Shown here: positions 1 through 64,000 of the stretch, one piece after another
How the letters are laid out: every line of letters starts with the position of its first letter
Position numbering within the stretch: position 1 is the first letter of the stretch
Origin: a virus
Strand: one strand, 5' to 3'
Virus record (IMG/VR): IMGVR_UViG_3300010430_000017
Location: 1-64,000 of that record
DNA length: 64,000 bases
Program-made: the position numbers and the translations under genes
The notes under the pieces: model-generated
What the model was told of the DNA's origin: nothing
Databases searched by the model: none
What the model saw: only the letters and a program-made list of their open reading frames with translations

Positions 1-44
1 ATAAAATAGTAAATAGTGTCACAACCCTTGAGAAAAATATCAAT

Positions 45-3000
45 ATGCTCAGAGAGAGTTTTGAATCCTTTGGAAAACCTCAAAGCTCTCCGAGTAAACC
101 TCTTAAAGATACAGAACAAGCAGCAGCTGCTTTAAATAAAGGTGTCTCCGAGCTTAACAAAGGACTAATTAACTCAACGCAATTTGCTCTCAGGTACGGG
201 AAAGCTCTTAGTGAACTAAAGTCAGAGACTAAAAGTTCATATGGTGAGAATCTCAAGTACGAGAAGAGTATCCTTAGTGCTGCTGAAGCTGTAAAGAAAT
301 CAAATACAGCAATCAGAGAACAAGAAAAAGCCATTAAAGCTTCCGCTACTGCTGCGGATAAGTTGGCAAAGCAACAAGCAACGATTAATACTGCTACTCA
401 GAAACTTAAAAGAGGTGTTTCCGAATTAAATTCTGGGCTTATCAATTCAACACAATTCGCACAAAGGTACGGTGCTGCCCTTAGTACCGTTAAAAAAGCT
501 GTTAGGGACACCACAGGTGAGAATAGATCATATGTTGATTCTTTGGAGAAGACTTCCAAAGCTCTGGATGACGTAAGGAAGAAGGAACAGCAATTAGAGA
601 AACAAACCTCCACTATGGGGAATACATTTAAAACAGTACGTGCCGCTGCGATTGGGTATGCAACTGTACTGGCTACGATGGAACTACAACAGTTTGTTTC
701 AGATACCGTCCAGGCGGGAATAGCACTTGACTCCTTGAATAGAAGTTATGCTGCAATAACAGGAAATAGTAAAGCCGCAAGAGAAGAGATTAGTTTTGTG
801 GCTAATACAGCAGAAACCCTTGGTCTTAGATTAGATACCCTTGAAAACTCATATAAAGGTGTTATCGCAGCGTCTAAAGGGACATCCTTAGAGGGAGAAA
901 ATGCAAGAAAGATATTCTTAGCTATAAACAAAGCTGCTGCTGTTTTAGGAATGTCCGCTGATGACACTGAAGGTTCATTGAGAGCATTAACTCAGATGAT
1001 CTCCAAGGGAAATATTCAAGCAGAAGAATTAAGAGGTCAATTAGGAGAACGCCTTTTTGGAGCCTTTCAGAAAGCTGCTACTGCTATGGGAGTAACAACC
1101 CAGAAGCTAAATGATATGCTTAAAAATGGGGAAGTTATTGCTGAAGATTTTATCCCAAGATTCGCGAATGTATTAGAGAATGATTTTGCTGCTGCCGCTG
1201 TTTTGGCTGGTGATAGAGTAGAAGCATCTTTTAACAGGATGTATAATGCAACAACCGAGTTCCAGAGATTACTTTCGTCCTCTGGTATCATAGCAACCCT
1301 ACAATTAATGGCAGATGAAACAACAAAATTCTTAAGGTCCCTTGATCCAGAGAAGGTAAGAACTACTGTTGTAGTTTCTGTAACCACTATTGCTGATGCT
1401 ATTGCTATCTTGAAGAGGACTGTGGAGGTTGCTTTCAAAGGTATAGACATCCTTTTGCAAGAGATGAATGTGTTGTTTTGGGAATTATCTAATACGATAA
1501 TTAATGGCCCTATAATGGCTTTACAAAGTCTTATAGACCTGTACAACAAAATCCCTTCTCTGCCTGAAATTTCTCTCCCTAAAGGATTAACAGATTTTGG
1601 TGAGGTAGTAACGGAACAAACAAACTTAGCGAGAGAAGCAGCGAGGATTGCGGTTGTAGATTTAGGGGAGATCCTGACAAGGCCCCTCCCAAGCAGTAAA
1701 ATTATAGATTTAGTTACACAAACAGTTGCATCCTTGGACAAAATAACCAAGAAGTCACTAAAGAGTAATCAAGAACAGTCCAAGAAACTCACGGATGCTG
1801 AGAAGATGAGGTTGAAGGAAATTCAGAACTCTTTAACGGATATCTCTCAAGCAGAAAGTTTGCTACTCAAAATAAAAGAATCCGGTCTTGCACTTGATGC
1901 TAAAGGTCTTTCTCTTATGGACCAACTTAAAACTTTAGTAAGTAAGAGAACAAGCCTTGAGGATGAGTATAAAAAGATTAAAGGGGAATCATCTTCCAAA
2001 GAGTTGACTGCAAACGATAAAGTAATCAAGCAATTACAAAGTATCCTAAAACTCTCTAAAGCCGAGGCCGCACAACTTGAAAAGAATCTTAAGTTACAAG
2101 CTTCTCAGGGCAGACAGGCAGCAGATCTTTTAGAAAATATTAAAAAATCAGGTATCACTCCAGTTGGCGAATTGGCTGATCAAGTAAAACAGTTAGAAGG
2201 TTTTATAACCAAAGGACAAGCAGCAGCAGAGAAATTAGCTAAATCAACAGGTGATTCTGCACAAAAATCAAAGAATAATTTTAATGACTTAACCAACGCA
2301 ATAAAAGATAATGTAAAAGAACAAGAAAAAGCTCAGAAAGCATACGAAGACTTCCTCTCTGACATAGAAGATGAAACCTCCGATGTATTCAAAGGAATCT
2401 TCGACGAAACTATAGATGACTTCAGTGATTTCACTGATAGAATGTTTGATATATTCCTCAGCATGCTTGCTGATATGGCAGCTAAAGCTATTGCTGAACC
2501 GATCATTGTGCCTATTGTCCAAGGCATTGGTGGGTATTTTGGGGTATCTACTCCCGCAGCCCCTGGTGGTAGTGCTGTGAGTAGTCTCTCTGCGTTGTCC
2601 AATATCCCCGGATTTGATTCAGTTACTGGGTTCTTGGGGAGTACAGTTCCCGGAACTGGTGTAGCTTACCAAGGGCCTGGTATTGGTGCTGCTGTAACAC
2701 AACAAGGTGGTATTTCTTACGGAGATGTCCTTGGTTATGGTGCAGCAGGAAGTTTAGGTTATTCTTTATTAGGTGGTGCTTTAGGGCTTCCTCAGTCAGA
2801 ATTCTCTGGACTAACTTCAGGAGCAGGTGCAAGTCTTGGTGGGTATTTAGCTGCTGGTACATCAATTGGTGGTCCTGTGGGAGCAATCGCAGGAGCAGTT
2901 ATTGGAGGTGTTCTTGGTGGATTATTAGGTGATGAACCCACACCTCCGAATATCGGTATTGGTGTAACTGGCTCTCAGCAAGGTAATCTTAACCAAGGGC

Positions 3001-6000
3001 AGATCCTCGGTTCCGATGTATTTGATTTTGTAGCGGATATTGGTGGTGTTGGTACACAAGAAGCTAAAGATTCAATATCCAAGATAACTCTTGATTACTT
3101 CAACACAGTATTTGACAATATTAATGATACACTTGAATTGGACGTTAATCAAGCCCTACAGAGCACTTCTCTTAATATTGATGTCAAGGCAAGGGATAGA
3201 TCAGAAGAGGCCATACAGGAAGCATTTGACTTACTTGTGACCCAATCCTTTGAAACCTTAAGAGAGCCTTTACTGGACCAACTTGTATCTCCTGATCTCG
3301 GGGGTGTGTTCAGTGAAGATTTCTTCAAAGGAATCCAAACACAAGGTGAGAATCTTTTTGACACATTTGTTAGATTCGGTTCCATAGTACAAGATACTGA
3401 TGGGTTTGTTGAGGAGTTCACAAAGAGAACTGAGGGGCTTGGTCTTTCTGCTGAGAAAGCATTCGAAGAGATTAATACCATCAACACAGTTCTTGGAACT
3501 ATTGAGCAAAGTGTCGAGGGTTTTGCTAATACTTCAGTTGTTGGTTCGATCAATGCATTAACTGATAATTGGGCAGCATTGGTTGATACTCTTGAGGATG
3601 CTAATGCAAGTACTGAACAATTAACAAGAGCGGAGACTGTAAGGAATGAAGCTCTTGGTGCTTATCTTACTGGTCTTACATCACAGAGTATTTCTCAACA
3701 GTTAACTACAGGTAGTGTTGATTTTGGTACTACTATCAGACAACAATCACTTAATTTATTTGCTGCACAAACAGCGGAGACAATCTACAGTGATTATATT
3801 AGTCAGATCAATGAAGAAGTAGGAAAGATATTTACTGAGTCCGGTAATGATATTCAGACTGTTGTTGATTATTTCAATACACTGGATCTCTCCGCTCTTG
3901 ATGAAGTCGAAGATGAGTTCAATAAAGCTGTTGAAAGCTTTAAGGACTTGAGCAAAGAGATTGATAAGTTCAACGAAGCTCTTGACGAGACTATCTCATC
4001 CAATCTTCTTACTGATTATGAGCAATCTCTTGCATCTCTTAATTCCTGGTACGAAGAACAAAAGAAGACTGCGGAAGATCTTGGTCTTTCTCTTGGTAAA
4101 GTAAATGCTGCTTATGAAGTGCAACTCAGGAATCTTGAGAGACAAAGACAACAGACAATAGCTGGGTCTCAAGTAACTGTTAATGAAGCAACAGGCGCTA
4201 CTACTGATGTTAATACTCTTCTGAAAGCACAAGGCATCTTTGATACTCAGGTATCAAGTCTGTTCTATCAGATCCTGAAGGATGGTATTACAGAAGAAGA
4301 ATTACAAGGTGCTCCTGGGACATTCGGTAATCTTGTAATTAAAGTGGATAAGAGTGCTTTAGAAGATCAATTACAAAGTGCTGAGAGTTCTTTGTCCAGT
4401 GCTTACGAGAGCATTGTTAATGATGCCTTTACTCAGTTATTTGGGAGACAAGCCGCTGCTGAAGGTCTGAAGTATTGGACTGATGCTTTAAGGACTGGTG
4501 AAGTAGATTTCGCCAATCTTGTTCCATCTCTTGTAGCGGGTACTGGTGGAACAGGCACTGATTTTGATGCTTATATAGCTTCCGGTATAGGCAATACAAT
4601 AGACCAAGCTTCTTTGGTCAGTAACCTCAACAGTGCTATAACAGATGTTGAGTCATTATCCGAAGCCCTTAATGCTTTACCTGACACACAGCAATTCGAT
4701 GGTGTAGCAACAGCGGTATCCTTACTTACAAGCCTTTATCAAGAACAAGAAAGTGCTGTTAAGGACTTAGCTGATGAGCAAGACAAGCAGAACCAAGAGA
4801 GTGCTGATAGAGCAGCTGAGATAGCTGCTGAGAGGTACGCTCTTGAAACAGAATTACTTACTCTTGAAGGTGATACTGTAAAACTCAGGCAGAGAGAAGT
4901 TGAAGCTCTTTTTGAATCAAACAGAGAACTAAAACAGCAAATCTTTGCCTTGCAGGATAGACAAGCAATAGAAAGTCTCCTGGAAGCTCCTAAATCCTAT
5001 ATTGAGACACTTGGTCTTACTGAGTACGAGAATGAAGTTAAGTCAATAAGGGATTCCGGTGATACCTTAATTGATAATCTCATGAAGTTGGGGGCTACAG
5101 AAGAAGAAATTGGTATAGCAACTACTTATATTATTCAACAGCTTGATCAGTTGGAGCAGAGTTTTAGGGAATCTGAGTTTAATGAAGCTGCGGAAGCTTA
5201 TAGAGAAGGTTTAATTAAGGAAAGAGATATCCTTGAAGGTAATCTTTCCACAGCAAAAGAGAATTATTTGTCTTTGTTGAATGAAGAACTTTCCTCGCAA
5301 GAAAGCTTAGTCTCTGGTTTGGAATCCGCTGTTGATAGTATTAAGGATTTCAGGGACGAGATTGACTTCGGGAGTTTGTTTGTCGGTACAACCGAACAAT
5401 TACAGAGATCCTTACTTGCTGAAAGAACAAGCCTTTTATCTTCTGTTACAAGTGGTGATACTGACTCCATTTCTGACTTAATATCAGTATCAGAGGATTA
5501 CTTGGGTGTTGCTCAGTCCTCTGCTAAAACGGAACTTGAATATGCTATAGAAGTTGCTAAGACTAATATCCTGATGTCCAATCTGGAAGGAGAACTTAGC
5601 AATCAACTCACTGAAGCTGAACAGCAAGTTTCTTTGATGAAAACTCTTATAGCTGAAGTTGAAGGTACAGATGAGCAATTAAAGGATATTAATACAGCAA
5701 GAACAGCGTACGAGGATGCTAAGACTGACTTTGATAGTACTTGGTACACAGCGGAGATTGAGAAGTTGGATAAACTTCTTGATTCAAGCTTATCCCTTGA
5801 ACAATTGATGGCTAATTTTAACACAGCATCCAAAGAGAAGCTAACTTCTGATCCGTTATTTTCGGGCTTCACGCCTGGCCCTACTACTACAACAGGAAGT
5901 ATTTCAAGCCCGTTGCCGGATGTCTTTGAGTTATCTAAAGCAGTAACAGATAAAGCAAAACTCCAACCCGATGGGACTTATACTTTAGGAACTACAACTG

Positions 6001-6356
6001 GCATTGCTTGGAATGAATTACTACCGGAAGCTACTCAGAATTTTGATCAGTACAAAAGTGTTCTTGGTTTCAGAACCGGTGGTAGTTTTAAAGCCTCTGG
6101 TCCTGCGGGGACTGACAATCTGTACTATCCTCAGATGAGGGTATCCCAAGGCGAGATGGTGAGTATTTCCAAAGAAGATTCTCTTGAAAATGTTGCTTCT
6201 GAAATGACTGAGTTGGTTAATGAAGTGAAAGAACTGAGATCGGAACAAGAAGCACAGGCTATCGCTTTAGTAAAAGTCCTTGTAAATATTGACAATAATA
6301 CGGAATATTTGGAACAATGGGATGTAACAGGACTCCCTGAAGAAAGGACAACATAG
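45..6356 (+). CDS. Tail tape measure protein (5' end probably outside the window)
   Basis: 2103 aa, helical and Ala/Leu/Ser-rich; tape-measure motif ALTQMISKGNIQAEELRGQLGERL; Gly-rich hydrophobic stretch; reading frame is open back to base 3. Confidence 0.93.
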   Translation: MLRESFESFGKPQSSPSKPLKDTEQAAAALNKGVSELNKGLINSTQFALRYGKALSELKSETKSSYGENLKYEKSILSAAEAVKKSNTAIREQEKAIKASATAADKLAKQQATINTATQKLKRGVSELNSGLINSTQFAQRYGAALSTVKKAVRDTTGENRSYVDSLEKTSKALDDVRKKEQQLEKQTSTMGNTFKTVRAAAIGYATVLATMELQQFVSDTVQAGIALDSLNRSYAAITGNSKAAREEISFVANTAETLGLRLDTLENSYKGVIAASKGTSLEGENARKIFLAINKAAAVLGMSADDTEGSLRALTQMISKGNIQAEELRGQLGERLFGAFQKAATAMGVTTQKLNDMLKNGEVIAEDFIPRFANVLENDFAAAAVLAGDRVEASFNRMYNATTEFQRLLSSSGIIATLQLMADETTKFLRSLDPEKVRTTVVVSVTTIADAIAILKRTVEVAFKGIDILLQEMNVLFWELSNTIINGPIMALQSLIDLYNKIPSLPEISLPKGLTDFGEVVTEQTNLAREAARIAVVDLGEILTRPLPSSKIIDLVTQTVASLDKITKKSLKSNQEQSKKLTDAEKMRLKEIQNSLTDISQAESLLLKIKESGLALDAKGLSLMDQLKTLVSKRTSLEDEYKKIKGESSSKELTANDKVIKQLQSILKLSKAEAAQLEKNLKLQASQGRQAADLLENIKKSGITPVGELADQVKQLEGFITKGQAAAEKLAKSTGDSAQKSKNNFNDLTNAIKDNVKEQEKAQKAYEDFLSDIEDETSDVFKGIFDETIDDFSDFTDRMFDIFLSMLADMAAKAIAEPIIVPIVQGIGGYFGVSTPAAPGGSAVSSLSALSNIPGFDSVTGFLGSTVPGTGVAYQGPGIGAAVTQQGGISYGDVLGYGAAGSLGYSLLGGALGLPQSEFSGLTSGAGASLGGYLAAGTSIGGPVGAIAGAVIGGVLGGLLGDEPTPPNIGIGVTGSQQGNLNQGQILGSDVFDFVADIGGVGTQEAKDSISKITLDYFNTVFDNINDTLELDVNQALQSTSLNIDVKARDRSEEAIQEAFDLLVTQSFETLREPLLDQLVSPDLGGVFSEDFFKGIQTQGENLFDTFVRFGSIVQDTDGFVEEFTKRTEGLGLSAEKAFEEINTINTVLGTIEQSVEGFANTSVVGSINALTDNWAALVDTLEDANASTEQLTRAETVRNEALGAYLTGLTSQSISQQLTTGSVDFGTTIRQQSLNLFAAQTAETIYSDYISQINEEVGKIFTESGNDIQTVVDYFNTLDLSALDEVEDEFNKAVESFKDLSKEIDKFNEALDETISSNLLTDYEQSLASLNSWYEEQKKTAEDLGLSLGKVNAAYEVQLRNLERQRQQTIAGSQVTVNEATGATTDVNTLLKAQGIFDTQVSSLFYQILKDGITEEELQGAPGTFGNLVIKVDKSALEDQLQSAESSLSSAYESIVNDAFTQLFGRQAAAEGLKYWTDALRTGEVDFANLVPSLVAGTGGTGTDFDAYIASGIGNTIDQASLVSNLNSAITDVESLSEALNALPDTQQFDGVATAVSLLTSLYQEQESAVKDLADEQDKQNQESADRAAEIAAERYALETELLTLEGDTVKLRQREVEALFESNRELKQQIFALQDRQAIESLLEAPKSYIETLGLTEYENEVKSIRDSGDTLIDNLMKLGATEEEIGIATTYIIQQLDQLEQSFRESEFNEAAEAYREGLIKERDILEGNLSTAKENYLSLLNEELSSQESLVSGLESAVDSIKDFRDEIDFGSLFVGTTEQLQRSLLAERTSLLSSVTSGDTDSISDLISVSEDYLGVAQSSAKTELEYAIEVAKTNILMSNLEGELSNQLTEAEQQVSLMKTLIAEVEGTDEQLKDINTARTAYEDAKTDFDSTWYTAEIEKLDKLLDSSLSLEQLMANFNTASKEKLTSDPLFSGFTPGPTTTTGSISSPLPDVFELSKAVTDKAKLQPDGTYTLGTTTGIAWNELLPEATQNFDQYKSVLGFRTGGSFKASGPAGTDNLYYPQMRVSQGEMVSISKEDSLENVASEMTELVNEVKELRSEQEAQAIALVKVLVNIDNNTEYLEQWDVTGLPEERTT
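141..480 (+). repeat. Two-copy repeat in the tape measure N-terminus (273-nt period)
   Basis: GVSELNKGLINSTQFALRYG at 141 and GVSELNSGLINSTQFAQRYG at 414. Confidence 0.85.
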
Positions 6357-7417
6357 TGAAAATAATTCCTCCTACGGATATAACGGATGCTATATTAATA
6401 GAGACAAATATCGATGATGTAGTATCCGTTGTTTGGAACTCAGGGACTACTTATTCCAGTGGTGATGAAGTTTATATTGCCACTGGAACTAAGAGGGATA
6501 TTTATGAATCCCTTCAGGATACAAACCTTAACAAAGATCCCACAACTGAAACTACTTGGTGGAGATTCAGGTCCACTACTTACGAAGAATATAATGCAGG
6601 TACTACTTATGCTCTTGATGATGTAGTAATAGATAATACTACTCACAAGGAGTACCAATCACTGCAAGCAAGTAACACAGGGAATGCCCTTACTGATACT
6701 GCTTGGTGGATAGAAAGAGGCGCTACAAATGCTTGGAGAGTATTTGATGAGAAAGTAGGAAGTCAGACACAAAGAACGGGTTCGATATATTATAAATTGG
6801 AGCCGGGATTACTCGAAGGTGTAGCATTCTTTAATGTAAATGCATCAACTATACAGGTCATTGTAACTGACCCAACGGATGGTGAAGTATATAATAATAC
6901 TCTTGAATTAATCTCCACTGATAATGTGTTCGATGGTTACACTTACTGCTTTAATCCAATCATTAATAATACAAGTGCAGAAACCACGGACTTACCTCCT
7001 TATGGTACTGCTACTGTTGAGATAATCATATCAGGAGCAACTGATACCTCAACAGTCTCTTGTGGGGAGATTGTAGTAGGAAGAGTTCTGACTTTTATGG
7101 AATCAGTTGAAAGAGGTGCTGATTTTGAGATTAAGGATTTCAGTACCAAGACACAGGACATCTTTGGTAATTTCTCCGTAACAGAAAGAGCTTTTTCAAA
7201 TAAGACAAGTTTTGATCTAATGCTTGATAACTCGCTTGTGCAATACTTAAAGAATACTCTTGAGCAATACAGAGCAACACCTCTTGTTTGTATTCCAACA
7301 GAAGGGAATAATTTAGCTGGAGTATTACTTGTTTATGGGTACTACAAAGATGCGAGAGTGACCCTTCAATACCACTCTCGTTCTGTATTAACAATTAGAT
7401 GGGAAGGACTTACATAA
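6356..7417 (+). CDS. Tail protein (distal-tail-like) with two CBM5/12-like repeats
   Basis: Follows the tape measure with a TAGTG overlap; repeats WNSGTTYSSGDEV..YESLQ..WW and YNAGTTYALDDVV..YQSLQ..WW. Confidence 0.7.
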   Translation: MKIIPPTDITDAILIETNIDDVVSVVWNSGTTYSSGDEVYIATGTKRDIYESLQDTNLNKDPTTETTWWRFRSTTYEEYNAGTTYALDDVVIDNTTHKEYQSLQASNTGNALTDTAWWIERGATNAWRVFDEKVGSQTQRTGSIYYKLEPGLLEGVAFFNVNASTIQVIVTDPTDGEVYNNTLELISTDNVFDGYTYCFNPIINNTSAETTDLPPYGTATVEIIISGATDTSTVSCGEIVVGRVLTFMESVERGADFEIKDFSTKTQDIFGNFSVTERAFSNKTSFDLMLDNSLVQYLKNTLEQYRATPLVCIPTEGNNLAGVLLVYGYYKDARVTLQYHSRSVLTIRWEGLT

Positions 7418-8118
7418 TGCCAATAAATACTGACTTAGAACCCGTACCCTCAAGACAAGACCCAGATAATTTTTCTGCGTATATGGATACTTGGTTATCC
7501 AAGATTAGTACTTGGACAACTGAAGCTAATAGTACTGCTGCTGATGTTAATTCGGATCAGATTGCTGCTTCTACTTCAGCAAGTAATGCTGCTACTTCAG
7601 AAACAAATGCAGAGGCAGCAGCTTCAACAGCATCAAGTGCTGCTAATTTTGTTGGTGCTTGGAGTACACTAACAGGTGCATTAGATATCCCTGCGAGTGT
7701 CCTGCATGAGAATAAGTACTGGAATCTTGTTCAGGATATTGCTGATGTAACAACAATAGAGCCAGGAACTAATAGTGCTTACTGGAAAGTAGATGGCTTC
7801 GAGGATGTTAATGATCTTGGGACTATCAGTACAAATACTACCATTAATGTAGGGGACGGAAATGTAGTTGAATGCACAATTGCAGGGGATCTTACCTTTA
7901 CATTCTCGGGGTTTGTAGCAACAGGCACTGCGGATTATCTTACTATTATTATGGAAGCTGCTGGTGATTACACAATCACTTGGCCAGCAAGTGTTAAATG
8001 GAATGAGGATACTGAACCTACTTGGAGTTCCAGTGGTAATAGAGATATTGCGTTCTTTGTGACTATTGATGGTGGGACAGCACTCATGGGGAGTAAACTC
8101 TACGAAGGAGTTGCATAA
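7417..8118 (+). CDS. Tail fibre or baseplate-associated protein
   Basis: TAATG overlap puts the start at 7417; Ala/Ser/Thr-rich linker; C-terminal ITWPASVKW...DGG motif typical of tail proteins. Confidence 0.65.
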   Translation: MPINTDLEPVPSRQDPDNFSAYMDTWLSKISTWTTEANSTAADVNSDQIAASTSASNAATSETNAEAAASTASSAANFVGAWSTLTGALDIPASVLHENKYWNLVQDIADVTTIEPGTNSAYWKVDGFEDVNDLGTISTNTTINVGDGNVVECTIAGDLTFTFSGFVATGTADYLTIIMEAAGDYTITWPASVKWNEDTEPTWSSSGNRDIAFFVTIDGGTALMGSKLYEGVA

Positions 8119-10196
8119 TGGCCCTTAATGATTGGCTTAAAATGAAGCCCGTAGTTCCTGATCCTGGTGCTGAAGCTACTTCATTCGACGGGAGTAATGA
8201 TTACTTATCTCGTTCCAGTGACTTAACCGGGAATACTGATAGTAAGACTTTTACTTTTAGTTGTTTGGTTTATGTAGGTAATTCCGCTGCTACTGCTTAT
8301 CTTTATAACTCAACGGGAGGGAAAGTTGTTTTTTCATTCACAACATCTCAGTTAGATATAAATTTAAAAAATACTGTAGGAACTACTATTTGTTTACTTC
8401 GCAGTACAAATATATCCACAGGTAAAATATATGGTACATGGGTTAATTTACTTGTATCAGTTGATTTAGCTGCCAGCACAAGTCATGTTTATATCAATGA
8501 TAATAATTTAACATTAACCACAGAGACATTAACGAACGATAATATAGATTTCACTCAATCGGATCATTGGATTGCTGGGCTGCAAGGCATTACTTCTAAT
8601 AAAGGCCGGCTATCCTATCTCTTCCTCGATTACACATACAGGGATCTCTCAATAGAATCCAACCGCAGATTGTTCATTACCGCTGATCTTAAACCCTCCA
8701 TGGATCAGAAATCCCTAAACCCAATCATAGGCATGTCAATGACAGACTACACCACAGCGCATATCAATGATTTCGGTACTGGTGGAGACTTCATACAAAA
8801 TGGTGTTCTTGATCAAGCTCAACGAGGACCCAATCAGAATAACTGTGTTGCGAGTGAGTTTGATAGTACAGACTCACTTTCAAGGAGTGCGAGTTATTCA
8901 TCTAAAGTTTTTACATTCTCCTTTAATTGTATGGCTGTAGGTGCGTCGCCTATAATTTTTTCAACCACAAGTAATCATTCATTTATTCAATACAGGAACG
9001 CAGATAATAAGATAAGAGTATATTTAGCTAACTCATCTAATACAACAATCTTACAGTTAGATATAGTTAGTGATACTTCCTTGGATAGAAACACTTTCAT
9101 TTCTATCTCTATTGATATGGACGCACAAGTTAATTGCAGGGCTTTTGTAAATGGGGTCGATAGGTCGGGCTATATGAGTTTCTCCCTTTTTTCTACTGGT
9201 CAAACTATCGCCCTGGACACTGAATTGTATATCAGAAATGATACAAGCAGTGCAGTGATTGGGGAGTTTTACTTAGACGATTCTTACACAGACCTCTCAA
9301 CAAACAACCCCTTCTGGGACTCGGAGAACAATCTCCCAAAACCAGTCAGACAAGTCCTCGAAGAAACAGGAAGCACACCATTGATCGCTATGCCAATTTC
9401 CGCTGATAACCCAGGTGAGAATCTTGGTACCAGTGGGGATTTTACTTTGAATGGTGGTGGTCTTACTGGTGCGCGAGGTGGTAGTGAGTTTTGGTCAAGG
9501 AGTGCAGCGTTTGATGGTAGCACTGGGTATTTAACTACTCAAACATTAACTAACTTAGCCGACAGTGATACAGTAACAATTGCTTTTGCAATTAAACAAA
9601 CTTTTGTTGCTAATAAACATTATCTAAATTTCTCCTTCAATAACGGTGGTTTTCCAGACAGTTCATTGATCTTTTTTGATGAAGATTTTACTTTATTAAA
9701 TGCCAGTGGAGTTACAAGGTATACATTGACATCATTAGGATTAAACAACACGGATTGGAATATACTTCTTTTTAGCGTCAATGTAGGGACAAGTACGCAA
9801 AATGCTTATCTTAATGGTGCCTCCAAAACAGGGTCTTTCTTGAACTCCGGTACAATACCCTTTGGGAGTACTACAGATATAGGTATTGGTGCTTTAGTTA
9901 CTACAAATAGTGGTTCTGGGGGGACTGTTGCGAATTATGTCAATGGTGATATTGGTTTTGTTTACTTCACTACGGACTACATAGACTTCTCGCAAGAAAC
10001 AAACCGTAATCTCTTTGTCGATCAACTCGGATACCCCAAGGACCTCAGTAAACAGATAGAGAATGAACTAATCCCGGAACCATTAATCTACATGCCATTT
10101 GATGACCCTGATAATCTCGGGAATAACCTCTATGGTTCGAACTTCACTGTCAATGGGACCGTTACCCCAGGTTCCGACGTTGATCCTAACGCATAA
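8118..10196 (+). CDS. Putative receptor-binding protein with three LamG/concanavalin-like domains
   Basis: Motifs FDGSNDYL and FDGSTGYL; three modules ending GTGGDFIQNG, GTSGDFTLNG and YGSNFTVNG. Confidence 0.7.
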   Translation: MALNDWLKMKPVVPDPGAEATSFDGSNDYLSRSSDLTGNTDSKTFTFSCLVYVGNSAATAYLYNSTGGKVVFSFTTSQLDINLKNTVGTTICLLRSTNISTGKIYGTWVNLLVSVDLAASTSHVYINDNNLTLTTETLTNDNIDFTQSDHWIAGLQGITSNKGRLSYLFLDYTYRDLSIESNRRLFITADLKPSMDQKSLNPIIGMSMTDYTTAHINDFGTGGDFIQNGVLDQAQRGPNQNNCVASEFDSTDSLSRSASYSSKVFTFSFNCMAVGASPIIFSTTSNHSFIQYRNADNKIRVYLANSSNTTILQLDIVSDTSLDRNTFISISIDMDAQVNCRAFVNGVDRSGYMSFSLFSTGQTIALDTELYIRNDTSSAVIGEFYLDDSYTDLSTNNPFWDSENNLPKPVRQVLEETGSTPLIAMPISADNPGENLGTSGDFTLNGGGLTGARGGSEFWSRSAAFDGSTGYLTTQTLTNLADSDTVTIAFAIKQTFVANKHYLNFSFNNGGFPDSSLIFFDEDFTLLNASGVTRYTLTSLGLNNTDWNILLFSVNVGTSTQNAYLNGASKTGSFLNSGTIPFGSTTDIGIGALVTTNSGSGGTVANYVNGDIGFVYFTTDYIDFSQETNRNLFVDQLGYPKDLSKQIENELIPEPLIYMPFDDPDNLGNNLYGSNFTVNGTVTPGSDVDPNA

Positions 10197-10205
10197 GGAA
10201 ATAAT

Positions 10206-10796
10206 ATGAATCAAATATACGCTCATGTAATAAACAATGAAATCAAAGCCTTGAACATCAGGCGAGGAAGTTCTTTTAAAGGAAAGAAACTCGGAGCTAA
10301 ATCTTCCGATGAGACATACGCAAGTATGAACCTCTTTCCTATTGTTGGTGCAGCACCTGAGTACAACTCCAAAACTCATACAGTAAGTGGTCCACAGTAC
10401 ACTTGGGATTCCGATACTAAGCTTGTAACTAAGGATTACACGTTAAGTGAAATCTCTCTTGAGATTCAGAAACAAAATAAACTAAAAGAACTTCATGAAT
10501 ATAGAAAAAAGATTGAGTTCGGCGGATTTACCCTCCCTAATGGTACATTCATTAATACTGATAAAGAAGACCAAAGAAAAATAGATGGGGCTGTATTGGG
10601 ATGCCAGAACAATCCAGATGTTATTATAAATTTTAAAACATCCGTGGGTTATGCCCAATTTGATTCAGTAACTATGATCTCCATTGGTCAAGCTGTCTTC
10701 AATCATATTCAAGCTTGTCATACCAGAGAGATGGAATTGACAACAGCAATAGATAATGATATTAATACGGATATAACAACTGGTTGGCCCGTATAA
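10206..10796 (+). CDS. DUF4376-like tail fibre assembly protein
   Basis: Position after the fibre; motifs INTDKEDQ..I, AVFNHIQAC..RE and terminal GWP. Confidence 0.7.
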   Translation: MNQIYAHVINNEIKALNIRRGSSFKGKKLGAKSSDETYASMNLFPIVGAAPEYNSKTHTVSGPQYTWDSDTKLVTKDYTLSEISLEIQKQNKLKELHEYRKKIEFGGFTLPNGTFINTDKEDQRKIDGAVLGCQNNPDVIINFKTSVGYAQFDSVTMISIGQAVFNHIQACHTREMELTTAIDNDINTDITTGWPV

Positions 10797-10814
10797 TATT
10801 AATAAGGAGAGATT

Positions 10815-12200
10815 ATGAAAAGATACATAGTAAGAATAAAGAATCCACAAGTAAGAGATATCCTGGTGAATACTTTTGAGAAAGTGGGTAATCCCAAGTC
10901 TCTCCTTAATTCTATTATTGTTAGTACTGATCTCCCCAAGAACCATATAGAGCAAATACCGGGTGTTGTATCTGTCACAGAGGACTTGCCTATCACTTTC
11001 TCCGGGACTCAAACAAACCCTCCTAATTGGGCTTTACCTGTTGTATGCAATGATCCTTTTGACTACATTTACAACAAAACAGGTAAGGATGTTGATATTT
11101 ATTTTGTGGACAAAGGAATCAAGGAATCTCATATTGAATTTCAAGGTATCAATAGCTCAAGAGTACAAACAATCTATTCCCAAAGCGGGGGTGATGTTTA
11201 TTACACAAATACTCATGGGACTTGTTGTGCATCCCAAGCAGCAGGTAATACTTGCGGAGTAGCTAAAGAAGCTAATATTCTTAATGTTGTTGTCTGGTTG
11301 GATGTAACCTCGTATGTGTTAATAGCTCTTGATAGATTGCTTGATCATCATCTTAATAAAACTAATAACAACCCCAGTATCCTTAGTATGAGTTTTAATT
11401 CCACTGATCCTCTGTTTCTTAAGGATGAGATTAATGATTTAGTCTCTCATGGAATTATATGCGTTGGGAGTGCAGGAAATGAAACACAGTCTTCTGCACA
11501 AGCTCCTGCTTGTCATGATCATGTAATTGGTGTTGGTGCTACTGATAGTAGTAATACTCTTTGTTCTTTCTCCAACTACGGAGCAGATGTGGATATACTT
11601 GCTCCTGGTTATTATAATTGGTGCGCTGACCTTGATGGATATAGTACAACTCATTACGGATCTTATTACGGTACAAGTTTCGCTTGCCCATTAGTCACAG
11701 GAGTTCTTGCTCTTATTGCTGAAGATAGACAGATTAATGATATTACTGATGTTGAGGTTGTAACTTCTATTTTGTTAACTTCAGCAAGACAAGTAGCAGT
11801 AATTCCTTCCAACAAACCAACAACCAATAAACTTTTGTACAGCCTTCCTTCAGTACTCTCAGGGAATATCTATCTTGGTAAGAATAACCAGAATATAGAT
11901 ATCTCAAATAGTGGTGCTTTTGTGTTCGGTAGCGGAGGGTACGAGAGTATTAATATCTTATCCGGTGTTGTAGGAATTACAATTGATGGCCTTGTAGAAC
12001 AAATTAATTTCGTGGGTGATATCTCTGAGTATGCTTTTCTACAGAGAGATGGCAAAGCTCTTATCTACAGAGATACTCTTTTGATTTCTATCATATCAGT
12101 CCAAAGTGATACTAAACTTGTCTTCAATGAGGATCATATCCTTAGTAGAGTTGGTTGGGATTTAGCTTTGGATGGAACTTTATTACCAAAGGAACAATAA
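10815..12200 (+). CDS. S8 subtilisin-like serine protease with extra C-terminal domain
   Basis: Catalytic triad motifs YFVDKGI, HGTCCASQAAG and GTSFACPLV; oxyanion SAGN; FSNYG..VDILAPG; RBS AAGGAG. Confidence 0.92.
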   Translation: MKRYIVRIKNPQVRDILVNTFEKVGNPKSLLNSIIVSTDLPKNHIEQIPGVVSVTEDLPITFSGTQTNPPNWALPVVCNDPFDYIYNKTGKDVDIYFVDKGIKESHIEFQGINSSRVQTIYSQSGGDVYYTNTHGTCCASQAAGNTCGVAKEANILNVVVWLDVTSYVLIALDRLLDHHLNKTNNNPSILSMSFNSTDPLFLKDEINDLVSHGIICVGSAGNETQSSAQAPACHDHVIGVGATDSSNTLCSFSNYGADVDILAPGYYNWCADLDGYSTTHYGSYYGTSFACPLVTGVLALIAEDRQINDITDVEVVTSILLTSARQVAVIPSNKPTTNKLLYSLPSVLSGNIYLGKNNQNIDISNSGAFVFGSGGYESINILSGVVGITIDGLVEQINFVGDISEYAFLQRDGKALIYRDTLLISIISVQSDTKLVFNEDHILSRVGWDLALDGTLLPKEQ

Positions 12201-12547
12201 TGAGATTAGGAGATAAACAACGAGAGTTCACTAAGTGCATTGGCATCTTGATTAATTATGCTACCGCTAAAGGCTATGGATTAACCTTCGGGGATGCATA
12301 CAGAGATAAAAGAGTACATGGTGACTCCGGGATCAAGAAATCCTACAGTAGTGCCAATTCAGTGCATAAATTAAGGCTTGCTGTCGACTTTAATTTGTTT
12401 GTTGATAATAAGTACATCTCCGATGGTAATCACTTAGTATGGAAAGAATTAGGTACTTTCTGGGAGTCCCTTAATAAATATGCAAAATGGGGTGGAAGAT
12501 TCGGTGATGGGAACCACCTGAGCTTTGTACATAACGGATATAAATAG
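12200..12547 (+). CDS. M15-family endolysin (L-Ala-D-Glu peptidase-like)
   Basis: Motifs GDAYRD, SVHKLRLAVD and WGGRFGDGNH; TAATG overlap gives start 12200. Confidence 0.85.
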   Translation: MRLGDKQREFTKCIGILINYATAKGYGLTFGDAYRDKRVHGDSGIKKSYSSANSVHKLRLAVDFNLFVDNKYISDGNHLVWKELGTFWESLNKYAKWGGRFGDGNHLSFVHNGYK

Positions 12548-12555
12548 GAGAGAGT

Positions 12556-12720
12556 ATGCAAGATCATTTGTTCGATGATAAAAACTTAGTCATTTTCTCT
12601 ATATTGGTTTTAGGGATTTGTGTTATCTTTGCTCCTTCTCTTACTCCTGCTGCTGCTGAGATTGTACAATCATTCGGTACAGGTCTTTTTGGGATTGCTG
12701 TGGGGAGAGCTACTAAATGA
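12556..12720 (+). CDS. Putative holin (54 aa, two hydrophobic segments; not in the ORF track)
   Basis: RBS AGGAG; MQDHLFDDKNLVIFSILVLGICVIFAPSLTPAAAEIVQSFGTGLFGIAVGRATK; lies between endolysin and lipase with an ATGA overlap. Confidence 0.55.
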   Translation: MQDHLFDDKNLVIFSILVLGICVIFAPSLTPAAAEIVQSFGTGLFGIAVGRATK

Positions 12721-13292
12721 GTAAAGAACTCTATCTCTTAGCAGCTAACAAAGTCCTTGATGTGTATTCAGGCAATTGTAAAAACAACAAAAGCACTGAG
12801 TGGAATTCTTATCTGTCGTATTATAATGATAAACCAATACAAGTATTAGCAATAGCAGGAACTAATGATTTAATGGATTGGTTCTGGAATCTTTGTCTTC
12901 TTTCAAAGAATGGTATCAAATATGGTGCTGTAGTAGCTGCTGAGAGGATCTTAGAGAGCTTTAGGAGAGTCCCTGGTGTCCCACTATTAGTTTGTGGTCA
13001 TTCTAAGTCCACGGGCACAGCAGCATACCTCAGTAGTACCCTCAGTGCTGAACATTGCGTGATGTTCTGCCCCATCAAGTGCTACAGAGAAAGTACTTAT
13101 CTTCCTAATGGAATTATATTTCTCGACAGGGATGACCTTGTTCCTAAAGTCGGATGGAGTAGATTTGTATTACCTTCTTGTAAGACAATCTACTTACCAT
13201 CGGATAAGAAGTGGTACAACATCAAAGGAAAGATACAGGATCATGGTTTAGTTCATATAAAAGAATACATTATCAATAACATGGAGGCTTAG
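12717..13292 (+). CDS. Class-3 lipase-like alpha/beta hydrolase
   Basis: AIAGTN...DW, LVCGHSKS nucleophile elbow, DLVPKV and C-terminal DH. Confidence 0.7.
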   Translation: MSKELYLLAANKVLDVYSGNCKNNKSTEWNSYLSYYNDKPIQVLAIAGTNDLMDWFWNLCLLSKNGIKYGAVVAAERILESFRRVPGVPLLVCGHSKSTGTAAYLSSTLSAEHCVMFCPIKCYRESTYLPNGIIFLDRDDLVPKVGWSRFVLPSCKTIYLPSDKKWYNIKGKIQDHGLVHIKEYIINNMEA

Positions 13293-13293
13293 T

Positions 13294-13896
13294 ATGCGCA
13301 ACATCCTAACTGTAATTTTTATAGTACTCCTCGCGGGATTATTTAGTTGTAGTTCAAAGACTGTGACTATCATGCCCGATGGAACTAAGATTGTTCAGAC
13401 AATCACTAATGAGAAAGCTTTTTATGAACTACAGGAAAAGTTATCCACGGAATCAAACAAAGCTCCTAAACCCATAGCCCTTATTCCCCAGAGTAATGGT
13501 ACTGTTATTACGTTGTATTCACAAATACCACAACAGAAAACTAAAGCTGTACAACACAAGAATCAAATTATTAAACCCCTTGCTGATGTCATAACTAAAG
13601 GTATTATTGGTTACGCTGCTGTCGAAGTTGTTAAAGCTGTAAAATCCGATAACATTAATGTATCAGGTGAAAACAATAAAGTTACAGTTGATAAATCAGA
13701 AAGAATAGATGTACAGACTAATCATGCAGAAGATTCAAGTTCTCTGACTCAGGATAGCGACAATGATTCTTCTACTGATGATCATTCCGATAATAGTGAT
13801 AATAGAACTGATGATAACTCAGTAATAGATCATTCGGACAATAGTGATGATCATTCCACTACTGATGACCATTCAGGAGAAATTACCGAAGAATAA
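13294..13896 (+). CDS. Lipoprotein with acidic D/S/H-rich tail
   Basis: Signal peptide with lipobox-like LFSC; C-terminal (D)DHS repeats. Confidence 0.65.
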   Translation: MRNILTVIFIVLLAGLFSCSSKTVTIMPDGTKIVQTITNEKAFYELQEKLSTESNKAPKPIALIPQSNGTVITLYSQIPQQKTKAVQHKNQIIKPLADVITKGIIGYAAVEVVKAVKSDNINVSGENNKVTVDKSERIDVQTNHAEDSSSLTQDSDNDSSTDDHSDNSDNRTDDNSVIDHSDNSDDHSTTDDHSGEITEE

Positions 13897-13905
13897 AAAT
13901 AGTTC

Positions 13906-13969
13906 TTTACATTCCAATCCGTTTGTTATAGAGTCCTCGTAGATCAACAAGGTTTACGGGGACTTTTTT
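13906..13969 (+). terminator. Intrinsic terminator overlapping a sigma70 promoter
   Basis: TTTACA-17-TAGAGT; hairpin AGTCCTCGTAGA/TTTACGGGGACT followed by a T-run. Confidence 0.75.
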
Positions 13970-13989
13970 ATTTTAACAAGGAGAACATT

Positions 13990-14736
13990 ATGGAATTCAC
14001 TTACAACAACATCACAATCAATTTCAATGACAACAAAATGACTAACCTCACTAATATGTGGAATTCCACAGGGAAGGTTAATCATAAGAAACCTTCTCTT
14101 TGGTTTCAGAAAAGAAGCACAAAGGAACTTATTGAAAAGATTGAAGAAAAAGGAATAGGTCGAAAAAGCGACCTTTTAAAAACAACCAAAGGGCGTTACG
14201 GTGGAACCTTCGCACATTGGCAGATAGCATCAGCATATGCAAAGTATCTCTCTGCTGATCTTCACATTGAATTCAACAAATACATCAAGACTTATATTGT
14301 TGAAGAGGCTTACCCAGAGAAGGGTATTGTAAGGAACATTGAGAATTATAAGAAGAAATACAAAAGACTTGGTAAATCGGATGAGTGGATCAATACAAGA
14401 TTAATTGGTATTACACAGAGGAATGATTTCACAAGTACAATTGGTAAGATTAAAAATCTTGGTAACCATGGTTACGGAATGATTACTGATGATATTAATC
14501 TTATGATCCTTGGGGAGACTGCTAAGAATATCAAAAAGAAAACTGGTGTTAAACAAACAAGAGATGGATTGTCTCCTTCGCAACTCATGTTGATCTCTCT
14601 TGCGGAAGAACTTGCTGCTAAAGCTCTTAACGAAAAAAGTATTGAATGCATCTCGAAAGGAGAGGCTATTGATACTATGCTTGATTCAATCCAGAAACTA
14701 AGTGAAGTTGCTGAACCTCTTAAATTTAGAAATTAA
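13990..14736 (+). CDS. KilA-N domain DNA-binding protein
   Basis: Motifs NLTNMW, KPSLW, TTKGRYGGTFAHWQIA..YAKYLS; C-terminal GKSDEWINTRL...TRD region. Confidence 0.85.
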   Translation: MEFTYNNITINFNDNKMTNLTNMWNSTGKVNHKKPSLWFQKRSTKELIEKIEEKGIGRKSDLLKTTKGRYGGTFAHWQIASAYAKYLSADLHIEFNKYIKTYIVEEAYPEKGIVRNIENYKKKYKRLGKSDEWINTRLIGITQRNDFTSTIGKIKNLGNHGYGMITDDINLMILGETAKNIKKKTGVKQTRDGLSPSQLMLISLAEELAAKALNEKSIECISKGEAIDTMLDSIQKLSEVAEPLKFRN

Positions 14737-14739
14737 TAC

Positions 14740-14803
14740 TTGACATTACGATCTGTTTGTAATAGAATCCCCTTATGGAAATCCATTTGGGGATTTTTGT
14801 TTT
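14740..14803 (+). terminator. Intrinsic terminator overlapping a sigma70 promoter
   Basis: TTGACA-17-TAGAAT; hairpin AATCCCC..ATGG/CCAT..GGGGATT followed by a T-run. Confidence 0.75.
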
Positions 14804-14842
14804 GAGGATGTAAAGAGTATAATATATTAAGCGGTGTGACCT

Positions 14843-15049
14843 ATGCATAGACAAAAAACATGCGGCAACTGCATCAATTTTGTGCGGATACAAGGATGGG
14901 GTCGTTGGAGAAATGGCTTATGTGATTGGAATGATTACAACTGCCACACTGATTGCCCCGCCGGAGATTGCAAGGGGTATAGACCAACATTTTATAACAA
15001 GCAGGCCGAAAGGCGTGTAATTCGACAAGAGCTAAAATCAATTTATTAG
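14843..15049 (+). CDS. Small Cys-rich hypothetical protein
   Basis: CxxC and further Cys residues; lies downstream of a promoter. Confidence 0.5.
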   Translation: MHRQKTCGNCINFVRIQGWGRWRNGLCDWNDYNCHTDCPAGDCKGYRPTFYNKQAERRVIRQELKSIY

Positions 15050-15210
15050 AATATAAAATATACAGGAGACAAAATGGGGACTACCTGTTACGTGTGCCAA
15101 AAAGAAACTAACGTCAGTATGAAATCAACAGAATTATTCGTCATGTTTGGATATTACTTTTGCTGCGAGGAATGTTTAATGAAATACATTGAATATATTG
15201 AAGAAAATAA

Positions 15211-15525
15211 ATGAAGCCTGAAGAAAGATCAACAGAACAATTGTGCAGGCACTATGTTACATATTCTTATATGTACTACCAGCTGGATTGCAGTGTCATT
15301 TCCGACACTGATTTTGATATGTATTGCAAAGAACTTCTAAAAAGATACAATGAGATATCCGAGTACTGGAAGAGATTTATCTCAAAAGAATCCTTGACAG
15401 CTGGAAGTGGTTTTGATATAAACTTCATAGAATTACCCACAAGAATTAAAGTAATAGCTTATACTTTGAAAGATAAAATAGATACTTGTGGAAATGAAAT
15501 TAAAATGGAGGATTGGTTGGGATGA
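15211..15525 (+). CDS. Stand-alone NAD-dependent ligase domain Ia (Nlig-Ia)-like protein
   Basis: YMYYQLDCSVISDTDFD..CKEL matches the LigA Ia motif YY..D.P.ISD..YD. Confidence 0.75.
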   Translation: MKPEERSTEQLCRHYVTYSYMYYQLDCSVISDTDFDMYCKELLKRYNEISEYWKRFISKESLTAGSGFDINFIELPTRIKVIAYTLKDKIDTCGNEIKMEDWLG

Positions 15526-16166
15526 GTAATAAAGATAATAATAAATTAGTATTAGCATTACAAAGCTTGCTTGAGCACTTTAGTTGCCTACCTTGCAAAT
15601 CACACTGTGAAAGTTTTAATCTTAAAGGAAATTGTGAAGGGTGTGGGGCGTTACGGGATGTTGAGCATGCACAAGCATTACTTAATGAACAATTTAATAA
15701 GGAGAAACCTATGGAAGAAGAATATGAAGTAGTTAAGTCTTTTACGATTATGGATCTCTATAGGACGAGACCTTTGGTTGCTGCTATGTACAGACCTTCT
15801 TATAATAGAAACTTTTACGATATCATGGAGAATGTTTTCTCACAAGTTGATAAGGAGTATTGGGAAATGCAAGAATATATCATGTGCATGGAGGATGTTA
15901 GACAAGCTGGTTTTGTAGGGAAAGATGCTGAAGAGATGTTAAAAAGGAGAGGATTCATTAAAGAGAAGATCAAAGATATTGTTCTTGAACCAGGGATGAA
16001 AATAGTAAACAAAAGTAACAATATTGTTTTTAGAGTCTGTGCCAGTTCTGTAAGCGGCATGTTGTGGACTGTGAGTTCAAACTCTAATCAGATATATCCT
16101 TGTCAAGAAACATTACGGGAGCAAATTAAAGAGAGTGGCTGTGATTATGAGGTGATTAATGAGTAA
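15522..16166 (+). CDS. Hypothetical protein
   Basis: Colinear ORF; possible internal start at 15711 after AAGGAG. Confidence 0.5.
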   Translation: MSNKDNNKLVLALQSLLEHFSCLPCKSHCESFNLKGNCEGCGALRDVEHAQALLNEQFNKEKPMEEEYEVVKSFTIMDLYRTRPLVAAMYRPSYNRNFYDIMENVFSQVDKEYWEMQEYIMCMEDVRQAGFVGKDAEEMLKRRGFIKEKIKDIVLEPGMKIVNKSNNIVFRVCASSVSGMLWTVSSNSNQIYPCQETLREQIKESGCDYEVINE

Positions 16167-16524
16167 CTTAAAAAGATCAGCACAAAAGAAACAACTGGAG
16201 ACGAGAAAGACAAAGCTAATAGAAGAAGTTAATGCCCTAAAAACTGATCTCAGGGAGGTAGAGAAAAGATTAAGCAATAGGAAGACCAAGATCAAGAGTA
16301 TTGAAGCTTCTCTGAAAGAATTGAATACAACGCCTTATGTCTCCGAGCATGCTCTTTTAAGATATTTAGAAAGAACATTTAACCTGGATCTTGATGCTAT
16401 CAAAGAAAAGATCTTAACCAAGGAATCCAAGTTATTGATTGAGAAATTAGGGAATGGTAAATATCCAATTGAGAATGGAAGGAAAATTATTGTGAAAAAT
16501 AAGTGCGTGGTGAGTGTTGTATGA
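16159..16524 (+). CDS. Coiled-coil hypothetical protein
   Basis: N-terminal coiled coil; VSEHALLRYLER motif. Confidence 0.6.
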   Translation: MSNLKRSAQKKQLETRKTKLIEEVNALKTDLREVEKRLSNRKTKIKSIEASLKELNTTPYVSEHALLRYLERTFNLDLDAIKEKILTKESKLLIEKLGNGKYPIENGRKIIVKNKCVVSVV

Positions 16525-17459
16525 AATATAATCTATATGTCGATTTTGATACAGTTCTATATAGGCAGATTAAGGGCTTACAAAGGGATTATATTGAGGT
16601 TAAGCATGAACCTTCAGGAAGAACAAAGGACTTCAAGAATATAACTGAGTTCAAGGGCAGGAAGAAGACAGAAGTTGGTGGGTGGTTAGGTGATCTTAAT
16701 AAATCAAGAGATTCTCCCTTCCTTCTTAAAGAATTTGAAATTATTCCTAAATCAGAAATAATTGTTGGGGATAGTATTGCACAGAAGAACGTAAGAAACT
16801 ATATTAAAGAGCTTCAGGAACTTCCTTGGGCAAAGGATATAAAACTCTTGATCGGAGGTGATAACAATTTTCGGTACAGTGTTGCAAAGAGTTATAAGTC
16901 CAATAGAGGGCCTAAACCTCTTAGATTTTTGAACATAAGAAAGTGGTTCATAGACGAGTTCAAAGATATTACGACAGTTTGTGACGGTGCTGAAGCAGAT
17001 GATTTTTTGAGTATAGCTGGATGGTATTATTGGAACAAAGATAAAGAGAATTCTGATTTTGTTGCCTGTCATATAGATAAGGATTGTAATACATTCCCAG
17101 GGAAACACTGGAATTATGATAAAAGAGGAGATATATACGAAGTAGATGAATTCACTGCTCATTATAATCTTGCTATCCAGTGCATTGTTGGAGATGGTAT
17201 CGACGGAATTGATTCTGTCCCAAAAGCTAATGATTGTATGACCTTGAGATACCCAATAGGTAAAGGAGGTATAGGCCCAGTAAAAGCAAAGAGAATACTA
17301 AAAGGCTGCAAAACAATAAAAGAGCTTTACAAAGAAGTCGAAGAGGTATATAAATGTTATTACGATAAGGATTATAAAGAACCTTTGAATTTGACTTATA
17401 AATTAGTTCATCTTTTGATAGAAAAAGACAGGATTGATGATTTCCCATTTAGTGGATAG
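16521..17459 (+). CDS. 5'-3' exonuclease (T7 gp6/FEN-like)
   Basis: Motifs VDFD, NFRY..AKSYKSNR, EADD, IDKD, GDGIDGI and GIGPVKA. Confidence 0.88.
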   Translation: MKYNLYVDFDTVLYRQIKGLQRDYIEVKHEPSGRTKDFKNITEFKGRKKTEVGGWLGDLNKSRDSPFLLKEFEIIPKSEIIVGDSIAQKNVRNYIKELQELPWAKDIKLLIGGDNNFRYSVAKSYKSNRGPKPLRFLNIRKWFIDEFKDITTVCDGAEADDFLSIAGWYYWNKDKENSDFVACHIDKDCNTFPGKHWNYDKRGDIYEVDEFTAHYNLAIQCIVGDGIDGIDSVPKANDCMTLRYPIGKGGIGPVKAKRILKGCKTIKELYKEVEEVYKCYYDKDYKEPLNLTYKLVHLLIEKDRIDDFPFSG

Positions 17460-17468
17460 GAGAAGATA

Positions 17469-17831
17469 ATGAACTTAGAAAAATATAAAAATAAACTTAC
17501 AAGACCTAAACTACCGGAACGTAGTTGTCCTGATTGCAAGAGTGGTTTCGGAGTACAAGATAGCTACTGCTCTCAGTGCGGAAAGAATATAAAGAAATAT
17601 TGGGAGGAAGCGACAGCAACACATTCACAAAGGATGCAAACCTACAATGAACATAGTGATGCACTGTTGACTAATTTCCAAAAAGATGTACTTGAGGATG
17701 TTGGCCTCCTTGGTCATAGAAATGCACAAAGAATTTATGAGTTTGCTTGGGCACATGGGCATAGTGCGGGGTTGCATGAAGTGTATTATTGGTTGTTAGA
17801 ACTCTCCGAGTTGTTTGAGGAAGAAGAATAA
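17469..17831 (+). CDS. Zinc-ribbon hypothetical protein
   Basis: CPDC and CSQC; AWAHGHSAG. Confidence 0.6.
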   Translation: MNLEKYKNKLTRPKLPERSCPDCKSGFGVQDSYCSQCGKNIKKYWEEATATHSQRMQTYNEHSDALLTNFQKDVLEDVGLLGHRNAQRIYEFAWAHGHSAGLHEVYYWLLELSELFEEEE

Positions 17832-18013
17832 TGAAATTAATATTCCCAAAGAAAACATGGGTTCAATTAAGAAGAGAGGAATTGGATAAACTAAAACTCC
17901 AATATCTAATAGACTACAAACAAGGGAGTATTTATTGGGAATCTTGGAAACTATGCTGGAGATTACAAAAGAAGATCCCTGGAATGAGAAATAGATATTT
18001 TAGGAGGTATTAA
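17831..18013 (+). CDS. Hypothetical protein
   Basis: TAATG-coupled ORF. Confidence 0.45.
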   Translation: MKLIFPKKTWVQLRREELDKLKLQYLIDYKQGSIYWESWKLCWRLQKKIPGMRNRYFRRY

Positions 18014-18148
18014 ATGAATAATATTTTTAGAATCATGCTTATTATGTTTCTCTGTCTGTGTCTTTGTTCTTGCACAATAAGAAAACACAAAACTGTGATT
18101 GTTGACGGTAAGGAGTACAGAGTATCTTACAGGAGGGTTTATAATTAA
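18014..18148 (+). CDS. Small lipoprotein-like protein (44 aa)
   Basis: RBS AGGAGG; MNNIFRIMLIMFLCLCLCSCTIRK has a hydrophobic core and lipobox-like LCSC. Confidence 0.45.
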   Translation: MNNIFRIMLIMFLCLCLCSCTIRKHKTVIVDGKEYRVSYRRVYN

Positions 18149-18338
18149 TGGGTAAAATATACATTTACTTATACGCAATAAAGTATTATTTTCAAGGTAA
18201 TAGTTGGCAATTTGCAAAAGAGTATGCGGAAAGTGTTGTGAAAGGGTTTATGAGGTGACAACTCTCTGGGTATTCTGGATTATGATTTTAATTATTTGGT
18301 TGTATTATGATTTATTGTGAGTATTTGGAGGAGGTGGT

Positions 18339-20891
18339 ATGACTCTATATATTGGGGATTGCGAAACTAACGGGCTTCTGCACGAAGTGACTAAGTTTCA
18401 TTGTATTTGTTTTAGTCCTGTGGGTAATAACAAATTTTACATTTTCTGTGACCTTGAAGATCTTTCTAATTATGATCAAGATCAGTTCAGATCGGAGGAT
18501 GTTGAACCAATCTTTTTCCCGACTAATGATTATCTTAAACTCCTTAACTCCCCAAAAACTACTGGCATTTGTATGCACAATATTTACGGATATGACCTCC
18601 AGGTGTTCGAGAAACTTTCGGGGATTACCTATGATTGGGATAGTATTAATAATAGGAAGGTTAAGATTATTGATAGTCTTGTGATGTCAAGAGTTCTTTG
18701 GCCTGATAGACCCGTGGTGAAAGGAACTAAGTCTCAGCATGGTTTAGAAGCTTTTGGCATTAGGACCGGTATAGCGAAGCCTAAAGTAGAAGATTGGTCC
18801 GATCAATCTTTGGAGGTTTATATAAACAGAGTAATAGAGGATGTAAAGATTAACAAAGCAACTTATTTCATGTTGTTAAAAGAAACAAGAGATGTAGCGT
18901 TTAGTAACGGAGCTAAAAAAGGTTCTTGGACAGAAGCATTACAAATGGGTATGAAGAGTGCCTACCTGATGAGTAAACAAGAGAAAGATGGTGCTGTTTT
19001 TGCGGTGGACGATGCGAAAAGGCTTATCCACAGTATTGACCAACAAATGAAAGAAATCGCCGAAGATGTTGAACCGAAGTTAGGGGAACGTGCTCTGCCT
19101 AAAGCTAAACAACCTAATTTTCCATCACAACCTTGGAAAAAACCCTTTGATTTTAAATCACCCTTCAAAGCAAAAGGAGGGCTAAAAAAACCTGTTAATG
19201 AATATTTGAAAACTACTGGCATACCGGCGCACCAAAGGGAGGACTATATCTGTTCTATGCTGGAGAAAGAAGTGGTCGATGGTCACACCTTAATCCACAA
19301 CTACATAGAAGACGAGTTACCTAAACATCCTACTCTTCTCTCACAAGCTTCAATTAATTACTGCCTTAAGTTTGGTATTAATGAACTCCAAGAACAGTTC
19401 AAGGAGATAAAAACGATATGGGGTCTAAAAATCCAAGGATACTCTCCAGATGAAGAAAGAAAACTCACTGAACCTATGAGGTTAGCCAACCAAAATGATA
19501 TAAAGAATTTTTTTATATCCGAACTCGGGTGGAAACCACAACTATGGAGAACAAAAAACTTACTTGTGGATTTAAAGACAAAGCAAAACTTCCCAAAAGA
19601 TGAGCAAGAAAAAAAGATTCAGAAGTATATAAAAGATATTCAAGAAAGCCCCTATAAATCACTGGTCCTGAAAGAACTTGGATACAAGAAAGACCCCGAC
19701 TTTAAATCCAAAGCCTTTTATAATAGGGTGAAAAGGAACGGGAGGGCTGTTCCTTCTTCACCTCAACTGAAAAATATACGAGGGGATCTTTGTCCAAGTC
19801 TTGAAAAATTAGATGCTGGTATGGCAAAAAAGATAGTGTTGTGGTTAAGTTTAAGAAACAGAAGGACAACAATAAAATCTTTTGATAAAAACACTGGCTG
19901 GCTTAATCACCGTAGATTACAGGTAGATGGTAGGCTGCCAGGGGCAAGTACGGGGTTGACTAACACCAGGAGACAGAAACATCATATTATATGCAACATT
20001 CCTGCTGCATCTGATTCTGTTGTTCTTGGTAAAGAAGTCAGGGATCTTTTTATAAGTCCAAAAAATTACTGTTGTGTTGGGGCGGATGCATCTGGGATTG
20101 AAGGTAGGGCTATGGCAGAAGCTGCTTGGAATTTTGATAATGGAGCTTATGCAGAGATTATTTTAAACGGTGATGTTCACAATGAAAATGCTAAATCCTT
20201 TTCTAAAGCTATCGGGAGAGAGGTCGGCAGGGGAGAAGGAAAATCTCCTTTCTACGCAGGAATTTATGGATGTCAAGCAAAGAAGCAAGCAACTTTGTTA
20301 GGTGTTGAAGAGAGGTTAGGTGATGCTATTAATAAGGCTTTGTGGGAAGTTGCATGGGGATTAGAGAAGTGTAAAAATGCACTTGGTGTTTATTGGGAAA
20401 ATACTGGTAAAAAATATATAATGGCTATAGATGGATCAAAAATATTTACCCGTAGTAAGCACAGCCTCCTCAATGCATATTTACAAAGTGCTGATTCTAT
20501 TCTAATGGATTGGGCTTGTTGTTGGATTCATGATAAAATTAAAGAGGAAAAATTAGATGCTCAACGGTGGATTTATTACCATGACGAGATAAATCATTAT
20601 CATAACTTGAAAGAGGTTCAATACGAGTTATTTCCATTAGATAAGAAGCCAGAGGAGTACAGAGATAAAATTCAATACTCAAAACCTAAACTTTTTAGAG
20701 AAGGAGAGATCCTACACTTTGGTTTACCTAAAGGGGAAGATCCTCTCCCCACGGATCAATGGATACAACACTATTCAAGGGTTGGTGAAATCTGTGTTGA
20801 AGGTATTAAGAATGCTGGGAAGCACTACGGTTTTAGAGTCCCTTTAGATGGGCAATATATTTTAGGGGGGTCATGGGGAAAAACTCACTGA
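18339..20891 (+). CDS. Family A DNA polymerase (T7-like) with 3'-5' exonuclease
   Basis: Exo motifs DCETNG, HNIYGYD and EDV; motif A DASGIE; motif B RGEGKSPFYAGIYG (Tyr at the 762-equivalent site); motif C HDE. Confidence 0.95.
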   Translation: MTLYIGDCETNGLLHEVTKFHCICFSPVGNNKFYIFCDLEDLSNYDQDQFRSEDVEPIFFPTNDYLKLLNSPKTTGICMHNIYGYDLQVFEKLSGITYDWDSINNRKVKIIDSLVMSRVLWPDRPVVKGTKSQHGLEAFGIRTGIAKPKVEDWSDQSLEVYINRVIEDVKINKATYFMLLKETRDVAFSNGAKKGSWTEALQMGMKSAYLMSKQEKDGAVFAVDDAKRLIHSIDQQMKEIAEDVEPKLGERALPKAKQPNFPSQPWKKPFDFKSPFKAKGGLKKPVNEYLKTTGIPAHQREDYICSMLEKEVVDGHTLIHNYIEDELPKHPTLLSQASINYCLKFGINELQEQFKEIKTIWGLKIQGYSPDEERKLTEPMRLANQNDIKNFFISELGWKPQLWRTKNLLVDLKTKQNFPKDEQEKKIQKYIKDIQESPYKSLVLKELGYKKDPDFKSKAFYNRVKRNGRAVPSSPQLKNIRGDLCPSLEKLDAGMAKKIVLWLSLRNRRTTIKSFDKNTGWLNHRRLQVDGRLPGASTGLTNTRRQKHHIICNIPAASDSVVLGKEVRDLFISPKNYCCVGADASGIEGRAMAEAAWNFDNGAYAEIILNGDVHNENAKSFSKAIGREVGRGEGKSPFYAGIYGCQAKKQATLLGVEERLGDAINKALWEVAWGLEKCKNALGVYWENTGKKYIMAIDGSKIFTRSKHSLLNAYLQSADSILMDWACCWIHDKIKEEKLDAQRWIYYHDEINHYHNLKEVQYELFPLDKKPEEYRDKIQYSKPKLFREGEILHFGLPKGEDPLPTDQWIQHYSRVGEICVEGIKNAGKHYGFRVPLDGQYILGGSWGKTH

Positions 20892-20916
20892 AGAATTAAT
20901 AATAATAAGGAGTTAT

Positions 20917-21735
20917 ATGAGAGTAGACTTAAGTATTGTTGGGAAGAAGTTCAACAGGTTGAGAGTATTAGAATTTATAGGACAAGACAAGAATAAAAAA
21001 TCTCTATTTAAATGTTTATGTGACTGTGGAAATGAGGGTATTTTTAGAGGTACAGAAGTAAAAAATGGGCATACCAAATCTTGTGGTTGTTTTCAAAAAG
21101 AAAGTAGATTTAAACACGGCTATAATAATACCTCAATTTACCAAGCCTATTGTGACATGAAAGATAGGTGCTATAATCTCAAGAACCCTTATTATAAGGA
21201 CTATGGGGAAAGAAATATAAAAGTCTGTGAAGATTGGTTAGATAAGGAAACGGGTTTTATTAGGTTTTTAAATTCTGTAGGCGAAAAACCTGACGGAAAA
21301 TATTCATTGGGCCGTATAGACAACGATTTAGGTTATTTTCCCGGTAATTGTAGATGGGAAACTGATACTGAGCAGAATCGGAATCTTAGGAGTAACCGTT
21401 TGCTTGAGTATAAAGGAGAGACTAAGTGTGTTGCGGAATGGACTGAGATTTCTGGCCTGAATAAAAGTACCTTTAATCATAGACTACGGGCCGGGTGGAG
21501 TATGGAGAAAATTATGACAACACCAGTACATAGGCCCGAAATATATAGTTACAAAGATATAGAAGATACCTTACCTAATTTAGCAAAGATGTTTAATCTA
21601 AGTGTAGCTGTTTTCAGAAAAAGGCTAAGAAGAGGTTGGGATATAGAAGAAGCATTAGAAACACCGCAATTATACAAAAGAATAACAAAACCCTTGACAA
21701 ACACAATACCAAATGATATTATCCACAAAGATTAA
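20917..21735 (+). CDS. Free-standing HNH-type homing endonuclease
   Basis: CLCDCG..KSCGC, MKDRCY..YG.R.IKVC..W, RIDND.GY.PGNCRW; repeated RLR.GW helix-turn-helix units. Confidence 0.85.
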   Translation: MRVDLSIVGKKFNRLRVLEFIGQDKNKKSLFKCLCDCGNEGIFRGTEVKNGHTKSCGCFQKESRFKHGYNNTSIYQAYCDMKDRCYNLKNPYYKDYGERNIKVCEDWLDKETGFIRFLNSVGEKPDGKYSLGRIDNDLGYFPGNCRWETDTEQNRNLRSNRLLEYKGETKCVAEWTEISGLNKSTFNHRLRAGWSMEKIMTTPVHRPEIYSYKDIEDTLPNLAKMFNLSVAVFRKRLRRGWDIEEALETPQLYKRITKPLTNTIPNDIIHKD

Positions 21736-21748
21736 AAAGGAGAAACAA

Positions 21749-22003
21749 ATGAATGAAACGAAGTACGAACTTGTAAAAGAGATTACACTAAAGGAGTTTT
21801 CGGAAAAGAATCCTTGGTTTGTGGAAGATAATTCTGATTGGTTACTGAAGCAAGGAATCATCAAAGAAGTTAAAACTTTTAAACCTTTTGAGGTAACTAC
21901 AAAGATTAATACTCAAAGAGATTTAGATAATTTTATGGAGGATCTTGTTGAGATGCGTTCTGCACCAGCATTTAATCTTTATACTAAACTTTGTAACATA
22001 TAA
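21749..22003 (+). CDS. Hypothetical protein
   Basis: RBS AAGGAG; TTGACA at 21694. Confidence 0.55.
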   Translation: MNETKYELVKEITLKEFSEKNPWFVEDNSDWLLKQGIIKEVKTFKPFEVTTKINTQRDLDNFMEDLVEMRSAPAFNLYTKLCNI

Positions 22004-22015
22004 ATAAGGGGGACA

Positions 22016-22513
22016 ATGCTAACATCTAATGTAATTGCAGCTATCAAGAGGTCATTCTCAAGATCTCAAACAGCTAAGAAATTTAAAAACAAATCAATTG
22101 TACCTCATAAGACAGGTATTAGAGGAGGAAAGATAGGAGAATGTAATGTCTGTAAAGCTCATATCCCTTTGTACAAGCTCCAAATAGATCATTGTGACCC
22201 TATAACCCCTGTAATGATGCCAGCTAAGTATATGAGCTTTGTAATGCTATTCAAGAGGACATTCTGCCCAGAGAAGAATTTACAAGTTATATGCCCTGAG
22301 TGTCATGATAAAAAAAGCAAGAAAGAAAATAAAGAAAGAGTTTATTGGAGGAAACATAAGAAATTTCTTGTATGCAGAAAAGTTTGGGGTTGTAGAATTA
22401 AAACAATTCCTGTAATTAATATGAAAGATTTTGATGAAGAATGGGAAATTATGGGAGTGTTTAAGACGAAGAAAGAAGCTGATAGTTTTTCAAAGAAACT
22501 TAGGAAGTTATAA
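22016..22513 (+). CDS. HNH endonuclease
   Basis: CNVC..QIDH..P...NLQVICPECH..K. Confidence 0.85.
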   Translation: MLTSNVIAAIKRSFSRSQTAKKFKNKSIVPHKTGIRGGKIGECNVCKAHIPLYKLQIDHCDPITPVMMPAKYMSFVMLFKRTFCPEKNLQVICPECHDKKSKKENKERVYWRKHKKFLVCRKVWGCRIKTIPVINMKDFDEEWEIMGVFKTKKEADSFSKKLRKL

Positions 22514-22900
22514 GGAGAATGAATAATGTTATCCTTCCTAAAAACCAAATACAAAATAAGAAAGACAAATACTGGGTATTTCGTCCCAATGCATAAGAAA
22601 TTCTGGATGTGCATTTACAAAGACATTAATAATTGGATGCGCTACCCTACGTACCATAGTGCTTTGAGATTTATTAATAGATCAGGAGGTCATTTGTGAA
22701 ACCACACATAACACAAAGAATACACCATCAAATATTTCTTCTACAAGAATTATTATCATATCAAGCTTTGGATGATAATGGGTTTGATGAATATGAACAA
22801 AAGATTGTAAAACAAAGTATTGAGTTATTTGAGGAATTAATTGAGTTGTTGAAGTAAACTTTATAATATATAATCTGGTTTTACCAGCTTGGAGAAAATC

Positions 22901-23158
22901 ATGAATAAAGTTCAGAGATGTGAAAAGTTTTTGGTGGAGAATGGTTGGGCGTTGGAGCCTGAATCTACATTCGGGAGTGACTATACAGCCTTTTATAAAG
23001 AAGGACTCGTAACCGTTGATATCAATAGCTCTGAGATAGTTCTTGTTGGAGAGATTGGCGACTTTTGCCACCTGCCGGTTGACTATTATACTCTCATTGG
23101 GGCCTTGATGGAGTACCGGCAAATCGCAGTCAATTATGTTCCTGTAAAAGCGGTTTAG
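22901..23158 (+). CDS. Hypothetical protein
   Basis: RBS GGAG; colinear with neighbours. Confidence 0.55.
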   Translation: MNKVQRCEKFLVENGWALEPESTFGSDYTAFYKEGLVTVDINSSEIVLVGEIGDFCHLPVDYYTLIGALMEYRQIAVNYVPVKAV

Positions 23159-23204
23159 GCAAGGCTTATTCAGGAAATTATATAGAATATAACCTTTACA
23201 AAGG

Positions 23205-23429
23205 ATGATTATGAAAAACGAAAAAGACTTAGAAAATATTGGTAATAATATCTACCAAAGTGCAACATTGGGTAATATTGTAAGAACATTTAAACAAAAT
23301 CTTGAGAGTTATATAGAATTTCAGACTATTAATGCTAAACTTATGAGAGCTAAGTACGATGCATTGATTGCTGAAGGTTTTGATAAGGATCAGGCTGAGA
23401 GGATTATTAAAGAGACTAAATTGATTTAG
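23205..23429 (+). CDS. Hypothetical protein
   Basis: C-terminal YDALIAEGFDKDQA, a motif I recognise from small phage proteins. Confidence 0.55.
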   Translation: MIMKNEKDLENIGNNIYQSATLGNIVRTFKQNLESYIEFQTINAKLMRAKYDALIAEGFDKDQAERIIKETKLI

Positions 23430-23438
23430 GGGGTTTCA

Positions 23439-23615
23439 ATGAGATACAAAGTAGAGCACAACAGGTGTAGGTGCCACCCGGAGACTTGTAACTGCGATGA
23501 TTATATGATTACTAAAGATGGTGAAAAATGGGTAACTATCTTTGACAAAGGTAAGGCTTTTGAGGTTATGACTGCGATGAATTTTTATGACCTGAAAGTT
23601 TTACTTGATGAGTGA
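23439..23615 (+). CDS. Small Cys-rich protein (58 aa; not in the ORF track)
   Basis: MRYKVEHNRCRCHPETCNCDDY; overlaps the primase start. Confidence 0.55.
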   Translation: MRYKVEHNRCRCHPETCNCDDYMITKDGEKWVTIFDKGKAFEVMTAMNFYDLKVLLDE

Positions 23616-25329
23616 TTTTTGGGAGAATGAAAGGAGATCTTGGAAAGTGACTAAGAAGAAATATGATTCTGAATATAAACCAAAAGAGACAGTGAAAGAT
23701 ATTCTCCAATACCCACAGAAAGCCATCCCGGAAAGAGGGCTTAAAGAAAGTACAATAAAGCGATTTGGGGTAAGAACTAAACTTAATACCCTAACACAAG
23801 AAATTGATGCGGTATATTTTCCATACAAAGACGAAAGCGGTAAAGTCACTGGTTATAAGAAAAGAGATTTGACTCTCCATAAGAAAGAGAAGTATCATTT
23901 CTCAGTCATTGGTTACGTTGGGGTTGAATCTCAGTTATTTGGTCAAGATAAGTGTAGATCAAAAGCTAAGAAGCTTTATATCACTGAAGGTGAATACGAC
24001 CAAATGTCATGCTACCAAGCATACATGGAGAATGTTGGTAAGGATTATAAACAGTACGGGGTCAATGTCGTGAGTATTGGTTGCGGGACCCCAAACGCTG
24101 TTGATCACATAACAGAAAATGAACATTTTATATCCGGGTTTGAGCAGGTAGTTTTGTGCTTTGATAATGATTCTTTGAGTGAGAGAGATCTGAAAAAGAA
24201 GAATCCGGGAATGAAAGGTGCAGAAGCAACTAATGCAGTGGGGGCATTCCTTAGAGATCATACTGTCCTTAAGATTAAATGGGAGAAATGCAATAAACTC
24301 CCTAATGGAAAATTCCCCAATGATCCTTCTGACTATCTAAAACCAGAAAATAATAAAGCGGATTGGCTCTACAGGGTAATGCTCTTCAATACAGAGGAGT
24401 ACAGAAATAAGAAGATTGTTGGCATACATGATGTGTTTGAAAAAGGTGAAGTCCTGGAGCCTCTTGATAAAGGTGTGTACCTTGAGTCTTTTCCTAAATT
24501 AATGGATCTATTGCTGGGGATCAGGAAGAAAGAAGATACTTTACTTTTAGCCCCTTCAGGTACCGGAAAAACAAGTGTTTGTTGTGCATTAGCTGCTGAT
24601 ATGGCCGAAGGCGGGGAGAAGGTAGGTGGGATACTATTAGAAGAAGGTATGAAGAGGACAGGACAAAGGTTTATTGCACAAAGACTTAGAATTCATCCTA
24701 ATAAGTTTCAATTCGGGGAAAGACTTGGGAAGACTGATGACGAGGTGAGTAATGCGGAGGATTGGGTAGCAGAAAAGTATTTGTTTCTCGATCACCACGG
24801 GGCAATTTCAATAAACGAGCTTGTGGATTTATGCAAATTGTTCATTTATAAGTACAATAGAACCTTTATTATCTTCGATCATATTTCTCTTGCTTGTGCT
24901 TCCGATGGTACTATTGAAGAAAGAGCAGAACTCACAGTAGCTATGAATGCTATCACTGCTTTGTGCGAGAGTTGTGATGTTCATATTGTTGTAGTAGCGC
25001 ATATTAATCGTAATGCTACTACTGTATCGAGTAAAGAGAGAGAGATCACGGAGCCTAAGTGGAAGAGAACTTTTATCACTGATGGTAAAGGTACTCAGGC
25101 ATTAGAAGCTCTTGCTCACAATATTATCACTATTGACAAAGAGAGACTGCCGGATGGGACCAGAGGAAGAATTAGATTATTTCTTGGAAAGAACAGGGGC
25201 GCTGATACACTGGGCTTTGCTGATATCACACGCATGCATCCTGATACAGGGGTGTTCTACGATGCTTCTGATGAGAGATGGACACCTAATGGTTGGACTA
25301 CTGATGAAGATAATACTACAGGTTACTAA
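23605..25329 (+). CDS. Primase-helicase (T7 gp4-like)
   Basis: TOPRIM motifs LFGQ, ITEGEYD and CFDND; helicase motifs APSGTGKT, FDHIS, VAHI and KNR. Confidence 0.93.
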   Translation: MMSDFWENERRSWKVTKKKYDSEYKPKETVKDILQYPQKAIPERGLKESTIKRFGVRTKLNTLTQEIDAVYFPYKDESGKVTGYKKRDLTLHKKEKYHFSVIGYVGVESQLFGQDKCRSKAKKLYITEGEYDQMSCYQAYMENVGKDYKQYGVNVVSIGCGTPNAVDHITENEHFISGFEQVVLCFDNDSLSERDLKKKNPGMKGAEATNAVGAFLRDHTVLKIKWEKCNKLPNGKFPNDPSDYLKPENNKADWLYRVMLFNTEEYRNKKIVGIHDVFEKGEVLEPLDKGVYLESFPKLMDLLLGIRKKEDTLLLAPSGTGKTSVCCALAADMAEGGEKVGGILLEEGMKRTGQRFIAQRLRIHPNKFQFGERLGKTDDEVSNAEDWVAEKYLFLDHHGAISINELVDLCKLFIYKYNRTFIIFDHISLACASDGTIEERAELTVAMNAITALCESCDVHIVVVAHINRNATTVSSKEREITEPKWKRTFITDGKGTQALEALAHNIITIDKERLPDGTRGRIRLFLGKNRGADTLGFADITRMHPDTGVFYDASDERWTPNGWTTDEDNTTGY

Positions 25330-25336
25330 ATAACTC

Positions 25337-25365
25337 TTGACAAGCACCATGAGATGATGTAGATT
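25337..25365 (+). promoter_or_regulatory. sigma70 promoter
   Basis: TTGACA-17-TAGATT. Confidence 0.7.
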
Positions 25366-25391
25366 ACATTAAACTAAAACAAGGAGGCTTA

Positions 25392-25610
25392 ATGGCATTA
25401 GCGCTGCACATCAAAACAAATACTGAAGATTATCTGAATGTATGGGATGAATGGAGTCTTGAAAATATTGAAACTTGGATTAAATCATTAAATATTATCT
25501 CGGATGGTTGGGAAATTGCCTTGACAGGCCCTGACGAATTTGGTATAAAGAGAAAGATTAATCGTGTGATTAATCAAATTAATAGAGAAAATAACAAGGA
25601 GAATGATTAA
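25392..25610 (+). CDS. Hypothetical protein
   Basis: RBS AAGGAGG. Confidence 0.55.
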   Translation: MALALHIKTNTEDYLNVWDEWSLENIETWIKSLNIISDGWEIALTGPDEFGIKRKINRVINQINRENNKEND

Positions 25611-26593
25611 TGAGTAGGCTTGATGAATTGAAAAAGAAAGTAATTGAAGAAACCCCTGTCACAAATAATAGTGATGGACCTTCTGTTGATTATGAAGCTT
25701 TAAACAAATACATGGTTGAGACAGTTGGCCTTGAACAAGAAGAGACTGTTATTGGTATTATCTCAGGAGTAGTGAACCTTGGCCTTCAGGAGCAGCAGGA
25801 TGGTAGAGTAGAATGGAATGGCTCCCCGGAAGATGAGCAAGCTGAGATTGACAAAAACCCAAACACTTATTTTGAGACTGATTATGAAGGTAAGAGATGG
25901 AAAAGATGGCCCACTAAACCTGCTAAATCAGTAGCCCTTGTTATCGACTTCCCTGAGATTATTGTGGATAAAGCTCCTTTCTTTGGTGCTGAATCCAACC
26001 CTGCACCCCTCAGAATCTGCATGAATGGCTCTTTCTGGAGAACTGAGCTTGGTATGATGACTCTTGGTAGACCCTATCCAATGAATCTTAGAAAGAATGA
26101 GAAGACTAATAATCAGTGGTCAATGCTTCCTAATAATACGCTTTGTAAAGCTGCTGTAATGACAAAGACAATTACCAAAGGGGATGCTTTTCTTCCTCAA
26201 AACGTTATTGATTTGCTTGGTAAGTCAATGTTATTCAGTGTAAGTGTATTCTTTAATGCTAAGGGATATTACACAGAAAGAGTTAAGTTGGCTGGGGGAT
26301 TAATGAGAGGACAGCAAGTTCCTGAATATGATGAAGACCTCTTATTCTATACTGATATGAATATTACTAATGATCCTGTGAGTATTAAGTATTTGACAGC
26401 GCCTATTATTAACACAATGAAACTTAGTCCTGAATATGAAGATTCAAAGATTAAACAGCAGATTGAGGATATTCATAGTTACCAGAAGAATAATAGTAAG
26501 CCCGATGAAGGTCTTCCTGATAATACAGAATACGGTGTGGATCATACTCAGGAGAGTGTACCTCCTATTTCAGACGATGATATCCCCTTTTGA
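25610..26593 (+). CDS. Putative single-stranded DNA-binding protein
   Basis: Located in the replication module; acidic tail ending DDDIPF. Confidence 0.6.
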   Translation: MSRLDELKKKVIEETPVTNNSDGPSVDYEALNKYMVETVGLEQEETVIGIISGVVNLGLQEQQDGRVEWNGSPEDEQAEIDKNPNTYFETDYEGKRWKRWPTKPAKSVALVIDFPEIIVDKAPFFGAESNPAPLRICMNGSFWRTELGMMTLGRPYPMNLRKNEKTNNQWSMLPNNTLCKAAVMTKTITKGDAFLPQNVIDLLGKSMLFSVSVFFNAKGYYTERVKLAGGLMRGQQVPEYDEDLLFYTDMNITNDPVSIKYLTAPIINTMKLSPEYEDSKIKQQIEDIHSYQKNNSKPDEGLPDNTEYGVDHTQESVPPISDDDIPF

Positions 26594-26682
26594 TATCTTC
26601 AATGATTACAGTAACTTAGGGTAAATAACTAAAAGGTGTGCCTTTGTTTCAAGAGGCACACCTAAACAAAACAGGAGGTAGT

Positions 26683-26877
26683 ATGAGTAATAACACGAAC
26701 AATAACTATGGAATTGGATTCTCAGGACTTCTTACAGTTCTTTTTATTGGCCTTAAATTAACAGGTTATATTACTTGGAGTTGGTTGTGGGTTCTCTCTC
26801 CTTTGTGGATCTCTTTTTTGATTGCTTTATTGATTGTCGGTATGGTTGTAGGTGTTGCAATTATAGCGGACAAATAG
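26683..26877 (+). CDS. Small membrane protein
   Basis: GIGFSGLLTVLFIGLKLTGYITWSWLWVLSPLW; RBS AGGAGG. Confidence 0.7.
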   Translation: MSNNTNNNYGIGFSGLLTVLFIGLKLTGYITWSWLWVLSPLWISFLIALLIVGMVVGVAIIADK

Positions 26878-26888
26878 GGGGGCTTACA

Positions 26889-27236
26889 ATGGACAAAAAA
26901 GAAATTCAAAGAAGAATGACTGCACTTGAAGGTAAAGAAATCTTCATGATTAATAATGGACAGAAAGAAATAGGAGTTATTTCAGGTTGTGATTACTACG
27001 TAGGTATTTCTATTCAGAACACATATAATAAAGACAGATACATTTATTGTTATAATGGACCTTATTCTCCACACAAAGTAATAGGAGGTGATTACTCGGT
27101 ACATGATGATGAGATGGAGATATTTCTCTCCTATGCAGAAGCAGAAGTCTTTGATCAGGACAAATATATAAATGAAATAAACATAACGTCTGGTCTTGGA
27201 GGTACTCCTTCTTACGCTACATGCGCATTTGTATAA
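26889..27236 (+). CDS. Hypothetical protein
   Basis: Colinear ORF. Confidence 0.5.
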   Translation: MDKKEIQRRMTALEGKEIFMINNGQKEIGVISGCDYYVGISIQNTYNKDRYIYCYNGPYSPHKVIGGDYSVHDDEMEIFLSYAEAEVFDQDKYINEINITSGLGGTPSYATCAFV

Positions 27237-27243
27237 ATAACTC

Positions 27244-27293
27244 TTGACAATCCCCCTGATCCGTAGTATATACACAGGATCAGGGGGATTTTT
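27244..27293 (+). terminator. 14-bp hairpin terminator containing a sigma70 promoter
   Basis: TTGACA at 27244; stem AATCCCCCTGATCC/GGATCAGGGGGATT with a TAGTATAT -10-like loop. Confidence 0.75.
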
Positions 27294-27309
27294 AATTTAA
27301 GGAGATCAT

Positions 27310-27603
27310 ATGAAGGACCTAACAAGAAATGAAGAGCATTACTATCTGTTCCAGAAAGCTGATCAATGGTGCGGTAGAAGGACAGGAAGAGGGTTCAGGC
27401 TTAATAGCAACCTAAAAGAGTCCTGGTTCTATCCAGAAAAGGAATTCAGTATCTGGTGCTATGATAAAACTATAGATGAAGGATTCCATATTTATACAAA
27501 ACAGGATAAGTTCTTGACATATGATGAAATGCTTGTTATAAAGAAAAAGAACTTGGATGAGGACTATAAAGAAGAGATAAAGGGGTTGAGTAATGAGAAT
27601 TAA
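27310..27603 (+). CDS. Hypothetical protein
   Basis: RBS AAGGAG. Confidence 0.55.
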   Translation: MKDLTRNEEHYYLFQKADQWCGRRTGRGFRLNSNLKESWFYPEKEFSIWCYDKTIDEGFHIYTKQDKFLTYDEMLVIKKKNLDEDYKEEIKGLSNEN

Positions 27604-28603
27604 AAGAAATATCGAGGTGCCCACAGGAAATATTTGTATTGCAAAAGGAGAGAAAGGTAAAGATTTAGAATTTCTTTCTATTGGAGATTATGGTCGGACT
27701 AAAAATGTCAAAGCTGACTTCCTTGGACTCACGGAAGATATTAATGGTGTTCCTCATGGGGAAGTAATGTCTTTGGAGGAGAAATGGGTTTTAACTATTT
27801 CATCGCAATATGGTTGCAGTATGGGATGTAAGTTCTGTGATGTCCCTAAAGTCGGCCCTGGAGTTAATGCAACACTCAAGGACTTAACTGATCAAATCGT
27901 AACAGGGATAAATCTACACCCTGAAGTTGCAGCTACGAAAAGACTTAATGTACATTATGCAAGAATGGGAGAGCCTACCTGGAATAATAACGTACTTATC
28001 CATGCCAGAGGTTTATTAAAAGAGATCAGACCTTACGTTGGTAGAAGTCTTTGTCATCCTGTTGTATCAACAATGCTTCCTAAGAACAATAAACATTTAA
28101 TGCATTTCCTTCAGGAATGGTGTGAAATTAAGAACTATACCTTCAGAGGTTGTGCTGGACTACAATTTAGTGTAAATTCAACATCTAACGTACAAAGACT
28201 TAATATGTTTTCTGGGAGTTCCTTGTCACTCACTGAGATATCAGAGATAGGTAAGAATCTTCCTATGCCTGTTGGCAGAAAATATGCGTTAAATTTTGCT
28301 CTTGCTGATGACTATGAAGTTAACGCAAGAAAGTTAATAAAGCTGTTTCATCCCTCTAAATTCATGGTGAAAATTACACCCCTTCATAAGACAAACTCCT
28401 GTGTAGATAATAATATTAAAACCTCCGGCGGTTACGAAGAATTTACACCTTATAAAGAAATAGAAAAAGACCTTAAAGATGTTGGATTGGATGTTTTAGT
28501 ATTCATACCTTCTTATGAAGAAGATCTTGGAAGGATAACCTGCGGGAATGCTATTCTCTCTGGTACACTCCCGGAGGTTGATTATAAGGAGATTAACTCA
28601 TGA
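27593..28603 (+). CDS. RlmN/Cfr-like radical SAM enzyme
   Basis: TISSQYGCSMGCKFC (CxxxCxxC), RMGEP, VST and C-terminal ITCGNA (RlmN AACGQL). Confidence 0.85.
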   Translation: MRIKRNIEVPTGNICIAKGEKGKDLEFLSIGDYGRTKNVKADFLGLTEDINGVPHGEVMSLEEKWVLTISSQYGCSMGCKFCDVPKVGPGVNATLKDLTDQIVTGINLHPEVAATKRLNVHYARMGEPTWNNNVLIHARGLLKEIRPYVGRSLCHPVVSTMLPKNNKHLMHFLQEWCEIKNYTFRGCAGLQFSVNSTSNVQRLNMFSGSSLSLTEISEIGKNLPMPVGRKYALNFALADDYEVNARKLIKLFHPSKFMVKITPLHKTNSCVDNNIKTSGGYEEFTPYKEIEKDLKDVGLDVLVFIPSYEEDLGRITCGNAILSGTLPEVDYKEINS

Positions 28604-28800
28604 AAACACGTAAAGTACTACTACCAATAGACGTTCCAGATTCTAACTACTGTTGGAACCAGAAACAAAATATAAGATGCAAATATTTCCTATATTACAA
28701 ATGCGTACTGGGATTTGAGATGGAATACGATAAAGATAATATTTGTTGTTTAAAGGACCAAGCTTGCAGGAATTTACTTTGGCTTGAGAATATAAGATAA
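28600..28800 (+). CDS. Cys-rich hypothetical protein
   Basis: ATGA overlap; RBS AAGGAG. Confidence 0.5.
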   Translation: MKTRKVLLPIDVPDSNYCWNQKQNIRCKYFLYYKCVLGFEMEYDKDNICCLKDQACRNLLWLENIR

Positions 28801-28818
28801 AATAAAGGAAATAGAATT

Positions 28819-29664
28819 ATGAACTACGAAGAAAATAAGATTTATTTTGCTAAGTGCAAGAAAGATACAGTATCTAAGCATAGCAAGGGGCAGATTATTC
28901 CATGTATTAAAAAAGTTTTTCAAGGGACTGGCGATATAGTCTGGCACACGGACGGCCCTGGTTACGATAGTTTAGGGTTTTCTTGGTCTGATTTTATGTT
29001 TAAAGATGAATTTGAAGAACCTTTTGAACTTAAACCAGGGATGAAAGTTAAACTTAAGTCTTATGATGATTGCAAGGGCAAAGAGAAACTCGGGTTCGGT
29101 TGGCGAGGAGATTTTTTTGGTTTTGGTACTACGATGTTGGTTAATCTTTGTGATGAAGTCAACGGTACCTTCAGAGGAGAAAATGGGTTCTTCTACTCAA
29201 ATGAATGGATTGAAGAAGTTGTGGAGCTTTCTGAAGAAAACACCAAGAGTCTTGCTGATGTTCTTCAGGAAGAATTCTTATGGCACCCAGAACAAGGTAT
29301 GATTGAAAAACCTTCTTGGTCATTCACCAGTGATAAAATCAATTGGGAGTTGGTTTGTATGGATCTAATGGAAGAGGATACACCTCTTGCTTTTATTACT
29401 AATAATGATAAACATTATATTATTGGCATATGGAGTGATGTTTTTGACTGGCAAGAGATCTTCTCTAAATATATGATCAATGATTTTCTTGATTGTCACA
29501 ATACACACGATATCTTTGAAGTCTCTGATCCAGAAGAATGCAAGAAGCTTGTAAAGGAATTTACTAAAAGATATAAACAAGCTCATAAGAACAAGAGAAG
29601 AAAGGTATTAAATAGGACCAAGAAACTAAAGACAACTAAAAGCTTTAATGTATTTACATATTAA
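28819..29664 (+). CDS. Hypothetical protein
   Basis: 281-aa colinear ORF. Confidence 0.6.
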   Translation: MNYEENKIYFAKCKKDTVSKHSKGQIIPCIKKVFQGTGDIVWHTDGPGYDSLGFSWSDFMFKDEFEEPFELKPGMKVKLKSYDDCKGKEKLGFGWRGDFFGFGTTMLVNLCDEVNGTFRGENGFFYSNEWIEEVVELSEENTKSLADVLQEEFLWHPEQGMIEKPSWSFTSDKINWELVCMDLMEEDTPLAFITNNDKHYIIGIWSDVFDWQEIFSKYMINDFLDCHNTHDIFEVSDPEECKKLVKEFTKRYKQAHKNKRRKVLNRTKKLKTTKSFNVFTY

Positions 29665-29670
29665 TAAAAC

Positions 29671-29719
29671 AAACCCCTTGTTAATTATTCTTGACAAGGG
29701 GTTTTTCTTTTTGTATGAT
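29671..29719 (+). terminator. Terminator whose 3' arm contains the -35 box of the next promoter
   Basis: Stem AAACCCCTTGT/ACAAGGGGTTT; TTGACA(29691)-17-TATGAT(29714). Confidence 0.75.
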
Positions 29720-29746
29720 ACTCCAGACTTTAACAAGAAGATTGAT

Positions 29747-30274
29747 ATGAATATATTCTTTACAGATTCTGATTTAGCAAAGTGCGCCAGGGACCATGAT
29801 GACAAGAGACTTAATAAAATGATTATAGAAACCGCTCAGATAGCTTCTACAGCTTTGTGGATTAACAATTGTGACTTGGCTGAGACTCTGTACTCACAAC
29901 ACAAAATCTACCTCCCGAGCCATGAAAATCATCCAATAACTAAGTGGTGCTCTTCTCATGTAGAGAATTTCTTTCATACAATCTCATTTCTTGTGGAATT
30001 ATTGTTTGAATATACTCTTAGATTTAGTAAGACTCATGGTACATACAGGATATTTGATTCATTGTGTGATGATAATGTACTTTGGAGTATTAACACTACA
30101 GGTAACTCCTCTCGGCAACCTAACTGCACAACACACCACAAACACATCAAAGATATCCATGAAGCTTACAGACAAGAGCTTGTACTAAAATGGAGTAAAC
30201 TTGATAAACATACCCCGAAATGGACTAATAGAAACGTACCTGATTTTTACCAAGAATACTTAAATAGGAGATAA
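29747..30274 (+). CDS. Pyrimidine-dimer DNA glycosylase (DenV-like)
   Basis: MNIFFTD...CA..HDDKRLNKMIIETAQ, H.NHP..KW and EY..RF.K.H. Confidence 0.8.
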   Translation: MNIFFTDSDLAKCARDHDDKRLNKMIIETAQIASTALWINNCDLAETLYSQHKIYLPSHENHPITKWCSSHVENFFHTISFLVELLFEYTLRFSKTHGTYRIFDSLCDDNVLWSINTTGNSSRQPNCTTHHKHIKDIHEAYRQELVLKWSKLDKHTPKWTNRNVPDFYQEYLNRR

Positions 30275-30486
30275 AATGATAACAATTACATACGCACAAT
30301 TCTTATTCCCAATAATCTTCTTACTGATCATAATCTTTGTACTATTATACACAGGAAATACGCTATTGCAAAATGCTATTTACTGGCAAGAAGAATACTA
30401 CAAAGAAAAGAATAAAAGTATTGACATACGTATCTGATTGATGTATATATTAGTCATTAACTAACTTAAAGCTAAAGGAAATAGTC

Positions 30487-30747
30487 ATGAAACTCATAAC
30501 ACACGAAAAGATAGTCGAACTCGACAATGAAGAATACAACCTTGTATTTTATCTTGATGATCTTGAAGAAAATCCCAGAATCTATAAAGTAGAAGTAGAG
30601 CACGAAGATGCAATCTTTGTACAGATATTTGCTGAAGAATATGCAGAGAAATACGAGCAGGATATCATTGATGAGTACTTCAGTAGTCTTAAGGACTACA
30701 ATGATGATATGTTGTATGATATTTATATTGACAGAAATTATTTGTAA
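30487..30747 (+). CDS. Highly acidic small protein
   Basis: About 25 D/E versus 7 K/R in 86 aa; own promoter, TTGACA at 30421. Confidence 0.6.
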   Translation: MKLITHEKIVELDNEEYNLVFYLDDLEENPRIYKVEVEHEDAIFVQIFAEEYAEKYEQDIIDEYFSSLKDYNDDMLYDIYIDRNYL

Positions 30748-30756
30748 GGAGGTAGT

Positions 30757-31029
30757 ATGAGATTGATAGCAGAACTTTCAATGCCAAGTAATAGTGCTTG
30801 GAATGGTAGATGGTCAGGGGAAGATACTAAATATACAAAAGTATTCACCAACTCAAATGCTAAAAAGTGGCGGGAATACATCGGAAGTTATCGGTATGAT
30901 TTTGGGGATGGGTGGTGTGCGAGGGTGGTGATAAGGGAAGCTGAACATAGAGAGAAAGTTACGAATAAGTTTTGTGGGTATGAGTGGATGATTAGTTCAA
31001 TTAAAGTATACAAAAAGATTAAATGTTAA
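30757..31029 (+). CDS. Hypothetical protein
   Basis: RBS AAGGAGG; SMP...WNGRWSG...YDFGDGW...FCGYEWM. Confidence 0.65.
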   Translation: MRLIAELSMPSNSAWNGRWSGEDTKYTKVFTNSNAKKWREYIGSYRYDFGDGWCARVVIREAEHREKVTNKFCGYEWMISSIKVYKKIKC

Positions 31030-31057
31030 AATTAAAAGATTCCAAGTAGGAGGTAGT

Positions 31058-31336
31058 ATGAAACTTGAAAATGTATTTAAAAAGAATGGAGAATTCATTA
31101 GGTCGGATTTTGATCCTTACAGAGACAGAGATAGTGATGATAAATTCAAAAAGATATGTTGGGATTTTTTATTTGACGAAGATGGTTGTTTGAATTATAA
31201 TATACACCTCTCGGAGTTTATAAACAAGAACAAAAAGTACATTTCCCCTTACTCTGATATTATTGCATTATATCATGCGGATATCCACGGAAGTAGTACA
31301 AAAGGTGCTTACCCAGCAATCTATTATTGGAGGTAG
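31058..31336 (+). CDS. Hypothetical protein
   Basis: Same GGAGGTAGTATG start context as its neighbours. Confidence 0.55.
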   Translation: MKLENVFKKNGEFIRSDFDPYRDRDSDDKFKKICWDFLFDEDGCLNYNIHLSEFINKNKKYISPYSDIIALYHADIHGSSTKGAYPAIYYWR

Positions 31337-31337
31337 T

Positions 31338-31556
31338 ATGAGATCATTAGAACAAAGACTAAACGATAAAGGCTATAAAACATCCCCGGAGAAAGAGAAA
31401 GAAATTATCATGGATAATGAACTTCTTTTGAGGAGCAATACAAAAGACAAAGCAGAGAAAGCTATTAAGAATCTTTGTAAGTTGTATTATGAGGACTTCT
31501 GGGATGATAATCAAGAAATCAGACAAATTGTTGAATTATTTGTGAGGAGTTTATAA
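31338..31556 (+). CDS. Hypothetical protein
   Basis: GGAGGTAGTATG start context. Confidence 0.55.
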   Translation: MRSLEQRLNDKGYKTSPEKEKEIIMDNELLLRSNTKDKAEKAIKNLCKLYYEDFWDDNQEIRQIVELFVRSL

Positions 31557-31704
31557 TGGAAATCTTTTGGCCTTTGGTATGCGTAGTCCTGAACTTTATA
31601 CTCTCGATTTGGCACTTCTTGGACGATAATAAAGATGCAGGTATTGGGTGGTTTGTAGCTACATTATGGTGTCTTTGGTACTTTATTTTAAGAGGGAGTA
31701 TGTA

Positions 31705-31941
31705 ATGAAATGTAAATACTGCAATAAACAAGTAGATGTACTATCTGTATATGTCAATTATTGCTCAGGAGAATGCAGGAAGAAAGATCTTAATTATATG
31801 GAATTTAATAAGGACTTTAGGGATTTAATCTTCCATTGTAATACAGAATACGGCCTTCACAAGGTTCTGGTGAGCAATAAACAAAGACTCTGGACGGAGT
31901 TCTCTCAGAATCAATACAATAATAAATATAAAGGAGAATAA
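31705..31941 (+). CDS. Zinc-finger-like hypothetical protein
   Basis: CKYC..YCSGEC. Confidence 0.5.
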   Translation: MKCKYCNKQVDVLSVYVNYCSGECRKKDLNYMEFNKDFRDLIFHCNTEYGLHKVLVSNKQRLWTEFSQNQYNNKYKGE

Positions 31942-31942
31942 A

Positions 31943-32308
31943 ATGAAAAATCAATTTATTTACTGGGTAGCAATTTTGTGTGTGATTTGTGGGGTAGGAA
32001 CAAGTTTCAGTATAGATAGAATTGTTGGCTATACTAAAACAATTGAGGAGTTATCACAGAGAATCGATAAGCTCGAAGAAGAAAACAAACAATATAAAAA
32101 TCAACAACAAAGATTAACTAAATTAGAAGAATATAACGGCGAATTTTATACAAAGATTGAACAGAGAATATCAGCAAATGAGAGAAAAGCGGAGTCCATT
32201 CTTAAGTCCTCGAAGACTATGGTTGATATCCTTCAAAGGATTTCAGATGACCATACAATACTGAGAAGTAATAATGAATTGATTTTTAAATACTTTGATA
32301 TAAAATAA
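31943..32308 (+). CDS. Membrane-anchored coiled-coil protein
   Basis: N-terminal hydrophobic helix followed by a coiled coil. Confidence 0.6.
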   Translation: MKNQFIYWVAILCVICGVGTSFSIDRIVGYTKTIEELSQRIDKLEEENKQYKNQQQRLTKLEEYNGEFYTKIEQRISANERKAESILKSSKTMVDILQRISDDHTILRSNNELIFKYFDIK

Positions 32309-32369
32309 CTGTTGACTTGTTCAATATAAGATGATATATCTTTTACAGAATTAATAAAAGGAGATTGAA

Positions 32370-32639
32370 ATGACTGACATTAAAAAGACATACAACAAGA
32401 TTCAGGAAGTATCCAAGAATGGTAAGATGTTCGGTGTTACCTTTACTAAGAAAGATGGTAGCAAACGCAAGATGAATTGTAGGCTTGGTGTAAAGAAACA
32501 TCTTCGGGGTGGTAAATCCACTACAGCACATATTCCTGAGCTTCTTACTGTATATAGTCTGGATGCAGAAGGATACAGGAATGTTAGGCTTGATACTGTG
32601 CATGAAGTTCGTGGTAATGGTAAAATTTGGAGGTTTTAA
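32370..32639 (+). CDS. SH3/WYL-like fold small protein
   Basis: FGVTFTKKDGSKRKMNCRLGV...GYRNV; promoter TTGACT at 32312. Confidence 0.6.
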   Translation: MTDIKKTYNKIQEVSKNGKMFGVTFTKKDGSKRKMNCRLGVKKHLRGGKSTTAHIPELLTVYSLDAEGYRNVRLDTVHEVRGNGKIWRF

Positions 32640-32640
32640 G

Positions 32641-32841
32641 ATGAAAATACTAACATCTAAATACAACACAGATATCAATATCTGTAGGATAAGAGGTTTC
32701 TGTCTGAACAAGATACAAATAGAAATCTACAAGTACAAAAGAGGACATTATACGGAGTTTATTAAGAAGATTTGTAGTAATCAGGATGAACTTCAAGAGT
32801 TTTTGGATAATGAATTTTATATAGGAGATAATAATGAATAA
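32641..32841 (+). CDS. Hypothetical protein
   Basis: Colinear ORF. Confidence 0.45.
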   Translation: MKILTSKYNTDINICRIRGFCLNKIQIEIYKYKRGHYTEFIKKICSNQDELQEFLDNEFYIGDNNE

Positions 32842-33091
32842 CGAAGAATTTAAAGAAATTATGCGTAGAGAAACAACTGTTTTGTGGGATGGAGATAATG
32901 CACTCCAGGGGCTTAATATTATCTCCAAGTATCTTCCAGGTAAAAAACTATTGCAAGGGGCTGCACACGATATTATTTACTCTGTTGATGTTAACGATTT
33001 AATTTCTGCTGGTATAACAACAAAAGATGTCGAGGAATTACAACGGCTGAATTGGATGGTTGAAGATGATTACCTTGCTTGTTTTGTATAG
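32834..33091 (+). CDS. Hypothetical protein
   Basis: RBS AGGAG. Confidence 0.55.
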   Translation: MNNEEFKEIMRRETTVLWDGDNALQGLNIISKYLPGKKLLQGAAHDIIYSVDVNDLISAGITTKDVEELQRLNWMVEDDYLACFV

Positions 33092-33143
33092 TAAGAGATT
33101 CAAGCTGCATGAGACAAATACTGAGATTCATAGTAAGTAATTG

Positions 33144-33213
33144 TTGACAAAGGAAAATATTAGTGGTAATCTAAGAATGCTTTCAAGTGAATACTTGTTA
33201 GCATTCTTTTTTA
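33144..33213 (+). terminator. Promoter followed directly by a terminator hairpin
   Basis: TTGACA-17-TAATCT; stem AAGAATGCT..CAAGT/ACTTG..AGCATTCTT and a T-run. Confidence 0.65.
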
Positions 33214-33231
33214 TTTTAATCAAGGAGAAAT

Positions 33232-33786
33232 ATGAAGCAGAACATGTACAAAGAATTGACGTATGAGAAGGTGCGAGAATTGTTTGATTATGATCCTGAA
33301 ACTGGAATTCTTCTGTGGAAGAAACCTAAGTATGGTAGGAGGAAGAACGGAGTTGCTGGAGGGTTAGATAATAAAGGGTATACACAGGTTACGTATAATA
33401 AGAAGAAATACCTTGTCCATAGATTAGCTTTTTTATGGATGAAAGGTTATAATCCTGAAAATAACATAGATCATATTGACAGAAACCCTTCTAATAATAA
33501 ATGGAATAATTTAAGAGAAGTTTCTCATCAATGTAACATGCAAAACAAAACCTGTGCCTATACTAATAAGTCGGGTGTTTGCGGAGTACAAAAGAGTGGT
33601 AAGTATGGGTGGGCCGCTTTTATCCGTGAAAATGGTAAATTAATTTATATTGGGTACAGCGCTAACTTAGATAAAGCAGTTATGCTTAGATGGAAAGCTG
33701 AAGTAGCATATAATTATAATGGCTGTAATGAATTCTCAGAAGCTTATTTGTATCTTAAAGAAAGAAAATTATTACCGAAACAGTAG
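33232..33786 (+). CDS. HNH homing endonuclease with AP2-like C-terminus
   Basis: YDPETG, VHRLAF, IDHIDRNPSNNKWNNLR and NKSGV.GV. Confidence 0.9.
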   Translation: MKQNMYKELTYEKVRELFDYDPETGILLWKKPKYGRRKNGVAGGLDNKGYTQVTYNKKKYLVHRLAFLWMKGYNPENNIDHIDRNPSNNKWNNLREVSHQCNMQNKTCAYTNKSGVCGVQKSGKYGWAAFIRENGKLIYIGYSANLDKAVMLRWKAEVAYNYNGCNEFSEAYLYLKERKLLPKQ

Positions 33787-34030
33787 GGTTTTTGTAAAGG
33801 CTACTTTTCTATTACTCTCTACAAATTCTTTTACTTTTAATGAGATGGTAGTTTTTAGTAGCCTATTACTCACTCCTTATTTTTCTGAAGGGTATCCATT
33901 ATTAATCAATTTATTTTCTTAGAGACAGGGTGTAAAAAGAGGTCTTATTTTCTGTAGAGATCTCAGGGTTTTTGTAATTTCTTATTTTTCTGGAGCATAG
34001 GGTGTAAACAGGTCCTACTTTTTCTGTGAA
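33785..34030 (+). repeat. Degenerate 34-38 bp tandem repeat
   Basis: Units of AGGGT(G/TTTTG)TAA...CT(T)A(T/C)TTTTCT near 33785, 33889, 33927, 33965 and 33999. Confidence 0.6.
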
Positions 34031-34145
34031 GCCATAAAAATCTCACACAATAGATCTTTTAATAAGTATTCATTTATTTATAATTAATTGAACACTTATT
34101 AATTTATTTATAAAAGTACCCACTAATTTAAAATAATATCGTTAC

Positions 34146-34220
34146 TGGTACAATTCTTGCAAATCCCTAAAATAATCATAAAAACTTTCCTGAAACAATG
34201 TTCATGGTACAATTCTTGCA
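34146..34220 (+). promoter_or_regulatory. Two identical sigma54 (-24/-12) motifs
   Basis: TGGTACAATTCTTGCA at 34146 and 34205 (GG-N10-GC). Confidence 0.7.
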
Positions 34221-34604
34221 ATTCCCATAAACTAAACAATGTTTCACCTCCAGGTATCATTTCTCGCCTTATATCTTCAATTCTAACAGCGTTTCAGTCA
34301 CCCCCTGGTATCATCATATCAACTCCATCAAAACGTGTCTTAAATTACTTGTTTTAATAGCAGAATTAAAAATCATGTTAGATAGTCTGTCACATCCTCT
34401 TAGTAATATCCAATTGTTTAACCTGATATATATTCAGTCAATCTCTTGGAATAATCCTACCTTATTATAATAGCTATAATTCTCTGTATAAAATCCCCAA
34501 TGATTATAATGATTTAAAATAGTATGAAGAAATATTAAAAATTCCCTTGACGTATAGTCCCTGGCTATGTATAAATAATCATCGTTAACAAAAAAGGAAA
34601 GATC

Positions 34605-34730
34605 ATGGAAAGAAGAAAAACAAACAGGCAACACAAAAGAACAAAATGCAAAAACCGTATAGTCCATGCTTGTGTTAATATGCTGAAACAACGAATGATT
34701 AATGATGTTAAATATAAAACCATTAAATAA
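34605..34730 (+). CDS. Small basic protein (41 aa), first gene of the early-like block
   Basis: TTGACG promoter near 34546; RBS AAGGA. Confidence 0.4.
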   Translation: MERRKTNRQHKRTKCKNRIVHACVNMLKQRMINDVKYKTIK

Positions 34731-34741
34731 AAAGGCATAGA

Positions 34742-35158
34742 ATGAAAGTATATCAACAAATAGCAAGTAAAATCCAGGCTATCGCTAATTGTGAAAAATC
34801 AAATAATGTTGAATGGTTTAACAGACACACAGGCGATCTATCAAGACTTGAGAAAGAATATTTCCCCCATGGTTCAGGCTTTGACAGTATAGTAGGGACA
34901 ATTATAGAAAAATCAAGCCGGGATAAACTATATATCTTCTTCAACTGGCATTGCATGAATGATGGTGGTTATTATGATGGATGGCTTAATCTTGATTTAA
35001 TTGTAACCCCAGCTTTTCACGGATTTGATCTGAAAATTAAATGGTACACTAAATCAAATGATAATGATAAGAATAAGGTTCAGAAATATAAACCTTTGAT
35101 TGAAGAATTCCTGTATGATGAATGGCAGCATACATTAAGTCAAGAAATTATGGATTAA
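34742..35158 (+). CDS. Hypothetical early protein
   Basis: PHGSGFD...H.MN..GYYDGW motifs. Confidence 0.65.
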   Translation: MKVYQQIASKIQAIANCEKSNNVEWFNRHTGDLSRLEKEYFPHGSGFDSIVGTIIEKSSRDKLYIFFNWHCMNDGGYYDGWLNLDLIVTPAFHGFDLKIKWYTKSNDNDKNKVQKYKPLIEEFLYDEWQHTLSQEIMD

Positions 35159-35161
35159 GTG

Positions 35162-35190
35162 TTGACATAACGTAAACACAATATTATAAA
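35162..35190 (+). promoter_or_regulatory. sigma70 promoter
   Basis: TTGACA-17-TATAAA, then CATCGTTAACAA, which is shared with the promoter near 34546. Confidence 0.75.
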
Positions 35191-35225
35191 AGACCATCGT
35201 TAACAATATAACAAAGGAAAATAAA

Positions 35226-35831
35226 ATGAGAACAGAAACAACTAACATCTATAAGTTTGAAGAATTGTCAAAAGACTCACAGAACAAAGCTATTAATGGT
35301 TTTCGGAATAGTGAACACTACCTTTCATATGACTGGTGGGAATACACAATTGATTATTGGAAGGCAAGCCTTAACCTTCTGGGGTTCAAAAATACTGAGG
35401 TCCGTTTTTCTGGTTTTTGGTCGCAAGGGGATGGCGCAAGTTTTACTTGTGATTATATAAACAAAGAAGAAATAATTAACACAATTATTATGTCCGATTT
35501 GTGCAGCGTATCAACGGCTGAAAATTATCTGAAGAAATTTAACAATGCTGAATCATTTTTGTTTGAATTTCATTTTTGTATAGAGAAAAGCAGTTCAAGA
35601 TATGTACATGAAAATACTTGCTTTGTGAACTATGAAAATGGCGGCTCAGAATATTGGTCAAACATAGCGGACGAACTAACTATTTCTATAGAGTCTCTGC
35701 GCCTTATACTTTGTGATAAAATCTATAAAGATTTAAAAAATGAGTATGAATATTTAATGTCAAGGGCTGCTATTATAGAACATATCGGGGCCAATGATTA
35801 TGAGTTTACCAGTGACGGGGAGCTTCATTAA
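35226..35831 (+). CDS. Conserved mobile-element protein (family often annotated as antitoxin-like)
   Basis: Y.FEELS, FSGFWSQGDGASF, IY..L..EYEYL and N.YEFT.DG. Confidence 0.65.
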   Translation: MRTETTNIYKFEELSKDSQNKAINGFRNSEHYLSYDWWEYTIDYWKASLNLLGFKNTEVRFSGFWSQGDGASFTCDYINKEEIINTIIMSDLCSVSTAENYLKKFNNAESFLFEFHFCIEKSSSRYVHENTCFVNYENGGSEYWSNIADELTISIESLRLILCDKIYKDLKNEYEYLMSRAAIIEHIGANDYEFTSDGELH

Positions 35832-36208
35832 TACTTGACATTGGCTACCAAACACGATAAAGAACAAGGAAACAATAATTAATATAAAGGAGATAAAGAT
35901 GGCGACATACATTAACATAAAAGAAAATGGACAGACAGAAACACTTGATGAATTCGAAACATACAGTGAAGCAAAGAAAATGCTTGTTGAGTATAAAATA
36001 GCGTCATCTTATTACTCCGGGGCTTATCTGTCGTCAAGATCAACTAAAGAGTGGAAGGAAAACTAATGCAAAACCTTACATACAAAAATATATCAAGATT
36101 AGCTGAAGATTGTGAAAAGAAAGCACTTGCTAAGAAGAAAGCAAAGCTCGAGAAGAACAAAAGACAATTTGAGAAACTTTATCGGTTGTTTAATAAAGGA
36201 GGTAAATA

Positions 36209-36409
36209 ATGCAAGGAATTAATAAAAAAGGTCTGGATATAATATGCAACAAATCAATACAACTTTATAAACTCCAATTATCAACAAAACTTAAAGCTCA
36301 ACGCCGGGTATTAGTCACACAGTTGATTAGCACAGGTAATGAAAAATATACTGTAGCTATTGAAACCCTGGACGCTGAATTGAATGAAATTATGGAGGTT
36401 GAGGTATGA
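36209..36409 (+). CDS. Hypothetical protein
   Basis: RBS AAGGAGG. Confidence 0.55.
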   Translation: MQGINKKGLDIICNKSIQLYKLQLSTKLKAQRRVLVTQLISTGNEKYTVAIETLDAELNEIMEVEV

Positions 36410-36822
36410 AAGTAAATGAATACGGAAAACAATTCTTTCTTTATGCTAAAGGTTGGTATTATAAATCGGAGAATATCTGGGATGATCTTTTGAAACTTTA
36501 CGCAATGCATCATTTTGTTGCTGAAGACTGTCATTATAAACCAGAAATTTTCCACAAGGTTACTAAATGTGCACTTGAATGCGTTATGAATAATTCCAGG
36601 GATAGAAGTATTAGTCTTATTCAAAAACTATTAGAAGAATTATCCCCTAATCATTGGTTAAGGGGGTTTAATAATGAAGATTATGTATATAAATATGAAG
36701 AGGAAGTATTAAACCTTTGTTTTAGTATCATGAGTATTGAAACTATAGAGAATCTTAACCCTGAAAAAGATTGTGATTTTAATGTCTTGCCTAAAAGGAA
36801 AAATAAAACACAGGATTTTTAA
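36406..36822 (+). CDS. Hypothetical protein
   Basis: ATGA overlap. Confidence 0.6.
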   Translation: MKVNEYGKQFFLYAKGWYYKSENIWDDLLKLYAMHHFVAEDCHYKPEIFHKVTKCALECVMNNSRDRSISLIQKLLEELSPNHWLRGFNNEDYVYKYEEEVLNLCFSIMSIETIENLNPEKDCDFNVLPKRKNKTQDF

Positions 36823-36901
36823 AATAACCATTGACAAGCTGATAATGGTTTAGTATATCTTACCCATCAACGAAGTTAACTGAATAGCAAAGAGGCACAA
36901 A

Positions 36902-38212
36902 ATGAAATACGAAGAATTAAACGAGAAAGTAGTCACAATGGTAGGTTCAGGAAGTTTTTGTGATGGGCTAACTATCTTGAGAGAAAAAAACAGACTTTAC
37001 GCTGCCCCGGCGGTATCTAATCCCAAAAAGATAGGGTATTTTACAGAGCAGAAAATTGATAAATGCAATGATTCAGGCTATTTTTTTCTACCTTACACAG
37101 AACTAATCCGTGAAAAATTCGGTATCATGACTAAGCCCGGTAAATTCTTTAAACATTGTCTGCCTGATTCAACTGATAAAGATATTCAAAAAATGGTGGC
37201 TGAATATTACACAATGATAAATGAATTTACTGATATCTCTAAGTCTGATTTCCATTTATCAAATGATATTAAAAAGTATTACCATTCTAATATTTATGAA
37301 GGTTACGGCGGCAGTTTAGGGAATAGCTGCATGAAACATACAGAATGTCAAGATTATCTTACATTCTATGAAAATTATAATGTCAAAATCTTAGTATTAA
37401 AATCAGGTGATAAGATAAAAGGACGGGCCTTGATATGGGAAAATGTAAATTTCCCTGGATTGTGTAAAACTTTGGATTTTATGGATAGGATTTATGTCAA
37501 TAACGATAACGATATTGAATTATTTAAATCCTATGCTGACAAACACAATATAGTTCATAAATATAAACAAAGCTATAATGACAAAGAAACATTTGTTTAC
37601 CAACAACAACAATTTGAAGATCATATTATAATTGAACAAACAAATAGTCTTGATATTGATTCATGGCCCTATGTTGATACCATGGCAAATATGGATGATA
37701 ATGGCAATCTCTGTAATATTTCTACGTCCGAATATTATATCAATTTAGAAGAAACAGACGGGAGTAACTCAGAGACTATAGGAAGGGCAATTTGTGAAGA
37801 TTGCGGTAATAGATTTGACTCAGAAAATGAAGGAATTTATGTAGAAAACCATGGCCATGTTTGTGATAATTGCCAAGAGGAATATAGTTATTGTGAAGAT
37901 TGCGACACCTATTCGCACTATGATAATGGTTCGTATGTTGAGGATGAACAACGGTTTATTTGTGATAGTTGTTTGAGTGAAGATTATTATTGTTGTGAAG
38001 CATGTAACAACTATCACAAATATGATAAAGACTTTGAACATGATTATAGTCATTACTGCCGGGAGTGTTTTGATGAGTTATCTGAGCAATGCGAAGATTG
38101 TAATTGTATAGTTGATAAAGACGATATCAAGTGTTATGATGATAACGAATACTTGTGTAGTGATTGTTATAATGATAGAGTTGACGCTGAAGAAACTGAA
38201 GAGGTGGCATAA
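36902..38212 (+). CDS. Protein with SCM/ALIW/MDRIY/PYVDT domain and eight CxxC repeats
   Basis: Motifs read directly from the translation; own promoter, TTGACA at 36831. Confidence 0.7.
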   Translation: MKYEELNEKVVTMVGSGSFCDGLTILREKNRLYAAPAVSNPKKIGYFTEQKIDKCNDSGYFFLPYTELIREKFGIMTKPGKFFKHCLPDSTDKDIQKMVAEYYTMINEFTDISKSDFHLSNDIKKYYHSNIYEGYGGSLGNSCMKHTECQDYLTFYENYNVKILVLKSGDKIKGRALIWENVNFPGLCKTLDFMDRIYVNNDNDIELFKSYADKHNIVHKYKQSYNDKETFVYQQQQFEDHIIIEQTNSLDIDSWPYVDTMANMDDNGNLCNISTSEYYINLEETDGSNSETIGRAICEDCGNRFDSENEGIYVENHGHVCDNCQEEYSYCEDCDTYSHYDNGSYVEDEQRFICDSCLSEDYYCCEACNNYHKYDKDFEHDYSHYCRECFDELSEQCEDCNCIVDKDDIKCYDDNEYLCSDCYNDRVDAEETEEVA

Positions 38213-39105
38213 TGAAGATTCTCAAAGAAATGTACATGATTAACAGCGCTTCAGGTAATGAAAATGAACTCCAAATCTATATCAGAAAACAACTGGATAG
38301 TATTGGTATTGAATATTATATTGACAAATACAATCAAACATACAATTTGAATCACAAGCACAAGCCATTAGTTTCTGCCCATGCTGATCAGGTGGGAACA
38401 AAACCCCTAAGATGGATTAAAGAATCAAACGATAAAATATACAGTCATGATAACCTTGGCGCTGATGATAAAAATGGTGTATTTATTGTCCTTGAGTTGT
38501 TAAAGAAGTATCCCAATTTGAATTTCATTCTATCGAATCAAGAGGAAGTCGGTGGACTATGTGATAAATTATTGGAGCAAAACAAGGATAAATTAAAATC
38601 AATACCTTACGGGCTTATATTTGACAGAAAAGGTAACGGTGATATCATTGGAACAGGTAATCAATATTGCTGTGAAGAATTCGAGCAGGATTTGGAGGCA
38701 GTAGGTGAAGATTTTGGTTATAAAGCAAATATCGGTGTTTGGAGTGATGCGGATACTATATCGGATTATATCAGTTGTGTGAACCTTAGTTGTGGATATT
38801 ATAACGCTCATACAGCTAACGAGTACACAATAAAATCCGAAGTCATTAATTGCTTTGATTTTAGTTGTGAGATAATCAATAAGATTACTAAACGATACCC
38901 AGCGCCGGATAAAACTTTCGATTATTACATGGATGAATGGACAGCGCAGGAAATGGATAGTTTTAATCATGGTTGCTGCCCATGTTGCGGAGTTGATTTT
39001 GAATATAATCTATCGCATGATTGTTATTGTGATAATTGCGGCCTTGACCTAATTGACTTTGAAAATGAAATATACTTTGAATCCGAAGATTATTTATACG
39101 ATTAA
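38212..39105 (+). CDS. M28/M20-like Zn-dependent peptidase with C-terminal zinc ribbon
   Basis: SAHADQV, LGADDKNG, EEVGG, FDRKG and GYYNAHT..E. Confidence 0.85.
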   Translation: MKILKEMYMINSASGNENELQIYIRKQLDSIGIEYYIDKYNQTYNLNHKHKPLVSAHADQVGTKPLRWIKESNDKIYSHDNLGADDKNGVFIVLELLKKYPNLNFILSNQEEVGGLCDKLLEQNKDKLKSIPYGLIFDRKGNGDIIGTGNQYCCEEFEQDLEAVGEDFGYKANIGVWSDADTISDYISCVNLSCGYYNAHTANEYTIKSEVINCFDFSCEIINKITKRYPAPDKTFDYYMDEWTAQEMDSFNHGCCPCCGVDFEYNLSHDCYCDNCGLDLIDFENEIYFESEDYLYD

Positions 39106-39609
39106 GGACATACTATGAAAAATCACTACATGTTTATCTGCAAAGGCACAAAACAAAAACAACCAGGAAAGAAATTTGACAATCTCAACAATATAAAACA
39201 ACATCAAAAAAGAATCATTGAGAGTAATAGGTACAGAAATGGAAGATAAACTATCCGAAAGAATTGTTGAACTATCTAAGCAACGAAGGCTTGCAAGAAA
39301 GAAACTTCAAACAACTAAAACTATAGAGATATCCGGGCAGATTAAAGAATGTAAGATAATGTTAAATTTCTTGTTGACAGACAAACATTATCTTGATATG
39401 TAATAACTATGAATAATACTAATAAAAAAGGGGAGTGCAATGATTGAAAATTTCACAGATATGGTAGGAAAAACAATTAAATCAGTTGACGAGTCTTCAC
39501 AAAATTGTGTGGTAATTACATTCACCGACGATACAAAAGTGTCTGTTTATGCTGAAAGTCACTCGTCGCCTTATAGTTTTCCATACTTTGAGTTCGAAAC
39601 AGAAGACTA

Positions 39610-39867
39610 ATGAGCAAACTTACCGCATACGACCACGAAAGCATATTGTTGCATTTCTCGGGGAGATTATACCAAAGATATAATATCTTTAAGAATGCCA
39701 GAATACTACAACAGGATTTCAAGCGTCTGGTCAGTAGTGGTGAGGCTGTTAAGATGTGGGATTATGATAAGACAAAGGCGGCTTATGTTACACGGTATGA
39801 ACAAGCTAAGGTGCTGTTTGTGTGGTCCCATGAACATAAGATGGCTAAAACAGCACTAACTTTGTAA
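39610..39867 (+). CDS. Hypothetical protein
   Basis: Colinear ORF, last before the non-coding gap. Confidence 0.45.
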   Translation: MSKLTAYDHESILLHFSGRLYQRYNIFKNARILQQDFKRLVSSGEAVKMWDYDKTKAAYVTRYEQAKVLFVWSHEHKMAKTALTL

Positions 39868-39874
39868 CTTTCTA

Positions 39875-39896
39875 AATGATAATGATTATCATTATG
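39875..39896. promoter_or_regulatory. Fur-box-like palindrome
   Basis: GATAATGATTATCATTATG matches GATAATGATAATCATTATC at 17 of 19 positions. Confidence 0.7.
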
Positions 39897-40135
39897 ACAG
39901 GAATAGGCAAGTTTTTGGTTTTGGTTGATAATAAAACATAAGATTATTCTGCATAATACCTGCTATTAGCTTAGGCTTTAAAAATAGTGCTTTAAATTGA
40001 CGTTTAGGTAAGGGTTGATACGATGGTATAGACCAATGTCTAAAACGCTCTTAAAAAGGCAATTTATACGCACTGAGCTAATACTTTTGCAATAGAATAA
40101 TCCTTAGTTGATCTCCAGGATTACACAAAACTCAT

Positions 40136-40151
40136 TGGCATCTATTTTGCA
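40136..40151 (+). promoter_or_regulatory. sigma54 motif
   Basis: TGGCATCTATTTTGCA. Confidence 0.65.
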
Positions 40152-40162
40152 GAATGATTTGC

Positions 40163-40245
40163 AAAAGAAAAAACAAAGAAAAGAAAAAGAAAAAAAGAAA
40201 AGAACCAAAAGAAAAAAAGAAAAAGAAAAGAAAATAAAAAGAAAA
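40163..40245 (+). repeat. A/G-rich polypurine tract
   Basis: About 83 nt of (A)nG units with only four pyrimidines. Confidence 0.85.
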
Positions 40246-40803
40246 TATTTATAGGGTATAAAAGAACATTATTCGCTTCGCTCATTGTAGCCTTTCACTG
40301 CGTTAGCTTTTCTTTTATTCTTTTTACAACACTAAACCTTCCTATCTCTTGGCTGATTATGGGTTGTTTAAGGCTTAAGTTATTAAAATCTTTGTCTTTT
40401 GGACAAGTATTAAGACTTTTAGTAGTTACTTTTAAGTCTTGTGCAGTTAAAGCATTGTTGTGGGCAAAGAATGTAAATTCTGACAAGTGTATCTGGTGTT
40501 CTTTTGTATAGAAACAAATAGGTAATTTGACAGGAATAGGCAAGTTTCTACAATAGTCGAAATAACATTATTAACTTAAAATAATCGTTGACTTAGTTTC
40601 TGGTATGAGATAAGAAATATCTTAAATAAATAAAGGAGAAAACAAATGCTTATACTTTGGATTATTACAGGTTGTTTTATTGGGTTTATGGGTGTAGAGG
40701 TTATAGCTTCAATTACTAAAACTCAATGGCCAGTTTTATTAAATTTAATGGCGTCTTTTGTTGGAGGGTTTTTAGCTTACAATTGGGCTATCGGGGTTTT
40801 CTA

Positions 40804-41040
40804 ATGAAGTACATAACGTTTAACATAATCGGATTTTTACTGGTTTTATTATTAGCTGAAATTGATGGTAGTTCAATGAGAGAAAAAGAAATCTATGTGC
40901 CGCCTGTATTATCAATAGCTATTGACAAAACAAACATACCTATTCATTGTCTGGGGATTCAATCCGATACAAGAAAGAAATTTAGTACAAAAACATTGAC
41001 AAGGAATGGTCGTAGGGTTTATAATAATTGTAAGTATTAA
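40804..41040 (+). CDS. Small membrane or secreted protein
   Basis: Hydrophobic N-terminus. Confidence 0.4.
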   Translation: MKYITFNIIGFLLVLLLAEIDGSSMREKEIYVPPVLSIAIDKTNIPIHCLGIQSDTRKKFSTKTLTRNGRRVYNNCKY

Positions 41041-41055
41041 TATAAAGGATATAAT

Positions 41056-41361
41056 ATGAAAGTATTAGTGATTTTCGATCTAATCCCAGAAGAAACAAAA
41101 AAGGCTATCGTGGATATGACTCAAGAGGAATATGATTACTTCAAACAAGGTGACGGCTGTATCATCGGCACGATGGGGAATACAGATGAACAAGAGGTAA
41201 TTGTGAATGTGATAAATAATGCTTTTTGTGAGGATGAAAAATGCAAAGAATATTGCGAAAATGACCAAGAGCTTAAGTATTTCGGTAAATTCGAACATCA
41301 AGAGAATACTTCGGATCTACGTGGTGTTGATTATATGATTTATTGCGGGTGCTTTCTTTAA
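41056..41361 (+). CDS. Hypothetical protein
   Basis: Promoter TTGACA(40996)..TATAAT; RBS AAGGA. Confidence 0.6.
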   Translation: MKVLVIFDLIPEETKKAIVDMTQEEYDYFKQGDGCIIGTMGNTDEQEVIVNVINNAFCEDEKCKEYCENDQELKYFGKFEHQENTSDLRGVDYMIYCGCFL

Positions 41362-41403
41362 GCTGAGGGGATGTAAAGCGATAAAATAAAAAAGGGGAAT
41401 CAG

Positions 41404-42054
41404 ATGAAGACTTTTGAATATGATGGTAAACAGTTTGAAGCGGTAATAATGAATGATCCTGGTACTTGTAGGTCATGCTCTTTCAGAGAAATGGATAGTT
41501 GCCCAAGAGACTTAACGAATTATTGTGACGATCATCCTATTGTATTCCATGAGATCAAGAAAAAAGAATTTGATGCAGTTAAGGTTGAAGAAAACAAAGA
41601 AAGTTTTGTAGTAAAACATAACAACAAAGAATACGAATTCAGGGCTTTTACTTTGATTGATCTATATAAAAAGAAATTTCATAGAAGAGAATTTATCAAG
41701 CTAATGGAAAGAATGGAGGAAATTAACTTTGGTCCGGGAGAAGAAGTTATCTCAGAAACTGAATTTCTGCACCTTCGTGTTTTGTCAAAAAATATTAGTT
41801 GGCTTATTGATAATGGCTTCGGGAAACAAATTGTCAAAGAAACGATGTTGGAACCGGGGATGGTGCTTGTGAGTGATAAACCGGAGAAAGAGGAACTTGT
41901 GTATATTAATAAGGATAAACTTATAATGGGTAAGGGCTGGATTCTTAATCGGTCCTGGTACGATAAAGGGCAGGCAAAACTTTACCCATGTAGGACACTT
42001 GAGAAATTAAATAAGTATTCTTTGTTTACATGGAAAATTAAACCCACTGACTAA
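41404..42054 (+). CDS. Hypothetical protein (distant paralogue of 15522-16166)
   Basis: Shares FT..DLY, LEPGM and YPC..L motifs with ORF 15522. Confidence 0.6.
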   Translation: MKTFEYDGKQFEAVIMNDPGTCRSCSFREMDSCPRDLTNYCDDHPIVFHEIKKKEFDAVKVEENKESFVVKHNNKEYEFRAFTLIDLYKKKFHRREFIKLMERMEEINFGPGEEVISETEFLHLRVLSKNISWLIDNGFGKQIVKETMLEPGMVLVSDKPEKEELVYINKDKLIMGKGWILNRSWYDKGQAKLYPCRTLEKLNKYSLFTWKIKPTD

Positions 42055-42072
42055 GTAAACTTATTTACTGTT

Positions 42073-42116
42073 TAAATCCCAGTATGTTATTTCTGATAGT
42101 AACATACTGGGATTTA
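42073..42116 (+). terminator. 17-bp perfect inverted repeat or terminator
   Basis: TAAATCCCAGTATGTTA / TAACATACTGGGATTTA. Confidence 0.8.
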
Positions 42117-42276
42117 TTATTTGTGCTTTAAAAGCACAGTATTTCTTTACTGAGGCACTACTAAACGGTAGTTTATGAAGTATCTGAATAGCAATTACTT
42201 GTAATTGAATGTGAAAATATACCAGGGAATATAATATACAATGATCTTCGGATACTGTGGTATTAGCGGGTTTGAT

Positions 42277-42311
42277 GGGGGTATATATTGTGTGATACTA
42301 TATATTGTGGT
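42277..42311. promoter_or_regulatory. Tandem NrdR-box-like sites
   Basis: TATATATTGTG at 42282 and 42299; ATACTATATATTGTGG resembles acaCwAtATaTwGtg. Confidence 0.55.
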
Positions 42312-42391
42312 TTGTTTTTATTAAGCTATTAATTTTTTATTTAATTTGTATTTGTTTTTTATGAAACTGTTTGTTTGTTTTAAGCCCTCAA

Positions 42392-42505
42392 TGCAATCTC
42401 CGTGCCACTAAGTTGATATATCAGTAATATACTTAAGATATATCAAAAGAATACTATAGATATATCACTGGTATACCAAAGAAATACCATGCAATAATCC
42501 TACCA
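42392..42505 (-). promoter_or_regulatory. Two sigma54 motifs bracketing an 11-bp phased array
   Basis: Reverse-strand TGGCACGGAGATTGCA (42392-42407) and TGGTAGGATTATTGCA (42490-42505); GATATATC at 42415, 42437 and 42459. Confidence 0.7.
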
Positions 42506-42544
42506 ATTAATCCCACAACAAAATAAATAAAAATACAAAATAAC

Positions 42545-43060
42545 CATTGACAAGTATAATTTTGTTTGATATATAGGATCTATGATAAACAATAAATCAA
42601 ATATCAATCAGGAGGACACTATGTCAAAAGATTATGCTCTTATAAATTCAATGCCGGATTCGTCTTATGATTATTCCGCTGGATACTGCCATAGAATGGT
42701 ATCTTACTTTAAACTGAATCACCCCAATATGGTAAACAGTATTAAAGCCTGGGAAGATGAAGCAATAGTTAGAGCAGAACAACGGGAGAGTATCTGGGGG
42801 GAGGATCTTTCCGAGACTGAAACTACCGAAGAAACCACAACGGATCAAACAAGTACTGAATACCCCAACCTTGATAACTCCATCCCTGAAGACAGCACAC
42901 CGGTTGAGATACTCACAGGACCCTTTACAGGAATAACAGCGTACACAAGAGATAATAGGCTGTTTGGTATGGTGTTTGGTCTTGCCCTTGAGATTAATCC
43001 TACAACAAAACAATATTAATTAAAATAATCATTGACAAGTATAATTTTGTTTGATATATA
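42545..43060 (+). repeat. Duplicated 31-bp sigma70 promoter
   Basis: CATTGACAAGTATAATTTTGTTTGATATATA at 42545-42575 and 43030-43060. Confidence 0.9.
42621..43019 (+). CDS. Hypothetical early protein with T/E-rich linker
   Basis: RBS AGGAGG; own promoter. Confidence 0.65.
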   Translation: MSKDYALINSMPDSSYDYSAGYCHRMVSYFKLNHPNMVNSIKAWEDEAIVRAEQRESIWGEDLSETETTEETTTDQTSTEYPNLDNSIPEDSTPVEILTGPFTGITAYTRDNRLFGMVFGLALEINPTTKQY

Positions 43061-43334
43061 TGATCCATCAAACAAAAACTAAGGAGCTAACGACATGAGA
43101 CATTTAATCACCGCCAGCATTATAGAACTAACAATCATGGGTTTACTGGTAATGGATATGAACAATCACGGTATCGTCTCCCAGTTGTTGTTTGCAGCAA
43201 TCAAGACTTACATCAACCCCGAATTGACCTGGAGTTAATAATGAAAAGACTAATCAACATATACATCATTGCACCGATTGTAGCTAATACAATCATAATA
43301 TTGATAATTAATAGCTTATAGGAAAGGAATTGAG

Positions 43335-43637
43335 ATGAGAAATACAATCAAGAATAAAACAGAGTTAAGATACACAATCAAGAACGCCATAGGCAACACA
43401 GATAGTCTTGACTACGTAGAATTTTATCAGGACTGGACATGGGATATCATGGGATGCAATACCTGGACTACTAACGATGTATGCTATAGGTGTCAGCTGT
43501 CCGAGCTTGCATGGGCAATGGATTGGGAAAGCTCAGTGGATGAGACTATAACAGAGAAATTCCGTGATTTAGAATCACATATTATTTCTTGGAACCAAGC
43601 TACCAAGGAACACCGGCGGGAGCTTTGTCCTTGGTAA
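43335..43637 (+). CDS. Hypothetical early protein
   Basis: RBS AAGGA; followed by a terminator. Confidence 0.6.
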   Translation: MRNTIKNKTELRYTIKNAIGNTDSLDYVEFYQDWTWDIMGCNTWTTNDVCYRCQLSELAWAMDWESSVDETITEKFRDLESHIISWNQATKEHRRELCPW

Positions 43638-43651
43638 TATAACCAACAATT

Positions 43652-43686
43652 AAACCCCTGGAGTTAATTCCCCAGGGGTTTTGTTT
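43652..43686 (+). terminator. Intrinsic terminator
   Basis: Stem AAACCCCTGG/CCAGGGGTTT followed by a T-run. Confidence 0.85.
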
Positions 43687-43721
43687 GTCTTGTATGATAA
43701 CAATGTTCACAAGAATTAACT

Positions 43722-43804
43722 TGCAATTCTTATGCCAGTAACAATGTTAATATTATTTATCAAGATATTTTCGATTTACCATCGTTCTTGGTATGGTTAT
43801 TGCT
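43722..43804. promoter_or_regulatory. Divergent pair of sigma54 motifs
   Basis: Reverse-strand TGGCATAAGAATTGCA (43722-43737) and forward TGGTATGGTTATTGCT (43789-43804). Confidence 0.65.
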
Positions 43805-43912
43805 TGTGTGTTAAACACCTAACTCTCTATTTTTATTATATATCCTAATTCTCTCTATGAAGTCTTTTATATCTTTGGTATTTTACTAATAAATAGTTCT
43901 CTTTTGCATAAT

Positions 43913-44899
43913 TTACATTGTCTCTCCATTCCTCCATAGCCGTAGAGACTCTTGTATTCTCTTGCTGTTTTTATGTCTCTTATTTAAGAACGCCTCAAAA
44001 CTCAACTTCTTAAACAAATGAACTTGGTTACACCAAGAAGCAAGATCAACATAAAACTCATGATACCGAGCACCCCAGCAACTAATATCTCTCATTACAT
44101 AAGGAAGACACTTCCTCCCCCTGAGATATTTTATTCTATATATAGTTTCCCTGAGTTCCATTACAGGGTGAACATACACAAAGAATTTTAGCTTCCAATC
44201 ATTAACCCATTGAAGCAATGGGAGTTTTTCGTCTAAATATTTCTTGTACTTAATATCATCAAAAGCAAAGACGTACTCTTTCCAATAATTAAGCTTCCTC
44301 AAAGCCTTTGAGTTTTCTTTATTAACTAACCTAATATCAAGACCTTGGTTGAATTGGCATTTAACCCCTATCTCCGCTATCTTATTCAGTTCCCAAAGAT
44401 GCCTTTTGTACCCAAGAATATTATTATCCATGAACTTCACTTTATCATGCTGAATAATATCCTCTACTTCAGATACTTTATGAATCCTCCCTTCTTTCTT
44501 GGGGACTTTACAAAACCAACAACTCCTTACGCATCCCCTTGTAATAAAACCATAAGAAGTATCATTATAAGGGTAAATAGAGTAATCAGGTTTACATCTT
44601 TCTACCTCCTCCCCTAATGTAGTCGTTAGATCTACGCCAGTACCTCCGAAAAAGATACCATCTCCGTGGATATGTTGGATATTATTTTCAAAGATAACAC
44701 TACAAAATACTTCATTGTATTTTTCTGTGGCTATCTGATAGTCCTTTTTATTTCTATTAGGAAAATAGGGGAGATGTAGCTGTTGTATTCTAACTTCGTG
44801 ACCTTTTTCTTTGTAATAAGTACTTAACTTCATAAGAGCGAGATTTGGAATTGTACTGTCAGCATCAATCAAAAGAACCTTCTTGGAATCAGTATTCAT
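43913..44899 (-). CDS. Radical SAM protein with cobalamin-binding-like N-terminus
   Basis: TRGCVRSCWFC.VP..EG; PNLALMKLS; DNN; FNQGLD.RL. Confidence 0.85.
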   Translation of the reverse strand: MNTDSKKVLLIDADSTIPNLALMKLSTYYKEKGHEVRIQQLHLPYFPNRNKKDYQIATEKYNEVFCSVIFENNIQHIHGDGIFFGGTGVDLTTTLGEEVERCKPDYSIYPYNDTSYGFITRGCVRSCWFCKVPKKEGRIHKVSEVEDIIQHDKVKFMDNNILGYKRHLWELNKIAEIGVKCQFNQGLDIRLVNKENSKALRKLNYWKEYVFAFDDIKYKKYLDEKLPLLQWVNDWKLKFFVYVHPVMELRETIYRIKYLRGRKCLPYVMRDISCWGARYHEFYVDLASWCNQVHLFKKLSFEAFLNKRHKNSKRIQESLRLWRNGETM

Positions 44900-45322
44900 T
44901 TTATTTGCCTCCTTATTTTAAAAGATTTTCCCTGTATTCCTCAGTATTATCCATTAAATAACCTTCCAAGTAATCAAAGCAAGGTAGTATAAGGTAATAC
45001 AATCAATTGTTGTGATATTCTGGTCTTTGAAGTAATAAGCATAGCATAATACAACACACGAGGTCAATGAGATAATTAAGTGCTCGTACCATTTCATATT
45101 AATATTCTCCTGTAGTCCTATAGTTATCAACTAACATAACCCCGGGGTTTATACCAATCATGATTACACTTTTTAATCTCTTCTTCTTCTTTTTTAATCG
45201 CTTCTTGATATTCCAAATAAAGATCCTGTTGCAGATTATTAATTTTTTCTTTATTGTCAGTACTAAATTTCTTAAATATCTTCATTATTATCCTTCAGTT
45301 TGATTACCTTTGGTAAGGCTTA

Positions 45323-45970
45323 CTATCTCTGATAGGGCCTGACATGCCAGAGTCCACAAGAAGTTATAGCACAATTAATAATCTCTGGCCTTTGTTCCTC
45401 TTTACACATCTTACAATATCTCTTTATAGCATTTTTGTATATCTTTTGTATTGTTCTCGATTCTACACCTGCATGACAATGTTTACAAAGGGTTATTAAA
45501 TTCCCTTCTTCGTCTTCACCTCCATACCTCCAAGGAAGAATATGATGCACATGTAAAGGTGTTTCTTTTGAGCCACATTTCTTACATCTATGATTATCTC
45601 TTGCTAAAATAATATCTCTTAACTTATACCACTTTGCTGTTGTTAATCTGGATCTATGTTTAGGTGTTAAACCGCCTCTCCAGCTGGGACTATTTTCTCC
45701 TGTCCTTGGGTTTGTTTTTTGAGACGCTTTTTGTGCTTCGCTTACCATTTTTCTACCTTCTTCAGATGTTGTCCAGCACTCACAGGAACAGTACCTATGA
45801 GTTTCTATTTTATATGGGGTTACATAAAACTTTTTACCACAAGTAAGACATTTTTTATATGCACCTCTTCTTACTGAAGTATTTGAAAGTTTTCTATTAT
45901 AATAACAACTTCGTGAACAATACTTCTTACCTTCTTTTACTTCATTACCACAAACCAGGCATACACTCAT
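45323..45970 (-). CDS. HNH endonuclease with zinc fingers and a fused Cys-rich C-terminal domain
   Basis: YCSRSC, GENSPSWRGG and RDNHRC..CG...LHVHHI.P......NLITLC..CH. Confidence 0.88.
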   Translation of the reverse strand: MSVCLVCGNEVKEGKKYCSRSCYYNRKLSNTSVRRGAYKKCLTCGKKFYVTPYKIETHRYCSCECWTTSEEGRKMVSEAQKASQKTNPRTGENSPSWRGGLTPKHRSRLTTAKWYKLRDIILARDNHRCKKCGSKETPLHVHHILPWRYGGEDEEGNLITLCKHCHAGVESRTIQKIYKNAIKRYCKMCKEEQRPEIINCAITSCGLWHVRPYQR

Positions 45971-46136
45971 AATTTCCCTTTCTAACGTACGTTTACATTC
46001 TCTCAGTAAGGCTATATACCCAAAACCATAAAAAGCTCTCTAAGAGGCTAAAAACAACCTTAGAATTGATTTCTGAATAACAATCAGATCAATATCTTCT
46101 TAACATCATTCTTTTATGCTCAATATACACCATGAG

Positions 46137-46460
46137 CTATTTCTTGTCAAGACTATCCTTCTCCATACTCATAAAAGTCCCATCCGAGAAATCTCTATCA
46201 TCAATACTGAATATTTCTTCTTTACCACAAATAGTACATACTTTTTGTATATCATATTCGTTCCAAATCTCATCCTCGTACCCTCTTGTAGCAGGACAGG
46301 AGTAACATATTTCATCATCCCTTGTTACTCTTAAATTTTGGTTTCTCCCGATAACTGCATACCTGTATTTATGCTCACAATGGGAGTCCTCACAAGCCCC
46401 GCATTCTTCCTTTGTACTCCAAGTATCCAAACACACTTCGCATTCGTAGTAAGTTTTCAT
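46137..46460 (-). CDS. Cys-rich hypothetical protein
   Basis: CEVC and CTIC. Confidence 0.55.
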   Translation of the reverse strand: MKTYYECEVCLDTWSTKEECGACEDSHCEHKYRYAVIGRNQNLRVTRDDEICYSCPATRGYEDEIWNEYDIQKVCTICGKEEIFSIDDRDFSDGTFMSMEKDSLDKK

Positions 46461-46639
46461 CTAATAGCTCCTTTGTATTCTTTTCTTGTAATACTGTCAT
46501 ATTTTCTTCCACAAGCAGGACAACACATATCCTTGGGCCTTCCTCTTCCTGTTTGAACTAACTCAGGAGCAAAAATACTCGCAGGAGAGAAGCACTTACC
46601 GCAATATAATTTATTATTTCTAAGTATAGCTTTAGTCAC
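46457..46639 (-). CDS. Zinc-ribbon protein
   Basis: CGKC and CPAC. Confidence 0.5.
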   Translation of the reverse strand: MTKAILRNNKLYCGKCFSPASIFAPELVQTGRGRPKDMCCPACGRKYDSITRKEYKGAIR

Positions 46640-46829
46640 TTTTCAACTCCTTATAGTTAATAATTACAACTGTGTCATAGTTACTTTGTCTTTTAATATC
46701 CTCAGCCATTCCTACTATCTGTGTATACGTTTCTAATTTTTTATCAGAGGTATACTCGCACATCCCGGTCCCAGAATGTGACGGCGACCAATATCCGTAA
46801 GAGATAAAGTATTTATATTCTTTAGTCAT
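46632..46829 (-). CDS. Hypothetical protein
   Basis: Overlap-coupled with neighbours; RBS AAGGAG. Confidence 0.5.
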   Translation of the reverse strand: MTKEYKYFISYGYWSPSHSGTGMCEYTSDKKLETYTQIVGMAEDIKRQSNYDTVVIINYKELKSD

Positions 46830-47004
46830 TCTTAAGCTCCTTCCTTGAGTACATATTAAATACCCTGTTGCATCCTCTGCACATGAGGTAATCTTCACCA
46901 ACCCATGATTTAGTTAATACCACATTAGTGTTAGAGATGTTAGAGCGACAGAAAGGGCATCTAAGCTTCCCTCCCTTGTCTGTAAGTGCTTTTTTCTTTT
47001 TCAC
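46822..47004 (-). CDS. Zinc-ribbon protein
   Basis: CPFC and CRGC. Confidence 0.5.
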   Translation of the reverse strand: MKKKKALTDKGGKLRCPFCRSNISNTNVVLTKSWVGEDYLMCRGCNRVFNMYSRKELKND

Positions 47005-47783
47005 TTACTTCTCCTCTTTACGGGTATTTCCAAAGCATCCTTTATCTCCCACCCTTTTCTAAGCCTTTCTTTCAGTGTTGTGTATTTGATGCCCTTTTTT
47101 CTTGCCCACGCAGCCATAGACATAGACTCTCCTTCAAAACGGATTATTTTACAATTCCTCTTATTTTGAGCTTGTTCGACAGGAGAACTCCATTTAACAT
47201 TCCAAGGGCCATATGGCCCATTATTATCTATCCTATCTATGGAATACTTTCTATTAGGTCTATGACCCACATCCTTCAAAAAATTTTCAAATGAATTCCT
47301 CCATCTTCTGCATACATAAATACCTCTTCCTCCATAATGATGATAATGTTTATGTTTGAAGAAGTAACACCTCTGTTTCATAGACAACCAAATGGTATAC
47401 TCCTCTGTTTTTGTTTTTCCGTGTGTGGTCTGTATTCCGCTTATGTATTCTTTAAAACATAATTTGCACATAGGGATAATAGATCCTCGTAGACTTTTAA
47501 TACTTTTAACAACATAATCTCCGCAATCGCACTTGCATAACCATTCAGTATCCCAAGTAGTTTTTACACCCATAGCGAAGATCGGAAGGAGCTTCCCAAA
47601 CCTTTTTAACAATATATTTTGTGTTCCCTTATTGTTTACTGGCCTTTCGAAAGCATCTTCTATTTCCCACCCAATACGTATTCTTTGCCTTAAGGTAGAG
47701 AGATTAATACCTAAAGACCTTGACCATTCTTTTAAACTCTGTGTTTTTCCGTTGTACGTTATATATTTAGTTGGCAGCCCCAT
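47001..47783 (-). CDS. HNH-type homing endonuclease (same family as 20917)
   Basis: WLCKCDCG, MKQRC..YGGRGI.VC.RW and SIDRIDNNG.Y.P.N.KW. Confidence 0.88.
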   Translation of the reverse strand: MGLPTKYITYNGKTQSLKEWSRSLGINLSTLRQRIRIGWEIEDAFERPVNNKGTQNILLKRFGKLLPIFAMGVKTTWDTEWLCKCDCGDYVVKSIKSLRGSIIPMCKLCFKEYISGIQTTHGKTKTEEYTIWLSMKQRCYFFKHKHYHHYGGRGIYVCRRWRNSFENFLKDVGHRPNRKYSIDRIDNNGPYGPWNVKWSSPVEQAQNKRNCKIIRFEGESMSMAAWARKKGIKYTTLKERLRKGWEIKDALEIPVKRRSK

Positions 47784-48137
47784 ACTTTATATTTAACCTT
47801 TCTCCTTATCTCCTAAAAGGCTCACAAAATCACAAAGATTCCCAAACACTTTGTCTGATTTGTGGTACAATTCTTTATCATTGTAAACAACAGGATATTC
47901 CATAACTCTATCATAGAATAATTCCTGAATCAAGTCCATTCTGTCGAATATTTCATGTCAATGGTATTTATCTGTCTTTTGATTCATTCTTCGACTCCTC
48001 ACAAGATTCCAACCTAAAGATCTCGTTCCCCGTGTCAGGCCCACAATCAAGGCAAGGGCAAACATCTTCATTCTCGAAGAAACATCCCTGGCACCCACCA
48101 AAACCCTCCACAAGCTCTACTTCAACTATGAATTTTT

Positions 48138-48356
48138 TCATGTTAACCTATTTAAACATTCTCTCTTAACCTTATCAATAAAATCAAGTAGAGACAACCT
48201 ACCAACAGTGCACTCAGTACCTCCACATTTATAACTCTGATAGTACTCATCCGATAACATGTAACAATATGTGTGCGCAACAAATATCTGTTCTTTGGTT
48301 TCACAACTCTTAAATACTCTTTGTATTTTTTCCAATACTTGACTATAAGTCATCAA
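48138..48356 (-). CDS. Hypothetical protein
   Basis: Colinear ORF. Confidence 0.5.
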   Translation of the reverse strand: MMTYSQVLEKIQRVFKSCETKEQIFVAHTYCYMLSDEYYQSYKCGGTECTVGRLSLLDFIDKVKRECLNRLT

Positions 48357-48528
48357 AATTTACTCCATGTCCAAAGTTTAATCCTAAGAATTCCTTTTCT
48401 CAATATCTCAAATAACACAATAACACAAGCACCGAAGAAAAGAAACAAAATATTTATAAACATGAAAAATAGCATGATGATGTTGTGAATATATTTTTCT
48501 ATTGTATTAAGAATGTTCTGTAGTTTAG

Positions 48529-49137
48529 TCATTTAAGTATTCCCCACTGTTTTGCCATTGCTTCCGCGATACCTCTAAAAAACATAGATCTTCTCTTACT
48601 TCTATCTTTCCCAGGACTCATATACCAAATTCTTTGTTGTTCTTTAAGTGGTAGAGACTGCATTTCAATGAATACATTATTTGTTCCAATAAGGTTCGGT
48701 AAATTATAATTCCATAATCCTGTTTTCTTCTTCTCAGGGTGTCCAAACATATATGGCTGAATATATTGGGAAGGCTTCTTAAGATTACTTTGTGTGGATA
48801 AAACACCCACAGGATTTTCGAAACAAACCCTGTTTCCTTTCTTCTTACATAGATTCCATAACTGTTCTGTCCATTCTATACTCTCCTGTCTCTTTTTTGT
48901 ATTAGAATAATATCTATTCCCAGCAACACACAGGTATGTGCAGGGAGGGTGGCAGATAATTAAGTCATAGAACCCATCTTCTGTATTTTCTAAGATTTCC
49001 ACTACATCGTGCATTATATGGTCGCCGTAAAGCGACTCACTTGGTAAAATATCACAACTTATGGCATAATGGCCTTCTCGGATAAATTCATCCCTTACTA
49101 TCCCAGAATACTCACACCCAACAAAAACCCTCATCAA
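48529..49137 (-). CDS. Phage DNA cytosine-methyltransferase-like protein
   Basis: VGCEYSG.VR, SCDILP, HPPCTYL, ENPVG and GIAEAMA.QWG. Confidence 0.75.
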   Translation of the reverse strand: MMRVFVGCEYSGIVRDEFIREGHYAISCDILPSESLYGDHIMHDVVEILENTEDGFYDLIICHPPCTYLCVAGNRYYSNTKKRQESIEWTEQLWNLCKKKGNRVCFENPVGVLSTQSNLKKPSQYIQPYMFGHPEKKKTGLWNYNLPNLIGTNNVFIEMQSLPLKEQQRIWYMSPGKDRSKRRSMFFRGIAEAMAKQWGILK

Positions 49138-49691
49138 ATACTCCTAATATGAATAGGTGCAGTAACACCACTACAAAGACCAATAGAAGCTTCCAGGGCT
49201 TTTGTTATTGTACTTTCGGGATCAATAATTTCTTGGTTATTATAAATATGATGCAGAACACCATAAGCATAGGAACTCCCGGAACCAATTGCGTAGTACG
49301 GTTCTGTTGTCTCGACTACTTGGAAAGCTGGATCAATTAGAAATAGTCTTCCATGAATTCCGACAAGATAATTATCGGAATGTTCTTCTACTCCGAGATC
49401 ATTAGCTGAATAACCGCATTGCTTAAACAAATCCATGAGGTTAATACTGAATGTTCTGCACATATAATTCTCAAGAGTTTGTTTCTCTGTATCAAATACA
49501 GGAAGCCAGTCATCAACATGCTTCATTAACTGACTTCCTCTGATCATACCAGCGTATCCGACAAGCATTTGATCATTGAGTTTAATTACCTTGGGTCCAG
49601 TGAGTTTTCTTTCAAGATCCCCGAAAGTAGCACAGCTGTCTGATCCGAAGTACGTCTTGTTCTTGTGTTTCAAAGCAATCACGCAGGTCAT
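49134..49691 (-). CDS. HslV/proteasome-like Ntn hydrolase
   Basis: N-terminal Thr (MTCVIA), GSDS, K and AIGSGS.YA.G. Confidence 0.8.
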   Translation of the reverse strand: MTCVIALKHKNKTYFGSDSCATFGDLERKLTGPKVIKLNDQMLVGYAGMIRGSQLMKHVDDWLPVFDTEKQTLENYMCRTFSINLMDLFKQCGYSANDLGVEEHSDNYLVGIHGRLFLIDPAFQVVETTEPYYAIGSGSSYAYGVLHHIYNNQEIIDPESTITKALEASIGLCSGVTAPIHIRSI

Positions 49692-49710
49692 AGATTCTCC
49701 TTAATTATAA

Positions 49711-49776
49711 TAAAAATGTCCTTAAACTTATCTCTAAATCTAAGGACATTCTATACTAAAACTATTTGTGTGTCAA
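49711..49776 (-). terminator. Terminator overlapping a sigma70 promoter (minus strand)
   Basis: TTGACA-17-TAGAAT; stem AATGTCCTTA/TAAGGACATT followed by a T-run. Confidence 0.75.
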
Positions 49777-49798
49777 GTGCTAATGTAAATTAACAATG

Positions 49799-50146
49799 TT
49801 ATTTCTTATCTTCAAGTTTCTTGATCTTGGCCTTGAGTTTAGTCACTTGTGACTTAGTGGTTCTTAGAGTATCAGTAACTTTCTTATTTTTGTCCGTTAG
49901 AACTTGTAATTGTTCTTTGAGATCAACAATATCCGCAGTTTCTTCTGTCTCGGAAATTTCCTTTCCGATTGTAGGGACAATATAAACATTCCCCATAGCC
50001 TTGATTGCATCCCAATTAAATTCATAGCCCTTCTTTGTATATTTCTCAATACCAGCGAAGATACCAAACAACAGATTCGAACTAATCTCCAAGCAATGCC
50101 CCATATCCGTTACTTGGTAGTGCTGCCCTTCCGCTGCTTTAATCAT
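49799..50146 (-). CDS. Coiled-coil hypothetical protein
   Basis: C-terminal coiled coil. Confidence 0.55.
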   Translation of the reverse strand: MIKAAEGQHYQVTDMGHCLEISSNLLFGIFAGIEKYTKKGYEFNWDAIKAMGNVYIVPTIGKEISETEETADIVDLKEQLQVLTDKNKKVTDTLRTTKSQVTKLKAKIKKLEDKK

Positions 50147-50435
50147 TTACCTCTCCTTTTTGTAATTGCCCCCAAGGATTTGGGACAGAATTTACTTCAG
50201 TAATACACTCCAACCCAGTATCATGGTGTAAATTCTTAGTACACCAGTCCTTGAAATCATCAATTGTTTCTTCATCATCATAACAATTGATGATGAGTTT
50301 GGCACAACTTTTTCTGTCCTTTCCAGCTTCGAAAGAAAAATTATCGATCTCTAATTTTTCGAGTATATTTTCACCGTTATCTGTCTCTAACTCCACACCC
50401 ATAACTGCATTTAAATTATTAAATGTTATCCTCAT
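50139..50435 (-). CDS. Hypothetical protein
   Basis: Overlap-coupled ORF. Confidence 0.55.
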   Translation of the reverse strand: MRITFNNLNAVMGVELETDNGENILEKLEIDNFSFEAGKDRKSCAKLIINCYDDEETIDDFKDWCTKNLHHDTGLECITEVNSVPNPWGQLQKGEVND

Positions 50436-50818
50436 ATATTATTATCCTGGTTATTCAAAGCAAGTAAACAATACCCCATAATATCACCGTAGGGACTCTC
50501 CCCAAGAGCATCCTTATCTGTAGCAATTCTCATTAGTTTATCGAATATACGAACAATAGTCAACATGTCTTGGTAGGAACTTACAGGAACTCCCTCTGGG
50601 TAAAGAATTTGAAGGAACTCTTCTGATTTACCCCAAGAATTGCCATAAAATTTTTGTTTTTCTGCCACAAGATTAGCTATCTCTTTCGCTATTTCTTTGT
50701 AGTTATTAGGTTTTGGTGGTGTATCTTTGTTAGGTTTTGGTGTTTTACATAAAGGCATAGGCGTACGAGCACTTACCTCCGGCAAATTCCAATAAACAAA
50801 ATCTTTTCTATCTATCAT
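50432..50818 (-). CDS. DUF1599/Nmad1-like (MazG-related) nucleotide-associated protein
   Basis: K...YGNS, RIFDKL.RI and DIMGY; adjacent to the dUTPase. Confidence 0.6.
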   Translation of the reverse strand: MIDRKDFVYWNLPEVSARTPMPLCKTPKPNKDTPPKPNNYKEIAKEIANLVAEKQKFYGNSWGKSEEFLQILYPEGVPVSSYQDMLTIVRIFDKLMRIATDKDALGESPYGDIMGYCLLALNNQDNNI

Positions 50819-51243
50819 TATTTCCTCCCTGTACTCCCATATCCACCTCTGTCTTTATTACCAAGACATTCTACTTCTATTAATTCAAATACCGGTTGTT
50901 TCTTTCTAATCCTGAACTGGCAAATTTTATCTCCTTCATTTATAAAACCATCTCTGGTGGCATAATAAGGCATGAACCAGATATCATTATCTCCGCAGTA
51001 TGAATTATCAATAGCGCCTACTGAATTGGTTTGTAGAATGCCCCAGGTCTTAAAAGTACTACTTCTTGGTTTTACTTCTGCTTCGTAGCCTTCGGGGAGT
51101 TCCATTGCAATACCAAGACTAATTTTACCCCAGGTTCTCCTTTTCAAGAATGTGTCATCGTAAGAATAAAGATCAATCCAATCCCCTTTGGATATTTTCT
51201 TTAGTTTAGTAGCTCCGGGGAGATATTTAATTTTAATTTCCAC
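50818..51243 (-). CDS. dut: Trimeric dUTPase
   Basis: [19 protein letters not shown] and RGGYGSTG. Confidence 0.93.
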
Positions 51244-51491
51244 TAATATTTAATCCTTGTCTCAATTAATTCTTTAGAAAAACTTTGAGCTTCAATCATA
51301 GGGATTATAATGCAGTCCATATATTCATCAAAGTCCTCTATATTTCTTTTTATGTAGATCTCTCCTCCGTTTTCTTCTCCATCCTGAATATTGTACCACA
51401 CAACATTGGAAATATCTTGCTCAGGTGCAATCTCTCTGCATGTGTCACAACAACTGCAAGCTTCTTCGTACAGATCTTCTGGAATTTGCAT
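51243..51491 (-). CDS. Hypothetical protein
   Basis: Coupled ORF. Confidence 0.5.
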
Positions 51492-51739
51492 CAGTTACCC
51501 TCCATAATGGATTCATATTCTTTGTAGAATTCAAGTTCTTTCTCTTTCTTTTCCTGGTACTCATTCGTGTAGTGCAACTTTACCATTCTCTTTACAACAG
51601 CTGCCTTAACTCCGTATTTCTCTTCTGCTGCTTTAGCTACTACATTGAGATCATTCTTAGCTGTGTCAAGATCATCAAAAAGATTAGACAATTCACCTTC
51701 GATAAGTTCCTTAAGTTCTTGCTTCTGTTCTTCTGTCAT
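51491..51739 (-). CDS. T4 DsbA/GapR-like dsDNA-binding protein
   Basis: Helical; A.EKYGV...VKRMVKL.Y...Y.E......YE pattern. Confidence 0.55.
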   Translation of the reverse strand: MTEEQKQELKELIEGELSNLFDDLDTAKNDLNVVAKAAEEKYGVKAAVVKRMVKLHYTNEYQEKKEKELEFYKEYESIMEGN

Positions 51740-51753
51740 ATTCTCTCCTCTTT

Positions 51754-51945
51754 TTATCGGACTTCCTCGAAAGCAATGCCCTTGTAATAAAGCTTCTTCA
51801 TTTGTTGATAGAATGTGCGTCTATCCCCGCACTCAATTGCTCCAGTAGAAATTCCTTTCCTGGTTTGTGTTGTGTATTGCTTATCCTTTGGGGAATAGTC
51901 TTTGTATACAGCTTTCTTAATTCTTTTGGCTTTGGATTGTCTCAT
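51754..51945 (-). CDS. Small basic hypothetical protein
   Basis: MRQSKAKRIKK...R..YQ..KK. Confidence 0.5.
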   Translation of the reverse strand: MRQSKAKRIKKAVYKDYSPKDKQYTTQTRKGISTGAIECGDRRTFYQQMKKLYYKGIAFEEVR

Positions 51946-52163
51946 TATTCCTCCTCAAAGTAATGCTTAATATTCTCAGTATCAATCTCAAAATCACTCA
52001 ACTCAAGAGTTGCACACTGATGACAAAGTGTTGGGGAATCATACCCCTGTGACTCCCATAAATCATCAGCTTTCTTTTCGAAGTCTTCTTCATTCTTTGC
52101 AAGAACACTACCAATACACGTAAACCCGTACGTTTTAATATAGACTGGTATCTCTTTTGCCAT
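51945..52163 (-). CDS. Hypothetical protein
   Basis: Coupled ORF. Confidence 0.5.
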   Translation of the reverse strand: MAKEIPVYIKTYGFTCIGSVLAKNEEDFEKKADDLWESQGYDSPTLCHQCATLELSDFEIDTENIKHYFEEE

Positions 52164-52705
52164 TATTCCTCCTGTTTAAAATTACCATAATATAGTCGTT
52201 TTTTATCTTCTTTATTAAGATCTCGTAAAAACCACGCATATCTTGTATTATCAAGATAGGGATTATCTATTACATTAAAACCAGAAATAATTGTATATTG
52301 TCCTTTTAGATTGTTAGCGAATTTCTCTACAAAATCCACACCATTAGTACAGACAATTATTCTTTTGTTGGGGATCAAAGATAAAATAAGATCTGGATCT
52401 ATATGATTCTCAAAAGCAACTTCCTCGTATCCTTGGGGGAATTTTCCAGAGTTCAAATTTAAAGGTATCCCATCCCGAGAGAACAAACCACACATTGCCC
52501 AAAAATTGGGATGATAATACAGAAAGCCAATATATTTAGCTCTCTCATTCAAAGCAAAAGTTACACCTGAACCTCGACCACTAAGAATGAACACCGGTTT
52601 GTTCATTTCTGGTTTACAATTCACAATAAGCTTTTGGAATTCTGTTAGAACTACTTGCTCTGGTCTACTCGGTTTAAAATTCATACAGTTTTTACAATCG
52701 CACAT
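52163..52705 (-). CDS. Degenerate terminase-large-subunit ATPase-like domain
   Basis: LTEFQ, SGRGSGVT, QGYEEVAFEN, RIIVCTN, DNPYL and RLYYGNF in TerL order; RBS AGGAGG before 52705. Confidence 0.6.
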   Translation of the reverse strand: MCDCKNCMNFKPSRPEQVVLTEFQKLIVNCKPEMNKPVFILSGRGSGVTFALNERAKYIGFLYYHPNFWAMCGLFSRDGIPLNLNSGKFPQGYEEVAFENHIDPDLILSLIPNKRIIVCTNGVDFVEKFANNLKGQYTIISGFNVIDNPYLDNTRYAWFLRDLNKEDKKRLYYGNFKQEE

Positions 52706-52722
52706 GATCCCTCCTAAGTTAA

Positions 52723-52813
52723 TGATTATACATCCTTGCAGCCCCTCAAGGATTAAGGTATCCACCGTCTATAGCCAGATTCGTTATTCGCAGGAGCAAC
52801 CTTTGTATAATCA
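52723..52813 (-). ncRNA. Candidate structured RNA or leader
   Basis: 10-bp closing stem TGATTATACA/TGTATAATCA with internal hairpins; own promoter TTGACA(52859)-17-TAGAAT. Confidence 0.45.
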
Positions 52814-52864
52814 AGATTCATTCTTTTTATATTCTATACTAATTGTTTGTTGTTGTCAAGGGAT

Positions 52865-55177
52865 TTATCCACATTTACTAAATCCGCACTCCTTGCAAAT
52901 CAGACATCCACCCTCATTGACATATGATGCTAAGCCGCATTCAGGACAGATTTTTCCAACAGATACTTCAGGATCTTCAATAGGAAGATACTTAGAAAGA
53001 ATCCTCTTAAGAATTCCAGCAGCATCTACCATGGAATACGTACTCTTATTTAACTGATCTATAATCTCCTCCACAGGAATCCCGTATCTAAGGGACATTG
53101 AGCATACTCTGCATAGCGAATCCCATAGACTATTACGCTCCTGGAATAGAACAGGATTAAAAGTGCCATCTCCATTATGCCCACCCTCTTTAGGTAATTT
53201 AACAAATACCTCTATTGGATTCCCTTCCTGATCAATACTTACATTAATGTAAATTTTACTTCCTTTCCAAGAAACTCTATGCCTCACTGCTGTCTCTTCA
53301 TCAAGAAGCTCTTTCTCGTATAGTTCCGGCATTACGCATTCAGCTACTTCTTCAGTATCCGTACTTGAAAGAACACCTTCCTTGCAACCATCTCGAAAAA
53401 CAGTGACACCTTTGAGACCCTTGGACCAAGCGTACTTATAAATCTCTTGGATAGTCTCCTTTTTGGTATCATTCGAAAGATTAATAGTAGAACTGATCGA
53501 GGCATCAATATTCTTCTGTAAAGCGGCTTGCACATTAATCCTATCTTTCCAATGAATCTCATTAGCTTCAACGTAGCCCATCTTGTTCTTTGCTTGCTCA
53601 AGAGTAAGTCCTTTGAATTCATCTAAGTTATCAAGCATATGCTGTGCAGCCGGGAGATGGATGAAGGAGTATTCTTTATTATCAATTCTATTCTTTCTTT
53701 TATAGGAAAACTTAAATATAGGTTCAATTCCTGACGAACAATTCCCAGAAACAATACTAATACTACCACAAGGACCAATTGTGTTGAGAGATGTATTAGC
53801 AAGACCATAATCTAAGATATTCTCTTTTAATGCACCTTCTATCTTATACCATGGGTTATCAACAAAATTATTCCTTGCTGCTGTTGAACTCATAGCCTCA
53901 CAGCATTTACCTTGGACAGCAAGATCATTGGATGCAACTAATTGTGAATACATTATAGAATCAGTGATATCATTAGCAAGATCTATGGAATCTTCATCTC
54001 CGTAAGTAAAACCTAATTTTTGACATAGATCTCCAAACCCTGTTAACTCAACACCAATCCTTTTACCAAATTTATCCACTGATCTTTGCTCAGCTAATGG
54101 GTGCAAGTCCTCATTCATATCAGAAAACAAGTTCATCAAGCGTGTAGCTACTTCTGCGTCCTCTTCTAAGGAAACAATATCAAGTCTCCCATGCAAAAGA
54201 TAAAAAGGGAGCACAAACGCGCCAAGCAGGCAGTTTGAATCTCCAGCCATGGGTTGTTCAGAACATGCATTGTATCCAAACGGCTTCAAAGATTTATCAA
54301 TATAAGTCCCAAAAGTATTTTTCTGTACTGTTGTGATGTATGAAGTTCCTGGATCTCCACAAATCCAAGCTGCCTCCGACAATTGACTCAAAACATCTCT
54401 TGCTTTGATAGTTTTATACTCTTTAAATTTACCTCCTATTTCAAACCACTCATCATAATCACCATCCCAGCAAGAGTTATATAATTCTTTATCAGCCTCT
54501 ATATCAGGAAAACAAAACGTCCAGTCCTCATCATTCTCTACAGCAGTCATAAATGAGTCAGTAAGTTTTAATGTTATATTAGCATTATTAATGGCCGGCA
54601 GTTCTTTTGTAAAAACATCTTCTTCAAAAACTTTCTCTGGCTTTGCTTTACTCCAAATAAAATCAAGTGTATCTGGGTGCCGACAATCAAGAGAGATCAG
54701 CAATGCTCCACGTCTACCAAACTGGCAGATTGTTTTAGTTAACTCAGAAAAACTTGGCATAAAACTAACAGCGCCGGATGAAGTTCTTGCTGCATTCTCT
54801 ACGGAATGTCCTTTTGGTCTTAGAATGGATATATCTGTACCAACGCCTCCTCTATAAGAGAAGGTTCTCGCAATCTGTTTATGTGCTTCATATATCCCTT
54901 CAATACTGTCATGCCTGATAGGAACATAATAGCAGTTACTAAAGCTGCTGGTTGCGCCTGAATTACAGGCACTCAGAATACTCCCAGCGGGAATGAACTT
55001 ACCACTTCTTAGAAGTTCTTTCTGATCCTTGTCCGTGATGTTACAACAATCAATAACTCCTTCAATTACATCTTTGATATCTTCATGCCCATATTTATTC
55101 TTTGTGACCATGGCCACGAAATCTTCATGCTCTGCAATACTCGTCTCCAACAACTCCTTTGTAATAACCTCAGTCAA
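52865..55177 (-). CDS. nrdJ: Class II (adenosylcobalamin-dependent) ribonucleotide reductase
   Basis: SNCY, GGVG.D.S.LRP.G, RRGAL, NACSEQ, CLLG, GPCGSIS..GIEP, SISSTIN and KGVTVFRDG; C-terminal zinc ribbon; no beta subunit nearby. Confidence 0.92.
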   Translation of the reverse strand: MTEVITKELLETSIAEHEDFVAMVTKNKYGHEDIKDVIEGVIDCCNITDKDQKELLRSGKFIPAGSILSACNSGATSSFSNCYYVPIRHDSIEGIYEAHKQIARTFSYRGGVGTDISILRPKGHSVENAARTSSGAVSFMPSFSELTKTICQFGRRGALLISLDCRHPDTLDFIWSKAKPEKVFEEDVFTKELPAINNANITLKLTDSFMTAVENDEDWTFCFPDIEADKELYNSCWDGDYDEWFEIGGKFKEYKTIKARDVLSQLSEAAWICGDPGTSYITTVQKNTFGTYIDKSLKPFGYNACSEQPMAGDSNCLLGAFVLPFYLLHGRLDIVSLEEDAEVATRLMNLFSDMNEDLHPLAEQRSVDKFGKRIGVELTGFGDLCQKLGFTYGDEDSIDLANDITDSIMYSQLVASNDLAVQGKCCEAMSSTAARNNFVDNPWYKIEGALKENILDYGLANTSLNTIGPCGSISIVSGNCSSGIEPIFKFSYKRKNRIDNKEYSFIHLPAAQHMLDNLDEFKGLTLEQAKNKMGYVEANEIHWKDRINVQAALQKNIDASISSTINLSNDTKKETIQEIYKYAWSKGLKGVTVFRDGCKEGVLSSTDTEEVAECVMPELYEKELLDEETAVRHRVSWKGSKIYINVSIDQEGNPIEVFVKLPKEGGHNGDGTFNPVLFQERNSLWDSLCRVCSMSLRYGIPVEEIIDQLNKSTYSMVDAAGILKRILSKYLPIEDPEVSVGKICPECGLASYVNEGGCLICKECGFSKCG

Positions 55178-55178
55178 T

Positions 55179-55454
55179 TTATTCCTCCAATACCTTCAAA
55201 ATATTATCAATTCTTGTTTTTATATTCTTGAATTCATAGATGATCTGTTCTTTCTCGTTTCTGAGATAATCATCTTCCTCGTCATCCCATCCTCGATCAG
55301 AGTCTCCATGTAGTAAGCAGAAATCCATCCAATAAACTGCTTCTAAATATCCATTAGTAGTTCTGTAAAAGTGGTCACATTCAAGACCCCAATCATCAGT
55401 TCCAACTCCAGATTCAGCTAATAGGTCTACTATTTCATGAGTTACTTCCTTCAT
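55179..55454 (-). CDS. Hypothetical protein
   Basis: RBS GGAGAGG. Confidence 0.55.
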   Translation of the reverse strand: MKEVTHEIVDLLAESGVGTDDWGLECDHFYRTTNGYLEAVYWMDFCLLHGDSDRGWDDEEDDYLRNEKEQIIYEFKNIKTRIDNILKVLEE

Positions 55455-55462
55455 AACCTCTC

Positions 55463-55678
55463 CTATATAATAAAATTAACTTCTCCAACACAACCACTCT
55501 GATACTTTGTCTGAAATTTATAGCACCATCCACAATCTTTGTCAAGACATTTGTTTGGTTTAGTAGATAATCCCTCACCTATCTTCCACGCTCTATAAAC
55601 AGAATTATTCTGTATAATAGCTTCTTCGTATACATAATCACTGTAAATATCAATACAAGCTTGTTCTGCTTTACTCAT
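55463..55678 (-). CDS. Hypothetical protein
   Basis: Colinear ORF. Confidence 0.45.
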   Translation of the reverse strand: MSKAEQACIDIYSDYVYEEAIIQNNSVYRAWKIGEGLSTKPNKCLDKDCGWCYKFQTKYQSGCVGEVNFII

Positions 55679-55883
55679 TTTTATCCCTTTCCAAAGTACT
55701 TAAGAGATCCCCGCACAAGTTAATTTCAGACGGAATACACTTAAGCACTACTTTTACTCCTTCGTTGAATGGAAATTCAATATGAAGTTTTGAGATACAC
55801 AAGTCCCCTGTAATATCCTCTCCTTTTGAGTTTAGTATACGAGTATCATTAGTTGCTCCTGTTTCATTTATAACCTTAATCAT
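55671..55883 (-). CDS. Hypothetical protein
   Basis: Colinear ORF. Confidence 0.45.
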   Translation of the reverse strand: MIKVINETGATNDTRILNSKGEDITGDLCISKLHIEFPFNEGVKVVLKCIPSEINLCGDLLSTLERDKNE

Positions 55884-56001
55884 TTCAGTTTATTCACCTT
55901 TCTTTTTATATAATCCTTAAAATAAAAATCCCTGTTATAATGCCAAGTAAGTACAGCCCAACAACAAAGTCCTCCGAAGATGTAACCAATTAAGAAATCC
56001 A

Positions 56002-56577
56002 TTATTCAAGGAATTCCTTATATTTTGCATTCTCTTTAAGATAAGCGCAAAACACCACCCATTCATTCAACTTATGGTTCTTTCTTTGTCCGATAATATG
56101 TCTAATTGTTTTATAGTTTGTGCAGACAATACGTCTCTGGAGAAATCCTTCCGGGAGGTTCTTTTTTATCTGAGTAAATAGAGTACCTAAATCACCCTCA
56201 TATTTATCACCTTTGTTTCCGTTCTTGACCCAATTATAAGCTTTAATTTTGAAATTTAATGCTTCAAGTGTTGATTGGAATATAGGTCCTTCAAAATCAT
56301 CTTGTGTTAATTGTCTCTTGAGCAATGTATGCATTGTGCTACCTGATTGCTTAGTAACTCCAATTCGGTATGTATCTGCCTGTACCCACCAATCTCTGCT
56401 TGCAGTGATATCCAACCACAGACAGATACTTTCAAGAAATTTACCATGAGAACCATTCTTATAAATCTTCCTTGCTACATTCCCCATTTCATGTACTGGT
56501 CGGTTGTACGATAGACTCAAGCCAAGCATGGCCTGTTCGTATCCTGACTCGTTTAAAATTTCAATGTTATACTTCAT
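56002..56577 (-). CDS. ThyX-like (flavin-dependent thymidylate synthase fold) protein
   Basis: H.KFL, WW.Q.DTYRIG....S.STMH, LPEGF, NYK..R....QR..HKL.EW; canonical RHR motif absent. Confidence 0.6.
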   Translation of the reverse strand: MKYNIEILNESGYEQAMLGLSLSYNRPVHEMGNVARKIYKNGSHGKFLESICLWLDITASRDWWVQADTYRIGVTKQSGSTMHTLLKRQLTQDDFEGPIFQSTLEALNFKIKAYNWVKNGNKGDKYEGDLGTLFTQIKKNLPEGFLQRRIVCTNYKTIRHIIGQRKNHKLNEWVVFCAYLKENAKYKEFLE

Positions 56578-56758
56578 CTTCTTGTTCGAACTCCTTCTCT
56601 ATATAATTACCGCATTCAGTACAAACATAGCACCACATATCCCATATATCAAGGTATTCTTCCAAGAATTCCCCTATATACCCGCATACTTCGCACTCAG
56701 GAGGATCTTCTTCGTAGTGATCTATTTCAATATCCGAATTATAGACATCATTGTTCAT
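56567..56758 (-). CDS. Acidic zinc-ribbon protein
   Basis: CEVC and CTEC; D/E-rich. Confidence 0.5.
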   Translation of the reverse strand: MNNDVYNSDIEIDHYEEDPPECEVCGYIGEFLEEYLDIWDMWCYVCTECGNYIEKEFEQEDEV

Positions 56759-56759
56759 A

Positions 56760-56960
56760 TTATTCCCTTCGTCGAGTACCATGAGAAGGTTTCTCGAAAC
56801 CACCGCATCCAGCAATCAGCTTTGCCGGTGAACACAACTCAATACCAATTCTTTTAGATATCTTCCCACATAATTTGCAGTATGTAAAATTAGTTCCTAT
56901 TTTCTCGATACTATCGAATTCTACTCCACATGTTAAACATTCATATGTATAAATACTCAT
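56760..56960 (-). CDS. FmdB-family zinc ribbon protein
   Basis: MSIYTYEC..CG..F...C..CG....R. Confidence 0.75.
   Translation of the reverse strand: MSIYTYECLTCGVEFDSIEKIGTNFTYCKLCGKISKRIGIELCSPAKLIAGCGGFEKPSHGTRRRE

Positions 56961-64000: not shown

What the first reader, a model, noticed from the sequence alone, without database searches (positions are those of the whole stretch)
27593..28603. Phage RlmN/Cfr homologue keeps the methyl-carrier Cys but lacks the resolving Cys
Seen: WVLTISSQYGCSMGCKFC aligns by eye with RlmN ATLCVSSQVGCALECKFC, putting Thr (codon 27794) at the Cys118 position. MGEP and the C-terminal ITCGNA (Cys355 equivalent, codon 28541) are kept. The N-terminus is shorter than in RlmN. 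Known: RlmN C118A/S mutants cannot resolve the intermediate and stay covalently cross-linked to tRNA or rRNA. Inference: this enzyme either has different chemistry or substrate, or acts as a natural covalent RNA trap for host shut-off. A link to the tRNA-like RNA at 58 kb is speculative but testable, since RlmN acts on A37 of the anticodon loop.
Basis: partly seen in the sequence, partly recalled or inferred. Interest (0 to 1): 0.75.

Follow-up and report, generated by a model that had tools for sequence, protein, structure and literature searches.

The report
Phage one-cysteine RlmN-like radical SAM enzyme
This phage gene encodes a radical-SAM enzyme built on the core of the RNA methylase RlmN, but like its whole large, mostly viral family it lacks RlmN's second catalytic cysteine and RNA-docking domain, so it is probably an unstudied enzyme acting on a small molecule, not a trap for host RNA.

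Summary
ORF 27593-28603 (+, 336 aa) is an RlmN/Cfr-core radical SAM protein. Profile-profile alignment puts Thr68 at the RlmN C118 position and Cys317 at the C355 position. The AlphaFold model matches RlmN far better than any other solved radical SAM enzyme.

The missing cysteine is not a phage quirk. It is Cys in 0 of 94 aligned relatives and 0 of 280 held family proteins, while the C-terminal Cys is kept in 88 of 94. The protein also lacks RlmN residues 1-79, the helical RNA-docking domain.

The family is large and mostly viral (PHROG 24834, function unknown). In phages the gene stands alone. Its nearest cellular relatives are fused to QueT-type vitamin-importer domains and to an MTA/SAH nucleosidase. 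A sister clade sits in a conserved operon with an amidohydrolase and a flavoprotein.

This points to a multi-turnover enzyme acting on a small molecule, with the substrate unknown. A covalent RNA trap is unlikely. I could not confirm links to queuine lyase or to NAD salvage for this clade.

A tRNA-like gene at 58 kb does exist, but nothing ties it to this enzyme. The scan has met this family before on other DNA (several earlier notes). I found no paper on it.

The parts
27593..28603 (+). Gene for the 336-aa RlmN-core radical SAM protein (PHROG 24834)
   Evidence: ORF. phrog_24834 at E 3.6e-156, function unknown. AlphaFold2 mean pLDDT 92.9. RlmN Z 24-26 and Cfr Z 18.9, against Z 14.1 or less for other radical SAM folds.
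27815..27838 (+). Codons for C75-x3-C79-x2-C82, the radical SAM [4Fe-4S] cluster motif
   Evidence: Sequence. C75 in 94/94, C79 in 93/94 and C82 in 94/94 of alignment A3.
27794..27796 (+). Thr68 codon (ACT), at the position of the RlmN resolving Cys (C118)
   Evidence: hhalign. Cys in 0/94 at this column (Thr in 69). Cys in 0/280 held proteins. Thr in 66/69 of the query's own clade.
28541..28543 (+). Cys317 codon (TGC) in RITCGNA, at the position of the RlmN methyl-carrier Cys (C355)
   Evidence: hhalign. Cys in 88/94. Kept in 7 of 8 importer-fused relatives.
27962..27976 (+). RMGEP (residues 124-128), counterpart of the RlmN MGMGEP SAM-binding motif
   Evidence: G126 and P128 invariant; R124, M125 and E127 at 90% or more in A3. 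Aligned to GMGEP of RlmN.
27683..27766 (+). Residues 31-58: an insertion specific to the query's clade, between the N-terminal beta strands and the core, with lower model confidence
   Evidence: Absent from sister-clade rows in alignment A1. pLDDT blocks of 77-83 here.
27310..27603 (+). Upstream 97-aa ORF overlapping the start by 11 nt; no known family and not conserved beside relatives
   Evidence: Shared with 0 of 80 related viral loci.
28600..28800 (+). Downstream 66-aa Cys-rich ORF overlapping the stop (ATGA); not conserved beside relatives
   Evidence: Shared with 0 of 80 related viral loci.

Best explanation
The gene encodes a free-standing radical SAM enzyme that descends from the RlmN/Cfr core. 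It keeps the [4Fe-4S]/SAM site and the mobile C-terminal loop cysteine (Cys317). It has neither the second (resolving) cysteine nor the N-terminal RNA-docking domain. I infer that it works catalytically on a diffusible small molecule rather than on rRNA or tRNA. The substrate is possibly a purine-like or vitamin-like metabolite, or a nucleotide. I also infer that Cys317 takes a direct part in the chemistry, either as a methyl carrier whose adduct is resolved in a way that does not need C118, or as a hydrogen-atom/thiyl relay. The phage carries it as a solitary auxiliary gene that needs only host SAM, a host reductant and a host metabolite. Shown here: homology, fold, which residues are kept or lost, the family's spread, the fusions and the operons. 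Inferred: the class of substrate, the role of Cys317 and the benefit to the phage.
For: Homology to RlmN/Cfr is real but distant. NCBIfam RlmN scores 33.8 bits against a cut-off of 290, and the Cfr models score 29-32 against 468-550. hhalign gives E 1e-26 over residues 60-323. A PDB profile search finds only RlmN/Cfr (E 4e-18 to 6e-16). Structural alignment gives Z 24-26 against 14.1 or less for other folds, and model residue 1 equals RlmN residue 80. The one-Cys pattern holds across the family. The family is large: 6514 hits at E 0.001 or better among 8000 scored candidates and 597 representatives at the 50% identity level. It is mostly viral: the nearest Atlas clusters are 73-92% viral and 523 IMG/VR stretches encode relatives. 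In a tree of 43 representatives the query shares a 17-row clade (SH-aLRT 97) with four proteins fused to ECF S-component/QueT domains, two of which also carry a C-terminal nucleosidase. One of those nucleosidase domains passes the MTA/SAH nucleosidase cut-off at 223.9 bits against 169. Four further fused proteins carry precomputed QueT hits. The sister clade forms an operon of isochorismatase-like hydrolase, TrxR-like flavoprotein and radical SAM, with 75 and 77 of 100 loci across bacteria and archaea holding the two partners. The flavoprotein lacks CxxC in 86 of 93 sequences, which suggests an electron donor rather than a disulfide reductase. Five of five genomes carrying that operon also have a true RlmN, so the family does not replace RlmN. 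In phages the gene has no fixed neighbour: the best is 23 of 81 viral loci and 11 or fewer of 80 metagenome loci.
Against: No substrate is identified and nothing here tests activity. The importer fusions are in a nested cellular sub-branch about 40% identical to the query, so function may differ. Some contexts look RNA-related. A Thg1-like gene lies just upstream in about 10 of 80 metagenome loci. tRNA genes with long anticodon-loop insertions lie 2.5 kb upstream in 3 of 20 scanned loci and elsewhere in this window. Strong conservation of the C355-type loop is what one would expect if RlmN-like methyl-carrier chemistry on an sp2 carbon were kept, and that could still be on a nucleic acid. Other phage subfamilies keep both cysteines yet are also short (314-316 aa), so a short N-terminus alone does not exclude RNA. 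I could not measure the geometry of Cys317 or Thr68 in the model.
Confidence: 0.45

Rival explanations
1. It is still a nucleic-acid methyl synthase acting on tRNA, rRNA or phage/host DNA. It uses methyl-Cys317 as RlmN does, with another base (water, Thr68-assisted, or a substrate group) doing the job of C118, and it turns over normally.
For: The C355-type loop and the SAM motifs are conserved. RlmN is by far the closest fold. The gene lies in the DNA replication block (PolA 18339-20891, primase-helicase 23605-25329). Some lineages have Thg1-like or tRNA genes nearby.
Against: The N-terminal RNA-docking domain is absent. C118 is described as indispensable for resolving the cross-link in both RlmN and Cfr (passages of PMC9692996). 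Nested relatives are fused to membrane importer domains. No RNA-related neighbour is conserved across lineages. The protein is not markedly basic (pI 8.0, 40 K+R against 38 D+E).
Confidence: 0.2
2. One reading: a natural suicide enzyme that forms a permanent Cys317-CH2-adenine cross-link with host tRNA or rRNA, shutting the host down.
For: RlmN C118A is trapped cross-linked to tRNA (titles of PDB 5HR6 and 5HR7; PMC9692996 passages). This protein has Thr at that position.
Against: The Cys is missing from the whole family, including cellular operon members found in 78 of 339 genomes of one class. Relatives are fused to an importer and to the nucleosidase that clears 5'-deoxyadenosine and SAH, which only makes sense for many turnovers. 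There is no RNA-docking domain. It matches no known defence or toxin family in PADLOC. A stoichiometric trap would have to outnumber ribosomes or tRNAs.
Confidence: 0.05
3. A specific version of the small-molecule reading. It acts on a queuosine-type 7-deazapurine (queuine, preQ1 or preQ0) imported by QueT-type transporters, for example as a non-orthologous route to preQ1 that feeds the host tRNA-guanine transglycosylase.
For: The N-terminal domains of fused relatives hit Pfam QueT: P0143 at 37.0 bits and P0155 at 39.8 bits against a cut-off of 33.7, plus precomputed PF06177 on P0271, P0272, P0273 and P0276. An indirect queuine-to-preQ1 route using a radical SAM enzyme (QueL) with QueT and QueK exists in C. 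difficile (passages). Streptococci have QueK and QueT but no QueL, and the authors raise the possibility of a non-orthologous enzyme (passage of PMC12632869). Many relatives come from gut and rumen metagenomes.
Against: In agreement, no solved radical SAM chain other than RlmN/Cfr resembles this family. P0144 and P0183 fall below the QueT cut-off, and P0183 matches riboflavin-type S components equally well. No TGT/DpdA was found in this phage or in 4 others. No QueT lies beside 160 stand-alone loci. No preQ1 riboswitch was found in 20 viral loci.
Confidence: 0.15
4. A specific version suggested by earlier notes of this scan: it performs an undescribed step on nicotinamide, NAD or a related pyridine.
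For: The sister-clade partner belongs to the isochorismatase/nicotinamidase superfamily. A NAPRTase-family gene is present in 5 of 9 other phage records that carry some RlmN-core relative, against 2010 of 50,697 phage records overall. Earlier notes report such enzymes inside NAD-salvage operons (not independent evidence).
Against: The 5 positive phages carry other subfamilies (two-Cys or split/short forms), and their NAPRTase genes lie 12-30 kb from the radical SAM gene. This phage and its closest cultured relative have none. The hydrolase matches no nicotinamidase equivalog; the best is 25.7 bits against 174, in 1 of 3 tested. No NAMPT lies within 8 kb of 160 loci of the query's clade. No NAD gene is among the conserved neighbours in 100 cellular loci.
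Confidence: 0.1

Closest known systems
RlmN (dual-specificity 23S rRNA A2503 / tRNA A37 C2 methyl synthase; TIGR00048; PDB 3RFA, 4PL1, 5HR7, 6FZ6)
   Same: Same radical SAM core fold (Z 24-26, rmsd 2.6-2.9 A over 254-267 residues). Same CX3CX2C motif, GEP motif and C-terminal loop Cys in a CG(N/Q) motif at the C355 position.
   Different: No Cys at the C118 position (Thr). No residues 1-79, the helical N-terminal domain. A 28-residue clade-specific insertion. Scores 33.8 bits against an equivalog cut-off of 290. Stand-alone phage gene. Relatives are fused to importers and a nucleosidase.
Cfr (23S rRNA A2503 C8 methyl synthase, antibiotic resistance; PDB 9P0P)
   Same: Same class A core and C-terminal Cys. 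It is the best single PDB sequence hit (E 7.7e-5) and scores Z 18.9.
   Different: Same differences as for RlmN. Scores 29-32 bits against cut-offs of 468-550. There is no reason to expect a resistance function.
PHROG 24834 (phage protein family, function unknown)
   Same: Full-length match: E 3.6e-156, residues 1-333 of 336.
   Different: The family has no assigned function, so membership names the protein but does not explain it.
QueL, the radical SAM queuine lyase of Clostridioides difficile (with QueK and QueT; Yuan et al. 2019, seen only as cited in other papers)
   Same: A radical SAM enzyme working with QueT-type importers on an imported small molecule. Relatives of the query are physically fused to QueT-like domains.
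   Different: I could not obtain the QueL sequence. An earlier scan note says it is a different radical SAM family with a solved structure, and no such chain appears among the sequence or fold matches. No TGT or QueT gene accompanies the phage gene.
Sister clade: the operon of isochorismatase-like hydrolase, TrxR-like flavoprotein and one-Cys RlmN-core radical SAM in bacteria and archaea (uncharacterised as far as I could find)
   Same: Same one-Cys RlmN core without the N-terminal domain. 26-30% identical to the query.
   Different: C-terminal motif is SNCGQ. It lacks the 31-58 insertion. It is cellular (78 of 339 genomes of one class). It always has partner genes, which the phage lacks.

Membership tests
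Class A radical SAM methyl synthases (RlmN/Cfr) | Single radical SAM domain with a CX3CX2C cluster motif | tested here: met
   C75, C79 and C82. Conserved in 93-94 of 94.
Class A radical SAM methyl synthases (RlmN/Cfr) | RlmN/Cfr core fold | tested here: met
   The top 11 Foldseek hits are RlmN/Cfr. VIA-align Z is 24-26 for RlmN and 18.9 for Cfr, against 14.1 or less for others.
Class A radical SAM methyl synthases (RlmN/Cfr) | Methyl-carrier Cys on the C-terminal loop (C355 in RlmN, C338 in Cfr) | tested here: met
   Cys317 aligns with the Cys of AACGQL. Cys in 88 of 94. Whether it is actually methylated was not testable.
Class A radical SAM methyl synthases (RlmN/Cfr) | Second conserved (resolving) Cys, C118 in RlmN and C105 in Cfr. 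The class is defined by two conserved cysteines (PMC9692996 passages). | tested here: not met
   Thr68 sits at the aligned position. Cys in 0 of 94 and 0 of 280. There is no other family-wide conserved Cys.
Class A radical SAM methyl synthases (RlmN/Cfr) | N-terminal helical domain that docks RNA | tested here: not met
   Model residue 1 aligns with E. coli RlmN residue 80. hhalign starts at RlmN position 96.
Class A radical SAM methyl synthases (RlmN/Cfr) | Reaches the curated equivalog score | tested here: not met
   TIGR00048 scores 33.8 against 290. The Cfr models score 29.5-32.4 against 468-550.
Class A radical SAM methyl synthases (RlmN/Cfr) | Forms m2A or m8A in rRNA or tRNA | not testable with these tools
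   Needs biochemistry.
PHROG 24834 | Full-length profile match | tested here: met
   E 3.6e-156, residues 1-333 against profile positions 1-333 of 336.
QueL queuine lyase | Sequence or fold homology to the validated enzyme | tested here: inconclusive
The QueL sequence was not obtainable, and the primary paper is not held. Among solved chains only RlmN/Cfr match this family.
QueL queuine lyase | Gene linkage with QueT, QueK, TGT or a preQ1 riboswitch | tested here: not met
   True for fused relatives only. For the phage gene and its stand-alone relatives: no TGT, no QueT, and no preQ1 riboswitch in 20 loci.
Sister-clade operon (hydrolase, flavoprotein, radical SAM) | Adjacent isochorismatase-like and TrxR-like genes | tested here: not met
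   No such genes in the window or within 8 kb of 160 related loci, by BLAST.

The most novel reading that the evidence does not exclude
The one-Cys RlmN-core proteins are a new mechanistic class of radical SAM enzyme, carried by many phages (523 IMG/VR stretches encode relatives). They would use the RlmN methyl-cysteine (or a thiyl relay) on a free purine-like metabolite or nucleotide. The adduct would be resolved without a second cysteine, or the Cys-bearing loop would be left attached; in some phages that loop is a separate 40-93-aa peptide. Phages would use this to make or destroy a modified cofactor, a nucleotide or an immune signal.
Probability: 0.2. Interest if true: 0.8.

Novelty: new variant of a known kind. 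Interest (0 to 1): 0.6.

Why it matters
RlmN and Cfr are the textbook case of methylating an unreactive sp2 carbon through a methyl-cysteine, and by definition they need two cysteines. Here is a very large family on the same scaffold that has dispensed with one of them and with the RNA-docking domain. It counts thousands of proteins and is mostly viral, with a cellular sister clade across bacteria and archaea. Whatever it does, it is either new chemistry on an old scaffold or a new way to finish the old chemistry. It is also one of the commoner unexplained enzymes in gut and environmental phages. The fusions (importer, enzyme, by-product nucleosidase) and the conserved three-gene operon give concrete handles for finding the substrate. 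For annotation, automatic names such as '23S rRNA (adenine2503-C2)-methyltransferase' on these proteins are probably wrong.

Tried and rejected
1. QueL hypothesis. The QueT and nucleosidase fusions first made me read the protein as queuine lyase. I downgraded this for four reasons. The nucleosidase domain is an MTA/SAH nucleosidase. An earlier scan note says QueL is another family with a solved structure. Only RlmN/Cfr appear among solved chains. No TGT, QueT or preQ1 riboswitch accompanies the stand-alone genes. I could not read Yuan et al. 2019 or the 2024 MMBR review (not held). What I say about QueL comes from passages in 10.1101/2023.12.05.570228, PMC11130926, PMC12632869 and PMC7694415. 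A search for '6P78' found nothing relevant. Supplements were not requested.

2. NAD-salvage link from earlier notes. Not reproduced for this clade.

3. Disulfide partner in trans. The TrxR-like operon partner lacks CxxC, so it does not supply the missing thiol.

4. A compensating Cys. C177 is clade-conserved but hydrophobic in the sister clade. C15 and C270 are each Cys in about a third of rows. Distances in the model could not be measured.

5. Conserved partner genes in phages. None found.

6. Genomic context of the fused proteins. No match of this clade (stand-alone or importer-fused) was found in 401 genomes sampled from one phylum, and all 31 family loci examined of the 78 genomes with a hit among 339 genomes of one class belong to the sister clade. 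None of the 80 viral loci listed (of 154 relatives) covers the importer part of the fused query.

7. Defence families. None.

8. Literature. Searches found no paper on a phage one-Cys RlmN-like family. This covers the held library only.
Full report
WHAT IS THERE. The window is the first 64 kb of an 82,544-bp phage genome with direct terminal repeats, rated 100% complete. ORF 27593..28603 (+) encodes 336 aa. It overlaps a 97-aa ORF upstream by 11 nt and a 66-aa Cys-rich ORF downstream by 4 nt (ATGA). It lies in a run of + strand genes behind a family A DNA polymerase (18339-20891), an HNH endonuclease (20917-21735) and a primase-helicase (23605-25329). Pfam sees only a weak Radical_SAM match (17 bits, cut-off 29.5). 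PHROGs gives a full-length match to phrog_24834, function unknown (E 3.6e-156). The closest cultured relative is Bacteroides phage Versailles at 66% identity, annotated only as a radical SAM domain protein.

CHECK OF THE OBSERVATION. Codon 27794 is ACT (Thr68) and codon 28541 is TGC (Cys317). The cluster motif is C75/C79/C82. Pairwise HMMER alignments to solved RlmN and Cfr chains cover only residues 59-140 (E 8e-5 to 9e-4) and put Thr68 where the C118A mutant structures have Ala. To cover the C-terminus I built a 94-sequence family alignment (A3). I also aligned 5 true RlmN proteins taken from genomes where they exceed the TIGR00048 cut-off. hhalign gives probability 99.7 and E 1e-26 over query 60-323 against RlmN 96-338. 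Thr68 falls opposite the Cys seven residues before the cluster, and Cys317 opposite the Cys of AACGQL. A profile search of the PDB finds RlmN and Cfr over nearly the full length (E 4e-18 to 6e-16) and nothing else below E 0.05. The AlphaFold2 model is confident (pLDDT 92.9, pTM 0.91). Foldseek's top 11 chains are RlmN/Cfr. On a second alignment RlmN scores Z 24-26 (rmsd 2.6-2.9 A, 254-267 residues) and Cfr Z 18.9, against Z 14.1 or less for all other radical SAM folds. Model residue 1 corresponds to E. coli RlmN residue 80.

THE LOSS IS FAMILY-WIDE. At the Thr68 column, Cys occurs in 0 of 94 rows (Thr in 69). Cys317 is kept in 88 of 94. The only near-invariant cysteines are C75, C79, C82 and C317. 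Among 280 held proteins with the motif and enough length, the residue seven before the cluster is never Cys (Thr in 245). C177 is Cys in 64 of 69 members of the query's clade. In the sister clade it is Leu, Ile, Met or Val, as expected for a buried helix position rather than a catalytic one. I could not measure distances in the model. A review (passages read) defines class A radical SAM methylases by two conserved cysteines and describes C118 (C105 in Cfr) as indispensable for resolving the cross-link, probably as a general base. By that definition this protein is not a class A member, although it is plainly derived from the same scaffold.

SIZE AND SHAPE OF THE FAMILY. The word-indexed search scored 8000 candidates, and 6514 had E 0.001 or better. 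The best 120 are 67-76% identical, and several carry the automatic name '23S rRNA (adenine2503-C2)-methyltransferase'. The exhaustive search of 50%-identity representatives gives 597 proteins at E 0.001 or better, 297 at 1e-10 and 84 at 1e-30. The nearest ESM Atlas clusters are 73-92% viral. In IMG/VR, 523 stretches encode relatives. A tree of 43 full-length domains (quick IQ-TREE; rows shorter than 80% of the profile were left out) splits in two. A 17-row clade (SH-aLRT 97) holds the query, other ITCGN-type proteins and four fusion proteins. A 26-row clade holds SNCGQ-type proteins.

WHAT THE RELATIVES' ARCHITECTURES SAY.

(a) Fusions in the query's clade. P0143 and P0155 combine an ECF S-component/QueT domain, the radical SAM domain and a PNP_UDP_1 domain. 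P0144 and P0183 combine an S component and the radical SAM domain. QueT scores pass Pfam's cut-off for P0143 and P0155 but not for P0144 or P0183. Four further fused proteins carry precomputed QueT hits. The C-terminal domain of P0155 is an MTA/SAH nucleosidase over its curated cut-off (223.9 against 169), while that of P0143 is below it (81). This enzyme removes 5'-deoxyadenosine and SAH, the by-products of radical SAM and methyl-transfer chemistry. Seven of the 8 fused proteins keep the C-terminal Cys, as LTCG followed by N, K or H.

(b) The sister clade is cellular. In a sample of one class, 78 of 339 genomes have a copy. All 31 family loci I examined there are SNCGQ/M type. In 100 loci from many bacterial and archaeal phyla, an isochorismatase-like cysteine hydrolase lies beside the gene in 75 and a TrxR-like flavoprotein in 77, in the fixed order hydrolase, flavoprotein, radical SAM. 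Fused forms of both pairs exist. The flavoprotein has no CxxC in 86 of 93 sequences, so it looks like an electron donor rather than a disulfide reductase. The hydrolase matches no specific equivalog. No other neighbour is conserved (7 or fewer of 100). The same genomes carry a true RlmN (5 of 5).

(c) In phages the gene travels alone. In 81 loci at 61-73% identity, the commonest neighbouring family occurs in 23, and none of the window's neighbours recurs. In 80 gut/rumen metagenome loci of a second stand-alone group, real neighbours occur in 11 or fewer. Proteins of the query's clade were not found in 401 genomes sampled from one phylum at E 1e-35 or better.

READING. An enzyme that is fused to a membrane uptake domain and to the nucleosidase that clears its by-products, and whose sister clade sits in an operon with a small-molecule amidohydrolase and an electron-donor flavoprotein, is most simply a multi-turnover enzyme of small-molecule metabolism. 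That is my best explanation (0.45). The retained Cys317 loop should take part in catalysis. I cannot name the substrate. Three readings are weaker.

First, 7-deazapurine (queuosine-precursor) metabolism is the only specific lead from my own data, through the QueT-type domains. In addition, no TGT/DpdA, QueT or preQ1 riboswitch accompanies the stand-alone genes.

Second, the NAD-salvage link reported by earlier notes of this scan was not reproduced for this clade. NAPRTase-family genes occur in 5 of 9 other phage records with some RlmN-core relative, against 2010 of 50,697 records overall. But those five carry other subfamilies, the genes lie 12-30 kb apart, and this phage and Versailles have none.

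Third, a nucleic-acid substrate is not excluded (0.2). The methyl-carrier loop is strongly conserved, and some lineages have Thg1-like or tRNA genes nearby.

THE RNA-TRAP IDEA. The known fact behind it is sound. C118A RlmN is crystallised cross-linked to tRNA (entry titles; review passages). As an explanation for this gene it fares badly (0.05). The 'mutation' is shared by thousands of proteins, including cellular operon members. The fusions argue for turnover. The RNA-docking domain is missing. No defence or toxin profile matches.

A 70-84-nt insertion interrupts the anticodon arm. ARAGORN and the default Rfam scan miss it. Nothing links it to the enzyme except presence in the same genome.

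OTHER PHAGE SUBFAMILIES. The more distant tblastn hits are not the same thing. Aeromonas phage Ahp1, Salmonella phage Arash and Vibrio phage 249E41-1 proteins keep both cysteines, with Cys at -7 and GGGCGQ. Moorella phage MTATph1 and Vibrio phage D479 have a truncated core followed by a 40-aa or 93-aa ORF that carries one or two AACGQ(L/M) motifs. Arno162 and P778 have a 291-aa core with no C-terminal Cys. This agrees with earlier notes on two-piece forms.

LIMITS. The primary QueL paper was not readable. The tree is a quick search with SH-aLRT support only. Neighbour clustering used raw ORFs and BLAST-level sensitivity.

VERDICT. This is a new variant of a known kind: a one-cysteine, domain-stripped RlmN-core radical SAM enzyme in a large, mostly viral, uncharacterised family. 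The scan has flagged the same family on other DNA before. Interest 0.6.

Noticed in passing
window 58065-58214 (- strand): tRNA-like gene: Rfam tRNA scores 35.4 bits (gathering 29), with acceptor, D and T arms intact, but a 70-84-nt insertion interrupts the anticodon arm. It is seen only with relaxed filters. ARAGORN and the default whole-window Rfam scan miss it.
   Followed up: partly
L320:35-548, L315:234-549, L319:220-535 (IMG/VR phage contigs): Two or three tandem tRNA genes of 111-115 nt, each with 44-49 nt where the anticodon loop should be. They lie about 2.5 kb upstream of a stand-alone radical SAM gene of this clade. This was seen in 3 of 20 loci scanned, all one lineage. ARAGORN finds none. 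The insertions are too short for group I introns.
   Followed up: partly
L137:4866-5828 (Moorella phage MTATph1); L311:7836-8916 (Vibrio phage D479): Split RlmN-core enzymes. A 274- or 281-aa core lacks the C-terminal Cys loop and is followed by a 40-aa ORF (one AACGQL) or a 93-aa ORF (two AACGQM repeats).
   Followed up: partly
L004:4869-5813, L138:4875-5825, L312:7896-8825 (Vibrio, Aeromonas and Salmonella phages): A separate short (309-316 aa) phage RlmN-like group that keeps both cysteines, with Cys at -7 and GGGCGQ. These may be true class A enzymes without the usual N-terminal domain.
   Followed up: no
L117-L136 and L005-L084 (cellular genomes): A conserved three-gene operon across many bacterial and archaeal phyla: isochorismatase-like cysteine hydrolase, TrxR-like flavoprotein without CxxC, and one-Cys RlmN-core radical SAM. 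The two partners occur in 75 and 77 of 100 loci. I found no description of it.
   Followed up: partly
L273:9-680, L248:5767-7308 and related metagenome loci: In about 10 of 80 gut/rumen loci, a Thg1-like (tRNA-His guanylyltransferase family) gene lies just upstream of the radical SAM gene, and a DUF2828/DUF7788 vWA protein lies 2 kb upstream. This is one lineage, so it may be synteny only.
   Followed up: no
window 28600-28800 (+): A 66-aa Cys-rich ORF whose ATG overlaps the radical SAM stop codon (ATGA). It has no family match and no relative beside 80 related viral loci.
   Followed up: partly
L138:330-995 (Aeromonas phage Ahp1); L311:2675-3577 (Vibrio phage D479): A GTP cyclohydrolase I gene and a 'QueE-like radical SAM' gene are annotated 4-5 kb upstream of the RlmN-core gene in these two large phages. 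No TGT match was sought in these two records.
   Followed up: no

Follow-up and report, generated by a model that had tools for sequence, protein, structure and literature searches.

Gene content and expression signals of the locus

The window analysed was a stretch of 64,000 nt, positions 1 to 64,000 of a virus genome that measures 82,544 bp, has direct terminal repeats and originated from marine sediment (IMG/VR record IMGVR_UViG_3300010430_000017). A block of minus-strand genes at 43.9-61.3 kb includes a nucleoside deoxyribosyltransferase-like gene, a metallophosphoesterase, a class II RNR, the gene under study (P0001) and a dUTPase, and also holds genes for a proteasome-like protein, a DNA methyltransferase, HNH endonucleases and a radical SAM protein. 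The coding sequence of P0001 (52163..52705, minus strand, stop codon included) runs from an ATG at 52705 to a TAA at 52165-52163; its 180-aa product was assigned to a stand-alone ATPase core resembling that of the terminase large subunit (TerL) on the basis of the ORF, matches to TerL profiles and the fold. An alternative upstream GTG start would extend the product to 200 aa; the Cys-rich N-terminus of the ATG form is also the start of the homologues P0004, P0014 and P0015.

Immediately upstream of P0001 lies the class II (B12-type) RNR gene (52865..55177, minus strand; Pfam Ribonuc_red_lgC, 7.8e-82). Its relatives are annotated as B12-dependent, and a search based on this RNR recovered only distant B12-type RNRs (~30 % identity), crAss-like phages being among their sources. 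A CobA-type adenosyltransferase, a partner for a B12-dependent RNR, was considered as an identity for P0001 and rejected, there being no Pfam match to one and none among the fold matches listed. On the downstream side, a 72-aa ORF (51945..52163, minus strand), the ATG of which overlaps the P0001 stop codon (TAATG), matched phrog_9642, a family of unknown function (3e-5); a tblastn search of L083, a 92.8-kb JGI contig from a related phage, gave no counterpart of this ORF.

A Shine-Dalgarno sequence, AGGAGG, was read from the sequence 4 nt 5' of the P0001 ATG (52710..52715, minus strand), and the 159 nt that separate the RNR stop codon from P0001 contain a sigma-70-like promoter, TTGACA-17-TAGAAT, that agrees with the consensus at 11 out of 12 positions (52831..52859, minus strand). 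Sites of the form TTGACA-N17-TAnnnT occur 10 times in the 82.5-kb genome, including that of P0001, and each of the 10 points in the direction of its local genes, an agreement for which the calculated chance is about one in a thousand. A loose promoter scan of the P0001 region found four sites compared with 5.7 +/- 2.2 in shuffled sequences, which is no excess. P0001 would, on these signals, be transcribed from its own sigma-70-like promoter. The stretch 51900-53000 was identical in the assemblies of two marine-sediment DNA runs, which does not amount to independent support since either run may be the source sample; no RNA run was listed as containing it.

The genome also encodes a real terL with both domains (68943-70463 of the record, plus strand), 16 kb from P0001. 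It contains the only Terminase_6C match in the genome (69840-70352 of the record, plus strand), and its product shows 43.5 % identity to rV5-like terminases across residues 4-487. A candidate gene for the small terminase lies at L001 563-937. The terL carries an in-frame TGA at codon 45, so that the full TerL is readable only through the TGA with a non-standard code; genome-wide recoding of TGA was considered and rejected, as the terL TGA was the only convincing in-frame case on the coding strands scanned. P0001 itself does not lie in a packaging or head module, its neighbours being the RNR, dUTPase, proteasome-like, methyltransferase and phosphoesterase genes. The first-pass annotation, made from the letters of the window, had placed the gene among metabolic genes far from head genes, credited it with a strong ribosome-binding site and its own promoter, and suggested that an intact terL be sought elsewhere in the genome; all of these points agreed with the features described above.

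Similarity to the ATPase domain of TerL

PHROG 979 (terminase large subunit) matched residues 124-179 of P0001 with E 6.2e-5 (8.9e-7 in the genome scan) and matched all six close family members; the phage's own TerL also belongs to phrog_979 (8.2e-151). Profile-profile comparison with hhalign, using a 15-sequence profile of the P0001 family and a 25-sequence TerL profile, aligned residues 137-180 with TerL residues 231-276 over 42 columns (96 % probability, E 3.7e-9). At a laxer setting, the alignment extended over residues 17-180 of P0001 and 3-275 of TerL (92.8 %, E 3.9e-7), with the Q motif, both Walker motifs, motif III and the C-terminal motif all collinear. P0001 shows two large deletions in this alignment, the first in the interval from Walker A to Walker B and the second removing the lid region. 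The TerL-specific C-terminal segment, residues 137-180 (52166..52297, minus strand), comprises the last strand, the DNPYL motif and a helix ending in RLYYGNF. The strong profile signal is limited to the last 42-56 residues of the protein.

A match to Terminase_6N had been anticipated in the first-pass annotation and was not obtained: Pfam searches of P0001 gave no match to PF03237 (Terminase_6N) even at E<=10 and nothing else relevant, the genome scan with PF03237 detected the real terL only, with P0001 not reaching the curated cut-off, and within the family the model detected one of the 15 members (E 0.031). Direct comparison of P0001 with the phage's own TerL by BLASTP was not significant (best E 2.6), a PDB sequence search with the family profile A1 returned nothing significant (best match FBH1, E 0.14), and NCBIfam models produced only scattered single matches to the 15 members (E>=0.025).

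The structure model built from 15 sequences (pLDDT 85) superposes on TerL ATPase domains over 152-164 residues. In Foldseek searches the highest query TM-scores were those of TerL chains (0.51-0.58), whereas the best E-value belonged to the TmcA helicase module and not to TerL. Terminase clusters made up nine of the 10 matches listed in a structure search of the ESM Atlas (TM 0.65-0.70). The predicted fold is thus of the TerL ASCE type over the whole domain. An earlier model from six sequences (pLDDT 68.9), which gave generic P-loop matches with no TerL among the matches listed, was replaced by the 15-sequence model. P0001 has no nuclease domain, the ORF ending at residue 180, and the single Terminase_6C match of the genome falls in the real terL. 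These results support the assignment of P0001 as a TerL-type ATPase core that stands alone and lacks the nuclease part.

TerL ATPase domains (PHROG 979/Terminase_6N; structures solved for Sf6 gp2, D6E, P74-26, T4 gp17 and HK97, among others) have the same order of motifs as P0001, namely the Q motif, the P-loop, the Walker B strand, motif III (TN) and a C-terminal DNP...Y...L...LxGxW, and the TerL family nearest to P0001 is that of the phage's own terminase. Compared with TerL, P0001 lacks the nuclease domain and the lid subdomain, has a shortened region between Walker A and Walker B, and is encoded in a nucleotide-metabolism block on the strand opposite to terL.

The N-terminal half of the protein also scored against helicases. 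UvrD-helicase models matched seven of the 15 members below threshold (best 6.5e-4), phrog_1967 (DNA helicase) matched five of the six close members and PhoH-like models matched three of the six. FBH1 was the top row of the VIA structure matches, with Pif1, Rep and Dda also among the matches listed, and the helicase structures aligned with P0001 over about 120 residues. The likeness to domain 1A of SF1 helicases (UvrD/Rep, FBH1, Pif1) lies in the N-terminal 60 residues, with the Q motif, GxGxGKT and following Arg. SF1 helicases possess two RecA-like domains and motifs Q and I-VI, whereas P0001 is a single 180-aa domain without a 2A domain and without motifs IV-VI. Terminase and helicase cores are akin, and the helicase-like scores of the N-terminal half were read as a reflection of this kinship; P0001 was assigned to TerL rather than to the helicases because its C-terminal third is TerL-specific.

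Motifs and predicted catalytic competence

The motifs of P0001 occur in the order LTEFQ (residues 20-24), SGRGSGVT (42-49), QGYEEVAFEN (91-100), RIIVCTN (115-121), DNPYL (147-151) and RLYYGNF (170-176). The degenerate P-loop GRGSGVT, residues 43-49 (52559..52579, minus strand), departs from the canonical Walker A GxxxxGK[ST] in that codon 48 is GTA (Val) at the position of the Walker A Lys. The Walker B-like strand EVAFEN, residues 95-100 (52406..52423, minus strand), reads VAFEN where the canonical form is hhhhDE with both acidic residues; in the hhalign alignment F98 faces the Walker B Asp of TerL (D130) and E99 faces the catalytic Glu (E131).

Across the family the Walker A Lys was kept, in the form GxGxGK[ST], by 10 of the 15 aligned members, P0004 among them, the remaining five having V, T, V, T or S at this position. 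Gln24 and the P-loop residues Gly43 and Gly47 were invariant in the 15-member alignment, the residue after the Lys position was Ser or Thr in every member, and position 99 was Glu or Asp in all 15, with the next residue acidic in only one. The invariant TerL residue R54, which follows Walker A, faces no Arg in the P0001 family in the extended alignment. As judged from these alignments, the family as a whole is without part of the TerL catalytic set, namely one Walker B acidic residue and the Arg after Walker A. P0001 additionally has Val in place of the Walker A Lys, and is therefore almost certainly unable to hydrolyse ATP, given what is generally known of P-loop enzymes.

The six TerL N-domain motifs listed in the first-pass annotation, the K-to-V change in Walker A and the absence of the nuclease domain were all found as described, and the proposed likeness to TerL was recovered at the profile and structure levels. 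The K-to-V change is a feature of P0001, however, and does not extend to the family, in which two-thirds of the members keep the Lys. The Walker B-like strand was said to lack DE; the Asp position is indeed occupied by F98, whereas E99 lines up with the catalytic Glu.

In the phylogenetic tree of the family, only two of the 12 inner branches were well supported. The best tree requires four losses of the Lys; independent losses are not claimed here, because the supported branches permit a single loss. The four most divergent members without the Lys lie on long branches (2.2-4.9).

Distribution and conservation of the family

The family is rare. Twelve representatives, one of them spurious, were found at E<=1e-3 among 1.84 billion, and a word-indexed search of 5.8 billion clusters found five homologues with 51-56 % identity. 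P0016 (1009 aa, E 3.3e-6) was dropped as a family member since it is a tandem-repeat protein, and P0015, a 90-aa fragment in which the Lys is present, was left out of the family alignment A2. The family is unnamed and known from metagenomes only, mostly as single-member clusters in the source databases. A tblastn search of P0001 against 50,697 deposited phage records gave none at E<=0.01, and a scan of IMG/VR viral contigs with the A1 pattern gave 75 matches, none of which was a relative. In all, 15 relatives with intact ORFs and 26-57 % identity were available, and the branch length of P0001 equalled the family median.

A second genomic context was provided by L083, in which the homologue P0010 follows a class II RNR after a 134-aa ORF and is followed by a dUTPase. 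In both of the readable phage contexts, a gene of the P0001 type therefore follows closely on a class II RNR gene, which is weak evidence for a link with the RNR because the two phages are related. A complex prediction for the RNR with P0001 gave scores of 0.00 and 0.00, classed as 'no answer', and is evidence neither for nor against an interaction. The L083 phage probably has a full-length TerL too (P0042).

Only six of the 26 ORFs compared between the window and L083 had a match, P0001 being among these six. Identity was 47 % for P0001 (with P0010), 56 % for the RNR and 46 % for the dUTPase, and the corresponding dN values were 0.46, 0.40 and 0.50. The dN of P0001 is hence in the range of its two metabolic neighbours, in keeping with a gene under constraint. 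A comparison of dN/dS among homologues had been suggested in the first-pass annotation; the ratio itself is only indicative because dS is near or past saturation, being about 1.75 (near saturation) for P0001 and undefined for the RNR and the dUTPase. The same annotation had named two findings that would overturn its view, namely a lack of structural similarity to TerL or homologues decaying as pseudogenes; the predicted fold is TerL-like and the homologues are intact at the identities given above. P0001 is a conserved gene and is probably expressed.

Comparison with known stand-alone terminase-like proteins

Stand-alone terminase-like proteins, exemplified by T4 vs.8 and Ksap2, have only just been noticed, as triggers of Avs2. 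Evans et al. (2026) report that the ATPase domain alone activates EcAvs2 for five out of five terminases, that all Upx homologues tested were also activated, and that EcAvs2 touches the ATP in the terminase active site via a bridging ATP (PMC13601566). The uncharacterised protein vs.8, which is homologous to the T4 terminase ATPase domain, was toxic together with EcAvs2, and vs.8 and Ksap1/2 are described there as activating Avs2 and not as blocking it (PMC13601566). The Discussion of the same article raises the possibility that the non-terminase activators of Avs2 are anti-defence proteins and treats their role in the phage as an open question (PMC13601566). According to Bechon et al. (2024), KpAvs2 is triggered by Ksap2 (Bas60_220) of Stephanstirmvirinae, a small protein whose structure weakly resembles that of the D6E TerL ATPase (PMC11564622).

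Like P0001, vs.8 (PHROG 1488) is a small (219 aa) stand-alone protein with terminase-ATPase similarity, encoded outside the packaging module, in this case in an early-gene neighbourhood that includes tk, denV and a GrcA-like gene; as with the P0001 family, it is reported to be confined to one phage lineage (PMC13601566). No homology between the two was detected by hhalign (4 % for the P0001 family against vs.8), and P0001 had no match to phrog_1488, which detected vs.8 itself at 1.3e-78. The two also resemble terminases in different ways. T4 vs.8 matches T4-type TerL (phrog_2, 1.7e-5) via its Walker A/B region, whereas the P0001 family matches rV5-type TerL via its C-terminus, and vs.8 is reported to keep both Walker motifs (PMC13601566), whereas the catalytic residues of the P0001 family are degenerate.

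Ksap2 shares with P0001 a position directly downstream of the gene for an RNR catalytic subunit, lying between nrdA and nrdB in Bas60. Ksap2 matches came from 80 phage records; 30 of these were listed, and most of the 30 have an RNR small-subunit annotation at the site of the match. In contrast to P0001, Ksap2 has 111 aa and no P-loop. In hhalign comparisons an 11-sequence Ksap2 alignment scored 0.8 % against the P0001 family and 0.6 % against TerL, and comparison of the Bas60 RNR region with the window gave one faint match from 26 ORFs, indicating that the modules are not homologous. Since both the genes and the modules are unrelated, the position after the RNR that Ksap2 and P0001 have in common is a resemblance without clear meaning. 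The analogy of P0001 with vs.8 and Ksap2 is likewise one of fold and not of descent, because no homology was found when they were compared by sequence profile. The P0001 family is apparently an independent case of a stand-alone TerL-like protein, from another TerL lineage.

Possible function of P0001 and alternative explanations

The reading that best fits these observations, to which a probability of about 0.55 was given, is that P0001 is a TerL-derived binding protein that would be visible to terminase sensors. It most likely descends from the TerL lineage to which the phage's own terminase belongs (PHROG 979, rV5-like). Since then it would have shed the nuclease domain, together with the lid subdomain (TerL residues about 165-228) and some 45 residues of the stretch linking Walker A to Walker B. 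Consensus sites suggest expression from its own promoter inside the minus-strand nucleotide-metabolism block, directly after the class II RNR. The protein would act by binding and not as a motor, with the retained Q-motif Gln, P-loop glycines, Thr49, Glu99 and TerL-like C-terminal helix providing a TerL-like surface or pocket for a partner. By analogy with vs.8 and Ksap2, it may belong to a type of accessory protein that is visible to Avs2 and Upx, and loss of the Lys would weaken ATP-dependent recognition if P0001's own job needs no hydrolysis. The family may nevertheless consist of working NTPases with P0001 as the exception, since 10 of the 15 members keep the Walker A Lys.

The first-pass annotation had favoured an anti-defence decoy or an inhibitor of packaging by competing phages or satellites. 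In the first case the protein would absorb Avs or Upx sensors of TerL and leave them inactive; in the second it would act as a poison subunit. A TerL-like fold without motor function, a position among early or middle genes, apart from the late ones and with its own promoter, and the retention of pocket residues in a family of which one-third lacks the Lys, as would be expected of a binder, all fit such a role, and an anti-defence role for non-terminase activators of Avs2 was raised by Evans et al. themselves (PMC13601566). However, the TerL ATPase domain on its own, vs.8 and Ksap1/2 all activate their sensors (PMC13601566 and PMC11564622), so that a TerL-shaped early protein would be a liability and not a shield. 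Moreover, the known anti-Avs proteins that were found, the ORF55 ligase and the DprA-like ORF83, are not TerL mimics (10.1101/2025.06.06.658234), and no TerL-mimic decoy was found in the literature searched. A decoy or packaging inhibitor is consequently regarded as unlikely. It is somewhat less improbable that P0001 is a small accessory protein of the helicase type, or another nucleotide-binding P-loop protein, with a role in DNA or nucleotide metabolism such as one linked to the RNR or to replication, its TerL-like tail being convergent or ancestral. The UvrD, phrog_1967 and PhoH-like matches and the FBH1, Pif1, Rep and Dda structures are in keeping with this, as is the location after the RNR in both readable contexts among the dUTPase and other nucleotide enzymes, and Ksap2 too comes right after an RNR large-subunit gene and adjoins or overlaps the small-subunit gene in most of the 30 out of 80 records listed. 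All the helicase matches, however, fall below curated thresholds and are confined to the ~120 residues at the N-terminus. A second RecA-like domain is absent, and the helicase motifs are limited to Q, I, II and III, whereas TerL was the only match with E < 1e-6; the Lys is absent from one-third of the members, and the linkage to the RNR comes from two related phages. This explanation is therefore considered doubtful.

Duplication of the 5' half of terL followed by decay could also have given rise to P0001, which would then have no function of its own in the source phage. The loss of the Walker A Lys in P0001, the rarity of the family and the long branches of its four most divergent Lys-less members would be accounted for in this way. 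Such decay sits poorly with an intact ORF equipped with a ribosome-binding site and promoter, with 47 % identity between phages in which 20 of the 26 compared ORFs had no match, with a dN like those of the RNR and dUTPase (at a dS near saturation), with a branch length at the family median, and with the invariant Gln24 and P-loop glycines, and it is judged very improbable. A TerL-like match outside the packaging module is not necessarily a broken terminase, which is of relevance to the annotation of phage genomes.

A bolder reading was given little chance of being correct. It holds that there is a class of TerL-core accessory proteins encoded beside RNR genes, with a role in anti-defence or in packaging control, that escapes sensors by discarding the Walker A Lys, and that repeated loss of this residue (5/15 members) is the trace of an arms race; discarding the Lys would confer escape because Avs2-type sensors read the ATP-loaded TerL active site. 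The real terminase, in such an arms race, cannot discard its Walker A Lys. The P0001 family offers natural variants with and without the Walker A Lys and a position after the RNR in two phages, and its Lys-bearing and Lys-less members provide a ready comparison both for the need for ATP and for the reading of a nucleotide-loaded pocket by sensors.

Short terminase-like proteins and the N-terminus of P0001

Several ESM Atlas clusters of proteins of 224-258 aa (feature-list rows 2, 6, 9 and 22; structure-list rows 2 and 4) carried the Terminase_6N domain in 78-98 % of their members. Short proteins that possess only Terminase_6N may be commoner than the literature suggests; alternatively, the proteins in these clusters may represent fragments or split terminases. 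In P0001, the stand-alone TerL-like ATPase core, residues 1-7 form a CxCxxC cysteine cluster (window 52685-52705, - strand), which was also found in the 90-aa fragment P0015 and in partial form in the homologues P0004, P0009 and P0014; the other members were without it. The cluster lies in a low-confidence part of the predicted structure and may be a small metal-binding knuckle.

Ribonucleotide reductase neighbourhoods

On the related phage contig L083, an ORF of 134 aa (L083:9453-9857) lies between the ribonucleotide reductase (RNR) gene and the P0001 homologue and overlaps the RNR stop codon; its sequence suggests an insert of the homing-endonuclease type. The published Avs2 trigger Ksap2 of phage Bas60 is encoded between the genes for the RNR alpha and beta subunits (L085:19605-19940; MZ501100.1, 124604-124939). 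Matches to Ksap2 came from 80 phage records; for most of the 30 that were listed, an RNR small-subunit gene was annotated beneath the match. A methyltransferase gene and one for a putative proteasome component are present in this region of Bas60 and in the window alike, but homology of the modules was not detectable. The proteasome/HslV-like protein of the window (49134-49691, - strand; Pfam Proteasome, 3e-11) had a counterpart in L083 with 29 % identity.

In-frame TGA codon in terL and candidate promoters

Codon 45 of the phage's own terL, outside the window, is an in-frame TGA (L001:1642-1644, corresponding to genome positions 69075-69077) that lies directly 3' of the Walker A motif. The alignment to rV5-like terminases (residues 4-487) continued uninterrupted over this codon. 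At this position, cysteine was found in six of the 24 aligned TerL proteins, including the four closest relatives, and aspartate in the remaining 18. The base following the TGA is C (TGA-C), and a hairpin 3' of it was not significant (z -1.6). Scanning of the coding strands revealed no further convincing in-frame TGA.

A pattern scan of the genome for TTGACA-N17-TAnnnT identified sites at window positions 14740, 21694, 25337, 29691 and 33144 on the + strand and at 46150, 49776, 52859, 61376 and 61789 on the - strand. All 10 were co-oriented with the local genes, three shared the -10 hexamer TAGAAT, and the 10 sites look like a single promoter set.
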